Program-made: the position numbers and the translations under genes
The notes under the pieces: model-generated
The model's database searches: none
What the model was told of the DNA's origin: nothing
What the model saw: the letters and a program-made list of their open reading frames with translations, nothing else
Shown: piece after piece, positions 1 through 6,147 of the stretch
Layout of the letters: each line of letters opens with the position of its first letter
Numbering within the stretch: the stretch's first letter is position 1
Source: Escherichia coli O127:H6 str. E2348/69
GTDB lineage: Bacteria > Pseudomonadota > Gammaproteobacteria > Enterobacterales > Enterobacteriaceae
Length of the DNA stretch: 6,147 bases
Assembly (NCBI RefSeq): GCF_000026545.1
Contig: NC_011602.1
Strand: one strand, 5' to 3'

Positions 1-140
1 GATATATTTATTTCCAAAATGCTACAGATACATCATCATGAAACGGATCACCGCAAACAGGTTACTCGCCTGGGGATTCCCTTTCGACCCGAGCATCCGT
101 ATGAGACTCATGCTCGATTATTATTATTATAGAAGCCCCC

Positions 141-956
141 ATGAATAAATCGCTCATCATTTTCGGCATCGTCAACATAACCTCGGACAGTTTCTCCGAT
201 GGAGGCCGGTATCTGGCGCCAGACGCAGCCATTGCGCAGGCGCGTAAGCTGATGGCCGAGGGGGCAGATGTGATCGACCTCGGTCCGGCATCCAGCAATC
301 CCGACGCCGCGCCTGTTTCGTCCGACACAGAAATCGCGCGTATCGCGCCGGTGCTGGACGCGCTCAAGGCAGATGGCATTCCCGTCTCGCTCGACAGTTA
401 TCAACCCGCGACGCAAGCCTATGCCTTGTCGCGTGGTGTGGCCTATCTCAATGATATTCGCGGTTTTCCAGACGCTGCGTTCTATCCGCAATTGGCGAAA
501 TCATCTGCCAAACTCGTCGTTATGCATTCGGTGCAAGACGGGCAGGCAGATCGGCGCGAGGCACCCGCTGGCGACATCATGGATCACATTGCGGCGTTCT
601 TTGACGCGCGCATCGCGGCGCTGACGGGTGCCGGTATCAAACGCAACCGCCTTGTCCTTGATCCCGGCATGGGGTTTTTTCTGGGGGCTGCTCCCGAAAC
701 CTCGCTCTCGGTGCTGGCGCGGTTCGATGAATTGCGGCTGCGCTTCGATTTGCCGGTGCTTCTGTCTGTTTCGCGCAAATCCTTTCTGCGCGCGCTCACA
801 GGCCGTGGTCCGGGGGATGTCGGGGCCGCGACACTCGCTGCAGAGCTTGCCGCCGCCGCAGGTGGAGCTGACTTCATCCGCACACACGAGCCGCGCCCCT
901 TGCGCGACGGGCTGGCGGTATTGGCGGCGCTGAAAGAAACCGCAAGAATTCGTTAA
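141..956 (+). CDS. sul2: Sulfonamide-resistant dihydropteroate synthase Sul2
   Basis: 271-aa ORF, ATG at 141 and TAA at 954-956. The translation (MNKSLIIFGIVNITSDSFSDGG ... LAALKETARIR) matches Sul2 as I recall it over the full length. GC-rich relative to the backbone. Confidence 0.96.
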   Translation: MNKSLIIFGIVNITSDSFSDGGRYLAPDAAIAQARKLMAEGADVIDLGPASSNPDAAPVSSDTEIARIAPVLDALKADGIPVSLDSYQPATQAYALSRGVAYLNDIRGFPDAAFYPQLAKSSAKLVVMHSVQDGQADRREAPAGDIMDHIAAFFDARIAALTGAGIKRNRLVLDPGMGFFLGAAPETSLSVLARFDELRLRFDLPVLLSVSRKSFLRALTGRGPGDVGAATLAAELAAAAGGADFIRTHEPRPLRDGLAVLAALKETARIR

Positions 957-1016
957 CTGCACATTCGGGATATTTCTCTATATTCGCGCTTCATCAGAAA
1001 ACTGAAGGAACCTCCA

Positions 1017-1820
1017 TTGAATCGAACTAATATTTTTTTTGGTGAATCGCATTCTGACTGGTTGCCTGTCAGAGGCGGAGAATCTGGTGATTTTGTTTTT
1101 CGACGTGGTGACGGGCATGCCTTCGCGAAAATCGCACCTGCTTCCCGCCGCGGTGAGCTCGCTGGAGAGCGTGACCGCCTCATTTGGCTCAAAGGTCGAG
1201 GTGTGGCTTGCCCCGAGGTCATCAACTGGCAGGAGGAACAGGAGGGTGCATGCTTGGTGATAACGGCAATTCCGGGAGTACCGGCGGCTGATCTGTCTGG
1301 AGCGGATTTGCTCAAAGCGTGGCCGTCAATGGGGCAGCAACTTGGCGCTGTTCACAGCCTATCGGTTGATCAATGTCCGTTTGAGCGCAGGCTGTCGCGA
1401 ATGTTCGGACGCGCCGTTGATGTGGTGTCCCGCAATGCCGTCAATCCCGACTTCTTACCGGACGAGGACAAGAGTACGCCGCAGCTCGATCTTTTGGCTC
1501 GTGTCGAACGAGAGCTACCGGTGCGGCTCGACCAAGAGCGCACCGATATGGTTGTTTGCCATGGTGATCCCTGCATGCCGAACTTCATGGTGGACCCTAA
1601 AACTCTTCAATGCACGGGTCTGATCGACCTTGGGCGGCTCGGAACAGCAGATCGCTATGCCGATTTGGCACTCATGATTGCTAACGCCGAAGAGAACTGG
1701 GCAGCGCCAGATGAAGCAGAGCGCGCCTTCGCTGTCCTATTCAATGTATTGGGGATCGAAGCCCCCGACCGCGAACGCCTTGCCTTCTATCTGCGATTGG
1801 ACCCTCTGACTTGGGGTTGA
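1017..1820 (+). CDS. strA: Aminoglycoside 3''-phosphotransferase APH(3'')-Ib (streptomycin resistance, StrA)
   Basis: 267-aa ORF with a TTG start at 1017 preceded by GAAGGAAC; translation MNRTNIFFGESHSDWLPVRGG ... matches StrA from memory. Sits 60 bp downstream of sul2, as in the RSF1010-type cluster. Stop TGA at 1818-1820. Confidence 0.95.
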   Translation: MNRTNIFFGESHSDWLPVRGGESGDFVFRRGDGHAFAKIAPASRRGELAGERDRLIWLKGRGVACPEVINWQEEQEGACLVITAIPGVPAADLSGADLLKAWPSMGQQLGAVHSLSVDQCPFERRLSRMFGRAVDVVSRNAVNPDFLPDEDKSTPQLDLLARVERELPVRLDQERTDMVVCHGDPCMPNFMVDPKTLQCTGLIDLGRLGTADRYADLALMIANAEENWAAPDEAERAFAVLFNVLGIEAPDRERLAFYLRLDPLTWG

Positions 1821-2656
1821 TGTTCATGCCGCCTGTTTTTCCTGCTCATTGGCACGTTTCGCAACCTGTTCTCATTGCGGACACCTTTTCCAGCCTCGTT
1901 TGGAAAGTTTCATTGCCAGACGGGACTCCTGCAATCGTCAAGGGATTGAAACCTATAGAAGACATTGCTGATGAACTGCGCGGGGCCGACTATCTGGTAT
2001 GGCGCAATGGGAGGGGAGCAGTCCGGTTGCTCGGTCGTGAGAACAATCTGATGTTGCTCGAATATGCCGGGGAGCGAATGCTCTCTCACATCGTTGCCGA
2101 GCACGGCGACTACCAGGCGACCGAAATTGCAGCGGAACTAATGGCGAAGCTGTATGCCGCATCTGAGGAACCCCTGCCTTCTGCCCTTCTCCCGATCCGG
2201 GATCGCTTTGCAGCTTTGTTTCAGCGGGCGCGCGATGATCAAAACGCAGGTTGTCAAACTGACTACGTCCACGCGGCGATTATAGCCGATCAAATGATGA
2301 GCAATGCCTCGGAACTGCGTGGGCTACATGGCGATCTGCATCATGAAAACATCATGTTCTCCAGTCGCGGCTGGCTGGTGATAGATCCCGTCGGTCTGGT
2401 CGGTGAAGTGGGCTTTGGCGCCGCCAATATGTTCTACGATCCGGCTGACAGAGACGACCTTTGTCTCGATCCTAGACGCATTGCACAGATGGCGGACGCA
2501 TTCTCTCGTGCGCTGGACGTCGATCCGCGTCGCCTGCTCGACCAGGCGTACGCTTATGGGTGCCTTTCCGCAGCTTGGAACGCGGATGGAGAAGAGGAGC
2601 AACGCGATCTAGCTATCGCGGCCGCGATCAAGCAGGTGCGACAGACGTCATACTAG
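1820..2656 (+). CDS. strB: Aminoglycoside 6-phosphotransferase APH(6)-Id (streptomycin resistance, StrB)
   Basis: 278-aa product starting MFMPPVFPAHWHVSQ at ATG 1820, which overlaps the strA stop by 1 bp (TGATG), suggesting translational coupling. The ORF track extends the frame to a TTG at 1811, but the canonical StrB N-terminus supports 1820. Stop TAG at 2654-2656. Confidence 0.94.
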   Translation: MFMPPVFPAHWHVSQPVLIADTFSSLVWKVSLPDGTPAIVKGLKPIEDIADELRGADYLVWRNGRGAVRLLGRENNLMLLEYAGERMLSHIVAEHGDYQATEIAAELMAKLYAASEEPLPSALLPIRDRFAALFQRARDDQNAGCQTDYVHAAIIADQMMSNASELRGLHGDLHHENIMFSSRGWLVIDPVGLVGEVGFGAANMFYDPADRDDLCLDPRRIAQMADAFSRALDVDPRRLLDQAYAYGCLSAAWNADGEEEQRDLAIAAAIKQVRQTSY

Positions 2657-3167
2657 ATATCAAGCGACTTCTCCTATCCCCTGGGAACACATCAATCTCA
2701 CCGGAGAATATCGCTGGCCAAAGCCTTAGCGTAGGATTCCGCCCCTTCCCGCAAACGACCCCAAACAGGAAACGCAGCTGAAACGGGAAGCTCAACACCC
2801 ACTGACGCATGGGTTGTTCAGGCAGTACTTCATCAACCAGCAAGGCGGCACTTTCGGCCATCCGCCGCGCCCCACAGCTCGGGCAGAAACCGCGACGCTT
2901 ACAGCTGAAAGCGACCAGGTGCTCGGCGTGGCAAGACTCGCAGCGAACCCGTAGAAAGCCATGCTCCAGCCGCCCGCATTGGAGAAATTCTTCAAATTCC
3001 CGTTGCACATAGCCCGGCAATTCCTTTCCCTGCTCTGCCATAAGCGCAGCGAATGCCGGGTAATACTCGTCAACGATCTGATAGAGAAGGGTTTGCTCGG
3101 GTCGGTGGCTCTGGTAACGACCAGTATCCCGATCCCGGCTGGCCGTCCTGGCCGCCACATGAGGCAT
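2628..3167 (-). mobile_element. IS91-family (ISCR-like) rolling-circle transposase, 5' fragment only (N-terminal zinc-binding domain; catalytic HUH/Tyr domain absent)
   Basis: The minus-strand ORF starts at ATG (complement of 3165-3167) and encodes ...RPEQTLLYQIVDEYYPAF...CGRLEHGFLRVRCESCHAEHLVAFSCKRRGFCPSCGARRMAESAALLVDEVLPEQPMRQWVLSFPFQLR, the conserved N-terminal Cys-rich zinc-binding signature of IS91/ISCR transposases. Only about 540 bp are available where a full gene needs about 1.2-1.5 kb, and the reading frame runs into the 3' end of strB, so the gene is truncated. Assignment to CR2/ISCR2, the usual partner of sul2, is an inference I could not verify. The exact point where homology ends (somewhere between 2657 and about 2800) is unknown. 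Confidence 0.7.
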
Positions 3168-3186
3168 GTTCCGCGTCCTTGCAATA

Positions 3187-3202
3187 CTGTGTTTACATAC
3201 AG
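3187..3202. promoter_or_regulatory. LexA (SOS) box-like palindrome CTGTGTTTACATACAG (CTGT-N8-ACAG)
   Basis: Perfect CTGT-N8-ACAG with an AT-rich spacer, flanked TA...T as in the E. coli consensus TACTGT-N8-ACAGTA. It lies about 20 bp upstream of the transposase-fragment start codon on the minus strand, and about 19 of 21 bases match the second LexA box at 3651-3666. Function unproven. Confidence 0.45.
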
Positions 3203-3210
3203 TCTATCGC

Positions 3211-3600
3211 TTAGCGGAAAGTTCTTTTACCCTCAGCCGAAATGCCTGCCGTTGCTAGACATTGCCAGCCAGTGCCCGTCACTCCCACTCTTACATTGTT
3301 CGCAGTATCTAGGTACATGTTATTGCGTGCACCTTCATGATGTATAATGTTATTAATGACAGCAGAAAGATCGACAGAATTAATATTCTTCGTACCTGGG
3401 ACAGTTATCGGGTGTCGGCCAGTGATGAGACCAAAGGATGCAGTATAAGATGAACCACTACTATTATCATGGCCACCATTACCACCACCGTTAAAACTAC
3501 CTCCCGAACTTCCAGAGCCGCTATGACCATCATTGTAGGGGTCATTTGGTCCCATGTGACCAAAACCACCGACAGTACCGCTATTTAACTCTGTACTCAT
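3211..3600 (-). CDS. Glycine/serine-rich 129-aa protein of unknown function; colicin-like disordered N-terminus; SOS-box promoter
   Basis: ATG at complement of 3598-3600 with a strong RBS AGAGGA (3608-3613) 7 nt upstream. Product MSTELNSGTVGGFGHMGPNDPYNDGHSGSGSSGGSFNGGGNGGHDNSSGSS... followed by about 70 less biased residues. The ORF track starts the frame 11 codons upstream (3633), but the RBS supports 3600. The coding call is supported mainly by the RBS and promoter architecture; the product class is not established. Confidence 0.55.
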   Translation of the reverse strand: MSTELNSGTVGGFGHMGPNDPYNDGHSGSGSSGGSFNGGGNGGHDNSSGSSYTASFGLITGRHPITVPGTKNINSVDLSAVINNIIHHEGARNNMYLDTANNVRVGVTGTGWQCLATAGISAEGKRTFR

Positions 3601-3636
3601 AAAATTATCCTCTTTGACTTTTAAAAACAGCAAAAA

Positions 3637-3666
3637 CTGTATTTATAACAATGTGTTTATATACAG
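3637..3666 (-). promoter_or_regulatory. Tandem overlapping LexA boxes (colicin-type SOS operator)
   Basis: The plus strand reads CTGTATTTATAACAATGTGTTTATATACAG: box 1 at 3637-3652 (CTGT-N8-CAAT, degenerate inner half) and box 2 at 3651-3666 (ATGT-N8-ACAG), overlapping by 2 bp. This resembles the overlapping dual SOS boxes of colicin operons and sits between a candidate -10 and the RBS of the glycine-rich ORF. Confidence 0.65.
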
Positions 3667-3674
3667 TATTCGAA

Positions 3675-3704
3675 ATACTACGCCCGTCAAAACCACACCG
3701 TCAA
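3675..3704 (-). promoter_or_regulatory. Candidate sigma70 promoter for the glycine-rich ORF
   Basis: On the minus strand: -35 TTGACG (3699-3704), 18-bp spacer, -10 TAGTAT (3675-3680), immediately upstream of the LexA boxes. An alternative -35 TTGACG at 3685-3690 with -10 TACTGT would overlap box 2. Sequence-based only. Confidence 0.4.
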
Positions 3705-3817
3705 CAGGTTTTTTGTGTATTTTTCACGCCTCACGGGCAGCCTCAGACCTTTTGTGTTAAAACAGTAATATGTTCTGCTGTTACAATACGGTACACACAG
3801 GAGACACTGTCACTTTT

Positions 3818-4258
3818 ATGGCATGGCACACAGTTCAAGAGACACTGAAATTAACAGGAAAGTCGCGCTCGCAATTATATCGTGACATGGCTAAAGGCCT
3901 TGTCAGCTATCGCACAGGAAAAAATGATCGCCGGGAGTTCGAGACCAGTGAACTGATTCGGGCCTATGGCGAGCTGCGCACTTCTGAGACACCAAAAAGG
4001 CACAAGGAGGGACACTCCAAATCTGTCGTTAGCCAGGCGGAAAATGCTCAGCTAGACGTCATTCAGCAGAAACTGGACGCTCTGCAGCAGACTGTTACCC
4101 TAATGCTTGAAGACAAGATGGCGCGGGAAGCAGAAAACCGCCTGCGAAATGAGGAGAGGGAACAACTACAGGCCGAAATTAGCCGTCTGGCTGACGCGCT
4201 GGCACAGGAAAAAAAGCGGGGATTCTGGTCGCGGCTGTTTCGCTCCGGTTCAGAGTAA
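3818..4258 (+). CDS. Putative helix-turn-helix DNA-binding protein with C-terminal coiled coil (146 aa; function unknown)
   Basis: ORF with stop TAA at 4256-4258. The preferred start is ATG 3818 (MAWHTVQETLKLTGKSRSQLYRDMAKGLV...), preceded by AGGAG at 3799-3803 (14-nt spacing, longer than ideal) and an extended -10 TGtTACAAT at 3778-3787. An alternative in-frame ATG at 3770 gives 162 aa. The N-terminus looks like an AlpA/excisionase/MerR-like HTH; the C-terminal roughly 70 aa are heptad-like and rich in charged residues and Gln/Leu (...LDALQQTVTLMLEDKMAREAENRLRNEEREQLQAEISRLADALAQEKK) with a basic amphipathic tail. Confidence 0.55.
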   Translation: MAWHTVQETLKLTGKSRSQLYRDMAKGLVSYRTGKNDRREFETSELIRAYGELRTSETPKRHKEGHSKSVVSQAENAQLDVIQQKLDALQQTVTLMLEDKMAREAENRLRNEEREQLQAEISRLADALAQEKKRGFWSRLFRSGSE

Positions 4259-4852
4259 CAGTGCAGGTGACTCTGATTTACCATAACATCTGTTATCAGC
4301 ACCGCCTGAGAGGCCCTCAGGGCGTTTCTGACGGGAAACCGGTAAAACAGGCAACAAACCACCCGAAAACCCGCCAGAAACGCGCAGGCTCTGTTTTTAC
4401 GGCATGCATGAGTATGCGCACAAGTGCATAGCGCGGAAATTCACACCATTCAGCCGGGGTAAGTCCTGTTTCCGGCGTTCTTCCCATCCGAAAACGGTGA
4501 ACGGGGACGCAATTTATTGCGTGGCCGTGAAGCGTTGCCGGCGCAGCCGGAAAACCCGCTGTCAGCACGTTCAGGAAGGGGGTGATGTACAAATGGCACA
4601 GAGGATGAAAGTGACGTATGAGCTGAAGGAGCGATGTAATTCTGTAGTCAGGAAGAATAACCCGTTCATGCAGGCATGAACGATACAGTGAGGAACGCTT
4701 TTTTTGTCACGATCTCCCCTTAACCTGCGTAAATCACCCGCCATGGTTGATTATTTTTCAACCTCAAAATGGTCATACACCTAACGCAGCCGCGATTTTC
4801 ATCGCAACTGCATGAATTAAAAGAAAAAAAAGGAATATTTCGTTTTCACGAG

Positions 4853-4926
4853 TAATACCCGGGTATTAAAAATCCACTGTAATTACATGAAAATAAAGAA
4901 ATAAAAGGTAATACCGGAGTATTACC
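4853..4926. repeat. Cluster of related palindromes: TAATAC-N4-GTATTA twice, plus TGTAATTACA
   Basis: P1 at 4853-4868 is TAATACCCGGGTATTA, a perfect 16-bp palindrome. P2 at 4907-4926 is GGTAATACCGGAGTATTACC, 8-bp arms around CGGA. Both share half-sites TAATAC / GTATTA separated by 4 bp, with centres about 56 bp apart. P3 at 4878-4887 is TGTAATTACA, a perfect 10-bp palindrome in the AT-rich spacer. On the minus strand P2 is followed by TTTTATTTCTTTATTT and so may also act as an intrinsic terminator for the 4950-5099 ORF. Confidence 0.5.
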
Positions 4927-4949
4927 ACGTACGCGGGCAAGCGAAAAAG

Positions 4950-5099
4950 CTATAACGCTTCCCGGCCGACAGGCGACCCAAAATCCACAGGGGCATGCAG
5001 GTTCTCTTCAGTAACCTGCGCCATTAAATCAAAAAGGTCATATTCGCCGGGAAGCTGCGTATCAGTCGAATCCAGTTGTTCATCATATTCAGATGGCAT
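4950..5099 (-). CDS. Hypothetical small acidic protein (49 aa), next to bom/oriT
   Basis: Hand-translated minus-strand ORF, absent from the ORF track (probably below its length cutoff): MPSEYDEQLDSTDTQLPGEYDLFDLMAQVTEENLHAPVDFGSPVGREAL. ATG at complement of 5097-5099, stop at 4950-4952. No clear Shine-Dalgarno. The terminator-like hairpin P2 with a T-run lies 23 nt downstream. Coding status is uncertain. Confidence 0.25.
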   Translation of the reverse strand: MPSEYDEQLDSTDTQLPGEYDLFDLMAQVTEENLHAPVDFGSPVGREAL

Positions 5100-5125
5100 G
5101 GGGTGATATCCAGTAGCTGAGAGGT

Positions 5126-5200
5126 TGTTAGCGGGTTTCGGGGCGCAGCCCTGAACCAGTCATGTAGCGCTAGCGGAGTGTATACTGGCTTACTATGTTG
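5126..5200 (+). other. ColE1-type bom/oriT (basis of mobility) site
   Basis: ...CGGGGCGCAGCCCTGAACCAGTCATGTAGCGCTAGCGGAGTGTATACTGGCTTACTATG closely resembles the pBR322/ColE1 bom region as recalled (GGGGCGCAGCCATGACCCAGTCACGTAGCGATAGCGGAGTGTATACTGGCTTAACTATG). The nick is expected near the conserved TATACTGGCTTA motif (5181-5192). No cognate mob/mbe relaxase gene is present in the window. Confidence 0.6.
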
Positions 5201-5399
5201 CCACGATTGCGAAAATCAGTGAAGTGCTTCATGTGGCAGGAGAAAAAAGGCAGCACCGGCGCGTCAGCAGAATATGCGATACAGGAGATATTCCGCTTCC
5301 TCGCTCACTGACTCGCTACGCTCGGTCGTTCGGCTGCGGCGAGCGGTACCGGCTTACGGACGGGGACGGAAATTTCCTGGAAGATACCAGGAAGACACT

Positions 5400-5470
5400 T
5401 AGCAAAGAAGAGATAAGGCCACGGCGAAGCCGTTTTTCCATAGGCTCCGCCCCCCTGACAAGCATCGCAA
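5400..5470 (-). other. ColE1/p15A-type origin of replication (RNA-DNA transition region)
   Basis: AAGCCGTTTTTCCATAGGCTCCGCCCCCCTGACAAGCATC matches the conserved ori core of p15A/pMB1 replicons as recalled. It lies about 520-550 nt downstream of the inferred RNA II start, on the minus strand. Leading-strand replication is inferred to proceed leftward. Confidence 0.6.
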
Positions 5471-5955
5471 AATCTGACGCTCAAATCAGTGGTGGCGAAA
5501 CCCGACAGGACTATAAAGATCCCAGGCGTTTCCCCCTGGTAGCTCCCTCGTGCGCTCTCCTGTTCCTGCCTTTCGGTTTACCGGTGTCATTCCGCTGTTA
5601 TGGCCGCGGTTTCTCATTCCACGCCTGACACTCAGTTCCGTGAAGGCAGTTCGCTCCAAGCTGGACTGTATGCACGAACCCCCCGTTCAGTCCGACCGCT
5701 GCGCCTTGTCCGGTAACTATCAACTTGAGTCCAACCCGGAAAGACACGACAAAACGCCACTGGCAGCAGCCATTAGTAACAGGAGTGCACGAGAAGATAG
5801 ATTAAGAGGTCTTGAAGTAGAGGCCTGACTGCGGCTACACTGAAAGAACAGTTTTGGTAATGGCGGTCTCGTGAACCCTGTTACCGGGTTAAGCAGTTCC
5901 CCAACTGACTTAACCTTCGAACAAACCGCCTCCCCAGGCGGTTTTTTCGTTTACA
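5432..5955 (-). ncRNA. RNA II pre-primer transcript (approximate extent)
   Basis: Minus-strand promoter with -35 TTGAGA (complement of 5986-5991), 17-bp spacer, -10 TAATCT (complement of 5963-5968). The transcribed region is collinear with the p15A RNA II region as recalled, with many substitutions. Ends are approximate. Confidence 0.6.
5848..5947 (+). ncRNA. RNA I antisense copy-number control RNA (approximate extent)
   Basis: Plus-strand promoter with -35 TTGAAG (5812-5817), 18-bp spacer, -10 TACACT (5836-5841), and a start near ACAGTTTTGG as in ColE1 RNA I. It ends at an intrinsic terminator, CCGCC-TCCCCA-GGCGG plus T7 (5925-5947). It is antisense to the 5' end of RNA II. Confidence 0.6.
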
Positions 5956-6147
5956 GAGCAAGAGATTACGATTCATTGAAAAGGATCTCAAGAAGATCCT
6001 TTGTAGATTACTATCAATTAATCTTCCGAACATGACACCAGTCACTGTTGATTACGGTTAAACCGCTCCGTAACAGGTTTCCCTCGTATTGGTGACTTGC
6101 AGCACCAAAGAAGCAAAAAAGATAAATATATCTACTTATTGAGAGAT

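Follow-up and report, generated by a model that had tools for sequence, protein, structure and literature searches.

Of the described systems closest to the DNA analysed here, the p9123 family of small plasmids relies on RNAI/RNAII replication and lacks a relaxase; sul2 is found in all members, mostly as sul2-strA-strB-truncated ISVsa3, and the sul2-ISVsa3 configuration of NC_005862.1, reported from Anantham and Hall, is the presumed precursor (PMC6807383). A second point of reference is the CR2-sul2 unit of GIsul2; in experiments the GIsul2 integrase moves this unit and also accepts shortened cores, for example TGGG or GGGA (PMC9376610). A third is the IncQ1 plasmid RSF1010, which also carries sul2-strA-strB.

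The window, by which we mean the whole stretch of 6147 nt, is on alignment a rotated copy of the Escherichia coli plasmid p6148 (NC_011795.1, 6148 bp, circular). The plasmid is already known, and belongs to the small, relaxase-less, ColE1-type and globally spread p9123 family (RelN-RNA type 1). With p9123 itself (NC_005324.1, 6222 bp) and the rest of this family, including pCERC1, the window shares its ColE1-type backbone, junctions, module and absence of a relaxase; over its full length it is 99.9–100% identical to p9123, to p6148 and to many ~6.2-kb records, and sul2 is accompanied by an ISVsa3/ISCR2 remnant. Differences within the family are few: sizes of 6148, 6178, 6200, 6211 and 6222 bp go with a varying copy number of an 11-bp repeat, and pCERC1 has, in addition to what is in the window, a dfrA14 cassette inserted in strA. 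The account that we give below (identity with p6148, a seamless junction, gene replacement by the module, a three-step history and a backbone promoter before sul2) is, taken as a whole, one in which we have high confidence.

The plasmid unit and the joining of its ends

1–6147, no strand: complete plasmid unit, from colinearity with circular records and lack of terminal overlap
4560–4660, no strand: what is left of a variable tandem array of 11-bp repeats (unit TGATGTAAAAG), shorter by 53 bp in the window and p6148
5849–5950, plus strand: RNA I, antisense copy-number regulator (Rfam RF00106, 73.9 bits, E 1e-12; L003 809–910)

The window and p6148 agree in sequence over the whole length and in the order of their genes, and they share both boundaries of the module and the 53-bp deletion in the repeat array; the p6148 record opens with the module, at window position 45. 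Only two differences separate NC_011795.1 from the rotated window: a 1-nt indel at 2848, where p6148 has an extra T that causes a frameshift in the ISCR2 remnant, and an A/G difference at 6061, where p6148 has G and the window A. At both positions the window agrees with its 6200-bp relative CP137938.1, from which it differs solely by a 53-bp gap at 4622; among the compared records, p6148 alone shares this deletion.

Is the window a complete circle, as the earlier note had suggested from its single replicon, single oriT, single resistance module and a size fitting small sul2-strA-strB plasmids? Each of these premises holds, with one ColE1-type replicon, one bom/oriT-like stretch, one sul2-strA-strB module and circular relatives of 6148–6222 bp, and so does the suggestion itself. 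The window is colinear throughout with these complete circular records, end to end with NC_011795.1, CP137938.1 and NC_005324.1, and at least 140 records cover at least 80% of it. In alignment to circular records base 6147 abuts base 1 with no gap or overlap and with nothing missing or duplicated, and a search for terminal redundancy of 5–399 nt at the window ends found none. A 60-mer across the ends (6118–6147 + 1–30) is internal to six independently linearised records, and a 407-nt junction query is unbroken in at least 162 PLSDB records. Comparison with other plasmid records therefore indicates a circular molecule, and we read the window as one complete unit of a p9123-family plasmid of the p6148 type, opened at an arbitrary point in intergenic backbone. 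It can be annotated as such, with the step from 6147 to 1 treated as continuous.

That the window is instead a piece of a larger replicon, cut from a cointegrate with a conjugative plasmid or chromosome or taken as a single unit out of a tandem multimer, is very improbable, although such arrangements exist: pECW602 (94.8 kb, IncF) holds the entire small plasmid, NZ_CP022499.1 (38.9 kb) contains several copies of it, and one cointegrated family member is listed in PMC6807383. The window, however, is exactly one unit long with ends that adjoin cleanly, and the sole record with the same 53-bp deletion is the 6148-bp circle p6148. In pECW602, moreover, the small plasmid has a permuted order and is fused by way of ISCR2 (fusion points in window 2762–3290), with the 6147/1 junction internal; because the fusion is there and not at 6147/1, the embedded relatives support the junction.

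The replicon shows a ColE1-type RNAI/RNAII system, with an RNAI match of 73.9 bits against an Rfam gathering score of 47 and an RNA I terminator at 5923–5944. Positions 5123–6003 align at 73% identity to a pBR322 bom/ori sequence, a match that we take as a lead only. From this alignment, the RNA II promoter region presumably lies at ~5955–5991 on the minus strand, a region that a simple promoter scan did not flag, and a stretch at ~5127–5200, in which most columns are identical to pBR322 bom, is presumably bom/oriT-like. So placed by homology, the RNA II promoter would fire leftwards, away from the 6147/1 junction, and the segment from it to the sul2 ATG at 141 measures ~290 bp, the length claimed for it earlier. 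PLSDB types the matching records as 'mobilizable' and lists no relaxase; no ORF in the window is long enough for a relaxase gene, and the backbone ORFs that match annotated genes contain no relaxase domain (the three longest of them in the backbone measure 162, 140 and 134 aa).

The resistance module and its two boundaries

6004–6147, no strand: AT-rich, family-specific backbone from the RNA II promoter to the module, running on into 1–44
1–44, plus strand: final backbone stretch before the module, with the ATG (38–40), plus four more bases, of a signal-peptide gene (199 aa) that was displaced
45–140, plus strand: truncated sul2 upstream region, 96 bp of the canonical ~304 bp
141–956, plus strand: sul2, sulfonamide-resistant dihydropteroate synthase (100% identity, AMRFinder annotation of NC_011795.1)
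998–2761, plus strand: strA-strB segment (strA 1017–1820, strB 1820–2656)
2762–3290, minus strand: truncated ISCR2/CR2 (Zn_Tnp_IS91; ISCR clade Ia)
3291–3600, minus strand: glycine-rich bacteriocin-like gene, cut short by the module to its 5' 310 nt (103 codons)

The resistance module spans 45–3290, and recently deposited sul2-free relatives fix both its boundaries and the ancestral site to the base. Four such relatives carry, at the module position, an intact 1085-bp segment, on which lie a 199-aa signal-peptide gene, itself intact, and the 3' part of a lysozyme-like, bacteriocin-like gene of 260 aa. Backbone identity with them reaches base 44 and resumes at 3284–3291; for NZ_CP096196.1 (4068 bp, Enterobacter roggenkampii; L004) it is 99.7–100% over window 3284–6147 + 1–44. 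On this comparison, what the module has replaced is the 199-aa gene, beginning with the third codon, and the 3' portion of the bacteriocin-like gene, whose truncated reading frame now runs on into CR2 sequence to a stop at 3211. The intact 260-aa homologue in NZ_CP096196.1 has a Phage_lysozyme/Pesticin-like C-terminal domain and weak T4-lysozyme matches. The 199-aa exported protein may be the corresponding immunity protein, since its gene is convergent with the lysozyme-like one; behind this bacteriocin/immunity assignment stand a single Pfam domain match of 26.3 bits and, for the rest, the gene layout.

At the left boundary, the joined 188 bp (6004–6147 + 1–44; 35% G+C) are 100% identical to NZ_CP096196.1 (L004 1636–1823), in which, as in the other sul2-free relatives, they form the upstream region of the 199-aa gene; similarity to other ColE1-like origins ends at ~6003. 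The sul2-free plasmid continues ATGAAAC|TAATTAAC (CDS annotated at L004 1817–2416), and the window at the same point reads ATGAAAC|GGATCACC, a junction that creates a fused 36-codon ORF at 38–148 overlapping the start of sul2. The identical stretch shared with NZ_CP096196.1 ends at 44, and that shared with every other sul2 context, the RSF1010-derived locus L006 among them, sets in at 42–45. The joined segment thus holds the other module boundary, as had been predicted, and that boundary lies between bases 44 and 45. No homology at all exists at this junction, which recurs in ~240 records. Large IncI and IncN plasmids keep 67–182 bp of the junction backbone attached to sul2. The 44|45 junction can serve as a sequence marker for tracing sul2 loci in large plasmids back to the p9123 family.

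Two comparisons that the earlier note suggested for this segment turned out negative. ISCR2 sequence, the oriIS end included, is absent from 6000–6147 + 1–140: blastn-short against the full sul2-to-terIS region of NC_005862.1 yielded only chance matches of 8–11 nt (E at least 0.12). The RSF1010 sequence upstream of sul2 is there in part: the proximal 96–99 bp are present, RSF1010 and the window being identical from that point onward through sul2-strA-strB, and the further 208 bp, common to the RSF1010, IncC and pAB3 sul2 contexts, are absent. The RSF1010/IncQ1 context beyond the sul2 leader, repC included, is missing from the window, which has ColE1-type backbone in its stead. Relative to the RSF1010/GIsul2 unit, then, the window lacks the 208 bp up to attR (~-304) and the IncQ rep genes, and its rcr2 is cut to 406 nt. 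With 96 bp kept, and the attR boundary ~304 bp upstream of sul2 not reached, the left module end is by alignment a non-canonical truncation.

The right boundary is canonical. Of the transposase gene rcr2 the ISCR2 remnant keeps the 5' 406 nt (start 3167, down to 2762), so that rcr2 is incomplete; the remnant also has a LexA-box-like site at 3187–3202, a proposed terIS at 3268–3286 and the att core TCCCACTC at 3283–3290 (sequences from PMC9376610). The attLR core of the canonical CR2-sul2 unit (PMC9376610), read as GAGTGGGA at 3283–3290, coincides with the right end of the module, with backbone from 3291; it lies 116–123 bp upstream of the rcr2 start, the canonical position being 112–130 bp.

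Between the boundaries, the 6066-bp Salmonella Choleraesuis plasmid NC_005862.1 provides the most direct comparison. Its backbone and its left and right module junctions are identical to those of the window (common parts 1–997 and 2762–6147), but in place of the window's 1764-bp strA-strB segment it has the sul2 downstream sequence and an entire ISVsa3/ISCR2. The strA-strB segment, which we take to be of Tn5393 origin, stands in place of the glmM remnant and ISCR2 3' part of the sul2-ISVsa3 precursor form.

A proposed route of module entry

How might the module have come to sit between these two junctions? The simplest history, we infer, would have three steps. A CR2-sul2 circle would first integrate at a secondary att-like site within the bacteriocin-like gene; one deletion of ~1.3 kb would then cost the unit 208 bp and the backbone 1085 bp; and the strA-strB segment would finally replace part of ISCR2. 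At the right module end, the att core GAGTGGGA meets the backbone at the point that reads CAGTGGGG in the ancestral form. One base flanking the core is C at 3290 and G in NZ_CP096196.1 (L004), which departs from the simplest crossover picture, and the 6-bp match at the right junction (AGTGGG) could also reflect illegitimate joining at a microhomology.

Rolling-circle transposition that ends at terIS is a proposed mode of movement for ISCR elements. A single illegitimate event, through microhomology or replication slippage, or an ISCR2 rolling-circle transposition, in place of integrase-mediated integration followed by deletion, would fit the left junction, at which there is no homology whatever, and the terIS at 3268–3286, where such transposition would end. 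We nevertheless put it well below even chances. The 8-bp att core used by the GIsul2 integrase marks the right junction to the base, and 6/8 of its bases recur at the ancestral site; a single rolling-circle pass that stopped at terIS would leave sul2 behind, since in the present orientation the gene is situated past the oriIS side; and in experiments rcr2 is dispensable and the integrase required for CR2-sul2 movement (PMC9376610). Integration by the integrase and subsequent deletion is accordingly the reading that we retain, in conditional form.

Candidate promoters and an inverted repeat before sul2

6139–6144, plus strand: -35-like hexamer TTGAGA, a consensus match partnered by the -10 at 15–20
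15–20, plus strand: -10-like hexamer CAAAAT, with a predicted start at ~27–30, towards sul2
6122–6132, no strand: left arm ATAAATATATC of an 11-bp perfect inverted repeat (L003 1082–1092)
1–11, no strand: right arm GATATATTTAT of the same repeat (L003 1108–1118)

The earlier note had raised the possibility of a promoter reading into sul2 from the joined segment, and a candidate is indeed found straddling 6147/1. TTGAGA and CAAAAT, 17 nt apart, give 9/12 consensus matches (L003 1099–1127), in a site split by the linearisation point; the -10 hexamer is weak, and promoter-like sites are no commoner here than in shuffled sequence (2 found against a mean of 1.2). The 15-nt spacer of the inverted repeat contains the -35 hexamer, and of 2000 dinucleotide-preserving shuffles made from the 188-bp segment, 7 contained a perfect inverted repeat of at least 11 nt. 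Sul2-free NZ_CP096196.1 (L004) has the junction, the inverted repeat and the same promoter-like site, 18 nt upstream of its 199-aa gene. Conservation provides no test of the promoter because the backbone is clonal (at least 99% identity), and literature searches found no transcription-start data. The putative captured promoter becomes visible only once the record is circularised.

A second promoter-like site lies within the module: ATGAGA (101–106), 18 nt, TATTAT (125–130). It occurs in every sul2 context and could suffice alone, in which case sul2-strA-strB would be transcribed only from 101–130 and the backbone site and inverted repeat would be functionless leftovers of the lost gene. We regard this as a serious contender that nonetheless falls short of even chances. 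The 96-bp sul2-proximal region, internal site included, is identical in the RSF1010, IncC, pAB3 and p9123 contexts, which makes this region the one element that all expressed sul2 loci have in common. Yet a -10 at 125–130 leaves a leader of ~4 nt before the ATG at 141, and its -35 hexamer is poor. The canonical contexts, too, have a further 208 bp upstream (in RSF1010 also repC), so that extra transcription could enter, and the p9123 family has lost these; large plasmids that captured sul2 from the family have kept at least 67 bp of backbone including the junction promoter-like site. With the module in place, sul2-strA-strB follows directly on the retained putative promoter region of the backbone, and we think that this backbone promoter probably contributes to or drives module transcription, alongside the weak module-internal site.

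A more far-reaching version can be offered tentatively, at somewhat less than even confidence: resistance in this family may depend on the captured promoter of a lost bacteriocin-immunity-like gene, flanked on both sides by the arms of an 11-bp inverted-repeat operator, and the whole family may have descended from a small Enterobacter or Klebsiella plasmid for a lysozyme-type bacteriocin, by GIsul2-integrase insertion of a CR2-sul2 circle at a secondary att site in the bacteriocin gene and a 1.3-kb deletion. With the backbone signals that now stand before sul2 identified, these signals could help to explain the stable expression and wide spread of the plasmid.

Identity and circularity of the plasmid

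When the whole window (6147 bases) was searched by megablast against PLSDB, at least 140 records were found to hold at least 80% of it in one place, the top match being NC_011795.1, the complete, circular 6148-bp Escherichia coli plasmid p6148. After rotation, the window differs from p6148 only by a T indel at 2848 and an A/G difference at 6061, and it departs from the 6200-bp relative CP137938.1 only by an internal gap of 53 bp that follows 4622. A complete circular record is thus present in full, and 6147 runs directly into 1; no terminal overlap of 5-399 nt, the sign of an assembly artefact, was found at the window ends. A 60-mer across the junction (last 30 plus first 30 bases) is internal to six independently linearised records, namely p6148, p9123, the 6200-bp plasmid, a 6066-bp Salmonella plasmid, a sul2-free 4068-bp Enterobacter plasmid and a 94.8-kb IncF cointegrate, and a 407-nt junction query is unbroken in at least 162 records. 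Colinearity with circular p6148, seamless ends and the presence of the junction in these other records argue strongly for the suggestion of an earlier note that the window is a complete circular plasmid.

The window is a known plasmid of the well-described p9123 family, and the object itself is not novel. This family, also called RelN-RNA type 1, consists of small plasmids without a relaxase that use RNAI/RNAII replication; all carry sul2, and most carry sul2-strA-strB-truncated ISVsa3 (PMC6807383, which cites Anantham and Hall 2012 and Enne et al. 2004). A literature search by the name 'p6148' returned no plasmid paper. Our additions are small: base-exact module boundaries, an ancestral bacteriocin-type locus, and a promoter-like site with an inverted repeat that are split by the linearisation point.

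The earlier note had counted one replicon, one oriT and one resistance module, and an RNAI match, an oriT-like stretch in a bom alignment, and sul2, strA and strB agree with that count. Its figure of roughly 290 bp between the RNA II promoter and the sul2 ATG across the junction also stands. No window ORF is long enough to encode a relaxase. Window 5123-6003 aligns at 73% identity with the pBR322 bom/ori region, an alignment that serves as a lead only. The RNA II promoter was missed by a simple promoter scan; the sensitivity of such a scan is therefore limited, and the promoter was placed by homology.

Replicon features of the window
5849-5950, + strand: RNAI (Rfam match, converted from CP137938.1 coordinates)
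5923-5944: RNAI terminator
~5955-5991, - strand: RNA II promoter, firing leftwards (alignment to the pBR322 bom/ori region)
~5127-5200: bom/oriT-like stretch (same alignment)

Several further observations concern the backbone. An 11-bp tandem repeat array (unit TGATGTAAAAG) occupies window 4560-4660 (5739-5778 in CP137938.1); its copy number varies across the family and is reflected in record sizes of 6148, 6178, 6200, 6211 and 6222 bp. The 53 bp missing from the array in the window and p6148 are flanked by near-identical GTATGA(G/A)CTGAAGGA repeats; in PLSDB this deletion of the window is shared by p6148 only, and it is absent among complete E. coli genome records. At 2848 and 6061, the window agrees with CP137938.1, and the extra T at 2848 in the RefSeq p6148 record causes a frameshift in the ISCR2 remnant; both differences may have arisen on the side of the deposited p6148 sequence, as errors or as private mutations. 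A 146-aa backbone protein (3818-4258), which some records name 'entry exclusion protein 1', matches an NCBIfam subfamily of 'plasmid replication DNA-binding protein' below threshold (E 2e-11; 44 bits versus a cut-off of 85).

Boundaries and make-up of the resistance module

The left boundary can be set between bases 44 and 45 by sequence comparison. The sul2-free 4068-bp Enterobacter roggenkampii plasmid (NZ_CP096196.1) matches window 3284-6147 plus 1-44 at 99.7-100% identity, and matches to all other sul2 contexts start at window 42-45. Here the backbone reads ...CATCATGAAAC followed by TAATTAAC, and the window reads ...CATCATGAAAC followed by GGATCACC. The other module boundary, which the earlier note had placed inside the joined segment, was thus found there. 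RSF1010 sequence upstream of sul2, also raised in that note, is present in part: the proximal 96 bp are shared, but a further 208 bp, common to RSF1010-derived, IncC and pAB3-type loci, are absent. These loci have a common boundary ~304 bp upstream of sul2, the same point as the attR boundary of the CR2-sul2 unit (PMC9376610), whereas the p9123 family keeps just 96 bp of the region. The position at -96 was considered as the canonical end of the mobile unit and rejected, since RSF1010 and IncC contexts continue together for another 208 bp; the truncation is therefore family-specific. An ISCR2 oriIS end at the junction was likewise rejected, as the segment has no ISCR2 similarity beyond chance matches.

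Module parts were defined by comparison with the 6066-bp NC_005862.1, a plasmid that shares its backbone and junctions with the window but carries a complete ISVsa3 (ISCR2) in place of the truncated ISCR2. Matches to Pfam Zn_Tnp_IS91 and NCBIfam ISCR clade Ia confirm the transposase remnant.

Genes, pieces and sites of the resistance module
141-956: sul2
1017-1820: strA
1820-2656: strB
45-997: sul2 piece
998-2761: strA-strB piece, where NC_005862.1 has the sequence downstream of sul2 and the 3' part of ISCR2
2762-3290: ISCR2 piece, with the 5' 406 nt of the transposase gene and its upstream region
3268-3286: proposed CR2 terIS
3283-3290: 8-bp att core TCCCACTC, reverse complement of GAGTGGGA

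At its right end, the module reads ...GCCAGTGCCCGTCACTCCCACTC followed by TTACATTG, and the ancestral backbone reads CCCCACTG followed by TTACATTG, a 6/8 match to the att core; the site in the sul2-free Enterobacter plasmid that corresponds to the proposed integration target is CAATGTAACAGTGGGGATTGG. The GIsul2 integrase has been shown experimentally to move the CR2-sul2 unit via the 8-bp att core (PMC9376610). As a separate observation, a perfect LexA-box-like motif, CTGTGTTTACATACAG, lies at 3187-3202, 20-35 nt upstream of the ISCR2 transposase start (chance expectation 0.03); SOS control of ISCR transposase expression is already known from a recent report (bioRxiv 10.1101/2025.11.21.689736).

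The displaced ancestral locus and a proposed history

What did the module displace? In the sul2-free Enterobacter plasmid and in three further sul2-free records, the two junction points enclose 1085 bp. This segment holds a 199-aa gene, whose product opens with a typical signal peptide and whose ATG is window 38-40, and the 3' part of a 260-aa gene convergent with it, with a terminator common to both genes between them. The 260-aa protein is glycine-rich at its N-terminus, and its C-terminal domain is Phage_lysozyme/Pesticin-like (Pfam 26.3 bits, cut-off 22.3); against solved structures, it gave weak T4-lysozyme matches only, and the 199-aa protein gave nothing credible. From its layout, the locus looks like a small bacteriocin/immunity pair. 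Of the bacteriocin-like gene, the first 103 codons (3600 down to 3291) survive in the window, where they run on into CR2 sequence.

Sul2-free relatives on the p9123 backbone occur in Enterobacter roggenkampii and Klebsiella variicola with both genes intact (1817-3225 in NZ_CP096196.1). They look like newly found examples of the ancestral state, because a 2019 survey found sul2 in 35 of 35 family members (PMC6807383). Just upstream of the truncated gene, an AT-rich stretch at 3637-3670, CTGTATTTATAACAATGTGTTTATATACAG, is similar to the imperfect, overlapping LexA boxes found in colicin promoters; the strict CTGT-N8-ACAG pattern has no match in this stretch.

From the two junction sequences, we infer that a CR2-sul2 circle would have integrated at an AGTGGG-containing secondary site within the bacteriocin-like gene, and that a single ~1.3-kb deletion, taking 208 bp from the unit and 1085 bp from the backbone, would then have left the sul2 leader joined to the upstream gene at its codon 3. 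Integrase-dependent movement and use of reduced core sites have experimental support (PMC9376610). Entry of the module by a single illegitimate event, or by rolling-circle transposition, seems to us less likely. After integration and deletion, the strA-strB segment would have taken the place of part of ISCR2, a step supported by the existence of a precursor form, NC_005862.1 with its complete ISVsa3.

Putative promoter signals at the junction, and the junction as a marker

In the 6200-bp relative, where the junction is intact, a promoter scan picked out two promoter-like + strand sites. Both are consensus matches no more frequent than in shuffled sequence, and for this reason their status is putative.

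Promoter-like sites and inverted repeat
6139-6144 and 15-20, + strand: site 1, TTGAGA, 17-nt spacer, CAAAAT (consensus match; split by the linearisation point)
101-106 and 125-130, + strand: site 2, ATGAGA, 18-nt spacer, TATTAT (consensus match; inside the module)
6122-6132 and 1-11: 11-bp perfect inverted repeat, bracketing the -35 hexamer of site 1

The idea that the joined segment contains a promoter into sul2 is partly upheld, in that a promoter-like site straddles the junction, but one within shuffle frequency. In the sul2-free Enterobacter plasmid, site 1 precedes the 199-aa gene by 18 nt; in the window, it would start transcription at ~27-30, reading via a fused 36-codon ORF (38-148) into sul2. 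Site 2 is common to all sul2 contexts, and transcription of sul2-strA-strB from a promoter within the module only is a reading that we hold possible, if rather doubtful. No usable report of a mapped sul2 promoter came from a literature search, the primary p9123/pCERC1 and sul2-plasmid papers lying outside that search. When the 188-bp segment was shuffled 2000 times with its dinucleotides preserved, an inverted repeat as long as that around site 1 came up in 7 shuffles, and the observed repeat could be a candidate operator. Diverged homologues of the 188-bp junction backbone were sought as a measure of promoter and repeat conservation; the family is clonal and offers no comparative power.

Other records also carry sequence of the plasmid. 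In the 94.8-kb IncF plasmid pECW602 (NZ_CP058344.1, 4001-10729), the entire small plasmid is integrated adjoining floR, and duplication of the ISCR2 segment (window 2762-3290), with one copy at each end, indicates that ISCR2 copies recombined homologously. NZ_CP022499.1 (38,945 bp, Salmonella) matches different plasmid parts in four to eight separate places, which suggests a multimer or concatenated assembly of p9123-type units. The 188-bp enterobacterial junction backbone also has a 100% identical match in the 1505-bp NZ_CP047110.1, labelled a Bacillus anthracis plasmid, probably through contamination or an assembly artefact.

In large IncI and IncN plasmids, sul2 is found with 67-182 bp of p9123-type backbone attached.

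Large-plasmid sul2 loci with attached p9123-type backbone
NZ_CP086501.1, locus positions 4449-4663
NZ_CP028173.1

An IS26 copy lies directly upstream of the retained backbone in the IncI record. By sequence comparison, these loci show export of the p9123-type junction to large plasmids, and they are compatible with the exported backbone piece being useful for expression. Because such plasmids carry sul2 with p9123-type backbone attached, the junction between bases 44 and 45 is a marker for sul2 loci derived from p9123-type small plasmids.

Follow-up and report, generated by a model that had tools for sequence, protein, structure and literature searches.

The resistance block sul2-strA-strB-IRR-ΔCR2 is an arrangement already known from publications of 2010 and 2012 (Yau et al. 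2010; Anantham & Hall 2012), as cited in PMC6807383, PMC4908116 and PMC8148099. According to PMC4908116 and PMC8148099, which summarise Yau et al. (2010), the published origin of this cluster is the entry of Tn5393 into CR2, and PMC6807383 and PMC7407071 describe both the p9123 plasmid family and a 'sul2-strA-strB-ΔISVsa3' configuration. CR2, ISCR2 and ISVsa3 denote the same IS91-family rolling-circle element, in which LexA binds the rcr promoter region with weak SOS induction and the rcr2 promoter is extremely weak even when derepressed (bioRxiv 10.1101/2025.11.21.689736). A CR2-sul2 unit is also found in GIsul2, where Int(GIsul2)-dependent excision and integration of the unit between its att cores has been shown experimentally (Zhang et al. 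2022, PMC9376610); the attLR core motif lies 112-130 bp upstream of rcr2 (PMC9376610).

The window considered here, that is the whole stretch of 6,147 nt that was analysed, is the complete Escherichia coli plasmid p6148 (NC_011795.1; 100% identity by plasmid sequence comparison), which is of the ColE1-like type and belongs to the p9123/pCERC2 family. It is very probable that the region 2628-3300, taken as a whole, contains no active element and is best explained as three recombination junctions, all fossil, stacked in a ColE1-like plasmid of the p9123/pCERC2 type. The question of how this region is built was settled through plasmid comparisons. An empty-site plasmid of 4068 bp (L001; L001-type: NZ_CP096196), a S. 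Choleraesuis plasmid of 6066 bp (L006) and Tn5393a of pPSR1 (L010, the Tn5393 reference) were used, and RSF1010-derived and large-plasmid copies of the block (L015, L016) were compared instead of the RSF1010 reference NC_001740.

The Tn5393 end and the ISCR2 remnant

The following features (window coordinates) make up the resistance segment and the element adjoining it.

45-984, plus strand: sul2 side of the former CR2-sul2 unit, reaching from 96 bp upstream of sul2 (141-956) to about 30 bp past it; identity with the backbone stops at 44
985-2762, plus strand: Tn5393-derived segment with 99.66% identity to Tn5393a of pPSR1; it contains strA and strB, preceded by 32 bp and followed by the right inverted repeat
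1820-2656, plus strand: strB / aph(6)-Id, complete gene (Pfam APH_6_hur, E = 4.8e-117; RefSeq annotation of p6148)
2628-3167, minus strand: 179-codon open reading frame (ORF) converging on strB (ORF list)
2682-2762, minus strand: right terminal inverted repeat (IRR) of Tn5393, 81 bp; aligns with both Tn5393a arms
2763-3167, minus strand: what remains of rcr2, namely the part coding for residues 1-135 of the ISCR2/ISVsa3 transposase, with the zinc-binding domain alone (Pfam, BLASTP)
2763-3290, minus strand: ΔISCR2 (ΔCR2), the 5' 528 bp of the 1852-bp element; three unrelated contexts share the sequence to 3290
3187-3202, no strand assigned: LexA box CTGTGTTTACATACAG, situated in the promoter region of rcr2 and 20-35 bp upstream of its start codon (pattern scan)
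3268-3286, minus strand: proposed ISCR2 terIS GGGAGTGACGGGCACTGGC; exact match to the sequence in PMC9376610

Positions 985-2762 of the window correspond to 5073-6850 of the Tn5393a reference, with the match stopping exactly at the outer end of the transposon and the left breakpoint falling within a 4-bp CGCG shared with the sul2 flank (985-988). The last 81 bp of this segment (2682-2762) align base for base with both IRL and IRR of Tn5393a in pPSR1, where the two transposon ends (1381-1474 and 6757-6850) are inverted copies of each other and a 5-bp TGAAT duplication flanks them. This stretch is a terminal inverted repeat of the Tn3 family/Tn5393 type, and its outer 38 bp (2725-2762; reverse complement GGGGTCGTTTGCGGGAAGGGGCGGAATCCTACGCTAAG) represent the Tn3-family core GGGG...ACGCTAAG. 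The preliminary description of this DNA, which had held that no Tn3-family (Tn5393-type) terminal repeat follows strB, was wrong on this point. When the whole window was compared with Tn5393a, similarity was found to begin at position 5073 of the reference, past tnpR, and tnpA, tnpR/res and IRL are absent; the only further match is that of the IRR, which aligns inversely with the left inverted repeat. Because the insertion has lost its IRL side, one flank survives.

The 179-codon ORF overlaps the final 29 nt of strB. Its residues 1-135 are identical to the 497-aa ISVsa3 (= ISCR2) transposase (135/135, BLASTP) and diverge thereafter, and Pfam detects Zn_Tnp_IS91, the N-terminal zinc-binding domain of the IS91/ISCR family, at residues 35-126 (E = 2.7e-20). 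In the full-length ISCR2 transposase Y2_Tnp occupies residues 171-393, so that the HUH/Y2 catalytic domain is missing from the window copy, which ends at residue 135. The earlier view of this gene as a truncated IS91-like transposase convergent with strB, which had lost its catalytic part while keeping its 5' end and upstream region, is therefore borne out: the window still has the rcr2 start, preceded by 123 bp of ISCR2 sequence. The accompanying claim that the frame runs into the 3' end of strB is correct for the ORF but not for the transposase. Since the Tn5393 IRR occupies 2682-2762, the transposase-derived part stops at 2763 and not within strB, and codons 136-179 (44 codons, 2631-2762) exist by chance, the frame happening to stay open through the IRR and the strand opposite the 3' end of strB.

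At the DNA level, 2762-3290 is 100% identical to intact ISVsa3 copies. The length and the oriIS end of ISCR2 were taken from L006; this end, ACGTATAGGAAGAATAAACGCC, defined from four contexts, lies downstream of the transposase gene and is absent from the window, in which the ISCR2 sequence starts at 2763, so that oriIS belongs to the deleted part. Having neither an HUH/Y2 catalytic domain nor oriIS, ΔISCR2 is a remnant that is unable to transpose or to function as an insertion sequence. The proposed terIS is located upstream of the transposase gene, GGGAGTGACGGGCACTGGC being the reverse complement of 3268-3286. The LexA box at 3187-3202 is the only exact CTGT-N8-ACAG in the plasmid, and a regulatory role for the remnant is doubtful given the extreme weakness of the rcr2 promoter even when derepressed. 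A scan of 2550-3850 for terminators found none.

The backbone junction and the att core

Two further features mark the boundary between ISCR2 and the plasmid backbone.

3283-3290, minus strand: att core GAGTGGGA (attLR of GIsul2 / the CR2-sul2 unit), the last ISCR2-side sequence before the backbone (PMC9376610 motif; sequence confirmed)
3290/3291, no strand assigned: junction of ISCR2-derived DNA with plasmid backbone (empty-site comparison)

Three unrelated contexts (L008, L009/L002 and the window) agree up to 3290 and then diverge, which identifies the natural end of ISCR2. This agreement led us to reject the proposed terIS (3286), or position 3285 as in floR/lysR contexts, as the general boundary. 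The empty-site plasmid is collinear with 3284-6147 and 1-44 of the window and has 1085 bp in place of the resistance segment; at the junction it has CCCCACTG/TTACATTG, as against TCCCACTC/TTACATTG in the window (junction sequence …CACTCCCACTCTTACATTGTTCGC…). The end of the IS-derived sequence, previously sought within 3168-3400 in order to decide whether the glycine-rich ORF is native or chimeric, is thus found at 3290, and the ORF is chimeric.

The reciprocal junction is found in L014, in which positions 2435-2916 of L001, containing the 3' part of the toxin gene, are joined as CCCCACTG/TATTGTAAAC to a complete 304-bp sul2-side end (junction sequence …CCAATCCCCACTGTATTGTAAACAAG…). L014 is located on a large IncF plasmid next to ISKpn26 and represents a captured fragment, not an intact intermediate. 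Both reciprocal junctions are observed, as are the coordinates and identities. Complete sul2-side ends (L011-L013, L014) reach 304 bp upstream of sul2, the position of the attR end; the window retains 96 bp upstream of sul2, and the outer 208 bp of the CR2-sul2 unit, including attR, are missing from it.

The att core of the window lies 116-123 bp upstream of the rcr2 ATG, within the range described for attLR. The outer 7 bp of the 19-bp att site are backbone sequence and the site is therefore hybrid. The motif CCCACT(C/G) occurs once in L001 (4068 bp, both strands), exactly at the insertion point (L001 2908-2915), and the target site CAGTGGGG matches the att core at six of eight positions; other insertions of the CR2-sul2 unit show CCCACTC at both ends. 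Neither the ORF list nor the RefSeq annotation contains an integrase gene on the plasmid. Since the boundary falls at the core GAGTGGGA, which is the one that the GIsul2 integrase uses, site-specific insertion of a CR2-sul2 unit is favoured over rolling-circle capture; with no integrase gene on the plasmid and a six-of-eight match at the target, we infer the action of an integrase from geometry. We hold with moderate confidence that 3290/3291 and its reciprocal in L014 record a natural integrase-mediated insertion of CR2-sul2 at a secondary att-like site in the bacteriocin gene of a 4-kb ColE1-like plasmid.

It is unlikely, though the idea carries some weight, that 3290/3291 and its partner arose instead with no integrase, the bacteriocin plasmid and a replicon bearing CR2-sul2 having been joined through illegitimate recombination at a microhomology or through replication slippage. 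Only six contiguous bases (CCCACT) are shared, a microhomology that could serve equally; other breakpoints of p6148 lie in tiny homologies, for example CGCG at 985-988, and the plasmid has no integrase gene. However, the two junctions are exactly reciprocal, with no bases lost or gained, and fall at the core that also terminates the unit in at least five other contexts, unrelated to this one; the site is the sole such heptamer in 4068 bp, and integrase-mediated movement of precisely the CR2-sul2 unit has been shown experimentally (PMC9376610).

Under integrase-mediated insertion, a circular CR2-sul2 unit would have integrated into the bacteriocin gene at the backbone's sole CCCACT(C/G) site, most likely by means of a GIsul2-family tyrosine integrase, joining the att-core end of the unit to codon 104 of that gene at 3290/3291. 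A deletion of about 1.3 kb would then have cost the plasmid the attR end, the last 60% of the toxin gene and a convergent gene for a 199-aa protein. Finally, the interior would have been exchanged for a pre-formed Tn5393-containing version, probably by homologous recombination through sul2 and CR2. We infer both the enzyme of integration and the order of deletion and Tn5393-block exchange. L006 has the backbone and both backbone junctions of the window with sul2-ΔglmM-complete ISCR2 between them, and represents a precursor. The incoming block itself derives from a transposition of Tn5393 into CR2. At 2762/2763 the outer tip of the IRR abuts rcr2 codon 135/136 directly, the signature of such an event followed by losses. 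These comprised tnpA, tnpR, IRL, the 3' three-quarters of CR2 with its oriIS and the ΔglmM spacer, yielding the universal block sul2-strA-strB-IRR-ΔCR2. Along with the zinc-finger portion of Rcr2, the 528 bp surviving at 2763-3290 contain terIS, the att core and the weak rcr2 promoter to which LexA binds. The suggestion that an ISCR/CR2-type element acquired sul2-strA-strB, with later deletion, is in part sustained, in that there is a CR2 remnant, CR2 took part in the arrival of sul2 and a deletion followed; strA-strB, by contrast, is a Tn5393 fragment and did not arrive with the ISCR element.

A de novo transposition of Tn5393 into a resident ISCR2 of the L006 type, followed by deletion in situ, appears improbable. 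The block, later found in RSF1010 and elsewhere, would then have been born in the p9123 family, and a precursor does exist in L006, whose backbone junctions are identical and whose ISCR2 is complete. The identical block is nevertheless present with both unit ends complete, including the attR side, on unrelated large plasmids (L016, 99.9% identical over window 42-3290), and the window, having lost 208 bp of the sul2-side end including attR, cannot be the source of these complete-ended copies. The 2762/2763 junction is also common to thousands of records, and the citing papers PMC4908116 and PMC8148099 place the origin in an RSF1010-type context. It is highly improbable that ISCR2/CR2 captured sul2-strA-strB in one piece by rolling-circle (one-ended) transposition, with a later deletion trimming the transposase gene to strB and no Tn5393 end: although the ISCR2 5' end and proposed terIS are intact at the backbone boundary and IS91-family elements are thought to move adjacent DNA, an exact 81-bp Tn5393 IRR separates strB from rcr2, the conserved boundary lies where the att core ends, 4 bp past the proposed terIS, the other end of the CR2-sul2 unit is an att core and not oriIS, one-ended transposition carries DNA beyond terIS while sul2 in the precursor L006 lies beyond the oriIS end, so that an L006-type ISCR2 copy could not carry it, and there is no experimental ISCR2 transposition to date (bioRxiv 10.1101/2025.11.21.689736; PMC9376610 background). 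In the literature searched, which does not extend to the text of two primary papers (Yau 2010; Anantham & Hall 2012), we encountered no statement that the p9123/pCERC family was founded by an integrase.

The truncated putative bacteriocin gene

Beyond the junction the following features are found on the backbone side.

3211-3600, minus strand: glycine-rich ORF of chimeric origin, with an ATG at 3600, a length of 129 codons and the stop codon at 3211-3213 (alignment with the intact 260-aa L001 protein and 12 homologues)
3637-3704, minus strand: promoter of the truncated bacteriocin gene, with -35 TTGACG (3699-3704), -10 TAGTAT (3675-3680) and putative SOS boxes at 3637-3666 (promoter scan)

The native gene contributes codons 1-103 of the chimeric ORF. 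The 26 codons that follow are read from the end of ISCR2, codon 104 having changed from T to R. Downstream of the TTGACG/TAGTAT promoter match lies a putative LexA-like pattern with one mismatch (3651-3666). A putative second SOS box, which overlaps it and which we take to form a colicin-type pair with it (3637-3666 together), was placed by eye against the ColE1 arrangement.

The intact backbone gene is predicted to encode an SOS-regulated bacteriocin of 260 aa that combines a glycine-rich N-terminus like that of colicins with a killing domain of the T4-lysozyme type (GH24). Its product scores 26.3 bits against Pfam Phage_lysozyme (cut-off 22.3) and gives a weak Pesticin-domain match below the cut-off (E = 1e-3), and over the first 24 residues it shares 92% identity with a colicin-like pore-former. 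Equivalents of the T4 lysozyme triad are recognisable in the family alignment, in which E89 and D98 are invariant and T104 is present in at least 90% of rows; a PDB sequence search returned marginal T4-lysozyme matches (best E = 0.027), which were used only to locate the alignment of the catalytic triad. The lysozyme domain, present in the intact homologue, is absent from the window ORF, which is cut at codon 104. Beside the toxin gene in the backbone is a convergent gene for a 199-aa signal-peptide protein, deleted from the window; this gene for a secreted protein is a candidate, presumed immunity gene. NCBIfam contains no family for either the 260-aa or the 199-aa protein, and the bacteriocin has no name in databases. 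A comparison of gene sizes and type of immunity led us to reject identity with colicin Z, which has 237 aa with a 151-aa four-TM protein, as against 260 aa with a 199-aa signal-peptide protein here.

Implications and comparison with known systems

The main value of this analysis is a correction of the 'IS91 family transposase' and 'hypothetical protein' calls that many deposited copies carry at 2628-3167 and 3211-3633: the former is a truncated remnant with read-through and the latter a chimeric leftover, and neither is a functional gene. The breakpoints 44/45, 985-988, 2762/2763 and 3290/3291 provide exact markers with which to track the common resistance block and the plasmid family. The ends of the CR2-sul2 unit behave like integrase att sites and not like IS ends, which supports the spread of ISCR2-associated sul2 by site-specific and homologous recombination and by plasmid mobilisation, rather than by ISCR2 transposition. 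If integrase-mediated insertion is correct, the globally spread p9123/pCERC family would have been founded by site-specific recombination, not ISCR2 transposition. The founding insertion would have destroyed an uncharacterised, putative SOS-regulated lysozyme-type bacteriocin/immunity pair, leaving two putative LexA-controlled promoters (the bacteriocin promoter and P_rcr2) antisense toward strB.

The lysozyme-type bacteriocins (pesticin of Yersinia pestis; colicin Z on the 4-kb pColZ, PMC6668396) resemble the backbone gene in being carried on a small plasmid, in having an SOS-box promoter (putative here) and in their C-terminal peptidoglycan-hydrolase domain; a glycine-rich colicin-like N-terminus and a convergent candidate immunity gene are likewise found for the intact backbone gene. 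Colicin Z immunity is conferred by a 151-aa four-helix membrane protein, in contrast to the 199-aa signal-peptide protein that accompanies the backbone bacteriocin. The 260-aa protein, of whose gene the window keeps the first 103 codons, differs from pesticin in that its Pesticin-domain match is weak.

As in the CR2-sul2 unit of GIsul2, the ISCR2-side end in the window is at the attLR core GAGTGGGA, and the attR end of the unit, 304 bp upstream of sul2, is where the reciprocal junction was recovered in L014. The GIsul2 attB is guaA, whereas here a secondary site in a plasmid gene (CAGTGGGG) was occupied; the window no longer has the attR end, which was deleted later, and a Tn5393 fragment now stands in place of ΔglmM. 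The window is identical to ISCR2 over the first 528 bp of the element, including the rcr2 start, LexA box, terIS and zinc-binding domain. From Tn5393, a Tn3-family transposon for streptomycin resistance, it keeps strA, strB and the complete 81-bp right inverted repeat at 99.7% identity, but the tnpA, tnpR, res and left inverted repeat of that transposon are not represented in the fragment, whose left breakpoint lies 32 bp upstream of strA.

Among the closest relatives, pCERC1 carries a dfrA14 cassette that p6148 lacks, and plasmids such as L003 (6821 bp) have an 11/22-bp tandem array that is likewise missing from p6148; this array may also underlie the 6200-6222-bp size classes. There is otherwise no substantive difference between p6148 and the p9123/pCERC family, and the gene order and both internal junctions of the block sul2-strA-strB-IRR(Tn5393)-ΔCR2 of RSF1010, p9123, pCERC1 and pCERC2 are identical in the window.

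Tn5393 tip and ISCR2 transposase remnant beside strB

The open reading frame at 2628-3167 (- strand), which appears in the ORF list for the window, contains a Zn_Tnp_IS91 domain (E = 2.7e-20), and its residues 1-135 are identical to those of the 497-aa ISVsa3 (ISCR2, CR2) transposase, after which the two are unrelated. The catalytic Y2_Tnp domain, residues 171-393 of the full-length protein, is missing from the window copy. Intact ISVsa3 copies on many plasmids give a 100% DNA match over window 2762-3290. These data bear out the preliminary description of a truncated IS91-like gene that converges on strB and keeps its own start and upstream region.

The same description was wrong in placing no Tn3-family terminal repeat after strB. 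Using as reference the complete Tn5393a from Pseudomonas syringae pPSR1, whose inverted repeat ends (1381-1474 and 6757-6850) are flanked by a 5-bp TGAAT duplication, we aligned Tn5393a 5073-6850 with window 985-2762 at 99.66% identity, the match stopping exactly at the outer tip of the transposon (GGGGTCGTTTGCGGGAAGGGGCGGAATCCTACGCTAAG on the - strand). The left repeat of Tn5393a also aligns, in inverse orientation, with window 2682-2762. On its left side the fragment begins 32 bp upstream of strA, within a 4-bp CGCG common to the sul2 flank (985-988). Since the tip is located at 2762, ISCR2 sequence makes up the ORF only as far as 2763; the further 44 codons, earlier taken as transposase frame running into strB, result from fortuitous translation across the repeat. 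The original observation was real but partly mis-described, and its interpretation right in part. Some public records label the read-through ORF 2628-3167 'IS91 family transposase', which describes a remnant. An exact transposon tip against rcr2 (transposase gene) codon 135/136 is the outcome that would be expected of Tn5393 transposition into CR2. As summarised in PMC4908116 and PMC8148099, Yau et al. 2010 derive strAB and the adjacent IRR (right terminal inverted repeat) from Tn5393 and sul2 from a CR2-containing element, parts of both having been lost in later events.

Features upstream of the transposase remnant
3187-3202: LexA box, exact CTGT-N8-ACAG, the sole exact instance on the plasmid
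3268-3286, reverse complement (GGGAGTGACGGGCACTGGC): proposed terIS, matching the sequence quoted in PMC9376610
3283-3290 (GAGTGGGA): attLR core of GIsul2, as quoted in PMC9376610

LexA binding and weak SOS induction have been shown for the ISCR2 rcr promoter region (2025 preprint, bioRxiv 10.1101/2025.11.21.689736).

The backbone junction and the interrupted putative bacteriocin gene

ISCR2 copies in unrelated surroundings, namely on plasmids of Aeromonas (L008) and of Acinetobacter/Klebsiella (L009, L002), agree with the window to ...GTCACTCCCACTC (3290) and are divergent beyond; a floR/lysR context diverges 5 bp sooner. A 4068-bp Enterobacter plasmid without resistance genes (L001, NZ_CP096196.1) is collinear with window 3284-6147 and 1-44 and reads CCCCACTG/TTACATTG at the site, compared with TCCCACTC/TTACATTG in the window. 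The ISCR2 contexts and this empty site therefore place the junction at 3290/3291. As the IS-derived sequence ends at 3290, the glycine-rich ORF, previously left as either native or chimeric, is chimeric. Its first 103 codons are native; codon 104 is altered from T to R, codons 105-106 are unchanged solely through the shared CCCACT, and translation continues through 23 last codons of ISCR2-end sequence before the stop codon at 3211-3213. RefSeq copies carry this remnant as a 140-aa 'hypothetical protein' with an upstream TTG start (3211-3633; WP_172684459.1).

The intact L001 counterpart is a 260-aa protein, itself unnamed, with a glycine-rich colicin-like N-terminus and a GH24/T4-lysozyme-type domain. 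It matches Phage_lysozyme (26.3 bits vs a threshold of 22.3) and, weakly, Pesticin in Pfam; T4 lysozyme aligns with it across the catalytic region, and over its first 24 residues it shares 92% identity with a pore-forming protein of colicin-like type. Homologues were found to ~41% identity, one being labelled 'GH24 family phage-related lysozyme' by one source. In a 14-row alignment including the truncated ORF of the window, E89 and D98 never vary and at least 90% of rows have T104; on our reading of this alignment these residues would correspond to the Glu11/Asp20/Thr26 triad of T4 lysozyme. Upstream of the glycine-rich ORF a TTGACG/TAGTAT promoter match is followed by overlapping LexA-like boxes. 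The lysozyme domain, colicin-like N-terminus and LexA-like boxes therefore mark the previously noted 'SOS unit' as the decapitated remnant of a small, predicted bacteriocin gene of lysozyme type, analogous to colicin Z but not the same. A convergent 199-aa gene of L001, whose product has an N-terminal signal peptide and which is a candidate immunity gene, is gone from the window save its first 7 bases. Judged from sequence, the two genes resemble a bacteriocin/immunity pair of lysozyme type, hitherto uncharacterised, on a 4-kb plasmid. They occupy L001 1817-3225, the surviving part lying at window 3292-3704; the pair is intact in 4 plasmid records only, although the protein cluster is nonetheless found on many contigs.

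Proposed origin of the resistance block

The S. Choleraesuis plasmid L006 (6066 bp) matches the window in backbone, backbone junctions and chimeric ORF, but contains sul2-ΔglmM-complete ISCR2 (1852 bp, oriIS end toward sul2). Among the records listed of the 243 that match the L001 region, only four keep the intact bacteriocin region, and the backbone-bearing records have L001 1823 and 2909 as common break points, which would point to a single founding event. Elsewhere (L011-L013, L015, L016) the sul2-side unit end lies 304 bp upstream of sul2, always at CCCACTC/TATTGTAAAC; its outer 208 bp are missing from the window. The missing half is present in the 86-kb IncF plasmid L014 of Enterobacter cloacae (CP035637.1; 4001-4500): L001 2435-2916, covering the 3' portion of the bacteriocin gene, runs via the joint CCCCACTG/TATTGTAAAC into the entire sul2-side end, beyond which comes sul2-ΔglmM-ISCR2. 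This piece is a captured fragment of an otherwise unseen intermediate, and the L014 and window junctions are two exactly reciprocal joints with zero bases gained or lost. The CR2-sul2 unit in L014 is complete and adjoins ISKpn26. The CCCACT[C/G] heptamer occurs once in L001, both strands counted, at the insertion point. Excision and integration of the 'CR2-sul2 unit' by the GIsul2 integrase, recorded in recA-deficient cells, take place between these same unit ends (PMC9376610).

From this pattern we infer that the CR2-sul2 unit would have integrated at a secondary att-like site within the toxin gene, that a ~1.3-kb deletion would then have taken 1085 bp of backbone and 208 bp of the unit, and that the interior would finally have been swapped for a pre-formed Tn5393-containing version. 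Such a version with complete ends is found on large plasmids (99.9% identity over window 42-3290), so homologous recombination via sul2 and the CR2 5' part would be the simplest route. We likewise infer the enzyme behind integration and the order of deletion and interior replacement. How the unit integrated has one main competing account, microhomology-mediated illegitimate recombination; the reciprocal junction argues for att-site integration.

Present mobility and relation to known plasmids

Lacking its catalytic domain and oriIS, the ISCR2 remnant cannot move on its own, nor can the Tn5393 fragment, without transposase, resolvase and second end; the resistance block spreads with the plasmid, typed as mobilizable (p6148, MOB-suite), or via homologous recombination. 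The two LexA-box regions, 3187-3202 (ISCR2 remnant) and 3637-3666 (truncated bacteriocin gene), are 450 bp apart. Their associated promoters (P_rcr2, the rcr2 promoter, and the bacteriocin promoter) are potentially active and read toward strB on the opposite strand, and a terminator scan found no terminator-like site between the LexA-box regions and strB. P_rcr2 was measured as extremely weak (bioRxiv 10.1101/2025.11.21.689736), and an antisense effect is speculative.

A whole-window search returned the complete 6148-bp E. coli plasmid p6148 (NC_011795.1) at 100% identity, and ~140 near-identical plasmids of 6.0-8.4 kb from Escherichia, Shigella, Salmonella, Klebsiella and Citrobacter. Among the relatives, the 6821-bp plasmid L003 (NZ_CP091841.1; horse isolate) carries a dfrA1 gene cassette at 2810-3385 (equivalent to window 2656/2657), directly 3' of the strB stop codon (…ACTAG/TTAACC…), a secondary-site insertion. 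In L003, 5362-5446 is taken up by ~7.6 copies of tandemly repeated 11/22-bp units (TGATGTAAAAG / TGATGTATAAG), an array missing from the 6148-bp copy (equivalent window about 4630-4640). Relatives of 6200, 6211 and 6222 bp form size classes spaced 11 bp apart, a pattern suggestive of variation in array copy number. The dfrA1 cassette recalls dfrA14 in strA of pCERC1, although position and cassette both differ.

Plasmids of the p6148 type are assigned to the ColE1-like 'p9123 family', whose resistance region goes by the name 'sul2-strA-strB-ΔISVsa3 configuration', a 'sul2-ISVsa3' form being its predicted precursor (PMC6807383); pCERC2 and pSCU-120-3 name the same plasmid type in PMC7407071. Our finding therefore concerns a much-studied object. 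The sul2-strA-strB-IRR-ΔCR2 structure is already known, and our additions are small: we place the junction exactly at 3290/3291, show the glycine-rich ORF to be chimeric, identify the backbone gene that was destroyed and report the reciprocal junction.

Follow-up and report, generated by a model that had tools for sequence, protein, structure and literature searches.

Organisation of the plasmid

The window (the whole stretch of 6147 bp analysed here) belongs to the p9123/pVI678 type of small ColE1-like resistance plasmids. It runs collinear with pVI678 (NC_008597, 6222 bp) apart from a deletion of 75 bp. The resistance genes sul2 (141-956), strA (1017-1820) and strB (ending at 2656) are followed by a fragment of the mobile element ISCR2, in whose leader lies the LexA box studied here (3187-3202, minus strand). 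A search of the window against Rfam returned RNAI only (5849-5950) and nothing near this box. It may be noted that the 75-bp deletion with respect to pVI678 falls at window ~4608-4639, where it is flanked by a repeat of ~32 bp and the blast alignments overlap. A 4068-bp Enterobacter plasmid (L003) that has the same backbone without the resistance genes was used for comparison by blastn. It matches window 3284-4443 and window 5277-6147 continuing into 1-44, and the resistance segment (45 to ~3290) is found to have replaced 1085 bp of the backbone.

On the minus strand beside this segment (3291-3600), a pesticin-like (T4-lysozyme-like) bacteriocin gene that belongs to the backbone keeps only its N-terminal 103 codons, the resistance segment having truncated it. 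NCBIfam gave no match for the 103-aa fragment, and its identity comes from the intact homologue in L003 only. The intact protein has 260 aa (L003:844-1626) with a glycine-rich N-terminus, and its C-terminal part has weak matches to Phage_lysozyme (E=1.5e-3) and Pesticin (E=1.7e-3) in Pfam and to T4 lysozyme (E ~0.03); we take it for a predicted pesticin-like bacteriocin. In the window the cut follows residue 103 and lies within the catalytic E...D...T motif; the remnant is fused to 37 codons of the ISCR2 leader to give the annotated 140-aa 'hypothetical protein' (window 3291-3633, minus strand). The truncated gene is still preceded by an intact SOS-type bacteriocin promoter with tandem LexA boxes (3637-3704, minus strand). 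Here the promoter scan gave a sigma-70-like promoter at 3675-3704 (TTGACG, 18 nt spacer, TAGTAT), and between it and the bacteriocin ATG there is a double LexA operator at 3637-3666, in which a strong box (3651-3666, 18.6 bits) overlaps a weak one (3637-3652, 9.5 bits), i.e. a colicin-type tandem SOS operator by definition. A divergent gene of L003 (L003:1653-2252) for a 199-aa putative immunity protein with an apparent signal peptide is deleted in the window. Downstream of the bacteriocin promoter region the window has a 146-aa ORF (3818-4258, plus strand) with a weak NCBIfam match to 'plasmid replication DNA-binding protein' (rep_pAB02_ORF2, E=2.3e-11, below cutoff).

The rcr2 remnant and the ends of the ISCR2 segment

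Using blastn against a complete ISCR2 (L001, on an Edwardsiella IncC plasmid), we found that window 2762-3290 matches with 99.8% identity. This region contains the 5′ remnant of rcr2, the ISCR2 transposase gene, as codons 1-135 of 497 (2762-3167, minus strand), which is also recognised by the NCBIfam model ISCR_clade_Ia (E=2.9e-56, residues 12-136 only). The homology ends at 2762, beside the end of strB, and the minus-strand ORF 2628-3167 continues past the remnant into unrelated sequence. A complete transposase would have 497 codons with a zinc-binding domain and the PF04986 catalytic domain; with only codons 1-135 remaining, the catalytic HUH/Y2 part is missing. Since the window matches the full ISCR2 locus at 2762-3290 alone, the oriIS end is absent as well.

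The other end of the segment is preserved. Its outer limit is exactly the att core of a GIsul2-type integrase (attLR), GAGTGGGA, at 3290-3283 on the minus strand, which is an exact match to the core defined in PMC9376610. The putative terIS of CR2, GGGAGTGACGGGCACTGGC, occupies 3286-3268 on the same strand and is identical both to the sequence in PMC9376610, where it is described as starting within the att core, and to the primer Prcr2L-EcoRI. According to the same study (Front Microbiol 2022;13:905865, PMC9376610), the GIsul2 integrase excises and integrates GIsul2 and the 'CR2-sul2 unit', and the attLR that it uses lies 112-130 bp upstream of rcr2. As in these units, the att core and the putative terIS come just before the LexA box in the window. 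Unlike them, the window keeps only the rcr2-side end, the sul2-side end being cut ~96 bp upstream of sul2 and not at attR, and it contains no integrase. The overlap between ISCR2 and backbone is of 6 bp, AGTGGG (3284-3289), as L003 matches down to 3284 and ISCR2 up to 3290. The L003 backbone at this junction (L003:1150-1165) reads CAGTGGGG, which is similar to the secondary sites of reduced specificity ('TGGG') that PMC9376610 describes. Judging from this resemblance, the right-hand junction may have been made by the integrase at a secondary site, with a further deletion on the sul2 side and the loss of 1085 bp of backbone. A repeat and hairpin search of 3160-3300 found nothing, and no terIS inverted repeats were seen with the tool used.

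Because the junction between ISCR2 and the backbone is at 3284-3290, the LexA box lies 82-88 bp inside ISCR2-derived DNA. Alignment with the ISCR2 ends, suggested in the first-pass annotation as the way of deciding whether the box belongs to the element or to the backbone, therefore assigns it to the element, and the same sequence recurs in thousands of ISCR2 copies whose surroundings are unrelated. Window 3286-3165 is identical to the ISCR2 upstream sequence of AY055428 (SXT), and 3150-3290 is matched at 100% in a sample spread over the 3772 plasmid records that match. These matches come from Escherichia, Klebsiella, Salmonella, Acinetobacter, Vibrio, Aeromonas, Edwardsiella and others, and in the spread sample many of them adjoin floR, LysR or resolvase genes with no bacteriocin nearby. 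Copies of ISCR2 on IncC plasmids, in SXT and on chromosomes without a bacteriocin gene also carry the box.

The LexA box and the rcr2 leader

The sequence CTGTGTTTACATACAG at 3187-3202 is an exact CTGT-N8-ACAG, as the first-pass annotation had it, and is the sole zero-mismatch match in the 6147-bp window. The plus strand around it is gcaataCTGTGTTTACATACAGtctatc, in which the 16-mer occupies 3187-3202; on the minus strand the palindrome reads CTGTATGTAAACACAG. The spacer is GTTTACAT, which gives the palindrome the A/T-rich spacer of the LexA operators of Beta- and Gammaproteobacteria. For scoring, a symmetrised position weight matrix was made from 29 E. coli LexA operators; its values are approximate. 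With this approximate matrix the 20-mer 3185-3204 has 20.4 bits, which is the highest score in the window and about 11th among the 29 training operators; the highest score in 200 shuffles was 17.9. The HI-like value of the box on the minus strand is 4.9 (training range 1.2-9.6, again from an approximate operator list). By chance, 6147/65536 or ~0.09 exact palindromic 8-base matches would be expected in a sequence of 6147 bp, in agreement with the value of roughly 0.1 in 6 kb estimated beforehand. On allowing up to one mismatch, 9 matches were found in the window against 1.66 expected. The surplus lies mostly in the GC-rich sul2 and strA with matrix scores below 7 bits, and probably reflects CTG/CAG codon usage instead of LexA; the one-mismatch positions include window 313, 382, 786, 1226, 4246 and 4559, and an A/T-rich one at 3347-3362 has 9.1 bits.

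The box is inside a leader of 123 bp, which runs from the terIS/att end (3283-3290) to the start codon of rcr2 (3167, minus strand). The ATG begins 19 nt past the end of the box, close to the distance of about 20 bp given earlier for the transposase fragment, and is preceded at 8 nt by a Shine-Dalgarno-like AAGGA (3176-3180, minus strand) that is conserved in diverged relatives. The candidate -10 hexamer of the rcr2 promoter (Prcr2) is TAGACT (3204-3209, minus strand), which the flank of the operator overlaps and the box abuts. Its assignment is uncertain, as a published -10 mutant kept activity. It is absent from the list of the sigma-70 scan. The sigma-70 consensus scan found no promoter at Prcr2, a null result that is uninformative because the promoter is known to be weak. 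At the -35 position relative to TAGACT (window 3210-3250, alignment A3) ISCR2 has TAAAAG where most relatives have TTCAAG, and this difference in sequence might explain the very weak activity reported for Prcr2.

Published measurements on the same promoter

The first-pass annotation knew of no established LexA-regulated ISCR/IS91 transposase. This no longer holds, since Lallement, Jove, Pasternak, Da Re and Ploy report one in a 2025 preprint (bioRxiv 10.1101/2025.11.21.689736) and in J Bacteriol 2026;208(7):e00551-25 (PMC13393415). For ISCR1, ISCR2 and ISCR8 they describe CTGT-N8-ACAG boxes in the terIS leader that overlap the predicted -10, and a LexA box in 84% of the available rcr2 sequences (PMC13393415). 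Their sequence is the one found here. The 106-bp reporter fragment (primers Prcr2L-EcoRI and CP72) is identical to window 3181-3286, the last 122 nt of the ISCR2 upstream sequence in the supplement (AY055428) are window 3286-3165, the -10 candidate TAGACT is window 3209-3204, and the box is listed in Table S3 as 'ctgtatgtaaacacag' for ISCR2 copies. The two copies differ in that the published one comes from a complete ISCR2 on ICEPdaSpaI, whereas the window copy is cut after codon 135 and lacks oriIS.

Purified E. coli LexA shifts all three promoter fragments in EMSA, and a CAG->ACT mutation of the box abolishes the shift (PMC13393415), so the binding assay that had been suggested for this locus exists in print on the identical sequence. 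The suggested promoter fusion with and without DNA damage does so too, for 3181-3286, where mitomycin C gives a 2-fold increase for ISCR2 as compared with 7-fold for ISCR1 and 3.2-fold for ISCR8 (PMC13393415). All the lacZ fusions (Prcr1, Prcr2 and Prcr8) stay below 5 Miller units; deletion of lexA derepresses them 18.2-fold (ISCR1), 1.6-fold (ISCR2) and 4.1-fold (ISCR8), and mutation of the box raises them 48.5-, 14.5- and 10.6-fold, respectively (PMC13393415). For Prcr2 the box mutation (14.5-fold) thus stands against 1.6-fold for the lexA deletion (Fig. 3B and Table S1 of PMC13393415), and because the first effect far exceeds the second, the data suggest that the CAG->ACT change may alter the promoter itself. 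Also, mutating the putative -10 from TAGACT to CGGACT raised the activity of Prcr2 3.1-fold with no loss (PMC13393415). As activity was raised and not abolished, the Prcr2 promoter is not correctly mapped in the publication, and the authors themselves concede that it was possibly mis-assigned and invoke 'another regulatory mechanism' (PMC13393415).

ISCR1 and ISCR8 are like ISCR2 in having CTGT-N8-ACAG across the predicted -10, in the leader of the transposase gene near terIS, and differ from it in sequence (their -10 is TACTGT) and in being more strongly regulated (18.2- and 4.1-fold versus 1.6-fold in the lexA deletion). A wider parallel is offered by integrons, whose integrase promoters are reportedly LexA-repressed (Guerin et al. 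2009, Science), a case to which PMC13393415 refers as background. There too the LexA of the host holds the recombination enzyme of a mobile element off and DNA damage, including the antibiotic-induced SOS response, releases it, but the integrase is a tyrosine recombinase whereas ISCR2 has an HUH rolling-circle-type transposase, and the sequences are unrelated.

The box in diverged relatives of rcr2

Relatives of Rcr2 were collected as 80 loci from a species-level genome collection, and 250 nt upstream of each start were scanned with the LexA matrix. All the ISCR2-identical copies among them carry the box. As the clinical ISCR2 copies are ~100% identical, their agreement says nothing on selection. 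More informative are nine loci with 71-88% aa identity (L066, L039, L013, L014, L074, L015, L068, L082 and L032), in which an intact CTGT-N8-ACAG precedes the ATG by 35-39 nt, and HdN1 (L051, 65%), where the distance is 24 nt and the upstream context is a different one. The spacers in these relatives are ATAAAAAC, ATATAAAC, ACAAAAAT, AAAAAAAT and ATGCATGT, which together with ISCR2's own ATGTAAAC make six variants in total. In one further locus (L060) an arm of the box is changed and the site weakened, in two (L017 and L073) the site is lost, and almost all the scanned relatives at 78% identity or below are without a box. Control windows inside genes score mostly below 5 bits, with a few stray matches up to 11.8.

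On aligning ten homologous leaders, the arms were found to be 95% conserved, the spacer 85% and the upstream leader 82%. Conservation is also high over all of the 50 nt between the -10 and the ATG, so that well-kept arms do not prove selection by LexA in particular. The presence of the box in diverged relatives supports selection for LexA control on sequence grounds and is not decisive alone. What the present analysis adds to the published work is that rcr2 relatives of 65-88% identity, mostly beside guaA, keep the box at or near its ISCR2 position. It is a modest new point, in support of selection, which the near-identical clinical copies cannot show.

The location beside guaA is itself regular. 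Most box-bearing relatives with homologous leaders lie 111-120 bp after the guaA stop (...KPPATIEWE*), and in most of them the att core GAGTGGGA lies at that guaA-side point; L082 has a degenerate core only, and L051 has neither the guaA tail nor the core. Eight loci of environmental Gammaproteobacteria (L013, L014, L015, L032, L039, L060, L066 and L068, at ~1380-1500 of each) have rcr2-like genes of 71-88% identity 111-120 bp past the guaA stop with a common order, seen also in L004:1372-1500, of att core, GGCACTGGCTGGCA-type repeats, LexA box (the weakened one in L060) and rcr. From this arrangement CR2-like units appear to be widespread guaA-targeted passengers. It is conceivable, though we put it forward with little confidence, that SOS control is an ancestral selected trait of the CR2-like clade and that a LexA-controlled Rcr may act outside classical IS91-type transposition. 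Since CR2-like units are moved by a tyrosine integrase (PMC9376610), Rcr may have an alternative role, e.g. in nicking or replicating the excised circle upon DNA damage.

Function of the site and alternative explanations

We consider it highly probable that 3187-3202 is the LexA operator of Prcr2, the transposase promoter of ISCR2 (CR2/ISVsa3), and that it is a passenger relic in this plasmid. The identity, position and boundaries of the site are established by the motif, the matrix, the alignments and the match to Table S3 and the primers of PMC13393415, and LexA binding and a modest SOS induction are established on the identical sequence by that publication. A LexA dimer at CTGTATGTAAACACAG would overlap the predicted -10 (TAGACT) and the start region and would keep the weak Prcr2 shut until LexA is cleaved, with stimulation by RecA, in the SOS response. 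For ISCR2, LexA would most naturally repress by covering the -10 and the start site. As the catalytic domain and oriIS are absent, the operator controls no functional transposase here. With rcr2 cut after codon 135, this copy would have lost its function and be carried along as a relic in the widespread sul2-strAB-deltaCR2 module. The earlier suggestion that the box places a rolling-circle transposase under SOS control is thus borne out for ISCR2 by the EMSA, with an in vivo effect that is small (1.6- to 2-fold), and does not apply to the truncated gene of this plasmid.

The SOS operator of ISCR2 is genuine but already known, having been published in 2025-26. ISCR2 travels with sul2, floR, strAB and tet(X)-type genes, and a LexA switch on its transposase ties antibiotic-induced DNA damage to a possible mobilisation of resistance genes, a point that is now in print. 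The window adds no new principle to this, its operator being a fossil in the very common sul2-strA-strB-deltaCR2 module of small multicopy plasmids.

A point against LexA control is the small induction of Prcr2, which is at most 2-fold, with activity below 5 Miller units (PMC13393415). An alternative is that the site binds LexA and is nearly inert as a regulator in ISCR2, its thousands of copies being the product of the recent clonal spread of one element and rcr2 depending mostly on some other control, e.g. another sigma factor or read-through. The other regulatory mechanism invoked by the authors (PMC13393415), the near identity of ISCR2 copies, which leaves their agreement without evolutionary weight, and the TAAAAG that ISCR2 has in place of the TTCAAG of its relatives would all fit such an explanation. 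Against it, the diverged relatives (65-88% identity) keep the arms intact while the spacer varies, and ISCR1 and ISCR8 have boxes at the equivalent place with 18-fold and 4-fold derepression (PMC13393415). We regard it as unlikely.

It is very improbable that the palindrome arose by chance and binds no protein. Some ~0.09 exact matches are expected in 6 kb and no consensus promoter was detected around the site, but its matrix score exceeds that of each of the 200 shuffles and is of the size found for real operators, its position is kept in diverged relatives, and a specific LexA shift has been published on the identical sequence (PMC13393415).

The box had also been described as a near-duplicate of the colicin-type operator at 3651-3666, with about 19 of 21 bases in common. 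The two are indeed alike, as TGTGTTTA[C/T]ATACAGT, but the figure needs a 2-nt gap; without gaps 15 of 16 positions agree. Over the 20-mers, the ISCR2 box and the strong bacteriocin box, which are 464 bp apart and have the same orientation, agree at 16 of 20 positions. This is no closer than the match of the ISCR2 box to the umuDC operator (17 of 20) or to dinD (16 of 20), and among pairs of unrelated chromosomal operators 6% attain 16 of 20. A local duplication of the 3651-3666 box was rejected on these same values. Given the equally close umuDC and dinD and the boundaries of ISCR2, the resemblance is read from sequence as that of a shared LexA consensus and not of common descent. The bacteriocin operator, some 450 bp away in front of the pesticin-like remnant, has this consensus in common with the ISCR2 box. 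Unlike colicin and bacteriocin SOS operators, in which tandem overlapping LexA boxes stand downstream of a strong promoter, the site at 3187-3202 is a single box at a very weak promoter of a different mobile element, in ISCR2-derived DNA where L003 has unrelated sequence. The proposal that it is a displaced half of a colicin or bacteriocin operon operator, left at a rearrangement junction, can hence be dismissed almost entirely: in its favour are only the 16 of 20 matches in the same orientation 464 bp off, which umuDC, dinD and 6% of unrelated pairs equal, while the junction is 82-88 bp from the box, the intact backbone of L003 has no such sequence at the corresponding place, and ISCR2 copies lacking any bacteriocin gene have the box.

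Transcription across the junction and spread of the truncated module

Terminator prediction gave no terminator-like site between 3900 and 2600. It is therefore possible, as a speculation, that transcription from the bacteriocin promoter and Prcr2 after DNA damage could run antisense into strB, strA and sul2. The sul2-strA-strB-delta-rcr2 module also occurs in a form cut short at window 3229 by a Tn2/Tn3-type blaTEM-1 transposon, in many plasmids of Klebsiella and Enterobacter. This cut (L084:2501-2580 corresponds to window 3150-3229) removes the terIS/att end and keeps the LexA box together with the -10.

Follow-up and report, generated by a model that had tools for sequence, protein, structure and literature searches.

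The SOS-boxed 129-codon reading frame of a p9123-family resistance plasmid is very probably the truncated front of a lysozyme-type bacteriocin gene

Background

Colicin operons on ColE1-type plasmids are LexA-repressed, and in the classical representatives (ColE1 cea, colicin A-type) two overlapping LexA boxes lie just after the -10 hexamer. A similar arrangement, with a weak candidate for the second box, precedes a 129-codon open reading frame on a small resistance plasmid of Escherichia coli O127:H6 str. E2348/69, here called the window, i.e. the whole stretch of DNA analyzed, which is a complete circular plasmid of 6,147 bp of the p9123 family. The initial annotation of the window, made from its letters alone, left two readings of this frame: the remnant of a colicin gene cut when the resistance module inserted, or an intact small SOS-inducible protein. 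As that annotation had pointed out, a partner is absent: neither an immunity nor a lysis gene was found 3' of the frame within the window. The question raised by the locus is what this apparently SOS-controlled gene encodes and where it came from.

The p9123/pCERC1 plasmid family was reportedly defined by Anantham and Hall in 2012. Between 3292 and 3720 the window is 100% identical to p9123 (NC_005324), and the different lengths of the two plasmids (6,147 bp versus 6,222 bp in p9123) are due to an array of 11-bp tandem repeats. The window has the same sul2-strA-strB-ΔISVsa3 configuration as this family, also designated 'RelN-RNA type 1', and p9123-type plasmids show almost no variation anywhere (PMC6807383). 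In a 2019 survey all 35 family members carried sul2, and a plasmid of the resistance-free ancestor type was absent among them. The 129-aa product corresponds to 'Orf1 protein' (Q6UUU4) of the original p9123 record, and in the open-access literature and database records no earlier naming of p9123 Orf1 as a bacteriocin remnant was found.

Results

Promoter and putative LexA boxes

All elements of the transcription unit lie on the minus strand. The promoter scan located a -35 hexamer TTGACG (3699..3704) and, after an 18-nt spacer, a -10 hexamer TAGTAT (3675..3680). The -35 motif aligns with TTGACG of L005, a complete colicin operon of a pore former with toxin, immunity and lysis genes and with a promoter and boxes homologous to the ones in the window, and with TTGACA of L004, a tRNase colicin-like gene; the -10 motif is likewise TAGTAT in L005 and TAGCAT in the intact sister plasmid NZ_CP096196.1 (L002). 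For the LexA boxes, scores were computed from a weight matrix trained on 17 chromosomal LexA sites of E. coli (training range 12.9-27.6 bits), with 300 dinucleotide shuffles of the window as the control (top shuffle 16.5 bits, mean shuffle maximum 6.8). The strong promoter-proximal box (core 3651..3666, ATGTGTTTATATACAG; minus strand CTGTATATAAACACAT), scored over 3649-3668, reached 17.8-18.7 bits, a value inside the training range and attained by none of the 300 shuffles. It has the form CTGT-N8-ACAG directly after the sigma-70 promoter and its 16-mer is identical across L002, L004 and L005. The distal box (core 3637..3652, CTGTATTTATAACAAT; minus strand ATTGTTATAAATACAG) overlaps the proximal one by 2 nt and possesses one good half-site; scored over 3635-3654 it gave 9.3-10.4 bits, under the weakest training site (12.9) and over the mean shuffle maximum. 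The second box of L005 (11.8 bits) shows the same 14-nt offset and degenerate inner half-site, and the two ColE1 cea boxes score 21.6 and 15.2 bits. The pair thus reads as one strong and one weak box, apparently the usual colicin layout. The promoter and layout proposed initially, with two overlapping LexA boxes at 3637-3666, hold, with the second box a weak candidate. From the sequence and its homology to colicin promoters we infer that the promoter is under LexA control.

The 129-codon reading frame

The frame extends from 3600 to 3211 on the minus strand, with ATG at 3600-3598 and TAA at 3213-3211. A longer frame of 140 aa is possible from TTG at 3633, which is the PGAP start choice. The start context is better at the ATG, where the ribosome-binding site AAGAGGA (3608..3614), read off the sequence and also present in L002 and L004, stands 7 nt upstream; the intact homologue in L002 is annotated from the same ATG. 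The strong ribosome-binding site, the Gly/Ser/Asn-rich character of the first ~55 residues and indeed all coordinates given in the initial annotation proved correct: Gly, Ser and Asn make up 62% of residues 1-55, including 16 Gly. The sole result of an NCBIfam scan of the 129-aa product, RNase HI (E = 0.007), was rejected as a chance match.

The break between plasmid backbone and ISCR2 DNA

A resistance-free relative of the window is L002, a 4,068-bp ColE1-type plasmid devoid of phage genes; it is 99.7-99.8% identical in two long aligned segments and 99-100% in two short ones. The segment holding the beginning of the frame (window 3284-4443, 1,160 nt) is 99.8% identical to L002. Codons 1-103 (3292..3600, minus strand), the surviving part of the gene, are identical to the first 103 residues of a 260-aa protein of L002, referred to below as the parent; they comprise its disordered N-terminus (aa 1-62) and approximately 40 first residues of its lysozyme domain. 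Codons 104-129 with the stop codon (3211..3291, minus strand) are a junk tail, since all but the first base come from the terIS-side DNA of ISCR2.

The check proposed at the outset, a comparison with ISCR2/IS91 ends, located the junction precisely. The window matches ISCR2 DNA up to 3290, its positions 3100-3290 being 100% identical to the ISVsa3-flanking DNA of thousands of unrelated plasmids; ISCR2 matches end at 3290/3291 in more than 3,000 plasmids and, in a base-by-base comparison, the identity with L002 ends at the same base, window 3291. The right junction is thus 3290|3291. The position 3284, where the blastn alignment with L002 ends, was rejected as the junction, as that alignment crosses a mismatch at 3290 and then runs through 6 bases common to both sides (AGTGGG on the minus strand), which represent either chance or microhomology. 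At its left end the resistance module meets the backbone between 44 and 45. Window 1-44 corresponds to L002 1780-1823, and a convergent ORF of L002 starts at 1817; of this 199-aa immunity-like gene the window retains 7 nt (ATGAAAC, 38..44, plus strand). The sul2-strA-strB-ΔISCR2 module (window 45-3283/3290) stands in place of 1,085 bp of L002 (1824-2908). The supposition that the gene was cut by the resistance module is borne out at 3290|3291 and can be narrowed: the truncating event would have come with ISCR2-sul2, and strA-strB later, because a plasmid with a complete ISVsa3 and without strAB (NC_005862) matches window 3100-3800 at 100% across the same junction.

On the other side of the junction lies ISCR2 (ISVsa3) terIS-end DNA, with identity upstream of rcr2 that includes the LexA box of the transposase promoter. 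This box (3187..3202, CTGTGTTTACATACAG) has the top LexA score of the window (21.8-22.4 bits); it lies 3' of the remnant, on the same strand, and is part of ISCR2 rather than of the bacteriocin unit. An EMSA study showed that LexA binds the ISCR2 P_rcr region, and the -10 element TAGACT described there is also found in the window (bioRxiv 10.1101/2025.11.21.689736). The ORF that follows on the minus strand (2628..3167) is a truncated gene whose product starts as the N-terminus of the ISCR2/ISVsa3 transposase; its matches carry the annotation 'IS91-like element ISVsa3 family transposase'. Between the stop codon of the 129-codon frame and the ISCR2 ATG (3167) there are 43 bp, as reported initially.

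An intact small SOS-inducible protein, e.g. a mini-bacteriocin or a DNA-damage effector, could be defended on the grounds that the promoter, ribosome-binding site and start codon are intact, that at least 1,000 contigs carry the ORF in unaltered form and that very small colicins exist, colicin Js being of 10.4 kDa (PMC6668396). Such a purpose-built gene should not end in 26 codons of ISCR2 terIS-side DNA common to thousands of unrelated plasmids, nor begin with the first 103 codons of a 260-aa gene found intact elsewhere, nor break off inside one folded domain, within its catalytic motif and its first lobe. As identity with the parent stops exactly where ISCR2-derived DNA starts, this reading is excluded by the junction analysis, and we assign it a next to negligible probability. 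The frame is very probably a pseudogene, the truncated front of a gene for a 260-aa lysozyme-type bacteriocin, produced through the acquisition of ISCR2-sul2. The suspected remnant was thus recognized correctly; its description as a colicin gene needs refinement, the parent being a protein with a T4-lysozyme-like domain and not a classical colicin.

The remnant is kept at ≥99% identity in about 180 plasmid records. Such conservation would also be expected under function, though the family is nearly invariant everywhere. Several large plasmids keep only an internal 244-bp piece (window 3343-3586), and for this reason the remnant appears dispensable; in the one large plasmid inspected (L003) the piece is flanked by inverted repeats of the Tn1721 and the Tn3 type.

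The intact parent and its convergent partner

In the unnamed parent a disordered N-terminus is followed by a T4-lysozyme-like (GH24) domain. Its individual sequence matches are marginal, with E values of about 1e-3 to 3e-2: Pfam PF00959 covers residues 86-235 with E = 0.0015 for the single sequence, and the best, weak PDB match is T4 lysozyme with its E11/D20/T26 motif aligned. PF00959 was also precomputed for 16 of the 24 proteins from the homologue search. In the AlphaFold2 model, on which the fold assignment depends and which was built from only 17 sequences, residues 1-62 (58% Gly/Ser/Asn) have pLDDT <50, and residues 63-259, with pLDDT ~90, form a single lysozyme-like domain, to which a beta-hairpin is added at 121-140. 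A Foldseek search of the PDB with this model returned nearly exclusively T4/P22 lysozymes and GH24 endolysins (target TM-scores 0.6-0.72, probability 1.00), and residues 63-259 are accordingly modelled as a two-lobed T4-lysozyme fold; a separate receptor-binding domain, or any third domain, was absent from the model. In the family alignment (16 full-length proteins, 17 rows) neither the catalytic Glu nor the Asp varies, and the Thr is nearly invariant. The motif EG...Y.D...(V/I)T.G.G is broken in the window, where Glu89 and Asp98 are kept; 3290|3291 falls at the catalytic Thr, and Arg stands in place of Thr104. The window fragment retains only ~40 of the ~197 residues of the lysozyme domain, leaving the C-terminal killing domain incomplete, whereas that of the parent is complete.

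The partner ORF of L002 (199 aa, with a signal peptide) is convergent to the parent gene and situated 26 bp downstream of it. A homologous convergent signal-peptide gene (199-218 aa) was found beside the parent and three diverged relatives; these relatives are 41-66% identical to the parent, and the partner is conserved next to them at 28-38% identity. In two of the three a strong LexA box lies upstream of the start codon (L007 2941-2960, 25.0 bits; L010 2930-2949, 24.4 bits; both genes start at 3001). A Pfam scan of the partner family matched no family. The partner is likely a periplasmic immunity protein, and the parent never had a lysis gene. The intact parent occurs on at least 1,000 contigs and the partner on 939.

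Over its first 24 residues the parent shares 92% identity with a colicin-A-type pore former, a ColA_N/Colicin-domain protein. Next to the gene of this ColA-type relative there are an ORF that may encode a lysis protein and a TolA-like neighbour, neither of which decides between Tol and Ton import.

For the parent family, which is uncharacterized, the designation as bacteriocins is deduced from the features described here. The folded domain is nearest to phage GH24 lysozymes, one relative is located among prophage genes (antiterminator Q, lambda P), a separate receptor-binding domain is not predicted and tblastn revealed only a weak local match to pesticin, all of which would also fit a plasmid-borne phage-type endolysin or another cell-wall hydrolase, the remnant then being a truncated lysin gene behind a LexA-controlled promoter. 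We regard this origin as quite improbable. The parent gene resides on a 4-kb ColE1-type plasmid without phage genes, behind a promoter homologous to those of colicin operons; its product starts with a 62-residue disordered Gly-rich segment whose first 24 residues are common to the colicin-A-type pore former; and its conserved convergent partner with a signal peptide is arranged as in pim-pst on pPCP1, whereas endolysins need no periplasmic partner and are normally accompanied by a holin. A phage origin, including the 'telocins' of telomere phages, was rejected when the parent remained unmatched by tblastn in 50,697 phage records.

Discussion

Comparison with known bacteriocin systems

The bacteriocin reading of the parent finds its nearest analogy in pesticin (Pst) and its immunity protein Pim, encoded by pPCP1 of Yersinia pestis, which like L002 is a ColE1-type plasmid. 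The killing domain of pesticin, to which that of the parent is likened, has a T4-lysozyme-like muramidase fold and acts in the periplasm. On pPCP1 pim (4385-4780, plus strand) and pst (5888-4815, minus strand) converge with a gap of ~30 bp, the layout seen for the parent and its partner. Pim is periplasmic and the pesticin system lacks a lysis gene, as does the parent (PMC3390615). The two toxins differ in that pesticin (357 aa) contains a distinct FyuA-binding domain, whereas the 260-aa parent has no separate receptor-binding domain in its model. As homologues both proteins were rejected: hhalign gave 11% probability for pesticin, with a Pfam PF16754 match (E = 0.0017) confined to residues 160-229, the last 70, and 0.2% for the partner family against Pim. 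The parent resembles pesticin in layout and is not a sequence relative.

A second system of similar size is colicin Z, a small colicin-like toxin in the ~240-260 aa range encoded, like the parent, by a plasmid of ~4 kb (pColZ, 4,007 bp). It degrades peptidoglycan, its activity and immunity genes lie on opposite strands without a lysis gene, and its promoter with -35 TTGACG and an SOS box is induced by mitomycin C (PMC6668396). It consists of 237 aa in comparison to the 260 aa of the parent, whose partner is a 199-aa protein with a signal peptide; the killing domain of the parent is clearly GH24-like, and GH24 has not been reported for colicin Z. On its published features (237 aa, an immunity protein with four transmembrane segments, a single SOS box) colicin Z was rejected as the parent (PMC6668396). 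With the classical colicins the window shares a promoter of the LexA-repressed type, its strong box being overlapped by a weak candidate for a second one, and the parent shares the Gly-rich disordered N-terminal segment. The parent differs from them in having a lysozyme killing domain instead of a pore-forming or nuclease one, and in lacking both a lysis gene and a central receptor-binding domain.

Origin and fate of the remnant

The following course of events would account for the present structure. The ancestor would have been a small ColE1-type (RNAI/RNAII) plasmid carrying a LexA-repressed bacteriocin gene, whose 260-aa product joined a 62-residue disordered Gly-rich N-terminus to a GH24 muramidase domain, and a convergent gene for a 199-aa signal-peptide protein, likely the periplasmic immunity protein. 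The arriving ISCR2-sul2 unit would have replaced 1,085 bp, strA-strB being added later, with the presumed loss of nearly the whole partner gene and of toxin codons 104-260; the remaining frame would then read 26 codons into ISCR2 terIS-side DNA before a stop. As judged from the alignments, the promoter, the LexA boxes, the ribosome-binding site and codons 1-103 survived, and the unit is probably still transcribed on LexA cleavage. Its product cannot be a lysozyme, because the catalytic Thr and the whole C-terminal lobe are missing; most likely it is an unstable, functionless polypeptide. As no toxin is made, no immunity gene is necessary.

The position of the remnant raises the idea of its co-option, either through read-through from the SOS promoter into ISCR2 (or antisense to strB-strA-sul2), or as a decoy against the parental bacteriocin. 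Read-through would boost the very weak ISCR2 transposase promoter where ISVsa3 is complete, and the surviving translocation segment would shield the host. The transposase gene and the ISCR2 LexA box share the minus strand with the remnant, a simple scan found no terminator-like site on that strand between 3211 and ~350, and the same junction occurs with a complete ISVsa3 in NC_005862. The argument is one of position, and in other plasmids the remnant is further broken up. Read-through in the window would express no transposase, as the gene there is truncated, and an extracellular decoy role is unlikely for a fragment without an export signal or a lysis protein. We consider co-option highly improbable and retain the interpretation of a functionless pseudogene.

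Two bolder proposals are that the parental family is a new minimal colicin-like class, and that on p9123-family plasmids the orphaned strong SOS promoter gives damage-inducible read-through into ISCR2. They seem to us unlikely. If true, the class would comprise no more than a disordered import segment joined without a further domain to a T4-type lysozyme, accompanied by a new type of periplasmic immunity protein, and the receptor would be recognized by the disordered tail or by a hairpin insert of the enzyme. With a complete ISVsa3 the transposase, nearly silent from its own promoter, would become truly SOS-inducible, and in the sul2-strA-strB forms antisense transcription would cross the resistance genes.

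Conclusions

For the window itself the significance of the remnant is small. For the plasmid family, a 'hypothetical protein' that has stayed unannotated for ~20 years on a very widespread type of small resistance plasmid of E. coli, Shigella and Salmonella receives a probable origin, and the exact site and extent of the family-founding event, the exchange of 1,085 bp of a bacteriocin plasmid for ISCR2-sul2, are now fixed. An Enterobacter-associated bacteriocin plasmid would have become a resistance plasmid through the loss of its toxin and immunity gene. The parent and its partner, common in assemblies yet uncharacterized, represent a candidate peptidoglycan-degrading bacteriocin of unusually simple build, which may be of interest for protein antibiotics in the manner of pesticin-T4 lysozyme hybrids, klebicins and telocins.

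Plasmid organization and family relationships

The window constitutes a complete small circular plasmid of 6,147 bases, on which the resistance genes sul2 (141-956), strA (1017-1820) and strB (1811-2656) are followed, on the minus strand, by the start of the IS91-like ISCR2/ISVsa3 transposase gene (ATG at 3167). The replicon is of ColE1 type, with RNAI at 5849-5950 on the plus strand (Rfam RF00106, 73.9 bits). Diverging from the bacteriocin promoter is an ORF (3818-4258, plus strand) that other annotations call 'entry exclusion protein 1', and a 49-aa ORF (4950-5099, minus strand) is a 'hypothetical protein' in the annotation of sister plasmids; a 'MazE' toxin-antitoxin system has been attributed to the p9123 plasmid family by a published survey. 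In a DNA search the fragment 3292-3720 showed 100% identity to p9123 (NC_005324) as well as to numerous plasmids of 6.0-8.4 kb from E. coli, Shigella, Salmonella, Klebsiella and Citrobacter. These plasmids make up the p9123 family, known from the literature as sul2-strA-strB-ΔISVsa3 plasmids (PMC6807383).

The colicin-type promoter and the 129-codon ORF

The promoter, LexA boxes, ribosome-binding site and ORF were all located where the initial annotation had placed them. The ORF (p9123 Orf1) comprises 129 codons on the minus strand, from ATG at 3600 to TAA at 3211, with the ribosome-binding site AAGAGGA 7 nt 5′ of the start codon, and its beginning is indeed rich in Gly, Ser and Asn (together 62% of residues 1-55). 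The promoter scan indicated, on the same strand, a -35 motif TTGACG (3704-3699) separated by 18 nt from the -10 motif TAGTAT (3680-3675).

The entire window was scored with a LexA weight matrix built from 17 E. coli chromosomal sites, on which these genuine (training) sites span 12.9-27.6 bits; 300 dinucleotide shuffles served as the control. The promoter-proximal box (core 3651-3666) scored 17.8-18.7 bits, within the range of genuine sites, and was matched by none of the 300 shuffles. Sharing 2 nt with it, the second box (core 3637-3652) has a single good half-site and reached only 9.3-10.4 bits. By the same matrix the dual boxes of ColE1 cea scored 21.6 and 15.2 bits and those of L005, a complete Enterobacter operon encoding a colicin-like pore former, an immunity-sized ORF on the opposite strand and a lysis gene, 17.8 and 11.8 bits. 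The two overlapping LexA boxes claimed initially thus follow the usual colicin layout, but only one of them is strong.

From the -35 motif to the ribosome-binding site the bacteriocin promoter could be aligned with those of L005 and of L004, an Edwardsiella tRNase-type colicin-like gene, with 18 bases (TACTGTATATAAACACAT) unchanged throughout. Judged from this alignment, the promoter is homologous to colicin promoters, beyond mere consensus resemblance. The window (3678) and L005 share the -10 hexamer TAGTAT; the corresponding region (3303) of the relative L002 described below has TAGCAT. A small TolA-domain gene, absent from the window, lies beside the bacteriocin gene in L005 (3552-3974) and in GCA_000568095.1 (1641-2030), colicin-type loci that are kin via promoter or N-terminus; it may have a decoy or protection function.

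A resistance-free relative and the origin of the truncation

A distant DNA search with 3292-3720 revealed L002 (NZ_CP096196.1), a plasmid of Enterobacter roggenkampii of 4,068 bp without resistance genes, which is 99.8% identical over the whole query. In the whole-plasmid alignment window positions 3284-4443, 4444-4639, 4608-6147 and 1-44 correspond to L002 2909-4068, 1-196, 240-1779 and 1780-1823, respectively; therefore L002 1824-2908 (1,085 bp) has been replaced by the resistance module. L002 encodes a 260-aa protein (3225..2443, minus strand), hereafter the parent, and a convergent 199-aa ORF, its partner (1817-2416, plus strand). The replaced segment contains parent codons 104-260 and the partner gene except for 7 nt, and the window ORF is identical to the parent over its first 103 residues. 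At the left junction of the module, immediately 5′ of the sul2 leader region, the window retains ATGAAAC (38-44), the start codon and four bases of the lost immunity-like 199-aa gene.

L002 also carries, at 189-250 between 32-bp imperfect direct repeats, 5.6 copies of an 11-bp tandem array (TGATGTAAAAG). The window lacks this array at about 4608-4639 and is 75 bp shorter than L002 there, which accounts for its 6,147 bp as against the 6,222 bp of p9123. Several family plasmids differ by steps of 11 bp (6,178, 6,189, 6,200, 6,211 and 6,222).

Read base by base on the minus strand, the window has AACAATGTAA followed by GAGTGGGAGTGACGG where L002 has AACAATGTAA followed by CAGTGGGGATTGG. Window 3100-3290/3291, annotated as ISVsa3, is matched by more than 3,000 unrelated plasmids, all of these matches ending there, and the junction is therefore placed between 3290 and 3291. 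By sequence, ORF residues 104-129 are thus the translation of DNA from the terIS side of ISCR2. The Salmonella plasmid NC_005862, in which sul2 accompanies a complete ISVsa3 while strAB is absent, is 100% identical over the junction-spanning query 3100-3800; the truncation is therefore tied to the acquisition of ISCR2-sul2, a configuration proposed earlier as a precursor (PMC6807383). The ORF had been regarded either as the truncated remnant of a colicin gene or as an intact small SOS-inducible protein, a mini-bacteriocin or effector. The former is upheld, since residues 1-103 are the parent N-terminus and the identity breaks where ISCR2 DNA begins; a break of this kind, set beforehand as the outcome refuting an intact small protein, disposes of the latter.

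The parent protein as a candidate lysozyme-type bacteriocin

The parent is annotated as 'hypothetical protein' wherever it is named, except for a few truncated cluster members labeled 'GH24 family phage-related lysozyme', 'glycoside hydrolase family protein' or 'uncharacterized membrane protein'. Pfam Phage_lysozyme (PF00959) matched residues 86-235 (E = 0.0015) and the Pesticin C-terminal model residues 160-229 (E = 0.0017); PF00959 was precomputed in 16 of the 24 proteins from the homologue search. T4 lysozymes were the top PDB sequence matches, HEG...YLD...NVTVGIG aligning with the E11/D20/T26 motif, and in the family alignment Glu89 and Asp98 never vary and Thr104 hardly does. In the AlphaFold2 model, built from 17 sequences, residues 1-62 are disordered (pLDDT <50) and residues 63-259 form a single confident domain (pLDDT ~90); Foldseek against the PDB returned almost exclusively T4/P22 lysozymes and GH24 endolysins (target TM-scores 0.6-0.72).

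Several lines agree in presenting the parent as a candidate bacteriocin, not a lysin. It is located on a 4-kb ColE1-type plasmid downstream of a predicted colicin-type LexA promoter, and a search of 50,697 phage records yielded nothing similar. Its residues 1-24 show 92% identity to the N-terminus of a 447-aa ColA_N/Colicin pore former, which amounts to domain shuffling, a typical trait of colicins. Three relatives with 41-66% identity were found, on an Enterobacter kobei plasmid, a sequencing-run contig and a Serratia chromosome, and in all three a convergent gene of 212-218 aa, homologous to the L002 partner (28-38% identity), lies 30-45 bp downstream. All four partners have a signal-peptide-like N-terminus and two conserved cysteines. 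With the same LexA matrix a strong LexA box precedes the start codon in two of the three relatives (L007, 2941-2960, 25.0 bits; L010, 2930-2949, 24.4 bits; gene start at 3001 in both).

The layout of parent and partner genes is the same as that of pim-pst on pPCP1, encoding pesticin, a T4-lysozyme-like muramidase, and the periplasmic Pim (PMC3390615). Pesticin was rejected as the family of the parent (hhalign probability 11%), as was Pim as a homologue of the partner by sequence comparison, and colicin Z was set apart from the parent on published features. Whereas classical colicins and pesticin have a separate receptor-binding domain, the parent model shows none, a predicted beta-hairpin insert at 121-140 being its only extra element.

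Present state of the remnant

The window has kept the promoter, both LexA boxes, the ribosome-binding site and the first 103 codons intact, and has lost the killing domain together with the partner gene. Since the break at codon 104 hits the catalytic Thr and the C-terminal lobe is wholly missing, the product is no enzyme. Made up of the disordered tail, one partial lobe and 26 junk residues, it would be unfolded and inert. By analogy with colicin operons, which are generally LexA-repressed and derepressed by DNA damage (PMC9517006), and with colicin Z, cited for the same type of control, LexA would repress the remnant unit and DNA damage would derepress it.

The remnant is nearly perfectly conserved over about 180 plasmid records because diversity across the p9123 family is very low (PMC6807383), and this conservation is not a sign of selection on the ORF. 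Several large E. coli plasmids (88-122 kb) retain just an internal piece of 244 bp, which argues that the remnant is dispensable. In one of them, typed IncFIB (NZ_CP042900.1, 4001-4244, corresponding to window 3343-3586), the piece is flanked by a Tn1721-type inverted repeat adjoining tet(A) and a Tn3-type inverted repeat adjoining blaTEM, and looks like the footprint of a p9123-type plasmid struck by two transposons and then incorporated.

The top LexA site in the window lies outside the colicin promoter, at 3185-3204 (core 3187-3202, CTGTGTTTACATACAG/TACTGTGTTTACATACAGTC, about 22 bits), just 5′ of the transposase ATG at 3167, and overlaps a TAGACT -10 element. The ISCR2 rcr promoter region has been shown to be bound by LexA in vitro, and the promoter to be very weak and near-silent even if derepressed (bioRxiv 10.1101/2025.11.21.689736, 2025). 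Together with the colicin-type boxes, this site gives the plasmid two predicted tandem minus-strand LexA-controlled promoters. The ISCR2 transposase gene has the same orientation as the colicin promoter and the remnant ORF (window 3167-3704; NC_005862.1, 569-2528) and the scan predicted no terminator between that promoter and the transposase gene, so that SOS-inducible read-through is conceivable. As a guess from position, it could conceivably enter the transposase gene in plasmids with a complete ISVsa3 and, in the window, run antisense into strB, strA and sul2; that it is a selected function is improbable.

The initial observation is thus correct and its explanation ordinary: the truncation of a colicin-type gene by a resistance module that spares the LexA promoter is of a known kind. 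In the open literature and the accessible database annotations no prior description was found of p9123 Orf1 as a bacteriocin remnant, of the exact ancestral backbone, or of the parent family, with its disordered tail, GH24 lysozyme domain and conserved, probably periplasmic partner. The remnant points to an uncharacterised candidate family of peptidoglycan-degrading bacteriocins.

Follow-up and report, generated by a model that had tools for sequence, protein, structure and literature searches.

A phased A-tract array within a probable cer/mwr-type multimer resolution site of the Escherichia coli plasmid p6148

Between positions 4336 and 4380 of the DNA analysed in this study (6147 bp, referred to below as the window), short runs of adenine recur at a mean distance of 10.5 bp. 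The question raised by this locus is whether such an array belongs to a promoter, to a replication origin, to a site for DNA-bending proteins, or to an element of another kind. The window corresponds to the E. coli plasmid p6148 (NC_011795), with an offset of 43 bases from the record, and it carries sul2-strA-strB, an ISCR2-type remnant and a ColE1-type replicon. The answer that we favour, with a probability of about 0.8, is that the array constitutes the curved accessory segment of a minus-strand cer/mwr-type multimer resolution site, in which it would aid the resolution of plasmid dimers.

Phasing and predicted curvature of the A-tracts

Runs of at least three adenines were found on the plus strand at 4336-4338, 4344-4347, 4356-4358, 4366-4369 and 4378-4380. 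Their centres (4337, 4345.5, 4357, 4367.5 and 4379) are separated by 8.5, 11.5, 10.5 and 11.5 bp, and agree within 1 bp with those given in the first-pass annotation, in which phased A-tracts had been proposed. The window contains a single run of five same-strand tracts spaced by 8-12.5 bp. When the sequence was shuffled with its dinucleotide content preserved, such a run arose in 3 of 2000 versions of the whole window, whereas 5000 versions of the region 4260-4700 gave none. Moreover, the Fourier power of AA dinucleotides (4330-4386) peaked at 10.5 bp, at a level reached by none of 1000 shuffled sequences.

The tracts are short, and three mechanically called ORFs overlap the stretch (4261-4431 on the plus strand, 4063-4362 and 4317-4592 on the minus strand), which could point to a chance arrangement of A-runs or to a coding sequence. 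This explanation has a practically negligible probability, given the results of the shuffling, the conservation of the tract positions across 17 related sites (see below) and the annotation of homologous plasmids. Of the 60 records sampled, 57 have nothing annotated at the matching positions; among the other three, one shows a hypothetical protein, one an overlap with a cut Rop gene (H55), and one has no annotation at all. The stretch had previously been described as noncoding, and this description is confirmed by the records.

To predict curvature, helix-axis paths were computed from the dinucleotide wedge values of Bolshoy/Trifonov and of De Santis; the roll, tilt and twist tables used are approximate, so that only the relative values given here count. 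The mean curvature of the segment 4336-4380 was 17.6 with the Bolshoy table (window mean 7.8, sd 4.2) and 14.9 with the De Santis table (window mean 6.1, sd 3.6), i.e. more than 2 sd above the window mean in both models. The strongest predicted bend of the window is that of the A-tract region: the greatest deflection of the axis over 55 bp among all 6147 bp starts at 4323-4324 and amounts to 83 and 72 degrees, respectively, compared with window means of 24 and 20 degrees. The intrinsic static bend postulated in the first-pass annotation is thus supported, as a prediction, by the phasing statistics and by both curvature models. Tracts of three to four adenines bend DNA less than the classical tracts of five to six, and the real curvature of these short tracts may therefore be weaker than predicted.

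A minus-strand Xer core and its accessory sequences

Analysis of the sequence flanking the A-tracts revealed a XerC/XerD core on the minus strand, adjoined by a long region homologous to the accessory sequences of known Xer sites. The features of the site are as follows (distances are counted from the XerC arm).

4276-4286, minus strand: XerD-binding arm, TTATGGTAAAT; an exact match to the cer-type XerD arm, identical in 15 of 17 cer-family sites
4287-4292, minus strand: 6-bp central (strand-exchange) region CAGATG, the same as in mwr of pJHCMW1
4293-4303, minus strand: XerC-binding arm, GGTGCTGATAA, which fits GGTGCNNANAA
4303-4324: imperfect inverted repeat CGCCTGAG / CTCAGGGCG, read from the sequence, abutting the XerC arm
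4304-4537, minus strand: accessory sequences of the Xer site, homologous to those of mwr and alignable with ColE1 cer, CloDF13 parB and ColK ckr; wrapping by PepA/ArgR expected by analogy
4336-4380, minus strand: five phased T-tracts on the strand of the site (A on the plus strand), at -34, -42.5, -54, -64.5 and -76
4350-4364, minus strand: best-conserved accessory block, GGGTGGTTTGTTGCC, identical in p6148, ColE1 cer and mwr
4403-4420, minus strand: positional homologue of the ARG box (ArgR site), TGCGCATACTCATGCATG, aligned with the ColE1 box GTTGCATAGGTATTCATA

A single copy of the complete core (GGTGCTGATAA-CAGATG-TTATGGTAAAT, 4276-4303) is present in the window, and none of 200 shuffled sequences contained one. 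This exact variant is common: the 84 bp surrounding the p6148 core recur, at 99% identity or more, in at least 204 plasmid records. The block GGGTGGTTTGTTGCC is the longest identical block in the alignment of p6148 with ColE1 cer; it falls inside the A-tract run and is identical or nearly so in most other cer-family sites. The ARG-box homologue, whose centre is 108.5 bp from the XerC arm on the upstream side, was assigned by alignment alone, since 160 background 18-mers of the window likewise match 10 of 16 consensus positions and a consensus scan does not separate it from this background. Taken together, the homology of the upstream sequence and the minus-strand core show that the A-tract array is flanked by the ARG-box homologue on one side and by the core on the other. 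We therefore consider it almost certain that the run belongs to a cer-type site.

The inverted repeat at 4303-4324 was also considered as a conserved RNA hairpin (an Rcd-like RNA or the terminator of the upstream gene). RNAalifold, applied to 13 family members, recovered only an invariant CGC/GCG stem, and such a hairpin is unsupported since these members show no compensatory changes.

The closest well-studied relative is mwr of the Klebsiella pneumoniae plasmid pJHCMW1 (NC_003486, core 3315-3342), which is 94.7% identical over 262 bp to positions 4276-4537 of the window and differs from p6148 by 1 base in the 125 nt adjoining the core. The two sites share the central region, the XerD arm and all five T-tract positions. 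They differ in the XerC arm (GGTGCTGATAA in p6148, GGTGCACGCAA in mwr and GGTGCGTACAA in cer), and also in the first base of the ARG-box homologue (T in p6148, C in mwr), which gives p6148 one consensus match more. The GATAA end of the p6148 XerC arm resembles that of the CloDF13 arm (GGTACCGATAA). Dimer resolution at mwr has been reported to be inefficient in E. coli grown in standard broth and to depend on osmolarity and supercoiling, and its ARG box has been described as less than ideal. The efficiency of mwr is affected by changes in the ARG box and by the way in which its XerC arm and central region act together. The p6148 site is thus a natural variant that may behave differently from mwr, and its activity is uncertain because its XerC arm is unlike those of both mwr and cer. 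Another relative is the fpr site, related to mwr, which is presumably carried by pFPTB1.

The cer site of ColE1 (NC_001371, core 3909-3938) and ckr of ColK have the same order of elements as p6148, running from the ARG box (in p6148 its positional homologue) through the curved T-tract segment to the XerC arm, followed by the central region and the XerD arm. Pcer and Rcd (see below) are documented for ColE1 only. ColE1 cer shares with p6148 the identical GGGTGGTTTGTTGCC block and has T-tracts at -64, -53 and -42, but it lacks those at -76 and -34 and has instead a tract at about -87. Its central region is of 8 bp (TTAAGGGA), compared with 6 bp in p6148, and its ARG box matches 12 of the 16 consensus positions, compared with 10 of 16. 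In both plasmids the site is oriented in the same way relative to RNAII, and a convergent 'entry exclusion protein 1' gene or its homologue adjoins the site.

The parB site of CloDF13 (NC_002119) is about 75% identical to the p6148 site over 157 bp. This member of the cer family likewise has a central region of 6 bp, and its XerC arm ends in GATAA. Its T-tracts are found at -89, -76, -65.5 and -42.5, the one at -53 being interrupted (GGGTTGTT). A further system is psi of pSC101 (NC_002056), which is not among the listed blastn matches to the p6148 site. Like the cer-type sites, it consists of a Xer core (in this case GGTGCGCGCAA-GATCCA-TTATGTTAAAC) and accessory sequences wrapped around PepA, with ArcA in place of ArgR, and it has T-tracts at two of the positions typical for the family (-66 and -42.5).

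The identification of this site also bears on the context suggested in the first-pass annotation, where the bend was viewed as lying upstream of a promoter, at an origin or at a site for nucleoid-associated proteins. In the corresponding explanation, the array would be a curved activator site or nucleoid-protein site serving a plus-strand promoter, or an origin element, within 4400-4800; the region is indeed noncoding and predicted to be curved. However, no promoter-like site was detected on the plus strand between 4260 and 5200, and a scan of 3600-5200 revealed no sigma-70-like site adjoining the A-tracts on either strand at the threshold of the scan. The terminator-like matches found in the same scan (4660-4683 and 4907-4926, minus strand) are located away from the tracts. 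The replicon is also situated elsewhere: the ColE1-type origin region occupies approximately 5120-6000 (5122-6002) and is 74-82% identical to the origin regions of ColE1 and pJHCMW1. An Rfam scan of the whole window (E up to 1) detected only RNAI (5849-5950, plus strand) and a chance sub-threshold ribozyme match, the A-tract region being empty. Since RNAI is on the plus strand, RNAII is encoded by the minus strand, i.e. in the orientation of the Xer site. The same relation has been described for ColE1-like plasmids, in which the orientation of the mrs is always that of RNAII (PMC2831885). Finally, the tract positions are fixed relative to the minus-strand core even where the sequence on the far side differs, as in pJHCMW1, whose homology with p6148 ends at 4537 and resumes at 4767. 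We therefore regard a plus-strand promoter or origin element as very improbable. The idea of a nucleoid-protein site was too vague in its generic form, yet it comes near in spirit, because PepA, ArgR and FIS act on this very segment in ColE1 cer (PMC2831885). The first-pass annotation had thus read the bend and the noncoding status correctly and had missed the cer/mwr-type site on the minus strand.

Conservation of the tracts and their possible role in dimer resolution

Phased A-T tracts that curve this segment are already known from cer-like sites. Rozhon et al. (PMC2831885) described them as conserved and phased at about 10.5 bp, and cited Hodgman et al. 1998 and Summers and Sherratt 1988. 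The p6148 site in which they occur is an almost exact counterpart of mwr, which has been studied in detail.

A blastn search with the p6148 site gave matches in 4704 plasmid records, mostly of Klebsiella, Escherichia and Enterobacter. The comparison set was composed of 12 of these matches (84% to 69% identity) together with p6148, ColE1, CloDF13, pJHCMW1, pColK-K235 and pSC101, and the Xer core was present in each of its members. Counted from the first base of the XerC arm, T-tracts are present in most of the 17 cer-family sites at about -76, -64.5, -53 and -42, and in the MAFFT alignment TTT at -64.5 and TTTT at -42 were invariant in all 17. The fifth tract, at -34, is found in p6148 and mwr, whereas the ColE1 group has instead a tract at about -88. 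Both wedge models predicted a curvature peak at -70 to -40, common to the family.

A second predicted peak was observed at -170 to -140 (about 4445-4475 of the window), upstream of the ARG box, in several members including CloDF13, ColK, Kp_CP076868 and Ec_CP031924; it is weak in p6148 and mwr (Bolshoy table). In addition, an IncF Klebsiella plasmid (NZ_LR890423; positions 201-396) was found to carry an mwr-like accessory sequence lacking 13 nt (GTGGTTTGTTGCC, about one helical turn), with the phased run retained. The core of this site is ColE1-like, with an 8-bp central region (GGTGCTTACAA-TTAAGGGA-TTATGGTAAAT), and the plasmid is large and conjugative. This apparently hybrid site suggests, as far as can be judged from its sequence, that Xer sites may exchange modules between small and large plasmids.

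The conservation of the block may have a different cause. It could be maintained mainly for a Pcer-type promoter and a FIS site driving transcription of the Rcd checkpoint RNA (about 70 nt in cer) towards the core, with the phasing as a by-product. Such an explanation, which is compatible with a role in dimer resolution, is favoured by the conservation of GGGTGGTTTGTTGCC as a sequence and by the alignment figure in PMC2831885, in which the -35 and -10 boxes of ColE1 Pcer, the Rcd start and the FIS site are placed within cer and underlined together with the tracts. It also agrees with the finding that the bases between the tracts are nearly as conserved as the tracts themselves (0.75 and 0.82, respectively); this difference is marginal, so that selection for shape and selection for sequence (a promoter or a protein site) are inseparable by this measure. 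On the other hand, the minus strand contains no sigma-70-like site at the threshold of our scan (Pcer of ColE1 is itself described as an atypical promoter, with a 15-bp spacer), no RNA match was obtained with Rfam in the A-tract region, and the adjoining inverted repeat shows no covariation that would support a conserved hairpin. In two divergent members, CP081766 and CP090966, the central block has been replaced, yet a T4 tract is kept on either side of it, at about -65 and -42. Conservation mainly for a promoter is possible rather than probable, and we lean, with less confidence than in the identity of the site, towards selection acting on the curvature itself.

The role of a curved segment in resolution can be considered in the light of what has been established for related sites. 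The accessory sequences, to which ArgR and PepA bind, extend from the XerC side of such sites over about 180 bp. A single cer site becomes shorter by about 210 bp when PepA binds to it, and PepA also brings two sites into synapsis. In the synapse, the accessory sequences of both sites wrap plectonemically around PepA, about three times, and right-handed crossings are trapped (three in the case of psi). As a consequence of this wrapping, only sites that lie in direct repeat within the same supercoiled molecule can react.

For p6148, the binding of these proteins, recombination at the site and a contribution of curvature to synapsis are expected by analogy with cer, mwr and psi. In this plasmid, XerC and XerD would bind the core (4276-4303), while PepA and ArgR would bind the sequence from 4304 to about 4480-4537 (roughly 180-230 bp on the XerC side). 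In a plasmid dimer, the two directly repeated sites would interwrap approximately three times around PepA/ArgR, which would activate strand exchange initiated by XerC and limit the reaction to the conversion of dimers to monomers. The Holliday junction made by XerC would then be resolved and monomers restored. As a result, a high-copy ColE1-type plasmid would stay monomeric and be stably inherited, protected from the loss caused by accumulation of dimers. By pre-bending the DNA that separates the ARG-box homologue from the core, the phased T-tracts would lower the cost of wrapping.

The spacing of the tracts in the family is about 11-11.5 bp, i.e. longer than the helical repeat. In the wedge models, whose parameters are approximate, synthetic repeats of 10 bp gave a left-handed path and those of 11-12 bp a right-handed one. 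Over the segment -86 to -32 the Bolshoy table gave a right-handed dihedral for all 18 sites, and the De Santis table for 17 of the 18 (psi was included in this set, and the sites are related by descent, so that they are not independent cases), compared with 46-51% of random window positions. It is conceivable that the tract spacing serves more than a planar bend and pre-encodes the handedness of the right-handed plectonemic interwrap from which the topological filter of the Xer synapse arises, an idea that may already have been put forward in the 1988 or 1998 papers; we consider it rather doubtful.

Annotation of the site and neighbouring features of p6148

The value of these observations lies mainly in annotation. 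The region 4276-4537 (approximately 260 bp), which should be labelled as a Xer multimer-resolution site, has no feature listed in nearly all of the 60 records sampled from the 4704 matching plasmid records. The plasmids that carry matching sequences include the globally spread pCERC1 / Shigella sonnei spC family (sul2-strAB). Xer sites influence how stably small resistance plasmids are maintained, and a role in the formation of cointegrates has also been reported for them.

Several other features of p6148 were noted in the course of this analysis. The gene at 3818-4258 (plus strand), which had been described as encoding an HTH protein, is convergent to the Xer site and shows 75% nucleotide identity over 213 bp to the 'entry exclusion protein 1' gene of ColE1. 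It is annotated as entry exclusion protein 1 in two Shigella sonnei records, and its product gave a weak match (E 2e-11, below the family cutoff) to the NCBIfam family 'plasmid replication DNA-binding protein'.

Two overlapping CTGT-N8-ACAG motifs resembling LexA boxes are present at 3636-3669 (ACTGTATTTATAACAATGTGTTTATATACAGTAT), shortly before the start of a glycine-rich minus-strand ORF (3211-3600), for which the protein-family scan gave no family match. The ISCR2 remnant (2628-3167, minus strand) belongs to Zn_Tnp_IS91 / ISCR clade Ia. Judging from the arrangement of these sequences, the region 3211-3669 (minus strand) looks like an SOS-regulated colicin promoter followed by a colicin N-terminus truncated by the ISCR2 remnant.

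The sequence between the two blocks of homology with pJHCMW1 (4538-4766) has no counterpart in pJHCMW1, ColE1, CloDF13 or ColK. Further towards the replicon, an AT-rich stretch (4790-4930) contains the short perfect palindromes AATACCCGGGTATT and GGTAATACCGGAGTATTACC, and the terminator-like hairpin at 4907-4926 (minus strand). An ORF of 49 aa adjoining this stretch (4950-5099, minus strand) had no family match in the protein-family scans.

The sequence GTGTATACTGGCTTA (5177-5191) we take to be the bom/oriT nic region of pBR322 and ColE1. p6148 is without a relaxase gene, yet it is typed as mobilizable, and it would thus be an oriT-only plasmid whose transfer is dependent on a helper.

What the first reader, a model, noticed from the sequence alone, without database searches (positions are those of the whole stretch)
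4853..4926. Operator-like palindrome pair sharing TAATAC-N4-GTATTA half-sites, plus a TGTAATTACA palindrome
Two palindromes about 56 bp apart (roughly five helical turns) share identical 6-bp half-sites with 4-bp spacers, and a third perfect 10-bp palindrome lies between them in an AT-rich tract. Shared half-sites point to recognition by a dimeric DNA-binding protein (operator, partition or resolution site) rather than independent hairpins. Only P2 has a downstream T-run and so also looks like a terminator for the 4950-5099 ORF. No annotated gene explains the sites.
Basis: seen in the sequence. Interest (0 to 1): 0.5.

Follow-up and report, generated by a model that had tools for sequence, protein, structure and literature searches.

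The report
Conserved twin hairpins beside plasmid origin
Two short AT-rich palindromes in a common sulfonamide/streptomycin-resistance mini-plasmid are real and conserved, but they behave like base-paired hairpins at the end of a transcription unit (probably a terminator) and not like a repressor's operator or a recombination site.

Summary
P1 (4852-4869) and P2 (4907-4926) share 7-nt arms, GTAATAC/GTATTAC, which no shuffle reproduced. The 10-bp palindrome TGTAATTACA is a chance feature of this lineage.

The window is a p9123/pCERC1-type ColE1/p15A-like plasmid. In more than 100 distinct relatives the arms never vary, while the loops change in sequence and in length (4-5 nt). The P2 closing pair covaries (G:C, T:A, A:T). 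A second lineage of about 195 rop-carrying plasmids flips the central pair in all four arms. Two loop positions of P2 covary with two of P1, and wobble pairs favour the minus strand.

P2 lies directly 3' of whichever minus-strand gene is adjacent: a MazE-fragment ORF here, rop or truncated rop elsewhere. In this lineage an invariant U-rich tract follows it.

The pair persists in 1.7-2 kb plasmids with no annotated DNA-binding protein gene. It is absent from chromosomes as a dispersed repeat. The true Xer site is at 4276-4303.

Best reading: a structured 3'-end/terminator module on the minus-strand transcript. P2 is the terminator hairpin. P1 is its conserved partner, and its role is not settled. 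The operator, partition and resolution readings are not supported. Interest is modest.

The parts
4907..4926 (-). P2: hairpin GGUAAUAC-UCCG-GUAUUACC on the minus-strand transcript. It is the terminator-like stem-loop lying 23 nt 3' of the ORF49 stop codon.
   Evidence: The arms are invariant in relatives and the 8th pair covaries G:C / U:A / A:U. It abuts the rop stop codon, or a truncated rop, in other plasmids.
4886..4906 (-). U-rich tract (UUUUAUUUCUUUAUUUUCAUG on the minus strand) directly after P2. The core CATGAAAATAAAGAAATAA is invariant.
   Evidence: invariant in 44 type-A relatives. The motif CTTWATTTTCAT sits 8 nt after P2 in both lineages (read from the sequences).
4852..4869 (-). 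P1: second palindrome, GTAATAC-CCGG-GTATTAA. It has a 6-bp perfect stem here and 7-9 bp in most relatives. No adjacent U-run.
   Evidence: 13 of 14 arm positions are invariant in 45 type-A sequences, whereas 19 of 20 left-flank positions vary. Loops seen: CCGG, CCAG, GCAAC, GCAAG, ACAAC, GCAA, GCGA.
4852..4925 (-). Composite long hairpin. The outer helix pairs 4852-4860 with 4917-4925. The inner helix pairs P1's right arm with P2's left arm. This fold is an alternative to the two local hairpins.
   Evidence: It is the minimum-free-energy fold of the minus-strand RNA and the RNAalifold consensus. The loop-loop pairs covary: CG 19, GC 18, GU 5, UG 1; and CG 21, GC 14, GU 4, UG 3. In L020 the stem is continuous and fully paired, about 24 bp, at -44 kcal/mol.
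4879..4888 (.). TGTAATTACA: a 10-bp palindrome specific to this lineage. It is not a functional unit.
   Evidence: It is not palindromic in most relatives.
4817..4851 (.). A-rich tract plus a variable spacer to the left of P1. On the minus strand it reads as a U-rich run (CCUUUUUUUUCUUUU) starting 17-20 nt after P1.
   Evidence: This is the least conserved stretch of the backbone.
4950..5099 (-). ORF49: a 49-codon remnant of a MazE-type antitoxin, comprising the C-terminal toxin-binding half only. It is the upstream transcription unit for P2.
   Evidence: Coding constraint is weak: 92 synonymous against 212 non-synonymous codon differences. The p9123 family is said to carry a 'MazE TA system' in PMC6807383.
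4767..4822 (.). Conserved island 'X', with a small hairpin GCGAT-TTTC-ATCGC. It is the constant left-hand neighbour of the twin hairpins in both lineages.
   Evidence: 777 plasmid records. A different hairpin occupies the same place in L251.

Best explanation
P1 and P2 act as base-paired hairpins in single-stranded nucleic acid of minus-strand polarity, not as double-stranded protein sites. The most likely job is a 3'-end/terminator module for transcription that arrives from the ori/oriT side: read-through of primer RNA II and whatever gene sits next to it, ORF49 here and rop in other plasmids.

Proposed mechanism. RNA polymerase travelling leftwards transcribes P2 first. The 8-bp stem GGUAAUAC/GUAUUACC folds, and the adjacent UUUUAUUU tract releases the transcript near 4897-4905. 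Transcripts that read through also acquire P1. P1 pairs with P2 into a long composite hairpin. In the rop lineage this long hairpin is itself followed by a U-run. It would act as a second block or as a stabiliser of the 3' end.

Shown: the hairpins exist and are conserved; covariation supports both the local and the long-range helices; P2 sits just 3' of the adjacent minus-strand gene, directly at the stop codon of rop or truncated rop and 23 nt past the ORF49 stop codon here; and in this lineage a U-tract follows it.

Inferred: that termination actually occurs there, and what P1 contributes.
For: - Arms are invariant while loops vary in sequence and length across 22 unbiased and 97 pattern-retrieved distinct relatives.
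- Compensatory change: the central pair is flipped A:U to U:A in all four arms of the rop-linked lineage.
- The 8th pair of P2 occurs as G:C, U:A and A:U. The covariation score is 0.167 against 0.058 in shuffles, reached by 0 of 500.
- Two loop positions of P2 pair with two of P1 in about 88-90% of sequences, with CG/GC swaps. RNAalifold picks this helix.
- Wobble pairs favour the minus strand: about 7 events are G.U on the minus strand and 2 are G.U on the plus strand.
- P2 is terminator-like on the minus strand only, at -10.8 kcal/mol.
- The tract after P2 is invariant in 44 relatives.
- P2 lies 23 nt past the ORF49 stop codon, directly at the stop codon of full-length rop, and contains the stop codon of an 18-codon truncated rop.
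- RNA I is at 5849-5950 on the plus strand, so RNA II and replication run leftwards, towards the element.
- The element is kept in 1.7-2.0 kb plasmids with no annotated DNA-binding protein gene.
Against: - The P2 stem is AT-rich and weak in most type-A relatives: 7 bp, 2 G:C pairs, -5.8 kcal/mol. The scan calls it a terminator only in the window's lineage.
- In the rop lineage no U-run follows P2 directly. A U-run comes only 3 nt after the long composite stem.
- P1 has no adjacent U-run on either strand, yet it is as conserved as P2. Termination at P2 alone does not explain it.
- No sigma-70-like promoter for ORF49 was found, and ORF49 is barely constrained as a protein.
- With very few exceptions, every copy keeps the heptamer GTAWTAC in all four arms, and even a degraded copy (L251) retains it at most arms. 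A purely structural element would be expected to show more arm variety.
- There are no transcript-end data.
Confidence: 0.45

Rival explanations
1. Sites for a DNA-binding protein. A host-encoded factor, or in some plasmids a plasmid-encoded one, recognises the heptamer GTAWTAC. That heptamer is itself a 7-bp palindrome and is present four times. The protein would organise or regulate this AT-rich region as an operator or architectural site.
For: - All four heptamers are invariant apart from the central W in more than 100 distinct relatives.
- The degraded copy L251 keeps heptamers even where hairpin complementarity is lost: GTATTAC-CCAG-GTATTAC.
- Both palindromes always carry the same variant within one plasmid.
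- In one relative, P1 fills the spacer of a 10/12 sigma-70-like promoter, TTGTCA-18-TACAAT.
Against: - The half-site spacing changes from 4 to 5 nt, and to 12 nt in L251.
- Positions outside the heptamers covary as base pairs, including G.U wobbles that mean nothing in duplex DNA.
- No DNA-binding protein gene co-occurs. The element is present in 1.7-2 kb plasmids with no annotated DNA-binding protein gene, and there is no motif copy near the HTH gene.
- Relatives of the HTH protein sit next to a different repeated motif, ACTACAG.
- The promoter-like hexamers are not conserved; for example, 11 sequences have TACAAC.
Confidence: 0.17
2. A single-stranded-DNA signal. The hairpins extrude on the lagging-strand template during vegetative replication, or on transferred DNA. 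There they serve as a priming or primosome-assembly (ssi/pas-type) site, or as a fork-pausing site.
For: - The hairpin structure is supported by covariation, with a bias towards the minus strand, which is the lagging-strand template for the leftward fork.
- The element lies 0.5 kb downstream of ori and is retained in minimal plasmids.
- Factor-Y/PriA sites of pBR322 are hairpins near rop (my own recollection, not checked here).
Against: - A stretch matching the classical ColE1 lagging-strand pas motif (GAAGCGG, at about 5293-5299 on the minus strand; read by eye and compared from memory) already exists nearer ori.
- Most plasmids of the rop lineage are typed non-mobilizable (166 of 195), which argues against a conjugation role.
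- Rearranged plasmids lack the element (L006, L253), so it is dispensable.
- The conserved CTG of type A is absent from type B.
Confidence: 0.12
3. A relic or recombination junction with no present function. The element would be an inverted duplication left by rearrangements between rop, mazE and cer modules. It would be kept uniform by template-switching between quasi-palindromes and by the recent spread of these plasmids.
For: - Homology breakpoints coincide with the right edge of P2, at window 4925, in truncated-rop plasmids.
- The backbone is a mosaic with several junctions, at 4608-4641 and at 5010.
- ORF49 is itself a gene fragment.
- The element is dispensable in L006 and L253.
Against: - The arms are invariant while the immediately adjacent flank varies at 19 of 20 positions, in sequences down to 82% backbone identity.
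- Two diverged lineages both preserve the architecture with compensatory changes.
- It is not a dispersed mobile element: 289 of 299 E. coli copies are on plasmids and in the same context.
Confidence: 0.12

Closest known systems
Rho-independent (intrinsic) terminators, including tandem or long-stem terminators at operon ends
   Same: A stem-loop is followed by a U-rich tract on the transcribed strand. It lies just 3' of the stop codon. The stem is conserved by pairing while the loop is free to vary.
   Different: The stem is unusually AT-rich and short in most relatives. A second, equally conserved hairpin with the same arms lies 40 nt further on without its own U-run. The two can refold into one long hairpin. 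No experimental 3' end is known.
ColE1 cer and other Xer multimer-resolution sites
   Same: Both are cis-acting non-coding elements of small ColE1-type plasmids, in a region rich in A-tracts.
   Different: P1 and P2 have no XerC/XerD arm similarity. A canonical core, GGTGCTGATAA-CAGATG-TTATGGTAAAT, lies at 4276-4303.
Operators of dimeric HTH repressors
   Same: Dyad symmetry, two copies about five helical turns apart, in AT-rich DNA.
   Different: The spacing is variable. There is covariation outside the half-sites. No cognate protein co-occurs. There is no consistent overlap with a promoter.
pSC101 par locus and REP/BIME-type structured repeats (from general knowledge)
   Same: They are protein-free cis elements made of inverted repeats next to a plasmid origin or gene ends. 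They are thought to act through structure, affecting mRNA 3' stability or gyrase binding.
   Different: There is no sequence similarity. This element is single-copy and plasmid-specific, not a dispersed family.
pBR322/ColE1 factor-Y (PriA) primosome assembly hairpins (from general knowledge)
   Same: They are hairpins downstream of ori, near rop, that act in single-stranded DNA.
   Different: The AAGCGG-type motif is not conserved at the element. A better pas-like stretch lies nearer ori. This was not testable here.

Membership tests
Intrinsic (Rho-independent) terminator | Stable stem-loop on the transcribed strand | tested here: met
   P2 on the minus strand has 8 bp at -10.8 kcal/mol, z = -3.6. 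In most relatives it has only 7 bp at -5.8 kcal/mol.
Intrinsic (Rho-independent) terminator | U-rich tract within 0-2 nt of the stem | tested here: inconclusive
   Met for P2 in the window and throughout type A (UUUUAUUU; invariant). Not met for P1. In type B a U-run follows only the long composite stem, after 3 nt.
Intrinsic (Rho-independent) terminator | Lies at the 3' end of a transcription unit on the same strand | tested here: met
   It lies 23 nt after the ORF49 stop codon, directly at the rop stop codon in type B, and overlaps the stop codon of truncated rop in L003 and L004. It is downstream of RNA II read-through.
Intrinsic (Rho-independent) terminator | Transcripts end there | not testable with these tools
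   No transcript data were available.
Operator of a dimeric DNA-binding protein | Half-sites at fixed spacing | tested here: not met
   The P1 spacer is 4 or 5 nt. A degraded copy has 12 nt. The arms are unchanged throughout.
Operator of a dimeric DNA-binding protein | A cognate regulator is encoded with it, or the site overlaps the regulator's promoter | tested here: not met
   The element is present in 1.7-2.0 kb plasmids with no annotated DNA-binding protein gene. There is no motif near the 3818-4258 gene. Promoter overlap is seen in only one lineage.
Xer (cer-type) multimer-resolution site | 11-bp XerC arm, 6-8 bp centre, 11-bp XerD arm (TTATGNTAAAT) | tested here: not met
   The pattern matches once in the window, at 4276-4303 on the minus strand, not at P1 or P2.
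Serine-resolvase res site or partition centromere | Adjacent resolvase or ParB/ParR gene, and iterated binding sites | tested here: not met
   No such gene is in the window.
Dispersed mobile mini-element (MITE / PATE / REP) | Many copies in varied genomic contexts | tested here: not met
   289 of 299 E. coli copies are on plasmids, with a median of one per genome. All 294 motif hits in the held loci lie in the same context. No relative has an empty site.
Single-strand initiation / primosome assembly site | Hairpin in single-stranded DNA that supports priming | not testable with these tools
   The structure is present and biased to the minus strand. Priming activity cannot be computed.

The most novel reading that the evidence does not exclude
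The twin palindromes are a dedicated cis-acting structured element of this plasmid backbone. It would be a two-state RNA or single-stranded-DNA fold: two local hairpins, or one long hairpin presenting an invariant AU-rich loop. It would control something beyond simple termination, for example processing or stability of origin-derived transcripts, coupling of RNA II read-through to expression of downstream rop or mrs functions, or recruitment of a host factor that recognises GTAWTAC. If so, it would be a maintenance determinant of very widespread resistance mini-plasmids that I found described in none of the papers I could search.
Probability: 0.15. Interest if true: 0.55.

Novelty: new member of a known kind. 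Interest (0 to 1): 0.3.

Why it matters
This backbone carries sul2-strAB (the p9123, pCERC1 and Shigella sonnei spA plasmids), qnrB19 and other resistance genes. It is found in about 700-780 sequenced plasmids of Escherichia, Klebsiella, Salmonella and Shigella. Small non-coding determinants of the behaviour of these plasmids are almost unannotated.

Three practical points follow. The element is structural, not an operator, so nobody should go looking for a repressor that probably does not exist. It marks a clean module boundary that is useful for annotating mosaic ColE1-type plasmids. And it gives a cheap, testable candidate terminator or insulator between the replication/transfer region and the multimer-resolution region.

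If P1 turns out to have a role of its own, the element would be a small new example of a two-state plasmid RNA or single-stranded-DNA structure.

Tried and rejected
- **Xer/cer site at P1 or P2.** Rejected. The arms do not fit, and the canonical core is at 4276-4303.
- **Operator for the 3818-4258 HTH protein.** No extra motif copy was found. Homologous HTH genes sit after rop, next to ACTACAG repeats, not next to GTAWTAC.
- **Plus-strand promoter with P1 in its spacer.** It scores 10/12 in one relative, but the hexamers are not conserved and none is called in the window.
- **Mini-ORF MKIKK (4887-4904).** There is no Shine-Dalgarno sequence and the ORF is trivially short. I did not pursue it.
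- **Known RNA family.** Rfam finds only RNA I in the window, and nothing in L003, L004 or L005.
- **Mobile mini-element or invertible segment.** There are no dispersed copies, no inverted-middle variants among 97 sequences, and no empty sites.
- **Extended flank pairing in the rop lineage.** The evidence is mixed: some changes are compensated and many are not.
- **Genome-contig scan with an anchor from island X.** It returned mostly chance hits and only about 8 relevant contigs. This was a poor use of that scan.
- **Viral-contig scans.** Uninformative.
- **Literature.** Searches found no description of these hairpins. The pCERC1 paper (Anantham and Hall 2012), the pCERC7 paper and Tran et al. 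2012 are either not in the held library or were not retrieved.

Full report
**What the window is**

The 6147-base window is essentially identical to E. coli plasmid p6148. It belongs to the p9123 / pCERC1 / Shigella spA family of small ColE1/p15A-type plasmids.

Its layout is as follows:
- sul2, strA and strB occupy roughly 141-2656.
- A glycine-rich truncated ORF lies at 3211-3633 on the minus strand.
- An HTH gene lies at 3818-4258.
- A canonical Xer core, GGTGCTGATAA-CAGATG-TTATGGTAAAT, lies at 4276-4303 on the minus strand.
- A ColE1-type bom/oriT-like stretch lies near 5130-5200. I identified it by eye against the pBR322 sequence from memory.
- RNA I lies at 5849-5950 on the plus strand.

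Primer RNA II, and therefore replication, run leftwards on the minus strand, towards the finding.

**Check of the observation**

The shared arm is 7 nt long. GTAATAC occurs at 4852 and 4908, and GTATTAC at 4919. P1's right arm is GTATTAA.

No shuffle out of 300 produced two neighbouring hairpins that share an arm. GTAWTAC occurs four times against 0.3 expected.

**Comparative evidence**

The 411-bp surroundings occur in 692 plasmid records. The conserved island to the left of the element occurs in 777.

I collected three sets of relatives:
- 22 distinct sequences chosen without reference to the palindromes.
- 97 more from a metagenome scan anchored on the middle tract and on P2.
- 44 full-length backbones that are 82-100% identical to the window.

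These give five results.

1. *Invariant arms, free loops.* The arms of both palindromes never vary. The loops vary freely. P1 loops are CCGG, CCAG, GCAAC, GCAAG, ACAAC, GCAA and GCGA, so the loop is 4 or 5 nt long. P2 loops are CGGA, CGGC, CGGG, CACC, CAGC and CTAC. Next to P1, 19 of 20 flank positions vary, against 1 of 14 arm positions.
2. *A second lineage with a flipped pair.* 'Type B' comprises 195 plasmid records, including pIP843. It has the same architecture, but every arm carries the central pair flipped: GTATTAC...GTAATAC. Among intact copies, type A arms are never mixed with type B arms.
3. *A covarying closing pair.* The pair closing P2 occurs as G:C, U:A and A:U. The covariation score is 0.167 against 0.058 in shuffles, reached by 0 of 500.
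4. *The middle palindrome is not conserved.* TGTAATTACA is not a palindrome in most relatives. The adjacent CATGAAAATAAAGAAATAA, however, is invariant.
5. *Loop-to-loop covariation.* The first two loop bases of P2 pair with the last two loop bases of P1 in about 88-90% of sequences, with CG/GC exchanges and G.U wobbles. RNAalifold chooses this long-range helix. It is also the minimum-free-energy fold of the minus-strand RNA. In L020 the two palindromes form a continuous, fully paired stem of about 24 bp at -44 kcal/mol.

Wobble pairs are legal on the minus strand in about 7 events and on the plus strand in 2. This is suggestive, with P about 0.09.

**Context**

P2 always lies at the 3' end of the adjacent minus-strand gene:
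- In the window that gene is ORF49, and P2 starts 23 nt past its stop codon.
- In type B it is full-length rop.
- In the 1.7-2.0 kb plasmids L003 and L004 it is an 18-codon truncated rop, whose stop codon lies inside P2.

ORF49 is the C-terminal, toxin-binding half of a MazE-type antitoxin. One survey lists the p9123 plasmid family as carrying a 'MazE TA system' (PMC6807383). Its coding constraint is weak: 92 synonymous against 212 non-synonymous codon differences.

On the minus strand P2 is terminator-like, with a tail of UUUUAUUU. No terminator-like configuration exists on the plus strand.

**What the element is not**

- It is not the multimer-resolution site. That site is at 4276-4303.
- It is not a dispersed repeat. 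289 of 299 E. coli copies are on plasmids, and all are in this context.
- It is not tied to any DNA-binding protein gene. The tiny plasmids that keep it have no annotated DNA-binding protein gene.
- No third copy of the motif lies near the HTH gene.
- Homologues of the HTH protein in other plasmids (25% identity) follow rop and sit beside a different repeat, ACTACAG.
- It is not essential. Rearranged plasmids lack it (L006 and L253).
- A conjugation role is unlikely. Most type-B plasmids are typed non-mobilizable.

**Interpretation**

The pattern is invariant arms, free loops of variable length, compensatory changes, and pairs that extend beyond the arms. That is the signature of a base-paired structure, not of a fixed-geometry protein site.

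Position and polarity point to the minus-strand transcript. I therefore read P2 as an intrinsic terminator or 3'-end hairpin for transcription coming from the ori side. I read P1 as its conserved partner. P1 refolds with P2 into a long hairpin. In type B that long hairpin is the structure followed by a U-run.

**Weak points**

- The stem is AT-rich, and in most relatives it falls below the scan's terminator criteria.
- P1 has no U-run of its own.
- With very few exceptions, the heptamer GTAWTAC is kept in every copy, and a degraded copy with a central mismatch retains it at most arms (L251). A host protein that recognises the heptamer therefore remains possible.
- I have no transcript data.
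- I found no published description of the element.

**Verdict**

The operator, partition and resolution interpretations are not supported.

The element is an unannotated but fairly ordinary kind of feature: a structured 3'-end module. The conservation of its second hairpin is unexplained. Interest is 0.3.

Noticed in passing
window 4276-4303 (minus strand), accessory region to about 4490: A canonical Xer recombination core, GGTGCTGATAA-CAGATG-TTATGGTAAAT. Its XerD arm equals that of ColE1 cer as I remember it. It lies directly after the stop codon of the HTH gene. This is the real multimer-resolution site of the plasmid.
   Followed up: partly
window 4950-5099 (minus strand): The 49-codon ORF is only the C-terminal, toxin-binding half of a MazE/AbrB-family antitoxin (PDB 7d2n_E, E = 0.001; 58% identity to plasmid MazE C-termini). 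It has no DNA-binding domain, no partner toxin gene and weak coding constraint. It could be an orphan anti-MazF peptide or a pseudogene. It is present in about 650 plasmids.
   Followed up: partly
window 4608-4641; L002 (pCERC1) about 2865-2909; L003 182-266: A unit of about 32-42 bp (AAAGTGACGTATGAGCTGAAGGAGCGATGTAA) is single-copy here, duplicated in pCERC1, and present at least twice in a 2-kb Klebsiella plasmid. Homology with rop-carrying plasmids begins exactly at its right edge (4641/4642), so it marks a recombination junction.
   Followed up: partly
window 4641-4649; L010 540-660 (minus strand); L003 310-360: The motif CTGTAGT(C) (ACTACAG on the other strand) occurs once here. It occurs 5-7 times upstream of the rop-HTH operon in relatives. 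It is a better candidate operator for the plasmid HTH family (NF038291-like) than P1/P2.
   Followed up: no
window 4662-4683 (minus strand): A second terminator-like hairpin, TCGTTCATGCCTGCATGAACGG, followed by a T-rich tail. It is conserved in relatives and sits at a deletion junction in pCIT-ce4a (L006).
   Followed up: no
window 4767-4822; L251 about 425-470: This is the most conserved non-coding island of the backbone. It contains the hairpin GCGAT-TTTC-ATCGC. In an IncR plasmid remnant the same position holds a different hairpin, AGCGTGAT-AA-ATCACGCT, which suggests a structural role.
   Followed up: no
window 3636-3680 and 3187-3202: LexA-box-like sequences. A pair of overlapping boxes (…CTGTATATAAACACATTGTTATAAATACAG…) lies upstream of the glycine-rich truncated ORF 3211-3633, in the style of a colicin promoter. 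A perfect CTGTGTTTACATACAG lies at 3187-3202, beside the CR2/ISCR2 remnant.
   Followed up: partly
L003 and L004 (whole plasmids, 2044 and 1697 bp): These tiny plasmids carry the Xer core, island X, the twin hairpins and a truncated rop. Rfam finds no RNA I in them, and they have no nucleotide similarity to the window's ori. Their replicon type is unclear.
   Followed up: no

What the first reader, a model, noticed from the sequence alone, without database searches (positions are those of the whole stretch)
4950..5099. Unannotated 49-aa acidic ORF next to oriT, followed by a hairpin terminator
The ORF is missing from the supplied track. It begins about 30 bp from the bom region and is transcribed away from it, the position mob accessory genes occupy in ColE1-type plasmids, yet it is too short and too acidic to be an MbeC-like protein. 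It could be a mob remnant, an anti-restriction or DNA-mimic-like peptide, or an immunity-like partner for the glycine-rich protein. The RBS is weak, so it may not be expressed.
Basis: partly seen in the sequence, partly recalled or inferred. Interest (0 to 1): 0.35.

Follow-up and report, generated by a model that had tools for sequence, protein, structure and literature searches.

The report
Tail-only MazE antitoxin beside oriT
The 49-codon reading frame is real and is kept intact on hundreds of small ColE1-type plasmids; it encodes only the toxin-binding tail of a MazE antitoxin, with no DNA-binding head and no toxin gene nearby, so it is most likely a free-standing antidote to MazF-type toxins made elsewhere in the cell.

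Summary
The ORF at 4950-5099 (- strand) is confirmed: 49 aa, 12 acidic against 1 basic residue, and it starts about 20 nt from the ColE1/p15A-type bom. The window is a complete p9123/pCERC1-family sul2-strAB plasmid. RefSeq already annotates the ORF, first as "hypothetical" and now as "AbrB/MazE/SpoVT family".

Residues 19-49 are homologous to the disordered C-terminal tail of MazE, the part that neutralises MazF. The AbrB DNA-binding head is absent, and no mazF or remnant of one is present. The same 49-codon frame occurs in 543 of 565 plasmid records that carry the DNA, and in 237 of 5,426 complete E. coli genomes.

Among 19 distinct alleles the tail codons show purifying selection (omega about 0.43, p = 5e-4). 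The 18-codon leader evolves neutrally (omega about 0.9).

The "terminator" hairpin is part of a second, IncN-type oriT, so the ORF lies between two transfer origins.

Best reading (0.45): an orphan, head-less mini-antitoxin that binds MazF-type toxins in trans. Main rival (0.30): a slowly decaying relic of a mazEF module.

Expression is untested: there is no Shine-Dalgarno sequence and no promoter-like site. This is a new variant of a known kind, of moderate interest.

The parts
4950..5099 (-). 49-codon ORF (with stop) encoding a head-less MazE-type peptide
   Evidence: Annotated as WP_001138880.1 in RefSeq. The full-length frame is present in 543 of 565 plasmid records that carry the DNA.
4953..5045 (-). 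Codons 19-49: homologue of the disordered, toxin-binding C-terminal tail of MazE (E. coli MazE residues about 52-82)
   Evidence: tblastn to MazE genes that sit next to mazF: 68% over 31 aa in Acetobacter (E 5e-6) and 58-61% in IncN/IncHI plasmids. NCBIfam MazE NF007312, positions 53-80 of 82. PDB 7d2n residues 49-78 of 80, and 1mvf/1ub4 from about residue 55 to within two residues of the C-terminus. Alignment. Omega about 0.43, p = 5e-4.
5046..5099 (-). Codons 1-18: variable acidic leader with no counterpart in MazE
   Evidence: Does not align with the AbrB domain. 18 synonymous and 41 non-synonymous changes, omega about 0.9, p = 0.42. Nucleotide diversity 0.156.
5100..5117 (-). Conserved 5' leader CTACTGGATATCAC(C/A)(C/T)C before the ATG, with no Shine-Dalgarno match
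   Evidence: Conserved in all aligned loci, including L025 where everything further upstream is different.
5118..5200 (.). ColE1/p15A-type bom (oriT) with the nick-region motif TATACTGG/CTTAC at 5181-5193
   Evidence: Read from the sequence. Nucleotide diversity 0.07 across 13 loci. Identifying the nick site rests on my recollection of the ColE1/pBR322 bom and was not tested here.
4897..4926 (-). Hairpin GGTAATAC-N4-GTATTACC plus a T-run: possible terminator of the ORF transcript, and also an inverted repeat of the IncN-type oriT block
   Evidence: The stem is invariant and the loop variable in 20 loci. The arms change in a compensatory way (A.T to T.A) in the IncN-type homologue.
4716..4926 (.). 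Second transfer origin: homologue of the IncN-plasmid oriT (stbA-traK intergenic region), with a nick-like motif CGTTAGGTGTATGACC on the - strand (4771-4787)
   Evidence: About 71% identity over about 180 nt to pSH-01, next to stbA. Also matches IncN pE17EC0112-2 at 15259-15333, between the stbA-like gene and traK.
5849..5950 (+). RNAI. It places the primer RNAII on the - strand, running the same way as the ORF and upstream of it, as a possible source of read-through transcription
   Evidence: Rfam RF00106, 73.9 bits. Read-through expression is an inference, not shown.

Best explanation
The ORF encodes a tail-only ("head-less") MazE-type antitoxin. An 18-residue acidic leader that is free to vary is followed by the roughly 31-residue disordered tail that MazE antitoxins use to wrap round and inactivate a MazF endoribonuclease dimer. 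It lacks the AbrB head, so it cannot dimerise or bind an operator through that domain, and it has no toxin gene of its own. I propose that the multicopy plasmid produces it, probably on read-through transcripts of the co-directional RNAII primer. I further propose that it acts in trans as a sponge for MazF-type toxins encoded elsewhere. Candidate sources are the host chromosome and co-resident plasmids, such as the IncN-type conjugative plasmids whose oriT these small plasmids also carry. That would blunt post-segregational killing or stress-induced arrest, which is an anti-addiction role. What is shown: the homology, the missing head and toxin, the wide in-frame conservation, and purifying selection confined to the tail. 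What is inferred: expression, binding to a MazF, and the identity of that MazF.
For: (1) Homology. Residues 19-49 align with the C-terminus of MazE proteins encoded next to mazF. They also match the NCBIfam MazE equivalog at positions 53-80 of 82 and solved MazE chains. The motif invariant across the full-length MazE relatives in alignment A2, L..L....T.EN.H.....G.P...E, is complete in the ORF.
(2) Division of labour in MazE. Residues 1-50 bind DNA, and the disordered C-terminus serves only to neutralise MazF (PMC4333400). A 23-residue C-terminal MazE peptide binds the MazF dimer strongly and inactivates both of its active sites. A 35-residue C-terminal piece fused to MazF suppresses its toxicity in cells (PMC3281143, summarising Kamada 2003 and Li 2006).
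(3) Conservation. 565 plasmid records carry the DNA, 543 at full length, and tblastn also gives 543 full-length places. All full-length rows sampled were single in-frame pieces. The ORF is present in 237 of 5,426 complete E. coli genomes. 64 protein clusters with 1,209 members are intact, against 38 clusters with 70 members that have a disrupted tail.
(4) Selection. There are 127 inferred substitutions among 19 alleles, all of which share the truncated architecture: 50 synonymous, 77 non-synonymous, 0 stops, against 27% synonymous expected (p = 0.0015). In tail codons 19-49 the counts are 31 and 36 (omega about 0.43, p = 5e-4). In leader codons 1-18 they are 18 and 41 (omega about 0.9, p = 0.42). 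Nei-Gojobori dN/dS is 0.28 for the tail and 0.61 for the leader. The alleles were picked for protein divergence, which biases against this result.
(5) Independence from bom. In L025 and P0078 the ORF with its 18-nt leader follows a rop-HTH operon instead of bom.
(6) It is retained on plasmids of only 2.1-2.6 kb.
(7) Tail-only MazE homologues recur elsewhere, and the orphan-antitoxin/anti-addiction concept is established (PMC7354431, PMC11541004).
Against: No Shine-Dalgarno sequence and no promoter-like site were found, and I have no expression data. No cognate toxin was identified, and antitoxin-toxin pairs are usually specific: the tail is only about 42% identical to E. coli MazE and about 60% to the nearest enterobacterial plasmid MazE. 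A monomeric tail lacks the avidity of dimeric MazE. Total divergence is small (at most about 17% nt), so selection rests on 127 substitutions. The ORF sits in a conserved block between two cis-acting oriTs and could be carried along with them. Position 40 alternates between Phe and Ser, although natural MazE tails carry W, F or T at that position. Deletion, frameshift and stop-loss alleles exist (L006; P0094, seen on 12 contigs; P0011, 64 members), so the ORF is dispensable. A structure prediction of a MazF-MazF-ORF fusion failed, so nothing structural supports binding.
Confidence: 0.45

Rival explanations
1. Non-functional relic. A mazEF module once lay here. Recombination at bom removed the AbrB head, and the toxin was lost. 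What remains is an open frame that happens to begin with an ATG and survives because the family is young and the segment is wedged between two useful oriTs.
For: No head, no toxin and no good expression signals. Low overall divergence. The neighbouring DNA is about equally conserved. Many independent frameshift, deletion and stop-loss alleles exist. In a large Klebsiella survey most orphan antitoxins were judged to be degraded systems (PMC7354431).
Against: A relic should evolve with omega about 1 throughout. Instead the tail shows omega about 0.43 (p = 5e-4) while the adjoining leader is neutral. All compared alleles share the truncation, so this selection post-dates it. Disrupted alleles are numerous as types but rare as copies: 70 members against 1,209 intact. 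The ORF moved to a different upstream context with its leader intact (L025). No trace of a mazF or AbrB remnant is left in any locus. That argues for an old loss followed by retention of the tail alone.
Confidence: 0.3
2. Not translated. The conservation reflects DNA- or RNA-level function, for example extended relaxosome-binding sequence of one of the two oriTs, a primosome assembly site, or the 3' part of read-through RNAII.
For: The position between bom and an IncN-type oriT. The weak RBS and absent promoter. A perfect 10-bp inverted repeat inside the ORF at 4957-4966 and 5046-5055.
Against: The excess of synonymous change is specific to this frame; only the antisense frame that shares its third positions comes close, and that frame is interrupted by stops. 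The internal inverted repeat is not maintained in divergent alleles. There is no Rfam match. A DNA-level element would not explain clear protein homology to MazE tails. The first 54 nt are among the more variable stretches of the conserved block (pi 0.156).
Confidence: 0.12
3. A functional small acidic protein with a role unrelated to toxins. One example would be a mobilisation accessory factor that contacts a helper relaxase or coupling protein, co-opted from a MazE tail.
For: It occupies the slot next to oriT where accessory Mob proteins are encoded, in plasmids that have oriTs but no relaxase.
Against: No similarity to any Mob or relaxosome family. The selected part is exactly the MazF-binding motif. 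In L025 it is detached from bom.
Confidence: 0.1
4. One of the first reader's options: an anti-restriction or DNA-mimic peptide, or the immunity partner of the glycine-rich protein at 3211-3600.
For: Only its acidity and its presence on the same plasmid as the glycine-rich protein gene.
Against: No hits in Pfam, PHROGs or PADLOC. The glycine-rich gene is absent from all ORF-bearing loci outside the p9123 family. By the orientation of both oriTs the ORF lies on the side expected to enter a recipient last, not in a leading region. That is an inference together with my recollection of relaxase-side and nick orientations.
Confidence: 0.03

Closest known systems
MazE (ChpAI) antitoxin of the type II mazEF module (E. 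coli; also plasmid mazEF of IncN/IncHI and Acetobacter plasmids)
   Same: Residues 19-49 are homologous to the acidic, disordered C-terminal tail that binds MazF, and the family-wide motif is complete.
   Different: There is no AbrB/SpoVT DNA-binding and dimerisation head, no adjacent mazF and no operator context. The ORF is 49 aa against about 82 aa, and its N-terminal 18 residues are unrelated.
MazEp, the synthetic 23-residue C-terminal MazE peptide (and the 35-residue piece used in MazF 'zymoxins')
   Same: It consists essentially of the same segment of the protein. That segment alone binds MazF dimers and suppresses their activity (PMC3281143).
   Different: MazEp is a laboratory fragment of E. 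coli MazE tested on its cognate toxin. This ORF is a natural gene product with a diverged sequence and an unknown target.
Orphan antitoxins / anti-addiction modules (e.g. chromosomal CcdA of Erwinia against F-plasmid CcdB; orphan antitoxins on pVbh; orphan antitoxins in plasmid leading regions)
   Same: An antitoxin homologue without its own toxin, carried on a mobile element, and proposed to neutralise toxins encoded elsewhere (PMC7354431, PMC11541004).
   Different: The described orphans are, as far as I know, generally full-length antitoxins. This one keeps only the toxin-binding tail. It sits on the side of oriT inferred to enter last, not in a leading region.
PaaA2 (paaR2-paaA2-parE2) and similar antitoxins without a DNA-binding domain
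   Same: A small, disordered antitoxin consisting only of a toxin-binding region, with regulation left to other factors (PMC8630535).
   Different: PaaA2 belongs to a different family and toxin (ParE2). It is encoded in an operon with its toxin and a dedicated regulator.
Published notice of this gene: 'MazE TA system' of RelN_RNA type 1 (p9123-family) plasmids
   Same: Branger et al. 2019 report that all plasmids of this family carry a 'MazE TA system' (PMC6807383). NCBI's PGAP now names the ORF 'AbrB/MazE/SpoVT family'.
   Different: Neither notes that the toxin and the DNA-binding domain are missing. The PGAP name ('DNA-binding domain-containing') describes exactly the part that is absent.

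Membership tests
Type II antitoxin MazE (AbrB/SpoVT-fold family, PF04014 / NF007312) | N-terminal swapped-hairpin AbrB/SpoVT domain that dimerises and binds the operator | tested here: not met
   The ORF has no Pfam hit, whereas full-length relatives hit PF04014. The frame upstream is closed and the DNA there is bom. No AbrB remnant was found by tblastn in any locus.
Type II antitoxin MazE (AbrB/SpoVT-fold family, PF04014 / NF007312) | Acidic disordered C-terminal tail with the MazF-binding motif | tested here: met
   The match is below the curated whole-protein cut-off (16 against 113 bits) because only the tail is present.
Type II antitoxin MazE (AbrB/SpoVT-fold family, PF04014 / NF007312) | Encoded immediately upstream of a mazF/pemK toxin gene | tested here: not met
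   tblastn with five MazF/PemK/ChpBK proteins found no remnant in the window or in the small-plasmid loci fetched by then. Downstream lies oriT-like DNA.
Type II antitoxin MazE (AbrB/SpoVT-fold family, PF04014 / NF007312) | Neutralises a MazF endoribonuclease by direct binding | not testable with these tools
   The AlphaFold2 attempt on a MazF-MazF-ORF fusion gave an unusable model, mean pLDDT 32.
Orphan antitoxin / anti-addiction module | Antitoxin homologue with no toxin gene in its neighbourhood | tested here: met
   The same holds in all annotated small-plasmid contexts.
Orphan antitoxin / anti-addiction module | Maintained by selection rather than decaying | tested here: met
   Tail omega about 0.43, p = 5e-4. 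543 of 565 plasmid copies are full length. Caveats: low divergence, and some disrupted alleles exist.
Orphan antitoxin / anti-addiction module | Neutralises a toxin encoded on another replicon | not testable with these tools
   Candidates only: E. coli MazF, or the IncN-plasmid MazF, whose MazE tail is 61% identical to the ORF tail.
ColE1-type mobilisation accessory proteins (MbeB/MbeC/MbeD, MobC) | Sequence membership in a Mob/relaxosome family | tested here: not met
   No Pfam or NCBIfam Mob hit. Only the position next to bom fits.
Anti-restriction / DNA-mimic proteins (ArdA, Ocr and similar) | Homology to a known family | tested here: not met
   No match in Pfam, PHROGs or PADLOC.
Anti-restriction / DNA-mimic proteins (ArdA, Ocr and similar) | Location in the leading region | tested here: inconclusive
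   The ORF lies on the traK/relaxase side of the IncN-type oriT. By my recollection of the nick orientation it also lies on the side of bom that enters last. The orientation rests partly on memory.
Bacteriocin immunity protein for the glycine-rich protein (3211-3600) | Co-occurrence with the bacteriocin-like gene | tested here: not met
   The glycine-rich gene is found only in the window, L001 and L002, and in none of the other ORF-bearing loci.

The most novel reading that the evidence does not exclude
Tail-only MazE peptides may be an unrecognised, widespread class of trans-acting mini-antitoxins. On this reading, small relaxase-less ColE1 plasmids carry one between their two borrowed oriTs to disarm the MazF toxins of the host or of the conjugative (for example IncN) plasmids they ride on. 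Analogous 40-60-residue tail-only genes, some overlapping the stop codon of the housekeeping gene upstream, would do the same in the chromosomes of unrelated bacteria. A profile of the family found about 50 such head-less proteins among the 135 representative hits (P0115-P0249) that were examined, as well as the same tail fused to other N-terminal domains.
Probability: 0.3. Interest if true: 0.6.

Novelty: new variant of a known kind. Interest (0 to 1): 0.4.

Why it matters
These plasmids (the p9123/pCERC1 family and many 2-6-kb relatives) are globally spread carriers of sul2, strAB, dfrA14 and tet(A). The ORF is present in about 4% of complete E. coli genomes. If the peptide neutralises MazF-type toxins, a multicopy hitch-hiker plasmid could cancel the addiction system of larger plasmids, or dampen a host stress toxin. 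That would affect plasmid competition, plasmid-curing strategies that rely on toxin-antitoxin systems, and possibly the fitness benefit once reported for p9123. That last link is only a lead from a title cited in PMC6807383. It would also be a natural proof that an antitoxin tail works without its DNA-binding head, and it would flag a class of very small genes that annotation pipelines currently mislabel as DNA-binding proteins. If the ORF is instead a relic, the practical lesson is that "MazE TA system" calls on these plasmids are false positives for addiction modules.

Tried and rejected
- **Family scans of the 49-aa protein.** Pfam, PHROGs and PADLOC gave no hits. The only match was the weak NCBIfam tail match.
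- **Search for a lost toxin or head.** tblastn with E. coli MazF, ChpBK, PemK, two plasmid MazFs, the 180-aa neighbour of the IncN mazE and an AbrB head, run against all loci fetched by then, found nothing.
- **Longer database versions of the protein (58-84 aa).** None has an AbrB head. They are upstream read-ins, frameshifts or stop-loss variants.
- **Structure prediction.** AlphaFold2 on a MazF-G25-MazF-G25-ORF fusion with a 25-row alignment gave mean pLDDT 32. MazF itself did not fold, so the model is uninformative.
- **RNA families.** Only RNAI matched, at 5849-5950. Nothing credible overlapped the ORF or the hairpins.
- **Internal inverted repeat.** The perfect 10-bp repeat inside the ORF is not kept in divergent alleles, so I rejected it as a structural element.
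- **Promoter scan.** None found. Read-through from RNAII stays an inference.
- **Conserved block at 4755-4805.** I first took it for a cer site. It is instead the nick region of an IncN-type oriT. A cer-like core lies at 4276-4303.
- **Origin of the ORF.** I tested whether the ORF and the IncN-type oriT came together from an IncN plasmid. In IncN pE17EC0112-2 the mazE-mazF cluster is about 20 kb from oriT, so a joint capture is not supported.
- **pCERC1 paper.** It is not held in the library.

Full report
**What the window is.** The 6,147 bases are a complete small plasmid, 100% identical over the tested 601 nt to E. coli p6148 and to many 6.2-8.4-kb E. coli, Shigella and Salmonella plasmids. 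It carries sul2, strA, strB and a truncated ISCR element. It also has a ColE1-type replicon with RNAI at 5849-5950. This is the "p9123 family" (RelN_RNA type 1) of Branger et al. 2019 (PMC6807383): relaxase-less, RNA-primed plasmids.

**The observation.** The ORF at 4950-5099 (- strand) is as described: 49 aa, with 12 Asp/Glu against one Arg, and pI 4.05.
- Its ATG is about 20 nt from the conserved bom block, and it is read away from that block.
- There is no Shine-Dalgarno match in the leader and no sigma-70-like site within 4600-5400.
- An 8-bp hairpin with a T-run follows at 4897-4926.
- The ORF is not unknown to databases. RefSeq annotates it as WP_001138880.1. Most recent E. coli records name it [quoted passage not shown].

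**What it is.** Residues 19-49 (EYDLFDLMAQVTEENLHAPVDFGSPVGREAL) are homologous to the extreme C-terminus of MazE antitoxins.
- tblastn finds MazE genes that lie directly upstream of mazF. In an Acetobacter plasmid the match is 68% over 31 aa (E 5e-6). In enterobacterial IncN and IncHI plasmids it is 58-61%.
- The NCBIfam MazE equivalog aligns its positions 53-80 of 82 to residues 20-47.
- A family profile hits solved MazE chains: 7d2n over residues 49-78 of 80, and E. coli MazE from about residue 55 to within two residues of its C-terminus.
- The motif shared by all these tails, L..L....T.EN.H.....G.P...E, is complete in the ORF.
- In MazE, residues 1-50 form the AbrB-type DNA-binding dimer. 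The disordered tail serves only to neutralise MazF (PMC4333400).
- The ORF has the tail and nothing else. Its first 18 residues do not align with the AbrB domain, Pfam sees no domain, and the frame is closed upstream where the DNA is bom.
- tblastn finds no remnant of an AbrB head or of any MazF/PemK/ChpBK toxin in the window or in the small-plasmid loci fetched up to that point.

**Is it more than a chance frame?**
- The DNA occurs in 565 plasmid records, 543 of them at full length. tblastn likewise gives 543 full-length places, and all full-length rows sampled were single in-frame pieces.
- Hosts include Escherichia, Klebsiella, Salmonella, Shigella, Citrobacter and Enterobacter. Many of the plasmids are only 2-4 kb.
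- 237 of 5,426 complete E. coli genomes carry it.
- In the protein collection, 64 clusters with 1,209 member sequences are intact. 38 clusters with 70 members have a disrupted tail, and 7 clusters with 77 members were flagged as having lost the stop codon, though a few of those may be partial calls misclassified by my script.
- I collected 19 distinct nucleotide alleles, 83-99% identical, deliberately choosing the most divergent proteins.
- On a neighbour-joining tree, parsimony infers 127 substitutions: 50 synonymous, 77 non-synonymous and no stops, against 27% synonymous expected (p = 0.0015).
- The signal is entirely in the MazE-like part. Codons 19-49 have 31 synonymous and 36 non-synonymous changes (omega about 0.43, p = 5e-4). 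Codons 1-18 have 18 and 41 (omega about 0.9, p = 0.42).
- Nei-Gojobori estimates agree: 0.28 for the tail against 0.61 for the leader.
- Of the five other frames, only the antisense frame that shares third positions approaches this ratio, and it contains stops.
- All alleles share the truncated architecture, so this selection acted after the head was lost.
- Synonymous divergence (about 0.2) is of the same order as the diversity of the unconstrained flanks (0.32-0.38).

**Context.** In most relatives the order is ori, bom, ORF, hairpins, then further genes, often rop and an HTH gene. All of these run in the same direction as RNAII.
- In L025 and P0078 the ORF with only its last 18 leader bases follows the rop-HTH genes directly, without bom. 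So the coding unit moves independently of that oriT.
- One plasmid (L006) has a deletion from codon 31 through the hairpins.

**The region downstream of the ORF is not just a terminator.** Window 4716-4926 is about 71% identical to the stbA-traK intergenic region of IncN-type plasmids, which is where I recall the IncN oriT to lie. It includes a nick-like motif: CGTTAGGTGTATGACC here, CGTTAGGTGTATAGCAGG in IncN.
- The hairpin arms change in a compensatory way between the two.
- The ORF therefore lies between two transfer origins. Small ColE1 plasmids with two foreign-type oriTs have been described before (pEC156; PMC4743918).
- By the gene order in the IncN plasmid (stbA side low, traK-relaxase side high) the ORF lies on the relaxase side of that oriT. 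By my recollection of the ColE1 nick it is also on the side of bom that enters last. This is an inference, and it argues against a "leading-region" anti-defence role (PMC11541004).

**How it most likely works.** A 23-residue C-terminal MazE peptide binds the MazF dimer strongly and inactivates both of its active sites. A 35-residue C-terminal piece fused to MazF suppresses its toxicity in cells (PMC3281143). The tail alone is therefore a sufficient inhibitor in principle.
- I propose that the ORF product is a monomeric, unregulated toxin sponge made from a multicopy plasmid.
- Transcription probably comes from RNAII read-through. This is inferred and the gene order.
- The partner toxins of the closest full-length relatives are MazF proteins 56-67% identical to E. 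coli MazF.
- Plausible targets are therefore the chromosomal MazF, or the MazF of IncN-type and similar plasmids. An IncN plasmid whose oriT resembles the one next to the ORF carries such a mazE...mazF cluster.
- This is the anti-addiction / orphan-antitoxin idea (PMC7354431), applied to an antitoxin reduced to its tail, much as PaaA2 lacks a DNA-binding domain (PMC8630535).
- I put this at 0.45. Expression, binding and target are all untested.

**Rivals.**
- A decaying relic (0.30) fits the missing head and toxin, the weak signals and the existence of disrupted alleles. It does not explain selection confined to the tail, or the rarity of disrupted copies.
- A purely DNA- or RNA-level element (0.12) fits the position between two oriTs. 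It does not fit the frame-specific substitution pattern or the protein homology.
- A toxin-unrelated role in mobilisation (0.10) cannot be excluded.
There is no family match, and the glycine-rich protein gene is confined to the p9123 family.

**A wider pattern.** A profile of the family, searched against 1.84 billion representative proteins, found canonical 77-85-aa MazEs and also many head-less relatives.
- About 50 of the 135 hits examined are proteins of 39-65 aa that consist of a hydrophilic leader plus the tail, though a few of these retain the last AbrB strands. In other hits the same tail is fused to other N-terminal domains or repeated in tandem.
- None of the five head-less examples whose context I could see is next to a toxin gene. 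One overlaps the stop of efp by 4 nt in three metagenome contigs. One sits upstream of ribD in two contigs. One overlaps the end of an enolase-superfamily gene in a Chloroflexi MAG.
- Canonical MazE-MazF pairs with nearly the same tail occur in other MAGs.
- This suggests the plasmid ORF is one instance of a recurrent tail-only form, but I did not test those genes further.

**Novelty and verdict.** The gene has been noticed before, as the "MazE TA system" of this plasmid family (PMC6807383) and under PGAP's AbrB/MazE name. Both labels are misleading, because there is no toxin and no DNA-binding domain. I found no analysis of it as an orphan, head-less tail under selection. I rate it a new variant of a known kind (orphan antitoxins), of moderate interest (0.4). 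The interest would be higher if neutralisation of a helper-plasmid or host MazF were shown.

Noticed in passing
window 4716-4926: A second, IncN-type oriT homologue (about 71% identity to the stbA-traK intergenic region of IncN-type plasmids). It has a nick-like motif CGTTAGGTGTATGACC on the - strand (4771-4787) and two GTAATAC/GTATTAC hairpins (4852-4868, 4907-4926). This relaxase-less plasmid therefore carries two different transfer origins flanking the ORF.
   Followed up: partly
window 4276-4303: A cer-like Xer recombination core on the - strand, GGTGCTGATAA-CAGATG-TTATGGTAAAT, just after the HTH gene. I recognised it from my recollection of the XerC/XerD consensus and did not test it.
   Followed up: no
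window 3211-3600 (- strand) and 2628-3167 (- strand): The glycine-rich protein has no Pfam or NCBIfam family and only a weak match to a cyanovirin-N tandem construct (PDB 3s3z, E 0.0024). Immediately downstream of its 3' end (3211) lies a truncated ISCR transposase gene (2628-3167; NF052416, 191 bits against a 925-bit cut-off). It occurs only in p9123-family loci.
   Followed up: partly
L019 1913-2056; L034-L036; L037-L038; L032; L033: Other head-less MazE tails of 47-53 aa sit in chromosomal or metagenomic contexts without any toxin gene. Two of them overlap the stop of the upstream gene by 4 nt (efp in three contigs; an enolase-superfamily gene in a Chloroflexi MAG). One lies just upstream of ribD in two contigs.
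   Followed up: partly
proteins P0121-P0123, P0126, P0129, P0143, P0176, P0188: The same MazE tail motif appears fused to N-terminal regions that look, by eye, HicB-like (P0176) or ribbon-helix-helix-like (P0188). It also appears as two tandem tails in one protein (P0121-P0123, P0143). This suggests the tail is a portable module.
   Followed up: no
L004 1348-2721 (= CP088481.1 35381-36754); L005 1351-2720: In IncN and IncHI plasmids the mazE most similar to the ORF is separated from mazF by two small genes for hydrophobic proteins (180 aa, and 85 aa in L004 or 98 aa in L005) with no Pfam family. This is an unusual four-gene arrangement.
   Followed up: no
L025 199-1027 (also P0078): Here the ORF follows rop and an HTH_17 gene on the same strand, with only the last 18 leader bases shared with the bom context. 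A recombinant junction lies just upstream of the ORF.
   Followed up: partly
L006 2501-2620 (NZ_CP026215.1): A deletion allele fuses codon 30 of the ORF to sequence about 330 nt downstream. It removes the tail, both hairpins and the IncN-type nick region.
   Followed up: no
L012, about 90-140 nt upstream of the ORF (CP057702.1): The nick-proximal bom sequence (agcatagtaagcc...) is tandemly triplicated in this 2,567-bp plasmid (alignment).
   Followed up: no
window 4957-4966 and 5046-5055: A perfect 10-bp inverted repeat (GCTTCCCGGC / GCCGGGAAGC) lies inside the ORF, with 79 nt between the arms. It is not maintained in divergent alleles, so it is probably of no structural significance.
   Followed up: yes
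window 3818-4258 (+ strand): The HTH protein (weak NCBIfam hit to rep_pAB02_ORF2 'plasmid replication DNA-binding protein', E 2e-11) has 35-41% identical homologues directly downstream of rop in other ORF-bearing plasmids. Its function is unknown.
   Followed up: no
protein P0011 (77 aa, 64 member sequences); P0094 (58 aa, 12 contigs): A stop-loss allele extends the peptide by 28 residues, and a frameshift allele breaks at codon 37. Both are seen repeatedly, so they are real variants rather than sequencing noise.
   Followed up: no

Follow-up and report, generated by a model that had tools for sequence, protein, structure and literature searches.

Organization of the p6148 replicon

The window (the whole stretch of DNA analyzed here, 6,147 nucleotides from Escherichia coli O127:H6 str. 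E2348/69) comprises a sul2-strA-strB resistance cluster, a truncated transposase fragment, a bacteriocin-like remnant, an exc1 homologue and a ColE1-type replicon, with a series of cis-acting modules between exc1 and the origin (Table 1). By megablast against PLSDB, the window matches the circular E. coli plasmid p6148 (NC_011795.1, 6148 bp) with 100% coverage and 100% identity; it starts at base 6105 of that record, and the sole difference is one T missing at window position 2849. In a direct comparison, the two ends of the window proved contiguous in NC_011795.1, and the window is therefore the entire replicon.

At 6.1 kb and of ColE1 type (RNAI/RNAII), p6148 is one of the small sul2-strA-strB plasmids that make up the p9123/pCERC1 family. 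By megablast, 140 PLSDB records, p6148 included, cover at least 80% of the window, and a colicin-remnant marker of the family occurs in 180 records; the hosts of the family are Escherichia, Shigella, Salmonella, Klebsiella and Citrobacter. The exc1 homologue, labelled 'entry exclusion protein 1' in CP137938.1, is a marker of the ColE1-like backbone beyond the cer-like site. RNAII lies on the minus strand and heads towards bom.

From exc1 to the origin, the elements are a cer-like Xer site, a remnant of StbA-type repeats, an IncN-type oriT, a 49-codon ORF (orf49) and a ColE1-type bom. The ColE1 order is exc2-cer-mbeDBAC-rop-bom, whereas the exc1-to-origin stretch of p6148 holds only cis-acting DNA and the one short ORF; relative to ColE1, the mob-rop segment beside bom is replaced by the oriT module of another plasmid family. 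We hold this anatomy to be correct with near certainty.

Table 1. Features of the p6148 replicon in window coordinates (strand: +, plus; -, minus;., unstranded).
Feature	Position	Strand	Basis or details
sul2	141-956	+	ORF; AMRFinder annotation of NC_011795.1, 100% identity
strA/aph(3'')-Ib	1017-1820	+	ORF; AMRFinder annotation of NC_011795.1, 100% identity
strB/aph(6)-Id	1820-2656	+	ORF; AMRFinder annotation of NC_011795.1, 100% identity
IS91-family (CR2) transposase fragment, truncated	2628-3167	-	Pfam Zn_Tnp_IS91, 2.7e-20
Bacteriocin-like N-terminal remnant with SOS-box promoter	3211-3668
exc1 homologue	3818-4258	+	tblastn against ColE1 Exc1, 60% over 144 aa, E 8e-55
Xer core	4276-4303	-	XerC arm GGTGCTGATAA (4303-4293); 6-bp center CAGATG; XerD arm TTATGGTAAAT (4286-4276)
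cer-type accessory sequences	4304-4540	-	alignment with ColE1 cer and two other plasmids
stbDR-like array, degenerate remnant	4583-4650	.	TGATGTA 4583-4589; TGACGTA 4612-4618; CGATGTA 4632-4638
Orphan IncN (MOBF11)-type oriT	4663-4930	-	homology to the DNA between stbA and traK in IncN plasmids, R46 among them
Inverted repeat CGTTCATGC-AG-GCATGAACG	4663-4682	.	repeat search; stb-proximal edge of the IncN-type oriT
IncN-type nic core	4775-4789	-	4789-4775 reads 5'-CTGCGTTAGGTGT|AT
Hairpin 5' of nic, transferred strand	4786-4811	-	arms 4801-4811 and 4786-4796 (11 bp); loop 4797-4800
Two GTAATACC-NGNG-TATTA(C) palindromes	4852-4868, 4907-4926 (span 4852-4926)	.	each after an A-rich direct repeat
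orf49, 49-aa acidic ORF between the two oriTs	4950-5099	-	annotated hypothetical; conserved
ColE1-type bom/oriT	5122-5200	+	ColE1 homology; conserved core 5130-5192, TTAGCGGGTTTCGGGGCGCAGCCCTGAACCAGTCATGTAGCGCTAGCGGAGTGTATACTGGCTTA
RNAI of the ColE1-type replicon	5849-5950	+	Rfam RF00106, 73.9 bits, E 1e-12

A ColE1-type bom on a replicon without mobilization genes

Window positions 5122-5192 align with positions 1531-1462 of ColE1 (NC_001371) over 71 nt at 93% identity (E 1.8e-24). This match closes an 880-bp block (5122-6002) that is collinear with the bom-ori-RNAI segment of ColE1 (1531-594; 74%, E 8e-156), so that the site lies at the end of the RNAII/ori block, as expected for a ColE1-type bom. 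The 60-nt bom core, TTAGCGGG...CTGGCTTA, is identical at 59 of 60 positions to that of pBERT and pSMEH1, relaxase-bearing plasmids typed MOBP in which mobC adjoins bom; the sole mismatch, T5163, is a C-to-T change private to p6148. All three differences between the bom sites of p6148 and ColE1 are shared with these mob+ plasmids, which argues that p6148 carries a working subtype and not a decaying copy. In every bom lineage compared, the sequences part right after CTGGCTTA, a divergence consistent with module exchange at nic. From what is known of ColE1, we take nic to lie in or next to CTGGCTTA, an approximate position that does not fix the exact bond.

Bom-like sequences occur in 4808 PLSDB records, some of them of 1.5-kb plasmids, and the p61CH-1m sequence published as a 'putative ColE1-type oriT' corresponds exactly to positions 5133-5192 (PMC11213556). 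Plasmid p6148 shares the conserved 60-nt core with the ColE1 bom as it persists in mob-minus vectors of the pBR322 type and in ColE1-like plasmids that naturally lack a relaxase. The ColE1 bom acts in cis, requiring MbeA/MbeC-type proteins in trans together with a conjugative plasmid, and the p6148 site is alike in this respect. Given suitable helpers, the p6148 bom is probably functional.

The cognate mbeA/mbeC (mobA/mobC) genes, which are the mark of a mobilizable ColE1 plasmid rather than of the bom site as such, were not found anywhere on the p6148 replicon by tblastn or Pfam. Searches of the whole replicon by tblastn with ColE1 MbeA, MbeB, MbeC, MbeD, Exc2 and Rop returned only noise (best E 0.078, inside exc1), and Pfam searches of 10 ORFs and of all six frames of 4259-5130 identified no relaxase, MobC, MbeB/D or Rop domain. 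MOB-suite designates NC_011795.1 'mobilizable' and lists no relaxase. Plasmid p6148 encodes no relaxase, accessory, coupling or mating-pore protein, which makes it a pOriT plasmid; its transfer must rely on helpers, since the replicon carries neither a relaxase nor an accessory gene.

An earlier, sequence-only reading had described a well-conserved ColE1-type bom at 5126-5200 in a window devoid of mob relaxase and accessory genes. The bom is genuine, and mob genes are missing from the entire replicon: an intact relaxase gene elsewhere on it, one of two findings named there as refuting that reading, was sought by tblastn and Pfam and not found. A bom without a relaxase is already published for this plasmid type and is nothing new. 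The pOriT class, as defined by Ares-Arroyo, Coluzzi and Rocha (NAR 2023, PMC10123127), consists of small, resistance-rich plasmids that have an oriT and lack relaxase and MPF genes, a description that p6148 fits, although it differs from the class as described in having two unrelated types of oriT. Relaxase genes are present in only ~39% of ColE1-like plasmids, and it is the plasmids without one that preferentially carry resistance genes; the rop-relaxase region of ColE1-like plasmids lies between oriT and cer, two sites that have been proposed as points of recombination (PMC8683028).

A cer-like site and a largely non-coding interval

Next to exc1, 11-bp XerC and XerD arms surround a 6-bp center, an arrangement characteristic of cer-type multimer-resolution sites, whose centers measure 6-8 bp. 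The core aligns with the ColE1 cer core GGTGCGTACAA-TTAAGGGA-TTATGGTAAAT (ColE1 3909-3938). The accessory stretch on the XerC side appears, by homology, to have the ~180-250 bp typical of cer. It includes the block GGGTGGTTTGTTGCC..TTTTACC, invariant in the accessory alignment, and a stretch matching TTGCATAGGTATTCATAC of ColE1, presumably the position of the ArgR box. Positions 4276-4537 are 92-96% identical in several small enterobacterial plasmids compared, and 4276-4577 matches many further PLSDB records.

Together with the elements described below, this site explains 4260-4950 at the DNA level except for short gaps (4541-4582, 4651-4662 and 4931-4949; ~160 bp as totalled). No sigma-70-like site emerged from a promoter scan of 4200-5300, which thus offers nothing in favor of a transcription unit there. 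The ORF that follows, orf49, adjoins the IncN-type oriT in all small plasmids examined, with a 96% identical protein in pRHB41-C07_4. Its match to the C-terminus of MazE is weak (E 0.012), and we do not claim it as a toxin-antitoxin remnant.

A putative second oriT of IncN type

A sensitive blastn search of PLSDB with 4580-4950 returned ~70% matches in unannotated DNA of large conjugative plasmids, as well as hundreds of small plasmids with differing cargo. In the IncN plasmid pLH87-a-B, the match lies between stbA and the Dtr operon, which encodes a 158-aa protein, a coupling protein (T4CP) and a MobF relaxase; in R46, it lies between traK and stbA. Pairwise, identity is ~70% over 170-210 bp, with E values of 6e-13 against pLH87-a-B and 1.4e-4 against R46. 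The stbA-traK region is the usual place of oriT in IncN and IncW plasmids. Published work is consistent with this location (PMC3098194).

We aligned 12 sequences, comprising p6148, seven other small plasmids and four IncN-type plasmids, and found conserved landmarks across 4663-4930. The nic core, which reads CTGCGTTAGGTGTAT on the minus strand (4789-4775), is identical at 15 of 15 positions to R46 and three other IncN-type oriTs, and it is the best conserved 15-mer between the eight small and the four IncN-type plasmids (0.90 versus a mean of 0.50). The published description of the TraI(pKM101)-oriT11 structure lists the bases C2 G3 T4 T5 A6 G7 G8 T9 G10 T11, that is, CGTTAGGTGT; these recognition bases are present in p6148 directly 5' of nic. 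Together with the homologous site of R388, TGCGTATTGTCT|ATAG (in longer form GGTGCGTATTGTCT|ATAGCC), they would place nic between 4777 and 4776. In pCU1, whose relaxase is identical, the specificity of nicking is set by the bases immediately 5' of nic, and neither by the hairpin nor by the bases that follow nic (PMC2943615).

The hairpin 5' of nic folds, as DNA, with -11.3 kcal/mol (z -3.7), and none of 200 shuffled sequences was as stable. Hairpins occur at the same place in R46, pLH87-a-B and R388, with arm sequences that differ between lineages and pairing that is kept. At the stb-proximal edge, TCATG..CATGA of the inverted repeat is invariant in 12 of 12 aligned sequences, R46 among them, and forms the second-best conserved block (0.84). 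On the other side of nic, the two palindromes are candidate sites for a TraK-type accessory protein; GGTATTA and TAATAC motifs occur at equivalent places in IncN oriTs.

The stbDR-like repeats at 4583-4650 are candidate binding sites for an IncN-type StbA. In R388, the stbDR, or StbA sites, have the sequence (C/T)TGCATCAT with a 2-bp spacer (PMC3098194). Between stbA and the oriT inverted repeat, R46 has 13 TGATGTA-type motifs and pLH87-a-B has seven, mostly 11 bp apart. A 6200-bp member of the p9123/pCERC1 family and the qnrB19 plasmid pS2992 carry 4-10 extra TGATGTA(A/T)AAG units exactly here, likewise spaced by 11 bp, whereas p6148 retains three degenerate repeats and has lost most of the array kept by its 6200-6222-bp relatives. 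The 6200/6211/6222-bp size series of the family is explained by this variation in repeat copy number.

The order of elements, namely stbDR, inverted repeat, nic with hairpin and A/T-rich palindromes, is the same in p6148 as in R46, pKM101 and pCU1 (MOBF11, TraI) and in the IncW plasmid R388, and the stb side is the would-be leading end in both the IncN oriT and p6148. Both the wider oriT homology and the synteny with IncN plasmids on the stb side are found, with stbA absent from p6148 and a StbA-like gene present in relatives. Unlike IncN plasmids, p6148 is without stbABC, traK, traJ and traI; it differs in hairpin arms, loop and post-nic bases, and its repeat array is a remnant. Several features weaken the case for a working site: overall identity to IncN oriTs is modest, the post-nic bases are ATGACC instead of ATAGCA, the hairpin sequence differs and its spacing to nic is 1-2 nt off that of R46, and most of the StbA-type repeats are gone. 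A second oriT of F type, as in pSe-Kan, was considered for p6148; no such similarity was found, and the matches to conjugative plasmids are of IncN type. We lean slightly towards a functional oriT at this site.

The literature on the qnrB19 relatives and on the p9123/pCERC1 family names only the ColE1-type oriT (PMC11213556 among it), and within our coverage of it, outside of which key papers lie, we found no description of an IncN-type oriT. Provisionally, the second oriT of the p6148 family is apparently unreported.

Module exchange among relatives

Two types of nic core occur among the small plasmids. Type A, identical to that of IncN plasmids, is found in p6148, pS2992, CX05 plasmid 3 and pC277_4; type B, TTGCGTATGGTGT|AT, intermediate towards R388, is found in pRHB41-C07_4, pRHBSTW-00670_3, pRHB31-C07_3 and pSFxv_2. 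In three of the four type-B plasmids, pSFxv_2 among them, the leading side has an ORF of 369 bp at the place that stbA occupies in IncN plasmids. The two such ORFs scanned have 122-aa products that match NCBIfam StbA_2 (7e-10 and 6e-10), and the pRHB41-C07_4 product shows 35% identity to the N-terminus of R46 StbA. In other relatives, an insertion of rop and an Exc1-like HTH gene separates the cer module from the oriT module.

Since relatives differ by entire modules here, the stretch from cer to bom is a place where modules are exchanged as units, in apparent agreement with a model of recombination at Xer sites and oriT. Positions 4275-5300 are ~96% identical to the qnrB19 plasmid pS2992, and the small qnrB19 ColE-like plasmids (the pPAB19 series and pS2992) share with p6148 the Xer site, the IncN-type oriT, orf49 and bom, differing in cargo. 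For the qnrB19 plasmids, Tran et al. (2012) reportedly described module exchange between a Xer site and oriT, a model that fits the junctions in p6148.

Two proposed routes of mobilization

From these homologies, we infer that either site could be nicked, and by which helpers. In the model that we favor on balance, p6148, as a pOriT plasmid, could transfer from either of two origins, each dependent on helpers. By the first route, Mbe-type proteins of a co-resident MOBP5/HEN plasmid of the pBERT/pSMEH1 kind would nick bom, and a conjugative plasmid would provide the coupling protein and the pore, making two helpers in all; this route follows from established ColE1 biology and the intact bom. 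By the second, the TraI of an IncN-type helper, with the accessory protein TraK, would nick the minus strand after 5'-GCGTTAGGTGT, between 4777 and 4776, and TraI would pilot the nicked strand through the helper's own type IV secretion system, with the cer/exc1 side leading and with one helper sufficing. The predicted substrate for cleavage by TraI(pKM101) is 5'-GCAGTTGCGATGAAAATCGCGGCTGCGTTAGGTGTATGACCATT. The second route is suggested by the homology, by the conserved nic core and hairpin, and by the precedent of pSe-Kan and pKPN2. Points against the model include the private change T5163 in bom and earlier reports, as PMC11213556 relates them, that pCERC1-type plasmids apparently resisted mobilization.

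Those two plasmids, like p6148, lack mob genes and have a second, orphan oriT from a family of conjugative plasmids, flanked by the ColE-type oriT and cer; in pSe-Kan and pKPN2 it was this second oriT, of F type, and not bom that gave efficient mobilization with a relaxase in trans (PMC9282650). The second oriT of pSe-Kan/pKPN2 is of F type (MOBF12) and ~90% identical to F, whereas that of p6148 appears to be of IncN type and is far more diverged. Transfer from a ColE-type oriT requires Mob proteins, whether encoded in cis or supplied by a second, complementing plasmid, and IncP tra genes alone did not move the mob-less pSe-Kan (PMC9282650). Further small plasmids, pBuzz and the NikA-only pCERC7, NTP16 and pU302S, use a helper relaxase (I-complex or B/O) on a mimicked oriT, to the extent that the work of Moran and Hall is related in PMC9282650. 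As portrayed there, their oriTs are MOBP-type and R64-like, and some of these plasmids carry their own NikA, whereas p6148 has no accessory protein and its relatives have a StbA-like one.

A sister plasmid with dfrA1 and the identical bom string, p61CH-1m, left a clinical E. coli strain along with a large conjugative plasmid and was present in a transconjugant as a free small plasmid (PMC11213556). Its helper plasmid is untyped, and this transfer therefore fails to separate the two routes. Plasmid p6148 is probably mobilizable either by a ColE1-type Mob helper together with a conjugative plasmid or, as we propose, by an IncN-type conjugative plasmid alone. The sequence-only reading had allowed transfer only in the presence of a ColE1 Mob system and a conjugative plasmid; dependence on helpers stands, and the word 'only' is probably too narrow in view of the second orphan oriT.

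Alternative explanations

The ColE1-type bom could be the sole working origin, the IncN-like segment being an inert relic of an old recombination, in which case two helpers would always be required. The p6148 bom is almost identical to that of mob+ plasmids, it is the only oriT named in published work on the family and its qnrB19 relatives, and an estimated ~40% of the pOriT plasmids in E. coli depend on two helpers (PMC12282955); moreover, the IncN-like region reaches only ~70% identity with genuine IncN oriTs, and most stbDR repeats are lost from p6148. Against this, the nic core is perfect while its surroundings have drifted to 50-70%, and the hairpin is kept with different arms, a pattern that selection on a working nic site would give; the module is also kept in hundreds of small plasmids with different cargo. 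We consider it unlikely that bom acts alone.

Spread of the family might instead owe nothing to either origin, proceeding by clonal expansion, transduction, transformation, or conduction through fusion with large plasmids. A complete p6148-like copy does reside inside the 94.8-kb IncF plasmid pECW602, joined via CR2/ISVsa3; the junction falls in the CR2/ISVsa3 segment, and we rejected joining at an oriT nic or a Xer site. Efficient packaging of ColE1-like plasmids into phage particles is reported in work cited by PMC8683028, and earlier papers, as far as PMC11213556 relates them, reported that pCERC1-type plasmids were apparently not mobilizable. The recovery of p61CH-1m free and small in a transconjugant (PMC11213556) speaks against such an explanation, as do two oriTs intact across the family in diverse hosts, and we judge it improbable.

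Hardly any credence remains for 4260-4950 as the leftovers of mbe/mob genes degenerated in place, as the sequence-only reading had supposed: ColE1 mob genes do occupy the same relative place, between cer and bom, and ColE1-like (PTU-E1) pOriTs are thought to derive from pMOBs via relaxase loss (PMC10123127), but translated comparison of the 4260-5100 region with the Mbe proteins (tblastn and six-frame Pfam) gave no trace of a pseudogene, the best tblastn hit to any of the proteins searched falling outside the interval; nearly all of the interval consists of homologous non-coding modules; and relatives show clean swaps (rop with an HTH gene, or a stbA-like gene) at the same junctions and not decay. 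That reading was right that the interval holds no credible gene, and what it took for possible mob remnants are almost entirely cis-acting sites.

Implications for the spread of small resistance plasmids

The p9123/pCERC1 plasmids are among the most widespread small carriers of sul2-strA-strB, and pCERC1-type derivatives add dfrA14. How the family moves has been asked explicitly (PMC11213556). Under the two-route model, IncN plasmids, themselves common resistance vectors, could move p9123/pCERC1 plasmids directly. Screens for oriTs at >80% identity (PMC10123127) miss the IncN-type site of p6148, which is too diverged, and similarity screens at thresholds of at least 80% identity would under-count helper dependencies of this kind.

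More tentatively, and with rather less confidence than we have in the two routes, we speculate that the p9123/pCERC1 plasmids and the small qnrB19 plasmids are dedicated hitchers of IncN-type plasmids, having captured an entire cis-acting stbS-oriT cassette from a MOBF11 plasmid. If so, their transfer would proceed through the TraI/TraK relaxosome of the helper, whose StbA might also serve them for positioning or segregation. The retained bom would then serve as a second entry ticket that widens the range of helpers, and this wider range would help to explain the global spread of plasmids that have been held to be hardly mobilizable.

Sequence differences and remnant genes of the p6148 backbone

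The sole difference between the window and the p6148 record NC_011795.1 is a missing T at window position 2849 (GGCGGCACTTT in the window vs GGCGGTCACTTT in the record), which lies inside the remnant of the CR2 transposase. A second single-base feature, a C-to-T change at window position 5163 in the ColE1-type bom site, is private to p9123 and p6148 (TCATGTAG vs TCACGTAG); none of the six other boms in the alignment, drawn from plasmids with and without mob genes, carries the T.

The CR2 segment truncates a glycine-rich, bacteriocin-like ORF, whose LexA-box-like region is ~71% identical to the promoter region of ColE1 cea. A tblastn search of PLSDB recovered this ORF from 180 records, each with at least 95% identity and each a member of the p9123/pCERC1 family, and thus no intact parent bacteriocin gene was found in that database. 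The product annotated as "entry exclusion protein 1" may have a function other than that of its name; in CX05 plasmid 3, a related HTH protein adjoins rop. A 52-aa ORF, labelled in both CP137938.1 and ColE1 as a "replication initiation protein", would by its coordinates fall within the part of the ColE1-type replicon that encodes the RNAII primer, and is therefore probably an annotation artefact.

Features of the window and of comparison plasmids
Feature	Location	Strand	Description
Bacteriocin-like ORF	3211-3633	-	N-terminal, glycine-rich
LexA-box-like sequences	3638-3668		Overlapping; ahead of bacteriocin-like ORF
"Entry exclusion protein 1" homologue	3818-4258	+	HTH-like N-terminal region; NCBIfam rep_pAB02_ORF2, 2e-11
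Repeat-array comparison loci	4583-4650; L002 (CP137938.1, 6200 bp); L004 (pS2992) 1470-1640		Units gained or lost
orf49	4950-5099	-	Conserved acidic 49-aa ORF between IncN-type oriT and bom
52-aa "hypothetical protein"	~5671-5829 (record 5627-5785 of NC_011795.1)		RefSeq annotation
Region with StbA-like gene (122 aa)	Comparison plasmids L006 1689-2440; L007 2687-3439; L014 931-1684		Own repeat type and nic-core variant

An integrated copy in a conjugative plasmid

The 94.8-kb IncF conjugative plasmid pECW602 (NZ_CP058344.1) holds a complete p6148-like plasmid, inserted at 5001-11729 and joined through the CR2/ISVsa3 (IS91-family) segment, adjoining floR. This insertion is a conduction route that needs neither oriT.

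Repeat arrays and oriT lineages

Beside the IncN-type oriT, we found 11-bp TGATGTA(A/T)AAG units whose gain or loss distinguishes the 6148-, 6200-, 6211- and 6222-bp family members, with p6148 bearing the most reduced array. The interval between stbA and oriT of the IncN plasmid R46 is filled with the TGATGTA motif at identical spacing, and the repeats may titrate or exploit the StbA of a helper plasmid. On the other side of the oriT, orf49 was present in all examined small plasmids with an IncN-type oriT, and its product shows weak similarity to the C-terminus of MazE (E 0.012).

Three relatives (L006, L007 and L014) encode a StbA-like protein, with the gene preceded by a repeat type of its own, AATGTCTTACAWTTGTCTYAT, and share a nic-core variant, TTGCGTATGGTGT|AT (bar, nic), that is nearer to that of R388. 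Together, these features suggest that small ColE1-like plasmids hold several lineages of MOBF11-type oriT, which would be independent or co-evolving.

Follow-up and report, generated by a model that had tools for sequence, protein, structure and literature searches.

The small plasmid of Escherichia coli O127:H6 str. E2348/69 analysed here (contig NC_011602.1; 6,147 bp, hereafter the window) carries a replication origin that resembles p15A in its body but not in its RNA I/RNA II control region, which raises the question of what replicon it is and how its control region came to differ. The window was found to be a complete small plasmid. Plasmid p6148 (NC_011795.1) matches it over the full length, with a 1-bp indel at window position 2849 as the sole difference, and many records of 6.2 kb are 99.9% identical to it. 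The origin segment 5100–6147 was found with 100% identity in p9123 (NC_005324.1), pCERC1 (NC_019070.1) and plasmid spA of Shigella sonnei Ss046 (pSS046_spA, NC_009345.1, 8,401 bp), and at least 175 PLSDB records carry it with at least 99% identity. At the same level of identity (at least 99%), the interval 5836–5991 was present in 180 records and the control module 5747–5960 in 109 records from complete E. coli genomes.

Branger et al. 2019 (PMC6807383) named this group the 'p9123 family', equivalent to RelN_RNA type 1, and described it as replicating through RNAI/RNAII, lacking a relaxase, invariably carrying sul2 and showing a backbone diversity of 0.1%. The window belongs to it by several measures: whole-window identity to p6148 and to records of p9123 and pCERC1 size is 99.9–100%; the cargo is sul2-strA-strB, as in the p9123 family; and MOB-suite assigned the window to replicon cluster 2335, the same as the p9123 family, which it typed as mobilizable and without a relaxase. 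Nothing substantial differs between the window and this family, whose members vary only in cargo insertions, for example dfrA14 and tetA. These data make it very probable that 5140–6000 is the replication origin of the known p9123/p6148/pCERC1/S. sonnei spA family, ColE1-like and mosaic in structure. The plasmid and its replicon are already catalogued, and the replicon is an ordinary one, not an unusual one.

The features of the origin are listed in Table 1. For comparison, ColE1 was represented by NC_001371.1, on which all ColE1/pMB1 comparisons were computed; a working sequence of the pMB1 RNA I agreed with ColE1 over its first 30 nt, though not over its full length. The p15A reference was checked against a pACYC-type segment containing the cat gene, the origin and tRNA genes, taken from the Rosetta2, BL21(RP) and BL21-RIPL assemblies, and was 100% identical to it over 830 nt.

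Table 1. Features of the replication origin in the window
Feature	Position	Strand	Basis or remark
bom/oriT-like stretch with GTATACTGGCTTA nic-type motif	5140–5200		Adjoins the origin; putative function, by homology
p15A-like origin body	5165–5746	-	3' two-thirds of the RNA II pre-primer and the region beyond the replication start
RNA-to-DNA switch point (ori), approximate	5433–5437	-	Homology to the ColE1/pMB1 origin; GGAGCCTATGGAAAAAC motif
Putative RNA II pre-primer, about 520 nt, both ends approximate	5435–5954	-	Predicted from alignment
Hypervariable block with indels	5747–5811		RNA II immediately downstream of the RNA I overlap
Putative RNA I promoter: -35 TTGAAG 5812–5817, -10 TACACT 5836–5841	5812–5841	+	By homology
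RNA I, antisense copy-control RNA, about 105 nt	5848–5952	+	Rfam RF00106; fold; compensatory pairs
Stem-loop I, loop CUCGUGA (5868–5874)	5856–5885	+	Family-specific part
Stem-loop II, loop CCCC (5899–5902)	5886–5916	+	CloDF13-type module
Stem-loop III, loop CCCC (5932–5935), followed by U-run forming the RNA I terminator	5918–5949	+	Terminator scan
Putative RNA II promoter: -35 TTGAGA 5991–5986, 17-nt spacer, -10 TAATCT 5968–5963	5963–5991	-	By homology

The original prediction had recognised a ColE1-family origin with a p15A-like core, and this was borne out. The body is 92.6% identical to p15A, 92.5% to K. pneumoniae pEGKP6.5 and about 70% to ColE1. The bom/nic-like stretch aligns nearly base for base with both ColE1 and p15A, and the sequence of the ori region is conserved in the alignment with them. 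Primer and ori homology to ColE1 as a whole amounts to 74.4% over 947 nt, with the same architecture and, presumably, the same mechanism as in ColE1/pMB1. The start of RNA II was placed by alignment to the mapped +1 of ColE1 and its end was set at the ori motif, so that the transcript ends and the ori position are predicted positions. Within the body, two conserved C-runs at 5450–5455 and 5679–5684 (the latter a G-run in RNA II) are presumably the persistent-hybrid elements known from ColE1 biochemistry. In the alignment, both putative promoters coincide in position with the mapped promoters of ColE1, and the hexamers of the RNA II promoter are invariant among the window, p15A, ColE1 and CloDF13, with differences in the spacer. 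A generic sigma-70 scan of 5700–6100 returned no site over threshold for either the RNA I or the RNA II promoter, and both assignments therefore rest on homology.

By analogy with ColE1, RNA II would form a persistent hybrid near 5435, be cut by RNase H and then prime DNA polymerase I. The three stem-loops of RNA I would pair by loop–loop kissing with their complements in the nascent RNA II and prevent the primer from forming; this kissing would set both copy number and incompatibility. Both the mechanism and the part that the loops play in compatibility have been described (PMC8683028, PMC9458437). Replication through a plasmid-encoded protein instead of RNA II priming was also considered, with a 162-aa ORF at 3770–4258, or a small ORF within the origin labelled 'replication initiation protein' in some records, as the candidates. 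The 162-aa product has a sub-threshold match to NCBIfam NF038291, 'plasmid replication DNA-binding protein' (43.9 bits versus a cut-off of 85), but its gene corresponds to the homologous ColE1 gene for 'entry exclusion protein 1', to which it is 75% identical in nucleotide sequence and which the ColE1 origin is not known to need. The label 'replication initiation protein' is given in relatives to an ORF of about 50 aa within the origin, but the ORF at 5670–5828 has no Pfam match and falls within the template of RNA II. Moreover, 2.2-kb and 4-kb plasmids without the region of the 162-aa ORF, namely pF1917-10 and Enterobacter plasmids of 4,053–4,068 bp, carry this origin or a close relative of it, and the window ORFs scanned matched no Rep family. 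Protein-initiated replication is thus highly improbable, and priming by RNA II is the reading retained here; the established ColE1 model is unchallenged by these data.

RNA I is intact. The Rfam model RNAI (RF00106) matched 5849–5950 on the + strand with 73.9 bits (gathering score 47, E = 1.1e-12), and the predicted fold, at -44.3 kcal/mol, comprises three stem-loops, with a z-score of -6.6 against 200 shuffles. A terminator scan identified a terminator-like site at 5923–5944, followed by TTTCGTTT. The RNA I thus has the length of about 100–110 nt, the three stem-loops and the terminator of the ColE1 family. Across eight aligned relatives, 8 of the 27 consensus pairs were found to keep their pairing through changes on both sides, a count that is conservative in stem-loops II and III because the MAFFT alignment is not structure-aware there for the ColE1-type rows; there the Rfam alignments were relied on instead. 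One other Rfam match in the window, to drz-agam-1 at 3011–3090, scored 22.9 bits (gathering score 37, E = 0.34) and was rejected as chance.

Alignment by MAFFT showed that 5747–5920 is only 56.6% identical to p15A, as against the 92.6% of the body. Differing alignment columns numbered 74 of 175 in this block and 44 of 583 in the body (Fisher exact p = 1.6e-24). By segment, the identity to p15A is 54% at 5747–5811, 67% at 5812–5847 and 54% at 5848–5920, and the last stem-loop with the terminator (5921–5952) is fairly conserved at 84%. The many differences that the original prediction had placed at about 5843–5920 are real, but the divergent block is wider and begins at about 5747, some 100 bp further to the left. 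Within it also lie the RNA I promoter and, directly downstream of the overlap with RNA I, a stretch of RNA II rich in indels; 5747–5847 is divergent from p15A and contains a 12-nt indel. The hypervariable part of the block, 5747–5811, is 54–59% identical to p15A, ColE1 and CloDF13, 75% to pEGKP6.5 and 98.5% to an S. Choleraesuis member of the family.

For RNA I, identity was about 61–63% to p15A and 55% to ColE1, and the control region is strongly unlike either of them, as had been proposed for p15A. The window shares with p15A the body, the bom-like stretch, the RNA II promoter hexamers and the lack of rom, but not the RNA I that would place it in the p15A incompatibility group, since all three loops differ: CCUCCA, UUGGUAG and CUGCAA (loops I to III) in p15A versus CUCGUGA, CCCC and CCCC in the window. 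The loops of ColE1 are CUGCUGA, UUGGUAG and UUGGUAG. Loop I of ColE1 differs from that of the window in its two central bases, with five of the seven bases in common, whereas loops II and III of ColE1 are unrelated to CCCC.

Among the classical replicons tested, CloDF13 (loops CUGCGAA, CCCC and CCCC) has the RNA I closest to that of the window, at 83% overall. The likeness is concentrated in stem-loops II and III, which are 97% and 92% identical, whereas the tail and stem-loop I reach 64% and have a different loop. Stem-loop II is the same as in CloDF13, pSS046_spB and the Klebsiella plasmids in 30 of 31 alignment columns, the single difference lying at the junction; in stem-loop III the CCCC loop is shared with CloDF13, and one stem pair differs in a compensated way. 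CloDF13 differs from the window in loop I, in stem changes there, and in the origin body, which is only about 56% identical by global alignment. The original prediction would have been set aside had the loops proved to be those of a named replicon, and this is the case for stem-loop II and the loop of stem-loop III, which are those of CloDF13, but not for stem-loop I. Complementary GGGG loops in RNA II have been described for ColA and pCS36-4CPA (PMC5935869), and the likeness of ColA to the window is taken from that description.

Over the whole origin, the nearest relatives outside the family were K. pneumoniae pEGKP6.5 and C. freundii pF1917-10 (body about 92%, RNA I about 90%), both assigned by MOB-suite to rep_cluster_2335 as is the window. 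They differ from it in loop I, which in the Klebsiella type is CUCGUAU, unlike the CUCGUGA of the window, in two compensated stem pairs and in the spacer of the RNA II promoter. In PLSDB, the 63-nt segment of stem-loops II and III was found with at least 95% identity in 1,769 records, mostly from Klebsiella, and the 32-mer of stem-loop I (5856–5887) was found near-exact in 185 records, the 30 matches listed among them fitting the replicon type of the window; the two counts are not symmetric, as megablast with a 32-mer finds near-exact matches only. Comparison of the sequences thus marks only stem-loop I, with its loop CUCGUGA, as specific to the p9123 family, and stem-loops II and III as CloDF13-type.

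The original prediction had pictured the control region as substitutions concentrated on a p15A-like replicon. This picture did not hold: pEGKP6.5, with a body 97.1% identical to that of p15A, carries a control region of the window type (84–97% identical to the window across the RNA I segments), and its stem-loops I and II are 48–59% identical to those of p15A. A p15A-type body is thus combined with at least two unrelated control modules, which argues for module exchange rather than for piled-up substitutions. Other RNA I sequences are patchworks as well. In pSS046_spB, the RNA I promoter (97% over 36 nt) and the tail with stem-loop I (40 of 40 positions identical) match ColE1, and stem-loops II and III are 100% identical to those of the Klebsiella 5.6-kb type; in pETEC_5, a p15A-like stem-loop I is joined to ColE1-like stem-loops II and III.

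Divergence in place from a p15A-like ancestor, through many point substitutions as diversifying selection favoured a new incompatibility type, would also leave stems that keep pairing, and such pairs were seen between p15A and the window (pair 16–33 from U-A to G-U, pair 20–30 from C-G to G-C). Compensatory changes of this kind are what would be expected had RNA I and RNA II co-evolved step by step, and only a few of them separate stem-loop I of the window from its nearest relatives. However, the boundaries of the block are abrupt, with identity to p15A in 40-nt windows of at least 88% through 5725 and of 42–50% at 5765–5785; p15A and pEGKP6.5 agree closely in the body but not in stem-loops I and II; and the patchwork RNA I of pSS046_spB and pETEC_5 indicates recombination of ready-made modules. 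We therefore consider divergence in place unlikely, and the control region reads as an exchanged module and not as substitutions accumulated on a p15A ancestor. The origin is a mosaic of a body about 93% identical to p15A, CloDF13-type stem-loops II and III, and a stem-loop I of the p9123 family.

No rom/rop gene had been noticed in the window, and a tblastn search of the doubled window, for which the ColE1 and pSS046_spB Rop proteins (sharing 60% identity) served as queries, likewise gave as its best hit a 6-residue match at E = 0.39, which is noise; as positive controls, the same queries recovered ColE1 rop at 6.7e-41 and 5e-20. Unlike ColE1, the window does not encode Rop, and so is not a Rom/Rop-modulated ColE1 replicon by its own genes. 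To our knowledge p15A has no rom either, and its absence does not separate the window from p15A. Rop acts in trans, and co-resident plasmids can supply it; both of the co-resident ColE1-type plasmids described below, pSS046_spB and pETEC_5, encode Rop.

Single-base changes in a loop can suffice to alter incompatibility, as reported in PMC9458437 citing earlier work; by the same source, compatibility is graded and loop divergence alone is insufficient to predict it. The window has no loop in common with p15A and five of the seven loop-I bases in common with ColE1, and a separate specificity is therefore expected. With three loops unlike p15A, and with loops II and III and two bases of loop I unlike ColE1, its RNA I should not control primers of the p15A or ColE1/pMB1 type, and the replicon should form an incompatibility group of its own. 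Compatibility with laboratory vectors and copy number, both raised in the original prediction, we infer from the sequence; the literature consulted, which was searched for the copy number of pCERC1 as well, contained no incompatibility or copy-number experiment or measurement on a p9123-type replicon.

Natural co-residence bears on this expectation. In S. sonnei Ss046, spA resides together with pSS046_spB, a ColE1-cluster plasmid, and in E. coli E24377A, pETEC_6, which has the replicon of the window, resides together with the ColE1-like pETEC_5. Two more S. sonnei pairs of spA and spB are suggested by adjacent accessions (CP023647/CP023650 and CP109777/CP109778). Plasmid pSS046_spC was rejected as a co-resident ColE1-type plasmid, having a Rep protein and no RNA I. 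Co-residence supports compatibility with some ColE1 types, as co-occurrence in an assembly and not as a stability assay. Partially interfering high-copy plasmids can persist together, especially under selection.

Stem-loops II and III of pSS046_spB match those of the window in all but a single base, located at the foot of stem-loop III, and its stem-loop I differs in two loop bases and several stem positions (largely compensated), with one further difference in the tail. As aligned, the RNA I of the co-residents spA and spB differs essentially in stem-loop I only. The stem-loops II and III held in common with pSS046_spB and CloDF13 leave room for cross-talk.

The replicon might then cross-react with a classical group, most plausibly that of CloDF13 or of the pSS046_spB type, and not be a fully independent incompatibility group. 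Stem-loop II and the loop of stem-loop III are identical to CloDF13, RNA I is closer to CloDF13 (83%) than to p15A (61–63%), and compatibility is graded, with divergence by itself not predictive (PMC9458437). Against this, the replicon coexists in S. sonnei Ss046 with pSS046_spB, whose stem-loops II and III are the same; spA and spB are also paired, as judged by adjacent accessions, in the two further S. sonnei assemblies; and a single-base change in a loop reportedly suffices to alter incompatibility (PMC9458437). On balance, such cross-reaction appears improbable, and a separate incompatibility group remains the preferred reading.

A more general proposal, which we put forward tentatively and would not yet favour, is that the RNA I of natural ColE1-family plasmids consists of exchangeable stem-loop modules, with the specificity of the p9123 family residing in stem-loop I alone. 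If this were true, either one loop would give full orthogonality, or spA and spB would be partly cross-regulated and their copy numbers coupled, and the coupling may go further through Rop supplied by spB. That few changes suffice and that compatibility is graded are general ideas already in the literature (PMC9458437, PMC8683028); only the natural pair of spA and pSS046_spB would be new, and the RNA I mosaic together with this pair is an only mildly new angle.

The main use of these results is housekeeping, in that the window is identified as a sul2-strAB resistance plasmid that is spread worldwide and belongs to a named family. Plasmids of the p9123/pCERC1/spA type are predicted to be able to sit beside ColE1/pMB1- and p15A-type plasmids, and replicons of the CloDF13 type (pCDF) are those to check for interference. 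The mosaic patterns of RNA I illustrate how new incompatibility types may arise through the exchange of modules.

The RNA I genes of plasmids pSS046_spB (S. sonnei Ss046) and pETEC_5 (E. coli E24377A) are, judging from their sequences, patchworks. In pSS046_spB, the tail and stem-loop I were identical to those of ColE1 and the promoter was 97% identical; stem-loops II and III were of the CloDF13/Klebsiella type and were followed by a ColE1-like RNA II promoter. In pETEC_5, a p15A-like stem-loop I was found fused to ColE1-like stem-loops II and III. The RNA II template of the window also contains an ORF of about 50 amino acids, with counterparts in ColE1, pETEC_5 and a further relative (L010). 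ColE1 and other relatives have this origin ORF labelled as "replication initiation protein"; the window copy had no match in Pfam. The ORF is probably an annotation artefact which has spread among ColE1-type origins.

Coordinates of the features identified in the window and in related plasmids
Feature	Molecule	Position	Strand	Remark
IS91-family transposase remnant	window	2628-3167	-	zinc-binding domain PF14319, E=2.7e-20
Glycine-rich ORF (MSTELNSGTVGGFGHMGPNDPYNDGHSGSGSSGG...)	window	3211-3600	-	hypothetical in RefSeq
162-aa ORF	window	3770-4258	+	N-terminal helix-turn-helix look; ColE1 homology
XerC/XerD core-like GGTGCTGATAA-CAGATG-TTATGGTAAAT	window	4276-4303	-	pattern match
Near-identical palindrome pair, GTAATACCCGGGTATTA and GTAATACCGGAGTATTA[C]	window	4852-4868 and 4908-4925		non-coding
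49-aa ORF (MPSEYDEQLDSTDTQLPGEYDLFDLMAQVTEENLHAPVDFGSPVGREAL)	window	4950-5099	-	end like MazE-type antitoxin C-terminus
~50-aa ORF within RNA II template	window	5670-5828	+	annotated "hypothetical"
Counterpart of ~50-aa ORF	ColE1 (L005)	784-942
Counterpart of ~50-aa ORF	pETEC_5 (L009)	740-853
Counterpart of ~50-aa ORF	L010	1035-1193
RNA I gene	pSS046_spB (L006)	2149-2251	-
RNA I gene	pETEC_5 (L009)	908-1013	+

The 162-aa ORF has a homologue in ColE1, where the gene carries the annotation "entry exclusion protein 1" (213 bp align at 75% nucleotide identity); against the NCBIfam model NF038291, "plasmid replication DNA-binding protein", it scored 43.9 bits, below the cut-off of 85. The XerC/XerD core-like sequence agrees with the cer/psi-type core pattern, having an exact XerD half and a 6 bp spacer. 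This pattern was matched once in the window and in none of 200 shuffles, and the site probably serves for multimer resolution. ColE1 3844-3939 aligns beside it with 71% identity. The two palindromes, spaced 56 bp apart in AT-rich non-coding surroundings, might be a protein-binding site. The 49-aa ORF gave no match in Pfam and NCBIfam searches, and no evident toxin gene accompanies it in the window; it could be an antitoxin that is orphaned or truncated. According to Branger et al., all members of the p9123 family carry a "MazE" system (PMC6807383).

In sequence, the glycine-rich ORF resembles the N-terminal part of a colicin-type bacteriocin. Its promoter region shares 71% identity with ColE1 5048-5133, and LexA-box-like sequences, CTGTATTTATAACAAT and ATGTGTTTATATACAG, are located upstream at 3637-3666; Pfam and NCBIfam profile searches with the ORF found no match. 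It appears to be truncated by the resistance insertion. Between it and strB sits the IS91-family remnant, within which falls the sole 1-bp difference between the window and p6148 (position 2849). In the sul2-strA-strB segment known from the p9123 family, this remnant forms the delta-ISVsa3/CR2 end (PMC6807383).

A pACYC/pRARE-type segment with cat, a p15A origin and rare-codon tRNA genes, bordered by an IS and by prophage lysis genes, is located in the "chromosome" record of Rosetta2-DE3 (NZ_CP083274.1, 4451413-4455242), and the BL21(RP) and BL21-RIPL assemblies likewise have a plasmid segment in the chromosome record; either the plasmid has integrated there or the arrangement is an artefact of assembly. 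The window-type control module was embedded in large plasmids, e.g. NZ_CP019262.1 (149,653 bp) and NZ_CP058344.1 (94,776 bp), and in one case a large plasmid contained the entire window. Therefore, p9123-type plasmids occur also as cointegrates, as recorded for one family member (PMC6807383).
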